12,967 nucleotides of DNA from Bacteroidota bacterium (GTDB taxonomy: Bacteria; Bacteroidota; Bacteroidia; J057): the NCBI GenBank assembly GCA_036835375.1, contig DAITMB010000065.1, positions 14,168-27,134 on the forward strand, written 5' to 3'. Positions 1-12,967 of the stretch are shown one piece after another. The position numbers and the translations under genes were made by a program. Numbering within the stretch: the stretch's first letter is position 1; each line of letters starts with the position of its first letter. Under the pieces are notes generated by a model, which saw nothing but the letters and a program-made list of their open reading frames with translations, made no database searches and was not told the origin of the DNA.

Positions 1-93
1 CACGACACCGCCTTGTCACGAGGCCAGCAAGCCATCATTCTCGAATACGACCCTGTGCAAGATCAATATGTCGTGACTGCATTTGAAGTGTAA
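1..93 (+). CDS. 3' end (31 codons) of an upstream gene that is truncated by the window edge; product unknown
   Basis: Frame 1 is open from position 1 (HDTALSRGQQAIILEYDPVQDQYVVTAFEV) to the TAA at 91-93. Codon usage resembles the neighbouring genes. It is too short to assign a family. Confidence 0.3.
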   Translation, partial: HDTALSRGQQAIILEYDPVQDQYVVTAFEV

Positions 94-272
94 TTCAAGT
101 TGTAAGAGGCTTCGAAAAGGAACGACTGATTTCACCGAATACAAATTTTACTGTACCCTCTTTTCAGCAAAGCCATGTCTTCCCCAATCAATTGTTAGGC
201 ACGAGGTGGCCGCTGACTTTTTGTGACTTCCCCCAACCCTTTTTCATTCATTCATCCTTCATTTCCACCACC

Positions 273-2441
273 ATGGACATCATTTCCACCATCGGCATCA
301 TCGTCGGAATCGTGCTGGCGAGCGTCGTCATCGGGTATGTGCTGCTGATTCGTCTTTTCTACCGAAAAATCAATCAGGGACAGGCGCTCGTGCGCACAGG
401 CTATGGCGAGACCAATGTCGCATTTAATGGGATGTGGGTCATTCCGCTGCTTCACAATGCCGAAATCATGGATATTTCGCTGAAGCAGGTCATCATCAAC
501 CGCGACGGCAAGGACGGTTTGATTTGCAGAGACAATCTCCGCGCAGATATCAAAGTGGCGTTTTATGTGCGGGTCAATCCCACGGTCGAAGATGTGAAAA
601 TGGTCGCTAACACCATCGGATGCGCCCGCGCTTCGGACCCCGAGCTGCTCAATGTTCTCTTCGAATCCAAATTTTCCGAGGCTCTCAAGACCGTCGGCAA
701 GCGCTTTGACTTTGTGGAGTTGTACGACGCGCGTGAAAAATTTCGCGACGAAATCATCAACCTCATTGGCCGCCAGCTCAATGGCTATTTTCTCGACGAT
801 GCTGCGATCGATTACTTGGAGCAAACTCCAGTAGAATTCCTCGACGAGGACAACATCCTTGACGCGGAAGGGATCAAAAAAATCCGGGACCTTACCGCCA
901 AGCAGATCACCCTCGCCAACAAGATTCAGCGAGAAAAGGAGAAGGAGATCAAGAAGCAAGACGTAGAGGCACGAGAAGCCATCCTAGAGCTGGAGAAGCA
1001 ACAGGCCGAAAAAGAAGAAGTGCAGCGTCGGGAGGTCTCCTCCGTCAAAGCCCGTGAAGTGGCGGAAACCCAGCGGGTACAAGAAGAAGAGCGCACCAAG
1101 TCGGACCGCGCCCGCATTTCCCGCGAACGAGATATCGAAGTGGAGGAGCAAAACAAGCTACGCGATGTGATTGCTGCCCGCAAGAACAAAGAGCGAACTG
1201 AGGCAATCGAGACCGAGAAGGTCGAGCGAGACAGGGCCTTGGAAGCCACTGAGCGGGAGAGGATTGTGGAGCTGGCCCGGATCGAAAAAGAAAAAGCCCT
1301 CGAAGAAGAGCGCAAAAACATCCAAGACGTGATTCGCGACCGCGTGGCCGTGGAGCGGGAAGTCGTCGAAGAGCAGGAAAAAATCAAAGATACTGAGGCA
1401 TTTAAAGGAGCTGAGCGCTTGAAGCGCGTCGCCATCCTGGCTGCAGAGCAGCGGGCAGAGGAAGCCTTGGTGGAGCGAATTAAGCGAGCCGAAGCGGAGA
1501 AGGATGCCGCAGTCTTGGACGCACAGCGCCGCATCACCGAAGCCAACGCAGGTCGTGAAGCCGCGGACAAGGAAGCTCAATCCAAAAAAATCATGGCGGA
1601 TGCCACTGCCGAAGAGCACGCATCCATCGGCCTGGCAGAAGCTCGCGTCTTGGAAGCCAAGGCCCAGGCACGGGAAAAAGAGGGACAAGCCACCGCCAAT
1701 GCGCTTGAGTTCCAGAACATCGCCGAGGCCAAAGGCATTGAGCTGAAAGGAGAAGCCCAAGCAGAGGCAGACCGCAAAAAAGGCCAGATGGAAGCCAAGA
1801 TTTATCTGGAAAAAGGCATGGCAGAGGCCCAGATTCTTGAAGCACGCGCGCTCGCCACCGAGAAAATGGGGACTTCTGAGGCCAAGGTGATTGAGCTCAA
1901 AGCTCAAGCGGATGCCAAAGGCGTACAAGCCAAGGCAGAGGCCATGAAGAAGCTCGATGGCGTGGGCAAAGACCACGAGGAGTTCAAGCTCCGCCTCGAA
2001 AAGGACAAAGAGGTGGAATTGGCAGGCCTGAACATACAGAAGGACATTGCCGCTGCGCAAGCTCAGGTACTTGCTGAGGCCCTGCGATCTGCCAAGATTG
2101 ACATTGTCGGCGGTGAACAACAATTCTTCGATCGCATCAGCGGAGCGATTCTCCAAGGCAAGTCCGTGGATCGCTTTCTCAACAACAGCGAGCACCTCAT
2201 TGATGTGAAAGAAGCTCTGCTCAACGGAGAAAACGGTCATTTGGGTCCTACTCTTCGCAGCTTCATGCAGCAATTTCGCTTCAGCAGCGAAGACCTCCGC
2301 AACCTCAGCGTCTCCGCCCTCATCGCCAAACTTCTCACTCAAGCTCAGGACGAGAAGCAGCGGTCGGTGCTAGACAGCCTTCAAGCCATGGCCCAATCCC
2401 TTGGATTGGCTGACCAAAAGGCGCACAAGTTCTTGCAATAG
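273..2441 (+). CDS. Membrane-anchored SPFH/band-7 flotillin-like protein (YqiK/FloT family) with an extended coiled coil
   Basis: ATG at 273 (MDIISTIGIIVGIVLASVVIGYVLLIRLFY) opens directly into a hydrophobic transmembrane helix. An SPFH core follows (QGQALVRTGYGETNVAFNGMWVIPLLHNAEIMDISLKQ...IKVAFYVRVNP), then about 400 aa of E/K/R/A/Q-rich coiled coil. The C-terminus has a flotillin-type tail (...LRSAKIDIVGGEQQFFDRISGAIL...). The ORF track extends in frame to 192, but 192-272 is a G-free pyrimidine-rich leader, so 273 is the preferred start. The stop is TAG at 2439-2441. Confidence 0.88.
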   Translation: MDIISTIGIIVGIVLASVVIGYVLLIRLFYRKINQGQALVRTGYGETNVAFNGMWVIPLLHNAEIMDISLKQVIINRDGKDGLICRDNLRADIKVAFYVRVNPTVEDVKMVANTIGCARASDPELLNVLFESKFSEALKTVGKRFDFVELYDAREKFRDEIINLIGRQLNGYFLDDAAIDYLEQTPVEFLDEDNILDAEGIKKIRDLTAKQITLANKIQREKEKEIKKQDVEAREAILELEKQQAEKEEVQRREVSSVKAREVAETQRVQEEERTKSDRARISRERDIEVEEQNKLRDVIAARKNKERTEAIETEKVERDRALEATERERIVELARIEKEKALEEERKNIQDVIRDRVAVEREVVEEQEKIKDTEAFKGAERLKRVAILAAEQRAEEALVERIKRAEAEKDAAVLDAQRRITEANAGREAADKEAQSKKIMADATAEEHASIGLAEARVLEAKAQAREKEGQATANALEFQNIAEAKGIELKGEAQAEADRKKGQMEAKIYLEKGMAEAQILEARALATEKMGTSEAKVIELKAQADAKGVQAKAEAMKKLDGVGKDHEEFKLRLEKDKEVELAGLNIQKDIAAAQAQVLAEALRSAKIDIVGGEQQFFDRISGAILQGKSVDRFLNNSEHLIDVKEALLNGENGHLGPTLRSFMQQFRFSSEDLRNLSVSALIAKLLTQAQDEKQRSVLDSLQAMAQSLGLADQKAHKFLQ

Positions 2442-2489
2442 CAGGCCAGCTCGTTTCCCCGTTTTTTTTCTATCCACATCCCCTCCACC

Positions 2490-5400
2490 ATGGAAGCCAG
2501 TACCTATGAGCTGATCCGGACCCGACTGGAAGCGCAGGCCCAAGACCTGCGCAGTCGGCTGGATCGGCTCCACCAGATCCGAAAGGATACCTTCGGGACC
2601 ATCGAGATGCAGCTGATCGCCACCGATCGCATCACTACCCAAAACCACTGCATCCCACGCGACATGGTCGCCATCGGACACCGGTTTTTGTTTGGGTACA
2701 ATGTCATGATGGGACTTCGTAGTGAAGTGTCGGTCAGCGATGTCTTCGCTGGGTATCGTTTTGAAGTCAGTGACCACAGCTTCCACGGGGAATCGCTGGA
2801 TTTTATGGCAGATTCGCGCTTCCAGGAGGACTTTCAGAATCTCTACAAATACTACAAAGACACTGTATTCGCCCGCTTTGCCATTCGTGGCCCTCATCTT
2901 TTCTTGGTGTTTCAGGTGGGAAAATCCTCCCACGAGATCAAGACCTTCAAATGGGCAATTCAGGACGACCAGTTACTTTACCTCGGCAATCGATTCGATC
3001 ACGAGTATCGATTTCCTGATCAGCATGAGTTTTCCTGGCAAAAGGCAGGTAGAGACCAGTATCGGCGCGGGATGCACCCACACGTCTCCATCCTTGATCG
3101 AGTCTTTGTCGAAACCGTGGGGGGGGATCTCACCATCAAGGTCGAGGACAACACCTCCACCGGGCTGGGCATTTTCAGCGAACCTGTCGAGGATCCTGAC
3201 CAAACCCTCGACGATGCTGAATATTTCTTTGCAGACTTGGGAAATATTCTCCTGCTGAAAATCAGACCTTACCAAGAAAAAACATTCCGCCACTTCATCT
3301 TCAACGAAAAGCTTCAGGAGATCCTTCGTGTGGATTCCCTTGCGACGAGCGCGATCCGTCTGCCCGACGAGCAGGGATTGATTTTTTCGAATGGATATTA
3401 TCTCCACACGGGCGAAAAGAAAATCTTCGATCAGGCTCATGAAGGGCTGCGGTTTGAGCGTCGTGTCGTTTCCCCCAACGGTGAAGACATCCTGTATGTG
3501 TTTTACCAGGCAGCGAGTGGCCAGTATGTGCTCTTGCCTTACAACTTGGTGAAAATGGACGTGGACAGCCCGATTCATTGTGGGGGATTCACCATTTTCC
3601 CCAACGGCGAATTGTGCTATTTCCGGGCGGAAGAACAACCAGGACGGCACCATGTGATTCAAATTTGGCGGACGCCTTATGGTACCGGAGTATCCGAGGT
3701 GGCCCAGAATTCAGGATCCTGGATCGCCAAAGTCGGCAACAAAGACCTCGTACGCGGCATGGCCGAGTGTCAAGGCTTGCTCGTCTTACTAGGAAAAGAA
3801 GAGCCTTACGCAGACTTCTATGTCGATCTGGTAAAAAAAACTGGAGACATCATTGACAGCTACTTTTGGATTGCAAAAGAAGAGGCTGCCAATCTCGCCT
3901 TTGCGCTGCGCAACATCCGTGAAACGGCTGTCTCGGCCATCGACGAATACGAAAAAGTACAGGTCCTCCGCGCCAATACCCGCATGCGCACCGAGGAAGT
4001 GACGGTGGCAAGCCAGCAACTAGCTGAAAAAATTCGCCGCCGAAAGCCGCAACAAATCGTCGATTATGTGGAATATCTGGGCGAACTGCGGAGACTGCGG
4101 GGCGACATCATCGGCCTGCGAGATCTGAGATTTGCTGACGAATCCAGCATTGAGGCGCTTGAGGCCCAAGTCATTGCCCAGACCGAATCCCTCGGCGAAG
4201 CCACGGTCACATTCTTGCTCAGCGAGCAATCCCTCCAGCCCTACCAAGTGCGTGTTGATTCCATCAGCGAGGCCATCGGCACGATCTCCCGTGTGACAGA
4301 AGCTAATGAAGTGGCGCAAGACATAGAGGACAGCGCCAAGCAACTGGAACTGCTCATCGACATTGTGAGCAACCTCAAGATAGAAGATGCGACCCAAACT
4401 ACGCGGATCATTGAGCACATCTCTGTGGTGTTTTCCCGGCTCAATGGTTTACGTGCATCGCTTCGCACGCGGCGGCAGGCGTTGTCCGGGATGGAAGCTA
4501 AGGCTTCTTTTTTTGCCCAGATCAAACTCTTAGATCAAGCTCAGATCAATTATCTCGACCTCTGTGACACCCCGCAAAAGACGGAGGACTACCTCTCCCG
4601 CCTCATGGTACAGGTCGAAGAACTGGAAGGGAAGTTTGCCGAATTCGAAGAGTTTCTGCGCTTGCTTTCCGACAGACGCGAAGATCTCTACGCCGCCTTC
4701 GAGACCCGCCGCCTTCAATTGGTGGAACAAAGAAACAAACGTAGCAGCGCTCTGCTAGCCACTGGTACGCGCATTCTCAAGGGCATTCAGCATCGTGCGG
4801 CGCAGATGGAAGAGCTTCAGGAGATTCATGCCTACTTCGCAGCTGACCTCCTCGTGGAAAAGGTGAGGGGCATCATCGCCGAACTCACGCAGATGGAGGA
4901 CAGTGGCAAGGCAGGCGATCTTCAGGCGCAGCTAAAATCGGCGCGCGAAGAGGCCATTCGCCAGTCAAAAGACCGAAGGGATCTCTATGTCGATGGCGAT
5001 CACACCATTCGGATGGGCAGACACAGTTTTGCGGTCAATCGCCAGGCTCTAGACCTCACCGTTGTGCCCCGTGAGGGAAGCATGTATCTCCACATCACGG
5101 GGACTCATTTTTATGAAAAAATCACCGACGAAGTCTTCCTCCGCACCCAGGCTGTGTGGGGCATGTCGCTGCCATCAGAGAGTGCTGACGTGTATCGAGC
5201 TGAGTTTCTGGCGTGGCAAATGATGCAGGATTTGTCTTTGTCCGCGGCAATCCGACCTCTGCTTCCTGAAGTACAGTCCTTTATGGCGACGCGCTATGAG
5301 GAAGGCTATCTCAAGGGCATTCACGATCATGATGCCAGCGTGCTGTTGGGACATTTGCTAGAACTTCGGGAAGGGCTTGGCTTCCTACAATATAGCCCCG

Positions 5401-7307
5401 AGGCGCGTGCCTGTGCGATCGTTGCATGGTGGAGCGGTTGGGAAGAGGAGGCCAAAAATGCTTTGTCTCTGCGAATCCAGAGTGCAAAACTGGTCTTGCG
5501 GGCCTTCCCCGGGACTTCTCGATTTGAAGCGCTGACTCAATCGTTACATTCCCACCTTGCACAATTCTGTCAAGCATCCGGTGCATTTGATCAGGGCGTG
5601 GCCGCTGAAGCAGCAGCGTTTTTGTTTGCCACCTTACAAGACGAAGGATCCCTGACGGTCTCTGGAGAGGCGGTTGATTTACAAGAAGCTTTTGGGCAAT
5701 ATCTCCGTCAAAACGAGCTCAGCGAAGATTATGAAAAATCTCTGGCAGAATGGCAATCATTGCCACTGGCCCGATTCGACTTGATTCGCACATGGCTGGC
5801 AGCATTTGTCGAGGCAGCAGAAAAGGATACTCCAGCATCCCTCGTGCTGGAAGCAGCTGCTTTGATGCTTCTCGGTACACACGTTCCCACCCAGCGGCTG
5901 GATCTATCTGCACGGCGCACCGTGACAGATCTGCGAGGGGAGCACGGGGTAATCGAAGAGGGAGGACGCTACGAATTGAGTTATCATCGCTTTCAGGCGA
6001 AGCTCGGGCAGTTTGTCCAAGACATTCGTCCGCAGTATTTTCAGATGGCGCAGCTCAAGCACGACCTGATTGCGCGGGAGCGGGAAAGCCTTCGCTTGGA
6101 GAGTTTTCAGCCGAAAATCATGTCCTCTTTTGTTCGGAACAAACTCATCGACCAGTACTACCTGCCCCTTGTGGGTGACAACCTCGCGAAGCAGATCGGG
6201 ACTGTCGGAGAAAACATGCGCACCGACCGCCAGGGCTTGTTACTGCTGATTTCACCGCCGGGCTACGGCAAGACCACGCTCATGGAGTATGTCGCCAACC
6301 GGATGGGGTTGATTTTCATGAAAATCAACGGACCCGCCATTGGCCATGAAGTCACTTCACTTGATCCTGCGAGCGCGCCCCATGCAAGTGCTCGCGAAGA
6401 ACTTCACAAGCTCGCCCTTTCCCTGGAAATGGGCGACAACGTGATGCTCTACCTCGACGACATTCAGCACCTTCACCCAGAATTTCTCCAAAAATTCATC
6501 TCCCTCACCGATGCCCAGCGCAAAATCGAAGGGGTGTATAAAGGTCGGTCTCGCACCTATGACCTTCGTGGAAGGCGGGTGGCCGTGGTCATGGCAGGCA
6601 ATCCCTACACCGAGTCGGGGGATAAATTTCGAATCCCGGACATGCTTGCCAACCGAGCGGACATTTACAATTTGGGGGACATCATCGGTGCGCAGGAGGG
6701 GCTGTTTCGGCTCAGCTATTTGGAAAATGCCCTCACTTCCCATCCATTGCTCACCCGGCTTGTGACCGCATCCAGTTCCGATCAGCACATCATTTTCCGC
6801 GCCGCGGAAAAGGGCGAAGAGCAGGGCCTTGCGCTGGAAGGGAACTTGTCTCCGGAAGAAGTGCAGGATATGCTCGCGGTGTTGCGCAAGATGATCGCTG
6901 TGCGTGAGGTGGTGCTGAAGGTGAATCATGCCTACATCGCTTCCGCTGGGCAGCAGGAGGCATATCGGGTAGAGCCTCCGTTTTTGCTCCAAGGGTCATA
7001 TCGCAATATGGCGCGGTTGACTGAAAAGCTGTCTCCATTGATGAACGACCAGGAGTTGCAAGCGCTTCTCCTCGCACACTACACGAGCGAAGCACAGACC
7101 TTAAGCGCGGGTACAGAGGCCAATCTCCTCCGTTTTCGGCGGATGATCGGGGTGGCTACCCCAGAAGAAAATCAGCGCTGGGAAGACATTCTTCGGATGT
7201 TTGGAGAGCAGAAGCAGCTCAGCATGGATCGATTAGGACAATTGGTGCAGGAAATGAAGTCCTTCACGCAGGGGCTTGCAGCAATCAGCGATGCGTTGAA
7301 AAAGTAG
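2490..7307 (+). CDS. Giant (1605 aa) multidomain protein: N-terminal beta-rich region, long coiled-coil/helical middle, C-terminal AAA_5 (MoxR/dynein-related) AAA+ ATPase domain and lid
   Basis: Single uninterrupted ORF. Walker A is LLLISPPGYGKTTLMEYVA (GYGKTT at nt 6261-6278). Walker B is VMLYLDD (DD at 6456-6461), followed by IQHLHPEFLQKF, which aligns to MoxR 'DEINRAPPKTQSALL'. Sensor 1 and the arginine region are VAVVMAGNPYTESGDKFRIPDMLANRADIY, aligning to MoxR '..[22 protein letters not shown]'. Residues about 460-900 are heptad-like and charged. No protease, VWA (DxSxS) or nuclease motif was recognised. The gene starts 48 bp after the flotillin stop, so the two are probably co-transcribed. 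Confidence 0.85.
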   Translation: MEASTYELIRTRLEAQAQDLRSRLDRLHQIRKDTFGTIEMQLIATDRITTQNHCIPRDMVAIGHRFLFGYNVMMGLRSEVSVSDVFAGYRFEVSDHSFHGESLDFMADSRFQEDFQNLYKYYKDTVFARFAIRGPHLFLVFQVGKSSHEIKTFKWAIQDDQLLYLGNRFDHEYRFPDQHEFSWQKAGRDQYRRGMHPHVSILDRVFVETVGGDLTIKVEDNTSTGLGIFSEPVEDPDQTLDDAEYFFADLGNILLLKIRPYQEKTFRHFIFNEKLQEILRVDSLATSAIRLPDEQGLIFSNGYYLHTGEKKIFDQAHEGLRFERRVVSPNGEDILYVFYQAASGQYVLLPYNLVKMDVDSPIHCGGFTIFPNGELCYFRAEEQPGRHHVIQIWRTPYGTGVSEVAQNSGSWIAKVGNKDLVRGMAECQGLLVLLGKEEPYADFYVDLVKKTGDIIDSYFWIAKEEAANLAFALRNIRETAVSAIDEYEKVQVLRANTRMRTEEVTVASQQLAEKIRRRKPQQIVDYVEYLGELRRLRGDIIGLRDLRFADESSIEALEAQVIAQTESLGEATVTFLLSEQSLQPYQVRVDSISEAIGTISRVTEANEVAQDIEDSAKQLELLIDIVSNLKIEDATQTTRIIEHISVVFSRLNGLRASLRTRRQALSGMEAKASFFAQIKLLDQAQINYLDLCDTPQKTEDYLSRLMVQVEELEGKFAEFEEFLRLLSDRREDLYAAFETRRLQLVEQRNKRSSALLATGTRILKGIQHRAAQMEELQEIHAYFAADLLVEKVRGIIAELTQMEDSGKAGDLQAQLKSAREEAIRQSKDRRDLYVDGDHTIRMGRHSFAVNRQALDLTVVPREGSMYLHITGTHFYEKITDEVFLRTQAVWGMSLPSESADVYRAEFLAWQMMQDLSLSAAIRPLLPEVQSFMATRYEEGYLKGIHDHDASVLLGHLLELREGLGFLQYSPEARACAIVAWWSGWEEEAKNALSLRIQSAKLVLRAFPGTSRFEALTQSLHSHLAQFCQASGAFDQGVAAEAAAFLFATLQDEGSLTVSGEAVDLQEAFGQYLRQNELSEDYEKSLAEWQSLPLARFDLIRTWLAAFVEAAEKDTPASLVLEAAALMLLGTHVPTQRLDLSARRTVTDLRGEHGVIEEGGRYELSYHRFQAKLGQFVQDIRPQYFQMAQLKHDLIARERESLRLESFQPKIMSSFVRNKLIDQYYLPLVGDNLAKQIGTVGENMRTDRQGLLLLISPPGYGKTTLMEYVANRMGLIFMKINGPAIGHEVTSLDPASAPHASAREELHKLALSLEMGDNVMLYLDDIQHLHPEFLQKFISLTDAQRKIEGVYKGRSRTYDLRGRRVAVVMAGNPYTESGDKFRIPDMLANRADIYNLGDIIGAQEGLFRLSYLENALTSHPLLTRLVTASSSDQHIIFRAAEKGEEQGLALEGNLSPEEVQDMLAVLRKMIAVREVVLKVNHAYIASAGQQEAYRVEPPFLLQGSYRNMARLTEKLSPLMNDQELQALLLAHYTSEAQTLSAGTEANLLRFRRMIGVATPEENQRWEDILRMFGEQKQLSMDRLGQLVQEMKSFTQGLAAISDALKK

Positions 7308-7466
7308 GTGAAGGCAGCAAGATCCAAATCCCATGTTCAAGGAGCGAAAAAGGGGCTGGGAAACTATGAGCGTTGATATTTAGAATAATCCCAGAAGATT
7401 GCTTTCTCGAAAGGAGGGAAGTAGCTATAAAATTCGGAGCTTTGAGGTGAATAATAGGAACTATTC

Positions 7467-7474
7467 TATATTTT
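7467..7474 (+). promoter_or_regulatory. Weak candidate -7 box upstream of the FabH-like gene
   Basis: TATATTTT, one mismatch to TAnnTTTG, lies 33 nt upstream of the ATG at 7508 inside a 200-bp AT-rich intergenic region. No terminator hairpin was found between the giant gene and this site. Confidence 0.15.
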
Positions 7475-7507
7475 CCGCCCCGAATTCACACTCGCTGACT
7501 TTAACAC

Positions 7508-8584
7508 ATGGCTCTTTACTCTGTGATCATCGGCTCAGGCAGCTACTTGCCTACTCGCATCGTCACCAACGAAGATTTTCTGGCTACTTCATTTTTAGAC
7601 CAAGATGGACAAGGATTTCCTAAGACGGCGGAGGAAATCATCCAACGGTTCGAGGAGATCACTACCATCAAGGCGCGGAGATACGTGGACGACGACCAAC
7701 TTTGTTCAGATATCGCGACGCTGGCTGCTCAACAAGCCATCGCCGATGCTGGCATTGACATGGAGACCATCGGTCACATCATTGTGGCCCATAATTGGGG
7801 CGACATCAAGGTTGACAACAAGCGATCGGATCAGGTGCCATCCATTGCTTCCCGGGTGAAATATAATCTCGGGATGGTGAATCCAGATTGTGTCCCCTAC
7901 GACCTGCCGTTCGGCTGTCCGGGATGGGTGCAGGGGATGATTCACGCCAATTACTTTCTCAAGTCAGGAGACGGCACGCGCGCGCTGGTGATTGGGGCAG
8001 AGACCCTTTCTCGCGTGATAGATCCACATGATCGCGACCAAATGATCTATGCTGATGGGGCTGGGGCGGTGATCCTCGAAGCGCGCGAATCAGATAAGCC
8101 GATCGGGATTGTGGCACACAAGACGCGCTCCGATACCAAGGACCACGCATATTTGTTGTGGCAGGCGAGGTCATTTCAGCCAGACCGCCCCGCAGATGAG
8201 TTGTTCCTGAAGATGAATGGCCATTCTCTCTATAAGTACGCCCTCGCGCACGTGCCTGAGGTGGTCAAGACAACCATCGATATGGCAGGGCTTCAACTGA
8301 AAGACATCAGCAAGGTGCTCATCCATCAAGCCAATGCGAAGATGGACGAGGCCATTCTTACCCGCCTGTTTCGGCTATATGGGGAGACTTCGGTGCCAAA
8401 AGCTCTGATGCCGCTCACGGTGGGGTGGCTGGGAAATAGTTCTGTAGCGACGGTCCCTACTTTGTATGACCTCATCATGAAGGGTCAGCTCCAGGATCAG
8501 CACATTCAGGCGGGAGATTGGATCATCTTTGCGTCGGTAGGTGCCGGGATGAACATCAATTCGATTGTGTACCGGATGCCCTAG
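7508..8584 (+). CDS. 3-oxoacyl-ACP synthase III (FabH/KAS III) family condensing enzyme
   Basis: N-terminus LYSVIIGSGSYLPTRIVTNEDF matches FabH (IIGTGSYLP). The putative catalytic Cys is in PFGCPGWVQGM. IYADGAGAVIL corresponds to FabH IFGDGAGAAVL. The HQAN His and the GNSSVATVP Asn complete a Cys-His-Asn triad. Length is 358 aa. No fab or acp neighbours are present. Confidence 0.82.
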   Translation: MALYSVIIGSGSYLPTRIVTNEDFLATSFLDQDGQGFPKTAEEIIQRFEEITTIKARRYVDDDQLCSDIATLAAQQAIADAGIDMETIGHIIVAHNWGDIKVDNKRSDQVPSIASRVKYNLGMVNPDCVPYDLPFGCPGWVQGMIHANYFLKSGDGTRALVIGAETLSRVIDPHDRDQMIYADGAGAVILEARESDKPIGIVAHKTRSDTKDHAYLLWQARSFQPDRPADELFLKMNGHSLYKYALAHVPEVVKTTIDMAGLQLKDISKVLIHQANAKMDEAILTRLFRLYGETSVPKALMPLTVGWLGNSSVATVPTLYDLIMKGQLQDQHIQAGDWIIFASVGAGMNINSIVYRMP

Positions 8585-9186
8585 GGCTCCATGCCCTTTC
8601 GCTGTTCGCGATACCAGACATTGTATGCTTCGATGATGCGCGGCAGATCCGTCGGCTGAAAGAGGTCGTTGCGGATGGCTTGCGCCAGCTCTGTGTATTC
8701 GTCGAGGGCATCGGCAATGCGCTTCCACTTGAAGTTGTAGCTCACTTCGAAGAGCTTGCCATCGGGTTTTTCCAGCAAATCAAAAAAAGCAGGCCCTTTC
8801 TGTAAAGTGAACTCGGATCTGCGGGTATAAAACCGAAAGAGCTTCACAGGTCCATCAATCTTTCGCTGTAAAAACATCACCGTATCCGACAACAATCCCG
8901 CATAGAGAAAAGGCCGGGGTTTGCTCTCGTAATGGCGATCCTGATAGCCAAAGGCGGAGATTCTCTCGGGGGTGTAGCGACTTTTTACGGCATATTCGTC
9001 ATAAAAAACGATGTGTCGCTGATCCTTGAAGTCATTGCCGCTGCGCACATATCCCCAGGTCGTGTCATTATATTGGGAGACGATGTAGCCACGAGGGTAC
9101 TTGGAAGCTTGGCCAGAAGACGACTGCGGAGTGAAGACGCAGAAGCTCAGGAGCAGGAAAATGGGCAGATATCGGTCCGAATTCAT
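8581..9186 (-). CDS. Hypothetical protein with an N-terminal signal peptide (secreted, periplasmic or lipoprotein-like); function unknown
   Basis: Minus-strand ORF 8581..9231. The preferred start is the internal Met at 9186 (MNSDRYLPIFLLLSFCVFTPQSSSGQ...), which gives a signal-peptide-like N-terminus. The body is rich in Y/F/R/K/D, and no family was recognised. The upstream alternative start at 9231 is possible. Its stop overlaps the FabH-like stop at the CTAG 8581-8584. Confidence 0.55.
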   Translation of the reverse strand: MNSDRYLPIFLLLSFCVFTPQSSSGQASKYPRGYIVSQYNDTTWGYVRSGNDFKDQRHIVFYDEYAVKSRYTPERISAFGYQDRHYESKPRPFLYAGLLSDTVMFLQRKIDGPVKLFRFYTRRSEFTLQKGPAFFDLLEKPDGKLFEVSYNFKWKRIADALDEYTELAQAIRNDLFQPTDLPRIIEAYNVWYREQRKGMEP

Positions 9187-9343
9187 AAGATGAATAATAC
9201 AGCTGCTACAAACATCGGGAATGATTCTCATCCATTTGCGGGCCTTTTCTGTGTTTTTGTGGAGGAAACTTTCATTTAGCTATTAGGGCTTTGACTTCGA
9301 ATGTCGGATCTCTTTTTGTCCCATGCGGGGAGCTGTTCTTCCT

Positions 9344-9375
9344 ATTGCAGGTGGAGGGGTACCTTCGTAAATTTG
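9344..9375 (+). promoter_or_regulatory. Candidate Bacteroidota-type promoter for the 9440..10048 gene
   Basis: TAAATTTG at 9368-9375 is an exact TAnnTTTG, with ATTG at 9344-9347 20 nt upstream. The ATG is 65 nt downstream. The element lies in the divergent intergenic region 9187-9439. Confidence 0.3.
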
Positions 9376-9439
9376 AACCATAGATTCCGAAGATTTTCTC
9401 TTTCATTTTTCCTCCTCCCAATTGCCTTAACAGTCTCAC

Positions 9440-10048
9440 ATGGCCAGACGTCCGCTCAAAAAGCTCGAAAAGATTGTTCTCATAGGATTTGGTTTTTTTG
9501 CCTTGATGATGTTTGGTCTTTGGGTCCTAGACAAGCAGCCCAACCGAGCGTATTTTCTGCCCGAAGGCTTCGATGGCTGGGTGACCATTCGCTACGCTGT
9601 ACCAGGTGCTGATCCGATTCCCAGGGTCAATGGCGTGCTGCAGTATGTGATTTCCGAGAGTGGCTACATGGAAACGAGCGACCCCCTTGTAGTAGGCTGG
9701 CGCAGAGATGAGTTTTTCTGGAAAAGAAATGATGGCTCCATCGAAAAAATAGCCCCCTATGTCAAGCTCGACGATGAATATTATCTCCACGTTCATCAGC
9801 ACGCTTACTTTGCCAAAGACTGGACTTCAATCTTACACAGCATGACCGTGGGCAAAGATACCGTCATGCCAGATCAGACGAAGATTTCTAAAACATCTGA
9901 GTCGGATGTGAAGTATGTGACTGGGAAGAAAACGCTGGAATATTTTTACTTCAGTGATGTGCCTCAGTCCATCATGTTCACTCCTCCCAAAAATCCACAA
10001 ATGGAAGGGCTGGAGTCCACAGAAGATCGCTCCATTGCGCAGGATTGA
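9440..10048 (+). CDS. Hypothetical single-pass membrane-anchored protein; function unknown
   Basis: 202-aa ORF. The N-terminus MARRPLKKLEKIVLIGFGFFALMMFGLWVL has a basic stretch followed by a transmembrane helix. The remainder is soluble (...FLPEGFDGWVTIRYAVPGADPIPRVNG...). A TAAATTTG box lies 65 nt upstream. No recognisable family. Confidence 0.55.
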   Translation: MARRPLKKLEKIVLIGFGFFALMMFGLWVLDKQPNRAYFLPEGFDGWVTIRYAVPGADPIPRVNGVLQYVISESGYMETSDPLVVGWRRDEFFWKRNDGSIEKIAPYVKLDDEYYLHVHQHAYFAKDWTSILHSMTVGKDTVMPDQTKISKTSESDVKYVTGKKTLEYFYFSDVPQSIMFTPPKNPQMEGLESTEDRSIAQD

Positions 10049-10137
10049 TCCGGTCTCATTGCTGATATTCGTCCTCTTGTTGTCCAGATTCTTGTTTTCA
10101 GGTCGTTTTGTTCGGCTCACCTTCATCGTGTCTCCCT

Positions 10138-11325
10138 ATGCAGCATGTGGCTCCTCGCATTGACTTCAGCAATACAGAATTGGCGTTTCAGGCGCAGTCA
10201 CCTGCAAAACTCAGGCGTACGTACTGGCTGTTTCGCATGATCGACTCCCCCATCTTGACCAAGATCGGGCCCAAATTGCTTACATTAGGGTTTCGGATGG
10301 GATTGCCTGTCGAAGGACTGGTGAAAAGCACGCTATTTGACTTGTTTGCGGGTGGTGAATCTTTGCCCGAGACGGTACCACGTTCGGAGCATCTGATGAG
10401 CTATGGGGTGCACACCATCCTAGATTACTCCGTCGAAGGAGAGAAATCCGAGGCCGGATTTGAAGCGACCAAGCGCGAAATCTTAGCTACGCTCGACCAT
10501 GGCGCTGCACAGGAGGCCGTGGCCTTCAGTGCGTGCAAGCTCACCGGGCTGGGGTCTTTTGACATTATGGCGAAAGTTCAGGCAGGGGAAAACCTGAGTC
10601 AGGCGGAGCAGGCATCTTTTGAGCGGCTCAAAGGGCGCATTCGCGAGATTGCCCAAGCAGCCTATGACCGCCAAGTGCCGATTTTTTTGGATGCCGAGGA
10701 AACCTGGATTCAGGATGTGATCGACGCTCAGGCGGAAGAGCTCATGGCAACCTATAACCGGGAAAAACCCATCATTTGGACCACCATCCAGCACTATCGG
10801 CACGACCGATTAACCTATTTGAAATCGCTGATTGATCGGAGCAAATCGCAGGGCTACATCTTAGCAGTGAAGCTGGTGCGTGGCGCTTACCTCGAAAAAG
10901 AGAATCGCCGGGCGGAGGAAAAGGGATATCCTACCCCAATGCAAGCGACCAAAGCCGCGACGGATCGCGACTACGATGCGGGGCTGGCGCTTTGTGTCGA
11001 TCACATGGATCACGTCGCTGTGTGTGCAGGCACTCACAACGAGCGCTCCAGTGCCTTTTTGGCCGAACTTCTCCAGCAAAAAGGTATTCCGGCAAATCAC
11101 CCCCATGTATGGTTCGCTCAATTGCTGGGCATGTCGGACCACATTTCCTTCAACCTCGGCCACGAGGGCTACAATGCCGCGAAATATTTGCCCTATGGTC
11201 CAGTTAAGTCAGTGATGCCGTACCTGATTCGTCGGGCGGAAGAAAACACATCGGTAGCGGGTCAGGCCAGCCGTGAGGTAGAATTATTGCGTCAGGAAGT
11301 GAAGCGGCGCAGTGCGCAGCGGTAG
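10138..11325 (+). CDS. putA: Proline dehydrogenase (monofunctional PRODH, PutA catalytic-domain family)
   Basis: From the Met at 10138 the N-terminus reads MQHVAPRIDFSNTELAFQAQSPAKLRRTYWLFRM, typical of Bacteroidota monofunctional PRODH. Conserved motifs are AVKLVRGAYLEKE and VCAGTHNERS. The ORF track begins at 10108, but the alignment-like N-terminus favours 10138. Confidence 0.82.
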   Translation: MQHVAPRIDFSNTELAFQAQSPAKLRRTYWLFRMIDSPILTKIGPKLLTLGFRMGLPVEGLVKSTLFDLFAGGESLPETVPRSEHLMSYGVHTILDYSVEGEKSEAGFEATKREILATLDHGAAQEAVAFSACKLTGLGSFDIMAKVQAGENLSQAEQASFERLKGRIREIAQAAYDRQVPIFLDAEETWIQDVIDAQAEELMATYNREKPIIWTTIQHYRHDRLTYLKSLIDRSKSQGYILAVKLVRGAYLEKENRRAEEKGYPTPMQATKAATDRDYDAGLALCVDHMDHVAVCAGTHNERSSAFLAELLQQKGIPANHPHVWFAQLLGMSDHISFNLGHEGYNAAKYLPYGPVKSVMPYLIRRAEENTSVAGQASREVELLRQEVKRRSAQR

Positions 11326-11371
11326 GAAGAGCTGCAGTCAATGTAAAGATTGACTAGTAAAGGAATAACAC

Positions 11372-11402
11372 ATTGGATATTCGTAAAAAGCTCCTACCTT
11401 TG
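11372..11402 (+). promoter_or_regulatory. Candidate Bacteroidota sigma-A-type promoter for rpsF-rpsR-rplI
   Basis: TACCTTTG at 11395-11402 fits the TAnnTTTG -7 consensus, 22 nt upstream of the rpsF ATG. ATTG sits at 11372-11375, 19 nt upstream, as a partial -33 TTTG. Confidence 0.35.
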
Positions 11403-11423
11403 TAGCCCAATTTAACCAGTACT

Positions 11424-11813
11424 ATGGACATTCAGCCAAAGAAGTTCAAACAGGAGTACGAAACTACGTTCATCCTCCTTCCCGATATGCCTGAGGGTGA
11501 GCATCAACAGGCAGTTGACAAATTTGTCAAAATGATTCAAGACGCCGGTGGCACGATGCGCAACATCGAGCACTGGGGCATTCGCCAGTTGGCCTACCCG
11601 ATTCAGCGGAAGACCAGCGGATATTATGCTTTCTTAGAATTCGAAGCTGACCCTGAGTTCATCTCCAAGCTAGACCAGGCATATCGCTACGACGAGCAGG
11701 TGATCCGTTTTTTGACGGTGAAGCTGGAAAAGCACGCATTTGAGTTCAATCAAAAGCGTCGCGAGCAAGGCTTTGGTCTCCGCAAGGAAGCCAGGGTACA
11801 AAACATCAAATAG
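11424..11813 (+). CDS. rpsF: 30S ribosomal protein S6
   Basis: [64 protein letters not shown] matches the S6 fold signature (..WG.R.LAYPI..). It is followed by rpsR. Confidence 0.95.
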
Positions 11814-11898
11814 TGAGAGGAGGGAAACAGGCACTGGTGATCGCCGGGCTATAAGTTCCCTTCACACCCATTCTCCAATTTTTTTCAAAGATCCACAC

Positions 11899-12171
11899 AT
11901 GGCCAAGTCTCCCGTAATTGGACCTACCGCGGTCAATAAGATCCGCACCCAGCACCAAGACAAGAAGTACTGCCGCTTTAAAAAAGCTGGCATTAAGTAC
12001 ATTGACTACAAAGATGGTGACTTCCTTCTCAAGTTCGTGAACGAGCAGGGCAAGGTACTTCCTCGCCGCATCACTGGCACCAGCCTGAAATTTCAGCGTA
12101 GGCTTGCCGTAGCGATCAAGCGTGCACGCCACCTCGCATTGTTGCCATTCGTTACCGATGGCTTACGTTAA
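11899..12171 (+). CDS. rpsR: 30S ribosomal protein S18
   Basis: From the ATG at 11899: [85 protein letters not shown]. This is the canonical S18 of the Bacteroidota type. The ORF track starts at 11740, inside rpsF, which is an artefact of the open frame. Confidence 0.93.
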
Positions 12172-12228
12172 TCTGGGCTGATACATCACTTTGCGGCGCG
12201 AGCCGCTCCACGTTCAACTGAGAGAACA

Positions 12229-12675
12229 ATGGAAATCATTCTGAAACAACCGATTCGCAATCTCGGCGACAAAGACGACGTGGTGAAGGTAAAGCCCGGA
12301 TTTGCGCGCAACTACCTGATCCCTCAAGGTCTGGCCGTCATGGCTACTGCCTCTGCTAAGAAGGCTTTGGCAGATACCAAGCGCCAAGCATCTCACAAAG
12401 TAGAATTTGTGAAACAGCAGGCCACAGAAGAAGCTGCCAAGCTCACCGCCGCCAAAATCATCATCGAGACCCTCGCTGGAAATGATGGAAAGCTTTTTGG
12501 CTCTGTCACTACGTTGATGATCGCCACCAAGCTCAAAGAGCAAGGCTTTGACATCGACCGTAAGTCTATCACCATTGAAGATATTCGCTCAACTGGCGAA
12601 TACACTGCGGTGATTCACCTCCACAAAGAGGTCAAAGCAGAAGTGCCCGTAGAAGTGGTGAGCCGCGAGAACTAA
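12229..12675 (+). CDS. rplI: 50S ribosomal protein L9
   Basis: MEIILKQPIRNLGDKDDVVKVKPGFARNYLIPQGLAV...DGKLFGSVTT...TGEYTAVIHLHKEVKAEV matches the L9 N- and C-domain signatures (..V.NLG..GD.V.VK.GYARNFL.PQG.A....GKLFGS). Confidence 0.93.
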   Translation: MEIILKQPIRNLGDKDDVVKVKPGFARNYLIPQGLAVMATASAKKALADTKRQASHKVEFVKQQATEEAAKLTAAKIIIETLAGNDGKLFGSVTTLMIATKLKEQGFDIDRKSITIEDIRSTGEYTAVIHLHKEVKAEVPVEVVSREN

Positions 12676-12701
12676 TCTCCGGCTGGTCAACACAACATCA
12701 T

Positions 12702-12742
12702 AGCAGGGAGTTTGCCGAAGGCAGACTCCCTGCTTGTGGTTA
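12702..12742 (+). terminator. Rho-independent terminator candidate for the rpsF-rpsR-rplI transcript
   Basis: Perfect 10-bp stem AGCAGGGAGT (12702-12711) / ACTCCCTGCT (12725-12734). The loop can extend the stem (TGCC-GAA-GGCA). It is followed by TTGTGGTT, 27 nt after the rplI stop. The U-tract is weak, interrupted by G. Confidence 0.5.
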
Positions 12743-12792
12743 AAAAACGCCTTGCACGGTTTCTGTCGATATACGAAATTTTGATACCCAGA

Positions 12793-12824
12793 CACGAAAA
12801 AGGCTGCCCCAAAGGGGACAGCCT
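12793..12824 (-). terminator. Rho-independent terminator candidate oriented for a minus-strand transcript entering from the right edge
   Basis: GC-rich hairpin AGGCTGCCCC (12801-12810) / GGGGaCAGCCT (12814-12824) with an AAA loop and one bulged A. On the minus strand it is followed by TTTTTCGTGTC (plus-strand 12791-12800, GACACGAAAA). On the plus strand it has no T tail. Confidence 0.45.
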
Positions 12825-12967
12825 TAACAGCCATGAAAACGCCCTAAAACAGAATGGGCTATCAACTCTTGCGTAGCTGAGATTGAATGCCCGTTCAGTT
12901 TTGTTAAGATAATGTTAGTGAAAAGTTGTGGGAATACCAGCGAAAAGTGAAAGTAAAATCAAAAAAA

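Follow-up and report, generated by a model that had tools for sequence, protein, structure and literature searches.

A conserved operon joins a YqiJ/NfeD-like protein and a flotillin to a giant MoxR-like AAA+ ATPase

What kind of machine is encoded where a membrane flotillin gene is followed directly by the gene of a giant AAA+ ATPase? The window examined here (the whole stretch of DNA analysed, 12,967 nucleotides of a Bacteroidota contig) carries such a pair, which an earlier note had read as a candidate membrane-associated machine. We find that the pair is part of a real and widely conserved module, which combines a YqiJ/NfeD-like protein with a flotillin scaffold and a MoxR-like AAA+ ATPase of 1605 residues. 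Its most likely role lies in envelope stress or at membrane microdomains, the ATPase serving to remodel flotillin/NfeD (or PspA) assemblies. The function of bacterial flotillins, and the control of flotillin and PspA assemblies, is still an unsettled field, and a very large, strongly conserved ATPase encoded almost always right after a flotillin gene is a candidate, open to testing, for a regulator that depends on energy.

The earlier note implied that the pairing was undescribed, but the same operon architecture is reported by Ravi et al. 2024 (mSystems, PMC11237479), who describe YqiJ/YuaF, band-7-flotillin and "beta-propeller-coiled-coil-AAA+" genes, often together with CesT/Tir-PspA (example neighbourhood, Dokdonia donghaensis ANH61663.1), as well as 'abbreviated operons' of flotillin, YqiJ/YuaF protein and sometimes the ATPase, and who propose chaperone-like, membrane-dynamics roles. 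Their three core genes share domain architectures and order with our locus. Unlike their full operon, the source contig contains no PspA, CesT/Tir or HTH-S24 regulator gene in the 2 kb upstream, where the genes found are instead one of the YceI family and one for a protein of 223 aa without a Pfam family on record; because the CesT/Tir-PspA dyad does not lie within those 2 kb, we class the locus as the abbreviated form. The association has been in print since a 2020 preprint and the 2024 paper, and what the window contributes is a further instance with a few structural details rather than a discovery. Whereas that paper gives the ATPase no clade, structure, function or link to DUF3686, we add a clade assignment, a predicted structure and its DUF3686 membership. 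The P. aeruginosa bac operon paper was set aside; it concerns a DUF2170-PspA dyad and does not use the word 'ATPase' in its main text. Our literature searches returned no experimental study of the module, in line with the earlier note, whose author knew of no characterised function for the pairing, and no relevant paper on DUF3686, PF12458, or flotillin together with MoxR.

Re-examination of the window bore out the coordinates and overall anatomy first assigned to both proteins, including the same-strand junction between them, which contains no terminator-like site (Table 1). The flotillin open reading frame (192-2441) opens with TTG and has an internal ATG at 273, which is the start used by the public gene call on the same contig (product 722 aa). 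Other genes in the window encode FabH-like, proline dehydrogenase and ribosomal proteins; Rfam and tRNA scans over the whole window were empty.

Table 1. Features of the module. Nucleotide positions are those of the window unless the contig is named; residue numbers refer to the encoded protein.
Feature	Residues	Nucleotide position	Strand	Description or basis
YqiJ/NfeD2-type gene, 3' end		1..93	+	final 30 codons and stop
Full YqiJ-like gene	201 aa	2063-2668 in source contig (L081)		contig retrieved, gene translated
Flotillin gene	722 aa	273..2441	+	YqiK-like over about aa 13-428
N-terminal hydrophobic membrane anchor	1-31	273..365	+	Kyte-Doolittle maximum 2.81, 19-residue windows
SPFH/Band_7 domain	32-239	366..989	+	Pfam PF01145 on N-terminal fragment
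E/A/K/R-rich helical (coiled-coil-type) region	240-600	990..2072	+	composition
Conserved C-terminal region of flotillin	601-722	2073..2438	+	tblastn conservation
Intergenic spacer		2442..2489	.	48 bp, without terminator-like hairpin
Giant ATPase gene, DUF3686 family	1605 aa	2490..7307	+	beta-propeller, helical arm, MoxR-like AAA+
Beta-propeller, about seven four-stranded blades	41-394	2610..3671	+	AlphaFold, Foldseek, PF12458
Long helical arm, helices up to 58 residues	411-830	3720..4979	+	Pfam, AlphaFold
DUF7902, within helical arm	581-663	4230-4478	+	Pfam
Middle domain	838-1165	5001..5984	+	AlphaFold, invariant columns
AAA+ core	1240-1420	6207..6749	+	Walker A, Walker B, sensor 1, arginine finger
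C-terminal helical region (lid and extension)	1421-1605	6750..7304	+	invariant motif, AlphaFold

The first of the two proteins was confirmed as a membrane-anchored SPFH/flotillin related to YqiK. PF01145 is detected in its N-terminal fragment (E = 1.4e-11; 45.2 bits against a cut-off of 23.6), the Kyte-Doolittle scan identifies a single hydrophobic segment, at the N-terminus, from which a cytoplasmic orientation of the remainder appears probable, and BLASTP aligns the protein with E. coli YqiK at 30% identity over 451 aa (aa 2-444, E = 3e-45). The alignment obtained by hhalign (aa 13-428, E = 9.7e-42) stops at residue 428, leaving the C-terminal ~290 aa unaligned to YqiK, a protein of 553 aa with a shorter helical region. 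This region in the window protein is composed of E (19%), A (18%), K (11%) and R (9%). Profile searches upheld the SPFH part of the original assignment and not the Flot part: PF15975 was not detected in the full-length protein or in its middle and C-terminal fragments, and NCBIfam FloT scores 15.5 bits, far below its cut-off of 700. Sequence searches of the PDB with the full-length protein returned nothing, and a flotillin profile recovered only a weak match to QmcA. The full-length protein also gave zero Pfam matches, the SPFH domain (mean pairwise identity of 64.5% among 47 loci) emerging only when the N-terminal fragment was searched alone. Automated Pfam annotation misses the SPFH domain of these flotillins, so that the flotillin-ATPase association is hidden in public annotation.

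The original reading saw no NfeD partner, but a YqiJ-like gene precedes the flotillin gene, its stop codon lying 179 bp from the flotillin start codon, and its 3' end opens the window. The product of these first nucleotides matches the C-termini of a conserved gene of ~220 aa located upstream of the flotillin in 54 loci. When a 37-member profile of such flotillin-upstream proteins was compared with E. coli YqiJ, hhalign returned a probability of 97% (E = 1.2e-10, 184 columns); individually, 18 of the 37 match Pfam YqiJ_N and 2 match the NfeD C-terminal domain. The NfeD/YqiJ-type gene of a flotillin-type operon is present at the locus. The order of NfeD-like gene and flotillin is that of the NfeD2-SPFH2 operons E. 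coli YqiJ-YqiK and B. subtilis YuaF-FloT (Hinderhofer et al. 2009, PMC2636767), with the difference that E. coli yqiK is followed by no ATPase gene. The earlier view that the module is membrane-associated was supported.

Comparison of gene neighbourhoods indicates that flotillin and ATPase form a functional unit, as first proposed. Among 74 evaluable loci, the DUF3686 gene is directly preceded by a flotillin orthologue in the same orientation in 69 (about 93%), drawn from at least six phyla (Bacteroidota, Planctomycetota, Verrucomicrobiota, Desulfobacterota, Kiritimatiellota and Omnitrophota), while five loci (L001, L002, L005, L034 and L045) lack an adjacent flotillin gene despite ample upstream sequence. 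The same triad recurs in a clade only ~30% identical, in a gammaproteobacterium and in an acidobacterium, and the gene order of the module is kept across at least seven phyla. Outside the triad, the neighbours differ between loci. PspA_IM30 and CesT_Tir_1 genes lie immediately upstream of it in 20 Bacteroidota loci, with PspA downstream in one more, and a LexA/cI-like HTH and S24 regulator adjoins Bacteroidota operons in divergent orientation, the full block with this regulator being recovered in about 20 loci of that phylum. DUF2170 and PspA genes adjoin the triad in the gammaproteobacterium Agaribacterium, and TelA genes do so in the ~30%-identical clade. The linkages that the earlier note had asked about were found for NfeD-type genes (54 loci) and for PspA (21 of 80 loci, all 21 in Bacteroidota); no signature of anti-phage defence was detected, as discussed below.

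The beta-rich stretch of ~480 aa that the note had left unnamed at the start of the giant protein was identified through Pfam, AlphaFold and Foldseek as a DUF3686 beta-propeller. Pfam DUF3686 (PF12458) covers residues 19-459 (E = 1.6e-180, 600.9 bits, model positions 1-448 of 448), and its core combines a conserved N-terminal helix (aa 2-35) with the propeller. More than 4000 homologues share this architecture (742 representative clusters), and the whole protein is ~50% identical across several phyla. A 1200-residue AlphaFold model has a mean pLDDT of 84.7, and most 10-residue blocks of the propeller average 80-94; its pTM is 0.48, so that the arrangement of domains within it is not reliable. 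In Foldseek, the model matches propellers, among them WD40 and the clathrin terminal domain (E about 1e-5 to 1e-3). Such propeller and helical matches, which also include Elp1 and nucleoporins, are generic (query TM-scores of at most 0.13), and we do not take them as pointing to a kinship with coat proteins. The long helical or coiled-coil stretch noted earlier corresponds to AlphaFold helices at residues 411-830 and 903-1128. The latter form an all-alpha domain that, in the model, follows a small beta-sheet (aa 839-877), the two making up a middle domain with conserved motifs (H868/G871/T872, Y902-R903 and Y940/K942/G943/H945/D948) and no match among Pfam families or PDB sequences. No membrane or hydrophobic segment was found along the 1605 residues.

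The AAA_5/MoxR-like character of the C-terminal ATPase was likewise supported, by a weak AAA_5 match and, in structural comparison, by the MoxR ATPases NorQ and CbbQ as nearest solved folds; sequence similarity to MoxR proteins is marginal. Pfam AAA, AAA_22 and RuvB_N also match residues 1241-1374 weakly, and AlphaFold places the start of a Rossmann-type AAA+ core at about residue 1250. Walker A (S-P-P-G-Y-G-K-T, 1255-1262), D1323-D1324, N1371 and R1389 are invariant across phyla, N1371 and R1389 being candidates, from their position in the model, for sensor 1 and arginine finger, respectively. The nucleotide-binding residues of the nearly invariant core are thus intact. Walker B reads L-Y-L-D-D (1320-1324), and because it ends in D-D rather than the usual D-E, hydrolysis rates are uncertain. 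As regards the inserts specific to the MoxR clade (a helix-2 insert and a pre-sensor-1 beta-hairpin), the model predicts one beta-hairpin, placed between Walker B and candidate sensor 1 (model residues 245-258, protein 1345-1358), and none after strand 2. On the predicted structure, the module appears closer to MoxR-clade members than to other AAA+ clades. An invariant motif, E-P-P-F-x-L-Q-G-S-Y-R (aa 1495-1505), follows in the C-terminal helical region, and mean pairwise identity of the AAA+ core across several phyla reaches 78%.

Public databases attach a different role to this protein. By the Pfam description of PF12458, 'ATPase involved in DNA repair', and the NCBI name of its homologues, 'DNA repair ATPase', the protein would act on DNA as an SMC/SbcC/Rad50-like or RuvB-like enzyme, and its adjacency to flotillin would be incidental. 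Weak RuvB_N and RuvB matches around the P-loop, and the LexA/cI-like HTH and S24 regulator beside Bacteroidota operons, fit such a role. However, the RuvB-type matches cover only about 45-100 residues around Walker A, the RuvB models themselves matching about 45 residues at 19-21 bits against cut-offs of 282-299, and the best fold matches are MoxR ATPases. Searches found no SMC, Rad50, SbcC or RecN match, and neither an ABC-type head nor a domain of nuclease or DNA-binding type. Every conserved neighbour is a membrane or envelope-stress protein, and we found no literature supporting the database name, which we consider unsupported. We reject a DNA repair function on domain content, and regard it as the least credible of the alternatives.

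A more serious alternative arises from the company that the two protein families keep elsewhere. MoxR ATPases are chaperone-like remodellers of unrelated client enzymes, and SPFH cages around AAA+ enzymes are an established theme. By the logic of HflK/C-FtsH without the protease, flotillin and YqiJ might only recruit or corral the ATPase at a membrane microdomain, a possibility that we entertain tentatively. We give similarly limited credence to its corollary, that the true substrates are other membrane proteins or complexes, matured, extracted or disassembled by an ATPase whose propeller serves as a client-binding adaptor. The NorQ and CbbQ folds favour this scheme, and the locus resembles HflK/C-FtsH and prohibitin-m-AAA in that an SPFH scaffold is paired, genetically or physically, with an AAA+ enzyme at the membrane. 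It differs in that the ATPase is not of FtsH type, no protease domain (Peptidase_M41) and no membrane segment being found in it, and in that the SPFH member is of flotillin type with an NfeD partner. As first noted, neither a protease nor a VWA partner is apparent: in MoxR-VWA systems (NorQ-NorD, CbbQ-CbbO and RavA-ViaA) a VWA partner is present, whereas none was found among the Pfam matches of the window proteins or among the conserved neighbours (YqiJ, flotillin and PspA/CesT aside). MoxR proteins stand alone at about 250-500 aa; here the module, with its D-D Walker B, shares its chain with some 1200 residues that make up propeller, arm and middle domain.

Against this scheme, genes downstream of the triad vary among loci, no conserved candidate client gene lies beside it, and the ATPase lacks a membrane segment. 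The propeller moreover does not diverge independently of the flotillin. With the other four ATPase domains controlled, the divergence of the propeller and that of the flotillin domains remain correlated (partial r = 0.37-0.52, permutation p = 0.001), compared with partial r of at most 0.16 for the other ATPase domains. Common phylogeny and comparable rates of evolution can inflate this statistic. We take the propeller-flotillin co-divergence as a hint of a contact surface.

The recurrent PspA genes raise the further question of whether the ATPase might act primarily on PspA polymers, disassembling or remodelling them as Vps4 does in function, with flotillin and YqiJ as its membrane platform. 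A 2025 review finds a Vps4-like ATPase apparently absent in bacteria and leaves open the control of PspA polymerisation and the roles of band-7 partners, and Ravi et al. draw an ESCRT analogy for other PspA-AAA+ pairs (PMC11237479). The placement of CesT/Tir-like and PspA genes just ahead of the triad in 20 Bacteroidota loci, and alongside it in a gammaproteobacterium, points the same way. Yet PspA adjacency concerns a minority of loci, against a near-constant flotillin neighbour, and is not seen within the 2 kb upstream in the source contig. The likeness to Vps4/ESCRT-III is one of functional analogy only: an AAA+ gene is linked in some genomes to PspA, an ESCRT-III-superfamily polymer, but its fold is MoxR-like rather than that of classical-clade Vps4, and no MIT-type domain was detected. 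We consider PspA unlikely to be the main target.

The earlier note had also left room for a defence module. Defence islands often contain large AAA+/STAND-like ATPases and membrane effectors, PspA owes its historical name to 'phage shock', and AbiJ-like and deaminase genes occur a few kb downstream at one locus (L084), so that a membrane-anchored sensor or effector could be imagined to act with the large AAA+ protein in abortive infection or a similar response. A search of PADLOC-DB 2.0 returned no match for the flotillin and, for the ATPase, a single one, to mad8 (E = 0.019), in which no individual stretch passed. The window neighbours are housekeeping genes, genes outside the triad are not conserved as neighbours, and the identities of core and whole protein across phyla given above are atypical of fast-evolving defence genes. 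We reject an anti-phage role on these PADLOC and conservation grounds and rate it as very improbable.

Weighing these alternatives, we hold with moderate confidence that the locus encodes a conserved three-gene membrane module whose ATPase reshapes the flotillin/YqiJ scaffold in envelope stress. Flotillin and YqiJ would oligomerise into a scaffold at the cytoplasmic side of the inner membrane, like other SPFH-NfeD pairs, and the ATPase would assemble as a ring, after the manner of MoxR ATPases. Its propeller-tipped arms may engage the flotillin/YqiJ assembly, replacing the separate VWA adaptor of MoxR systems, and ATP would drive assembly, disassembly or reshaping of the scaffold as an envelope-stress response, in some lineages perhaps together with PspA. 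In B. subtilis, an SPFH protein is reported to link PspA to the membrane (PMC8581546). We infer the substrate solely from gene order and the co-divergence statistic. A bolder proposal, which we advance as a possibility at low confidence, is that the DUF3686 protein is dedicated to remodelling SPFH/flotillin scaffolds, as well as PspA/ESCRT-III polymers where these occur, at the expense of ATP. With no greater assurance we suggest that, as such, it may be a ring-forming MoxR-class motor with long propeller-tipped arms that opens, closes or recycles flotillin assemblies. If true, such a remodeller would be the first regulator of a bacterial flotillin microdomain known to consume energy, as well as the functional counterpart of the 'missing' bacterial Vps4.

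On the flotillin side, the conserved, lineage-specific C-terminal region may offer a candidate docking surface. It retains 38-61% identity by tblastn in loci carrying the flotillin gene, has no significant Pfam match over residues 601-722, and contains invariant positions that include G613, G614, F618, D633 and S639.

In this work we describe a conserved three-gene unit, the triad, in which a YqiJ-like gene precedes the genes for a flotillin and a giant AAA+ ATPase. The two long same-strand ORFs reported in the earlier note lie where it placed them, at 192-2441 and 2490-7307 of the window. An in-frame ATG at 273 within the first is also the flotillin start in the public gene call on a near-identical contig, with a 722-aa product, and a terminator scan of the 48-bp spacer between the two genes returned no hairpin-plus-T-run site, as the note had held. 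This public contig (CAZRIA010000109.1, GCA_964600015.1; locus L081) is 15,542 bp long, and its last 12,967 bases are those of the window bar 9 substitutions (959, 986, 1394, 1436, 4388, 6090, 6257, 7329 and 9281), the rest being identical. The genes at window 7508-12675 are unrelated to the module, and other genomes do not conserve any of them as neighbours.

Scanning one genome per species yielded 582 confirmed relatives of the giant protein, from which 80 loci were kept, spanning Bacteroidota, Planctomycetota, Verrucomicrobiota, Desulfobacterota, Kiritimatiellota and Omnitrophota. Of the 80, 69 have an orthologue of the window flotillin encoded upstream of the giant gene and on its strand; upstream sequence is too short to judge in 6 of the other 11, leaving 69/74 evaluable loci and five clear exceptions. 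Neighbour-ORF clustering further placed a YqiJ-like gene immediately 5' of the flotillin in 54 loci, and the triad recurs in distant family members, including a 29-33% identical clade (loci L083 and L087), a gammaproteobacterium (L084) and an acidobacterium (L086). Given these counts and the distant triads, the loss of synteny in other genomes that the earlier note named among the findings that would weaken its inference is not what is found; the flotillin, YqiJ-like and ATPase genes are functionally linked. Large gaps between flotillin and ATPase are filled by small inserted genes, e.g. PDDEXK_3 or DUF559, and small PD-(D/E)XK (PDDEXK_3) or DUF559 nuclease-like genes lie between or beside the pair in several genomes (L036, 9501-9920; L019, 9521-9943; L079; L026; L033), breaking up a pair that is otherwise closely spaced.

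Two members of the unit are SPFH-NfeD-type membrane proteins. Window positions 1-93 close a plus-strand ORF, which on the public contig is a 201-aa gene; in its product, two hydrophobic segments (about aa 7-40 and 58-94) enclose a short acidic loop, and the C-terminal part is soluble. A profile of 37 orthologues aligned with E. coli YqiJ over nearly its full length (hhalign probability 97%, E = 1.2e-10); Pfam YqiJ_N was matched by 18 of the 37 and the NfeD C-terminal domain by 2. Since YqiJ/YuaF proteins are NfeD-type partners of flotillins (Hinderhofer et al. 2009, PMC2636767), the earlier statement that no NfeD partner is visible was mistaken, the 30 codons within the window being insufficient to reveal it. 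In many YqiJ-like partners (e.g. at loci L004, L007 and L011) the loop that follows the first hydrophobic segment and precedes the second carries an alternating acidic run, D-x-D-x-D, which can reach about 25 residues; in the copy of the window organism this run is short.

The full-length flotillin matched zero Pfam families, even at E = 10, while its N-terminal 276 residues alone matched Band_7/SPFH (aa 32-239, E = 1.4e-11, 45.2 bits), which suggests that coiled-coil composition masks the domain in the full-length search (aa 240-600 comprise 19% Glu, 18% Ala, 11% Lys and 9% Arg). Of the SPFH and Flot domains previously proposed, the former was thus recovered, whereas Pfam Flot was not detected. 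A Kyte-Doolittle scan found a single hydrophobic segment, at aa 1-31. E. coli YqiK is 30% identical over 451 residues (E = 3e-45), and a 28-orthologue profile aligned with YqiK (E = 9.7e-42) within aa 13-428 only; the last ~290 residues, including the conserved aa 600-722, have neither a YqiK counterpart nor a Pfam match. On these comparisons the protein is a YqiK-type flotillin whose helical region is expanded and whose C-terminus is lineage-specific. Precomputed Pfam annotation in public collections gives '-' for most flotillin genes of these loci (L081, L083, L084 and L086 concerned). As full-length annotation misses Band_7, domain-based neighbourhood screens are blind to the flotillin-ATPase association.

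In the giant protein, Pfam detected DUF3686 (aa 19-459, E = 1.6e-180), DUF7902 (aa 581-663, E = 5e-26) and, at aa 1241-1374, weak AAA, AAA_22, AAA_5 and RuvB_N matches, of which AAA and AAA_5 exceed their cut-offs. Together with AlphaFold models built from 49-sequence alignments (mean pLDDT 84.7 and 82.4), these matches bear out in essence the layout originally read from the sequence, namely about 480 beta-rich residues, about 700 helical residues and a C-terminal AAA_5 module. The protein has no hydrophobic segment. It is a soluble AAA+ protein whose nucleotide site is intact and very highly conserved, with Walker A (SPPGYGKT), Walker B (LYLDD), N1371 and R1389 unchanged in sequences from several phyla. 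The Walker B acidic pair D1323-D1324 (window 6456-6461) is D-D in place of the usual D-E, and this holds without exception in 12 sequences spanning several phyla. On average, pairs of sequences are 78% identical in the AAA+ core, 56% in the propeller, 50% in the arm and 35% in the middle domain. Assignment to the MoxR group is supported by the modelled fold more than by sequence, and standard annotation mislabels the ATPase.

Features of the downstream genes, the modelled giant protein and the upstream flank
Feature	Position	Strand	Remark
FabH-like ketoacyl synthase	window 7508-8584		downstream of module
Unassigned 216-aa ORF	window 8581-9231	minus	downstream of module
DUF6843 protein	window 9440-10048		downstream of module
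Proline dehydrogenase	window 10108-11325		downstream of module
rpsF-rpsR-rplI	window 11424-12675		downstream of module
N-terminal helix	giant protein aa 2-35		AlphaFold model
Propeller	giant protein aa 41-394		AlphaFold model; about seven four-stranded blades
Helical arm	giant protein aa 411-830		AlphaFold model; helices up to 58 residues
Middle domain	giant protein aa 838-1165		AlphaFold model; small beta-sheet and all-alpha part
Alpha/beta AAA+ core	giant protein from about aa 1250		AlphaFold model
Helical C-terminal region	giant protein, after AAA+ core		AlphaFold model
YceI-family gene	L081 706-1248		outside window, about 800 bp upstream of YqiJ-like gene

The unit is tied to PspA in some lineages. 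PspA/IM30 (E = 4e-41) and CesT_Tir_1 (E = 4e-54) genes precede the block in 20 Bacteroidota loci, PspA lies downstream in one further locus, and DUF2170 and PspA adjoin the triad in the gammaproteobacterial locus L084. In the 2 kb upstream on the public contig PspA is absent, and a YceI-family gene and a 223-aa protein are found instead; the latter, with no Pfam family on record, sits between the YceI-family and YqiJ-like genes. In the divergent clade the triad is flanked by TelA-family genes (toxic anion resistance, PF05816; L083 12989-14227, L087 2970-4097), another membrane-stress-associated neighbour. Of the co-occurrences raised in the earlier note, that with NfeD-type genes is seen, that with PspA is seen in some lineages, and no defence gene is conserved. 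Its view that VWA and protease partners are missing agrees with the absence of any conserved gene of either kind near the triad. The defence module it had offered as one option has little support, and neither has a function of the ATPase in DNA repair.

Upstream of CesT/PspA, 19 loci carry a divergent HTH_3 and Peptidase_S24 regulator, which suggests that repressor cleavage turns on the block of CesT, PspA, YqiJ, flotillin and ATPase. These regulators, represented by the one at locus L009 (3932-4729, minus strand) with about 18 further cases in Bacteroidota, are LexA/cI-like and of the self-cleaving type.

By analogy with its MoxR relatives the ATPase would form a ring, in which the fused propeller may replace the VWA adaptor and engage a flotillin/YqiJ scaffold that the ATPase would then remodel. 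Propeller divergence tracks flotillin divergence when the other ATPase domains are controlled for (partial r = 0.37-0.52, permutation p = 0.001), with those other domains giving a partial r of 0.16 or less, although this statistic is open to inflation by shared history and rate similarity. This co-divergence, and the flotillin C-terminal region absent from YqiK, provide hints that the flotillin itself may be the partner. Alternatively, the flotillin could be a mere platform from which the ATPase acts on other clients, or PspA could be the main substrate.

The window locus adds one more example to an operon type known from comparative genomics. Ravi et al. 2024 (mSystems, PMC11237479; preprint 2020) described CesT/Tir-PspA combined with three further genes, and more widely distributed abbreviated operons of flotillin, YqiJ/YuaF protein and sometimes ATPase; their Dokdonia donghaensis table entry has the gene order found here, including the HTH-protease regulator. 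They proposed chaperone-like roles in membrane dynamics and reported no experiments; the pairing, called uncharacterised in the earlier note, had already been described as an operon type. Our literature search for DUF3686 or PF12458 returned no paper mentioning either, and literature on flotillin with MoxR and on YqiK with YqiJ held nothing on the ATPase. New here are the DUF3686 link, the assignment of a MoxR-like fold, a map of the domains and the synteny numbers, as well as the finding that the SPFH domain escapes standard annotation, which also gives the ATPase a wrong name. A 2025 review gives the roles of PspA's band-7 partners as undetermined and states that bacteria appear to lack a Vps4-like ATPase; the function of this system bears on open questions of bacterial flotillins and PspA regulation.

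At locus L085 (8001-11123) a lone 1040-aa protein has DUF3686 and DUF7902 without the AAA+ module and has no flotillin nearby, with an integrase gene a few kb further downstream. This copy may have been truncated or be in decay. A homologue with 50% identity, P0111, comes from the EukProt gene models for the dinoflagellate Durusdinium trenchii. So close a match to bacterial proteins probably reflects contamination by bacteria or a recent transfer, and records of this kind may lie behind Pfam's 'bacteria and eukaryotes' statement.

Follow-up and report, generated by a model that had tools for sequence, protein, structure and literature searches.

An Asp-Asp Walker B signature in the C-terminal AAA+ module of DUF3686 family proteins

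The locus and its giant protein

The first 7,307 positions of the window (the whole 12,967-nucleotide stretch of Bacteroidota DNA that was analyzed) hold the end of a small gene, an SPFH/Band 7 gene, and the gene for a giant protein, all in the same orientation:

1 to 93, forward strand: 3' end of a small gene that probably encodes a YqiJ/NfeD-like protein
273 to 2441, forward strand: gene for an SPFH/Band 7 protein that has a membrane anchor and a long coiled coil like that of flotillins (Band_7, 45.2 bits, aa 1 to 277)
2490 to 7307, forward strand: gene for the giant protein, with an uncharacterized translation of 1,605 aa

An identical giant protein is already present at NCBI (P0001), where it is named "DNA repair ATPase." No repair domain was found in the protein, no repair gene in its neighborhood, and no supporting paper in the literature, and the name is unsupported. 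Pfam placed DUF3686 (PF12458) at the N terminus (aa 19 to 459, E value of 1.6e-180) and DUF7902 (PF25472) within a long helical, coiled-coil region (aa 581 to 663, E value of 5e-26), with a single AAA+ module near the C terminus (aa ~1240 to 1540) followed by helices. The N-terminal domain is β-propeller-like, a search for a close solved relative of it found none, and together with the coiled coil it accounts for the approximately 1,200 residues fused ahead of the AAA+ module. The arrangement PF12458, PF25472, and AAA is common to 120 homologues, which places the protein in the DUF3686 family. More than 4,399 homologues are on record, and the family spans at least 596 species genomes and at least 853 sequence clusters. 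Conservation is highest in the AAA+ part, with 60 to 72% identity versus 49 to 63% over the whole protein. Literature searches on DUF3686/PF12458, DUF7902/PF25472, and a flotillin link found no paper mentioning the family, PADLOC returned no defense-system match, and a scan for promoters and terminators gave no informative result.

The SPFH gene stops 48 nucleotides ahead of the giant gene, and its product is 51% and 67% identical to that of the gene preceding the giant-gene homologue of Sulfidibacter and Pontibacter, respectively. The full-length SPFH protein had no Pfam match, and the Band_7 assignment comes from its N-terminal 277 aa searched alone. Of 55 related loci from several phyla, 51 have an SPFH/flotillin-like gene directly upstream of the giant gene. 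The end of the small gene is 41% identical over 27 aa to the C terminus of L003:4129-4794 and weakly matches YqiJ_N (E value of 0.0084); a homologue of this gene is present in 42 of the 55 loci. The three-gene module is kept in Bacteroidota, Planctomycetota, Verrucomicrobiota, Kiritimatiellota, Acidobacteriota, and Desulfobacterales.

Motifs of the AAA+ module and register of Walker B

Motif searches, conservation, and an AlphaFold model (pLDDT of 80.9) were combined to delimit the following elements, with short ranges such as 154 to 159 given in domain numbering:

6252 to 6278, forward strand: Walker A/P-loop SPPGYGKTT (K1261, T1262), after strand β1 in the model
6321 to 6380, forward strand: end of β2, KINGP (N1280 invariant), then the near-invariant loop GHxVTSLDPxxAP (conservation and model)
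6441 to 6473, forward strand: Walker B strand VMLYLD-D, then I-Q-H-L (motif, conservation, model, and profile alignment)
6522 to 6563, forward strand: pre-sensor-1 β-hairpin KIEGVYKGRSRTYD, aa 1345 to 1358 (model strands 154 to 159 and 162 to 167)
6579 to 6605, forward strand: β4 and sensor 1, VAVVMAG-N-P (N1371), aa 1364 to 1372 (conservation and model)
6630 to 6668, forward strand: Box VII-like segment RIPDMLANRADIY, aa 1381 to 1393 (conservation and model)
6993 to 7004, forward strand: invariant G-S-Y-R, aa 1502 to 1505, at the start of lid helix 313 to 321 (conservation and model)

An earlier note, made from the sequence without database searches, had placed GYGKTT (aa 1258 to 1263, nucleotides 6261 to 6278), VMLYLDD (aa 1318 to 1324, nucleotides 6441 to 6461), DIQHL (aa 1324 to 1328, nucleotides 6459 to 6473), VAVVMAGNP, and RIPDMLANRADIY between positions 6261 and 6680, and all five were found there. 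Its reading of these strings as Walker A, Walker B, sensor 1, and a counterpart of the MoxR segment LPEAQLDRF fits both the model and profile alignments with RavA, RuvB, and DnaA.

Downstream of Walker A, the invariant residues at the end of β2 and in the adjoining loop are N89, G90, P91, G94, H95, D101, and P102 (domain numbering). In the model, this loop is irregular (residues 94 to 107, between H90-93 and H108-123) and occupies the place of pore loop 1 or the helix-2 insert in other AAA+ proteins. The pre-sensor-1 hairpin sits between helix α3 and strand β4, which covers residues 173 to 179 and is followed immediately by N180. The Box VII-like segment is modeled as a helix (193 to 196) and β5 (199 to 202), with R1389 (nucleotides 6654 to 6656) just before β5; this residue is a candidate arginine finger, in a segment that by position would correspond to RavA LYDRM, McrB LRRRF, and RuvB LRDRF. 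The G-S-Y-R residues (G311, S312, Y313, and R314 in the domain) are all invariant, and R1505 is a candidate sensor 2 by analogy to the MoxR GxSxR motif.

Walker A, a polar sensor 1 residue after β4, a Box VII Arg, and a helical lid after β5 are all present as in other AAA+ proteins, and the departure is in the Walker B hhhhDE box, where the position and the first Asp fit but the second residue is Asp. This is no bar to AAA+ membership, since the accepted members DnaA and papillomavirus E1 deviate likewise. D1323 lies at the Mg2+ ligand position, and D1324 (nucleotides 6459 to 6461, GAC) lies at the position of the catalytic Glu.

Such a reading depends on the register being right. Pfam AAA matches are weak (25 to 30 bits), and PDB sequence searches with the AAA+ segment or a whole-family profile gave alignments to VCP and RuvB that were limited to the Walker A region, deciding neither the Walker B register nor the AAA+ clade; both observations would suit a shifted register with the true Glu elsewhere. 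However, VMLYLD forms β3 in the model (domain residues 127 to 132) with Asp-Asp at its C-terminal end, and three independent profile-to-sequence alignments by hhalign, with RavA, RuvB, and DnaA, agree in setting Asp-Asp against the DE of the first two and the DD of the third. Because model and profile alignments agree, the register is correct. A sequencing error or strain-specific mutation was also rejected, as the motif is identical in the NCBI record, Asp-Asp recurs in 267 of 270 homologues, and metagenomes yielded no DE variant. A wrong register or an error is thus barely credible and, as far as sequence and model data go, refuted.

Conservation and affiliation of the module

Conservation was scored in a HMMER alignment of 273 sequences, comprising the query, its 120 best homologues (49 to 63% identity), and 150 sequences representing clusters at 50% identity. 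Loci from genome contigs were left out of the Asp-Asp count because one scan pattern contained DDIQ. D1324 is Asp in 267 of 270 homologues, the exceptions being one Asn, one Ala, and one Gly, and is never Glu. The surrounding residues are equally constrained: D1323 is conserved in 269, I1325 in 265, Q1326 in 268, and H1327 in 267 of the 270. Elsewhere in the module, the Walker A Lys (K1261) is kept in 262 of 262 sequences, sensor 1 N1371 in 269 of 271, and R1389, the Arg of "NRAD," in 270 of 271. This pattern is far above chance. Of 241 million metagenome records scanned for M-x-Y-x-D-E-I-Q-H, 12 matched, and none of these belongs to the family. At the codon level, in a set biased toward Asp-Asp by the scan pattern, the second Asp is encoded by GAT 44 times and GAC 40 times, with no GAA or GAG; free switching between GAT and GAC implies that this site has mutated often without GAA or GAG ever being fixed.

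The rare deviants lose several motifs at once. P0265 carries NGIEH together with SAHS and QY, and P0245 carries DNIQQ along with replacement of the sensor 2 Arg by His. Their joint losses show that Asp-Asp is part of one co-selected catalytic set. They also bear on whether the module merely binds nucleotide, as a pseudo-ATPase serving structure or oligomerization in the manner of dynein AAA2 and some ORC subunits. The missing canonical Glu and the size of the protein, whose long coiled coil could scaffold, would suit such a role, but degenerate sites usually lose several motifs, and here conservation across phyla is 98% or higher for the Lys of Walker A, the two Asp residues, sensor 1, the Arg finger, and GSYR. 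The few members without Asp-Asp, in which other motifs are lost too, are the actual degenerate forms, and a pseudo-ATPase role for the family as a whole is very improbable. Judged from these alignments, Asp-Asp in Walker B is a fixed, characteristic feature of a family that is widespread and unstudied. The earlier suggestion of a distinct subfamily holds up in the alignment, with the Asp-Asp, Gln, and His pattern found family-wide and neither a shifted register nor a canonical DE in homologues, either of which had been named as refuting it.

The module had also been called an AAA_5 domain, which is borne out by fold better than by sequence. The structures nearest to the model are the MoxR-type CbbQ (6l1q) and NorQ (9qh4), followed by dynein and midasin, and the pre-sensor-1 β-hairpin of the MoxR/AAA_5 group (CbbQ, NorQ, RavA, dynein, midasin, and McrB) is present. 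By sequence the affiliation is marginal: AAA_5 (PF07728) scored 25.2 bits against a cutoff of 22, lower than PF00004 at 29.9 bits, and among the 120 homologues PF07728 was listed for about half while PF00004 was listed for nearly all. Unlike MoxR proteins, with their DE(INRA), the module has DDIQH; the helix-2 β-hairpin is not predicted, and the conserved irregular 14-residue loop appears to replace it in the model. The conserved neighbor is an SPFH protein and not a VWA/MIDAS partner, and no VWA/MIDAS domain was found in the giant protein, the other open reading frames of the window, or the neighborhoods of two distant homologues.

From Walker A through Walker B, the best sequence match is to RuvB and classic AAA proteins (p97/VCP). 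With the N-terminal half of the module, hhalign gave a probability of 95.8% for RuvB versus 20.6% for RavA, aligning LYLDDIQHLHPEF with LFIDEIHRLSPVV of RuvB, and phmmer matched the P-loop and β2 "INGPEI" of VCP. DnaA shares the identical D-D-I-Q core (LLIDDIQF, D235-D236), but the module lacks the two-helix motif between Walker A and B that marks initiators and has the pre-sensor-1 hairpin that they lack. Papillomavirus E1, an SF3/AAA+ ring former, also has hhhhDD (ALVDDAT in chain 2gxa_A); it belongs to another clade with another domain context, and the likeness goes no further than the P-loop. A McrB-like GTPase was considered and dropped. The string NTAD, which confers GTP specificity and follows sensor 1 in Escherichia coli McrB, is missing, and PYTESG stands in its place. 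We assign the module to a distinct, highly conserved AAA+ subfamily with a known fold and a signature undescribed so far.

Proposed nucleotide hydrolysis and the flotillin-like partner gene

Compared with MoxR DEINRA, the earlier note treated the changes from Glu to Asp, Asn to Gln, and Arg to His as substitutions of catalytic or sensing positions. Only the first can be upheld, as the Asn and Arg vary among the proteins compared (DEIWKA in RavA, DEIHRL in RuvB), and we know of no work establishing either as a catalytic or sensing residue. The further proposal, that Asp points to a slow or switch-like ATPase, cannot be derived from Asp-Asp alone, because Asp-Asp occurs both in DnaA, which is a slow switch, and in E1, which is an active helicase. 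DnaA Asp-235 has been assigned to Walker B (PMC4661922), and the intrinsic and stimulated ATPase of this textbook ATP switch, with its slow, partner-stimulated hydrolysis, has been reviewed (PMC5742627). E1 is a processive DNA helicase and active hexameric motor, cited here solely as evidence that Asp-Asp is compatible with such a motor. Literature searches on Asp-for-Glu in Walker B and on E1 D478/D479 returned nothing useful, and the sequence does not show how Asp-Asp affects the speed of the enzyme.

The best explanation, which we consider probable, is that the C-terminal ATPase of DUF3686 proteins is a single hydrolysis-competent AAA+ module of MoxR/dynein/midasin-like fold. With the subfamily Walker B box being hhhhD-D-I-Q-H, D1323 would hold Mg2+, D1324 would be the water-activating carboxylate in place of the usual Glu, N1371 would act as sensor 1 and R1505 probably as sensor 2, and R1389 would be an arginine finger supplied by the adjacent subunit of a ring. 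Selection specifically keeps Asp and never Glu, which implies an active site re-tuned around the shorter carboxylate, probably with the invariant Q1326 and H1327, rather than one in decay. The roles proposed for D1324, Q1326, H1327, and R1505 follow from their positions, and a catalytic residue may instead be supplied by another part of the protein, for example the end of β2 or the conserved GH loop. We would guess that the module does hydrolyze ATP, with a partner or substrate acting as the gate.

It is possible, though we think it doubtful, that the enzyme is intrinsically slow, a nucleotide-state switch like DnaA and not a cycling motor, in which ATP would permit assembly or the binding of a partner and hydrolysis would await an external trigger. 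The D-D-I-Q string shared with E. coli DnaA, itself a slow, regulated ATPase, would agree with this, as would the lack of a visible aromatic-hydrophobic-Gly pore loop between β2 and α2. Weak ATPase activity is common among MoxR-type relatives, which counts in the same direction. The comparison with E1 shows that Asp-Asp alone does not make a switch.

A broader and unlikely reading is that DDIQH marks a re-engineered site, where the shorter carboxylate of D1324, acting with the invariant Q1326 and H1327, would tie hydrolysis to an external trigger, in a three-gene membrane machine of YqiJ/NfeD-like protein, SPFH scaffold, and ATPase. HflK/C-FtsH is a partnership of SPFH and AAA+ proteins in which a scaffold gene is likewise genetically coupled to an AAA+ gene, a coupling seen here in the gene order. 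In contrast to FtsH, the giant protein lacks a protease domain, is not predicted to carry its own membrane anchor, and comes from another AAA+ clade. If true, the machine would be a previously undescribed, protease-free counterpart of HflK/C-FtsH, with the giant β-propeller/coiled-coil/AAA+ protein as its nucleotide-gated working part.

AAA+ mechanism is usually framed by the Walker B Glu, and E-to-Q "trap" mutants are a standard tool. In the DUF3686 family, where Asp is fixed and every other catalytic element is kept, this strategy must become D-to-N, and the family offers a natural experiment on carboxylate length versus hydrolysis. What is new here is the signature of an uncharacterized AAA+ subfamily with a known fold, GYGKT[TS]...hhhhDDIQH...MAGNP...PDML.NR.D.Y...GSYR, which is diagnostic for annotation, and the tight link to a flotillin-like gene suggests that these proteins act in association with the membrane.

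Domain content and Walker B register

The longest open reading frame of the window encodes the giant protein, with the following domains and motifs.

2490-7307, + strand: longest open reading frame of the window, 1,605 aa
aa 19-459: DUF3686 (PF12458; Pfam, E = 1.6e-180)
aa 581-663: DUF7902 (PF25472; Pfam)
aa 1258-1263, nt 6261-6278: GYGKTT
aa 1318-1324, nt 6441-6461: VMLYLDD
nt 6459-6473: DIQHL
nt 6579-6605: VAVVMAGNP
nt 6630-6668: RIPDMLANRADIY

All five motifs quoted in the earlier note are present at these positions. Near the C-terminus, aa 1241-1374 gave only weak, overlapping Pfam matches to P-loop families (AAA/PF00004, 29.9 bits; AAA_22, 26.4; AAA_5/PF07728, 25.2; RuvB_N, 23.4), and an NCBIfam search of the protein returned no match over any cut-off. 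Homologues are named “DNA repair ATPase” or “MoxR-like ATPase” in NCBI and JGI records.

The register in which VMLYLDD was read as a divergent Walker B motif proved correct in both a structural model and profile alignments. Modelled by AlphaFold2 from 37 sequences (mean pLDDT 80.9, pTM 0.74), aa 1192-1605 form an AAA+ α/β core with its elements in the expected order: β1, the P-loop, β2 (IFMKIN), a conserved irregular loop, α2, and β3 (VMLYLD), directly followed by the second Asp (D1324), then α3, a β-hairpin, β4 (VAVVMAG) and N1371, a short helix (PDML), R1389, β5 (ADIY), and a helical lid. When a 247-sequence family alignment was compared with single E. coli proteins using hhalign, LYLDDIQHLHPEF was paired with RuvB LFIDEIHRLSPVV (probability 95.8%), RavA VFLDEIWKAGPAIL (20.6%), and DnaA LLIDDIQF (60%). 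The model and all three reference proteins agree on D1324 as the predicted occupant of the catalytic-Glu position.

Conservation of DDIQH across the family

A word-indexed search found more than 4,399 homologues of the giant protein. The best 120 of these (49 to 63% identity), from Bacteroidota, Planctomycetota, Acidobacteriota (Sulfidibacter), and one eukaryotic data set, carried DD[IV]QH without exception (120/120). With aa 1192-1605 as query, exhaustive searching by HMMER reached 853 clusters at E ≤ 1e-3, of which 330 passed E ≤ 1e-30; the best 150 cluster representatives were included with the best 120 homologues in a 273-row HMMER alignment. In this alignment D1323 was kept in 269/270 and D1324 in 267/270, the exceptions being N, A, and G, one each; Glu never occurred at position 1324 (0/270). 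Counts at other positions were similar (I1325, 265; Q1326, 268; H1327, 267; N1371, 269; R1389, 270), and K1261 was kept in 262/262. The pattern, which could have been sporadic, is therefore family-wide, bearing out the proposal of a distinct subfamily and confirming the DD Walker B as real and statistically overwhelming.

Three or four members deviated, each having lost several motifs jointly. P0265 had NGIEH, SAHS at sensor 1, and QY in place of NR; P0264 had DDIQY and AGSLD; and P0245 had DNIQQ and GSYH. Such joint loss indicates that DD is part of a single co-selected catalytic set. These three look like nonhydrolysing degenerate paralogues, or decaying copies, of the AAA+ module. A full-length homologue from a eukaryotic protein set (P0111, eukprot; 1,711 aa, 50% identity) could reflect horizontal transfer or bacterial contamination of a eukaryotic assembly.

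DNA able to encode a canonical DE variant, M-x-Y-x-D-E-I-Q-H, was sought in 241 million metagenome records; the 12 matches were spurious, lying out of frame or in an unrelated ORF (GGHMMYIDEIQHHKL), and included no family member. In 84 family loci, a set biased to DD because the scan pattern was used to pick them, the D1324 codon was GAT in 44 and GAC in 40, with no GAA or GAG, each one step away; the third codon position has thus turned over freely, still without producing Glu. Together, the homologue alignment, metagenome scan, and codon counts exclude sequencing error or strain-specific mutation. DDIQH is an undescribed, family-defining Walker B variant in an AAA+ family that is annotated yet uncharacterised.

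AAA+ affiliation and the role of the second Asp

Likeness to MoxR/AAA_5 held at the level of fold, in a pre-sensor-1 hairpin, a “GNP” sensor 1 with a “P..L.NR” Box VII segment, and extra helices ahead of the invariant GSYR lid motif (aa 1502-1505). Clean membership did not hold: the profile match is marginal (25.2 bits, below PF00004 at 29.9), the first half of the module is closer in sequence to RuvB/VCP than to MoxR, the helix-2 hairpin is not predicted in the AlphaFold2 model, and a VWA/MIDAS partner, a hallmark of the group, is absent from the giant protein, from the other ORFs of the window and from the gene neighbourhoods of two distant homologues. For these reasons the module is placed in a subfamily of its own; among known folds, the nearest is MoxR/dynein-like.

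Between β2 and α2 lies a near-invariant irregular loop, GHxVTSLDPxxAP (window 6342-6380, aa 1285-1297), in the stretch where other AAA+ proteins place pore loop 1 or a helix-2 insert. The loop lacks an aromatic-hydrophobic-Gly motif and may contact substrate or a partner.

The only established catalytic position altered is E to D. Assigning the N-to-Q and R-to-H substitutions to catalytic or sensing positions was an overstatement, since McrB carries that N and R (IFIIDEINRAN) but RavA (DEIWKA) and RuvB (DEIHRL) do not. Q1326 and H1327 nonetheless vary no more than the catalytic residues do.

Slow hydrolysis was likewise an unsafe deduction from Asp, as accepted AAA+ proteins with a natural DD Walker B include both active and slow examples. 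The papillomavirus E1 helicase is an active hexameric motor. Its motif reads ALVDDAT (chain 2gxa_A). DnaA has D235-D236 in LLIDDIQF (PMC4661922) and works as a switch whose slow hydrolysis is stimulated by partners (PMC5742627). For the giant protein, the chief competing reading is a slow, gated switch, which we consider unlikely. The Walker A Lys, the two Asp residues, sensor 1, the candidate Arg finger (R1389), and GSYR are almost completely conserved, which speaks for functional hydrolysis maintained by selection, the reverse of a degenerate site; the strict absence of Glu speaks for an active site adjusted to the shorter side chain. The best explanation, and a fairly probable one on this conservation, is a hydrolysis-competent site in which the second Walker B Asp would act as the catalytic carboxylate. 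From the earlier interpretation, the register, distinct subfamily, and MoxR-like fold are retained, and the catalytic reading of Q/H and slow hydrolysis are not.

Linkage to an SPFH gene

The giant gene starts 48 nt downstream of a gene (273-2441) for a 722-aa membrane-anchored protein. The first 277 aa of this protein score 45.2 bits against Band_7/SPFH, and a flotillin-like coiled coil makes up the remainder. Searched at full length, the protein had no Pfam match; its long Glu/Lys/Ala-rich coiled coil apparently depresses the whole-protein score, and genes of this type may regularly go without annotation. SPFH homologues lie directly upstream of giant homologues in Sulfidibacter (51% identity) and Pontibacter (67%). 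The C-terminal end of a small protein, likewise conserved upstream, is encoded by window nt 1-93; in Pontibacter its homologue matches YqiJ_N weakly (E = 0.0084).

Genes downstream of the giant gene are ordinary chromosomal ones, and neither a mobile element nor a defence island is apparent in 7508-12675.

7508-8584: FabH-like KAS III
9440-10048: DUF6843
10108-11325: proline dehydrogenase
11424-12675: rpsF-rpsR-rplI

At least 596 species genomes in a genome scan encode the giant protein. Among 55 fetched loci with sufficient upstream sequence, from Bacteroidota, Planctomycetota, Verrucomicrobiota, Kiritimatiellota, and Desulfobacterales, the SPFH gene was immediately upstream on the same strand in 51 and preceded by the small gene in 42. 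The order small YqiJ/NfeD-like, SPFH/flotillin-like, giant DUF3686-AAA+ is thus conserved on one strand in at least five phyla; we found no published work on this three-gene module. An additional gene of about 226 aa, without a Pfam match, separates the SPFH and giant genes in Pontibacter (L003:7191-7871) and a small number of Bacteroidota MAGs (also at loci L011, L012, L013, and L059); it is absent from the 48-nt gap in the window. Four loci (L008, L010, L056, and L060) had no SPFH gene despite ample upstream sequence, so the linkage is strong, yet not obligatory. Among Bacteroidia, two of these four carry the AAA+ modules most closely related to that of the window (68 to 70% identity). For specialists, the value of the family lies mainly in its natural Asp-for-Glu experiment and its conserved SPFH linkage.
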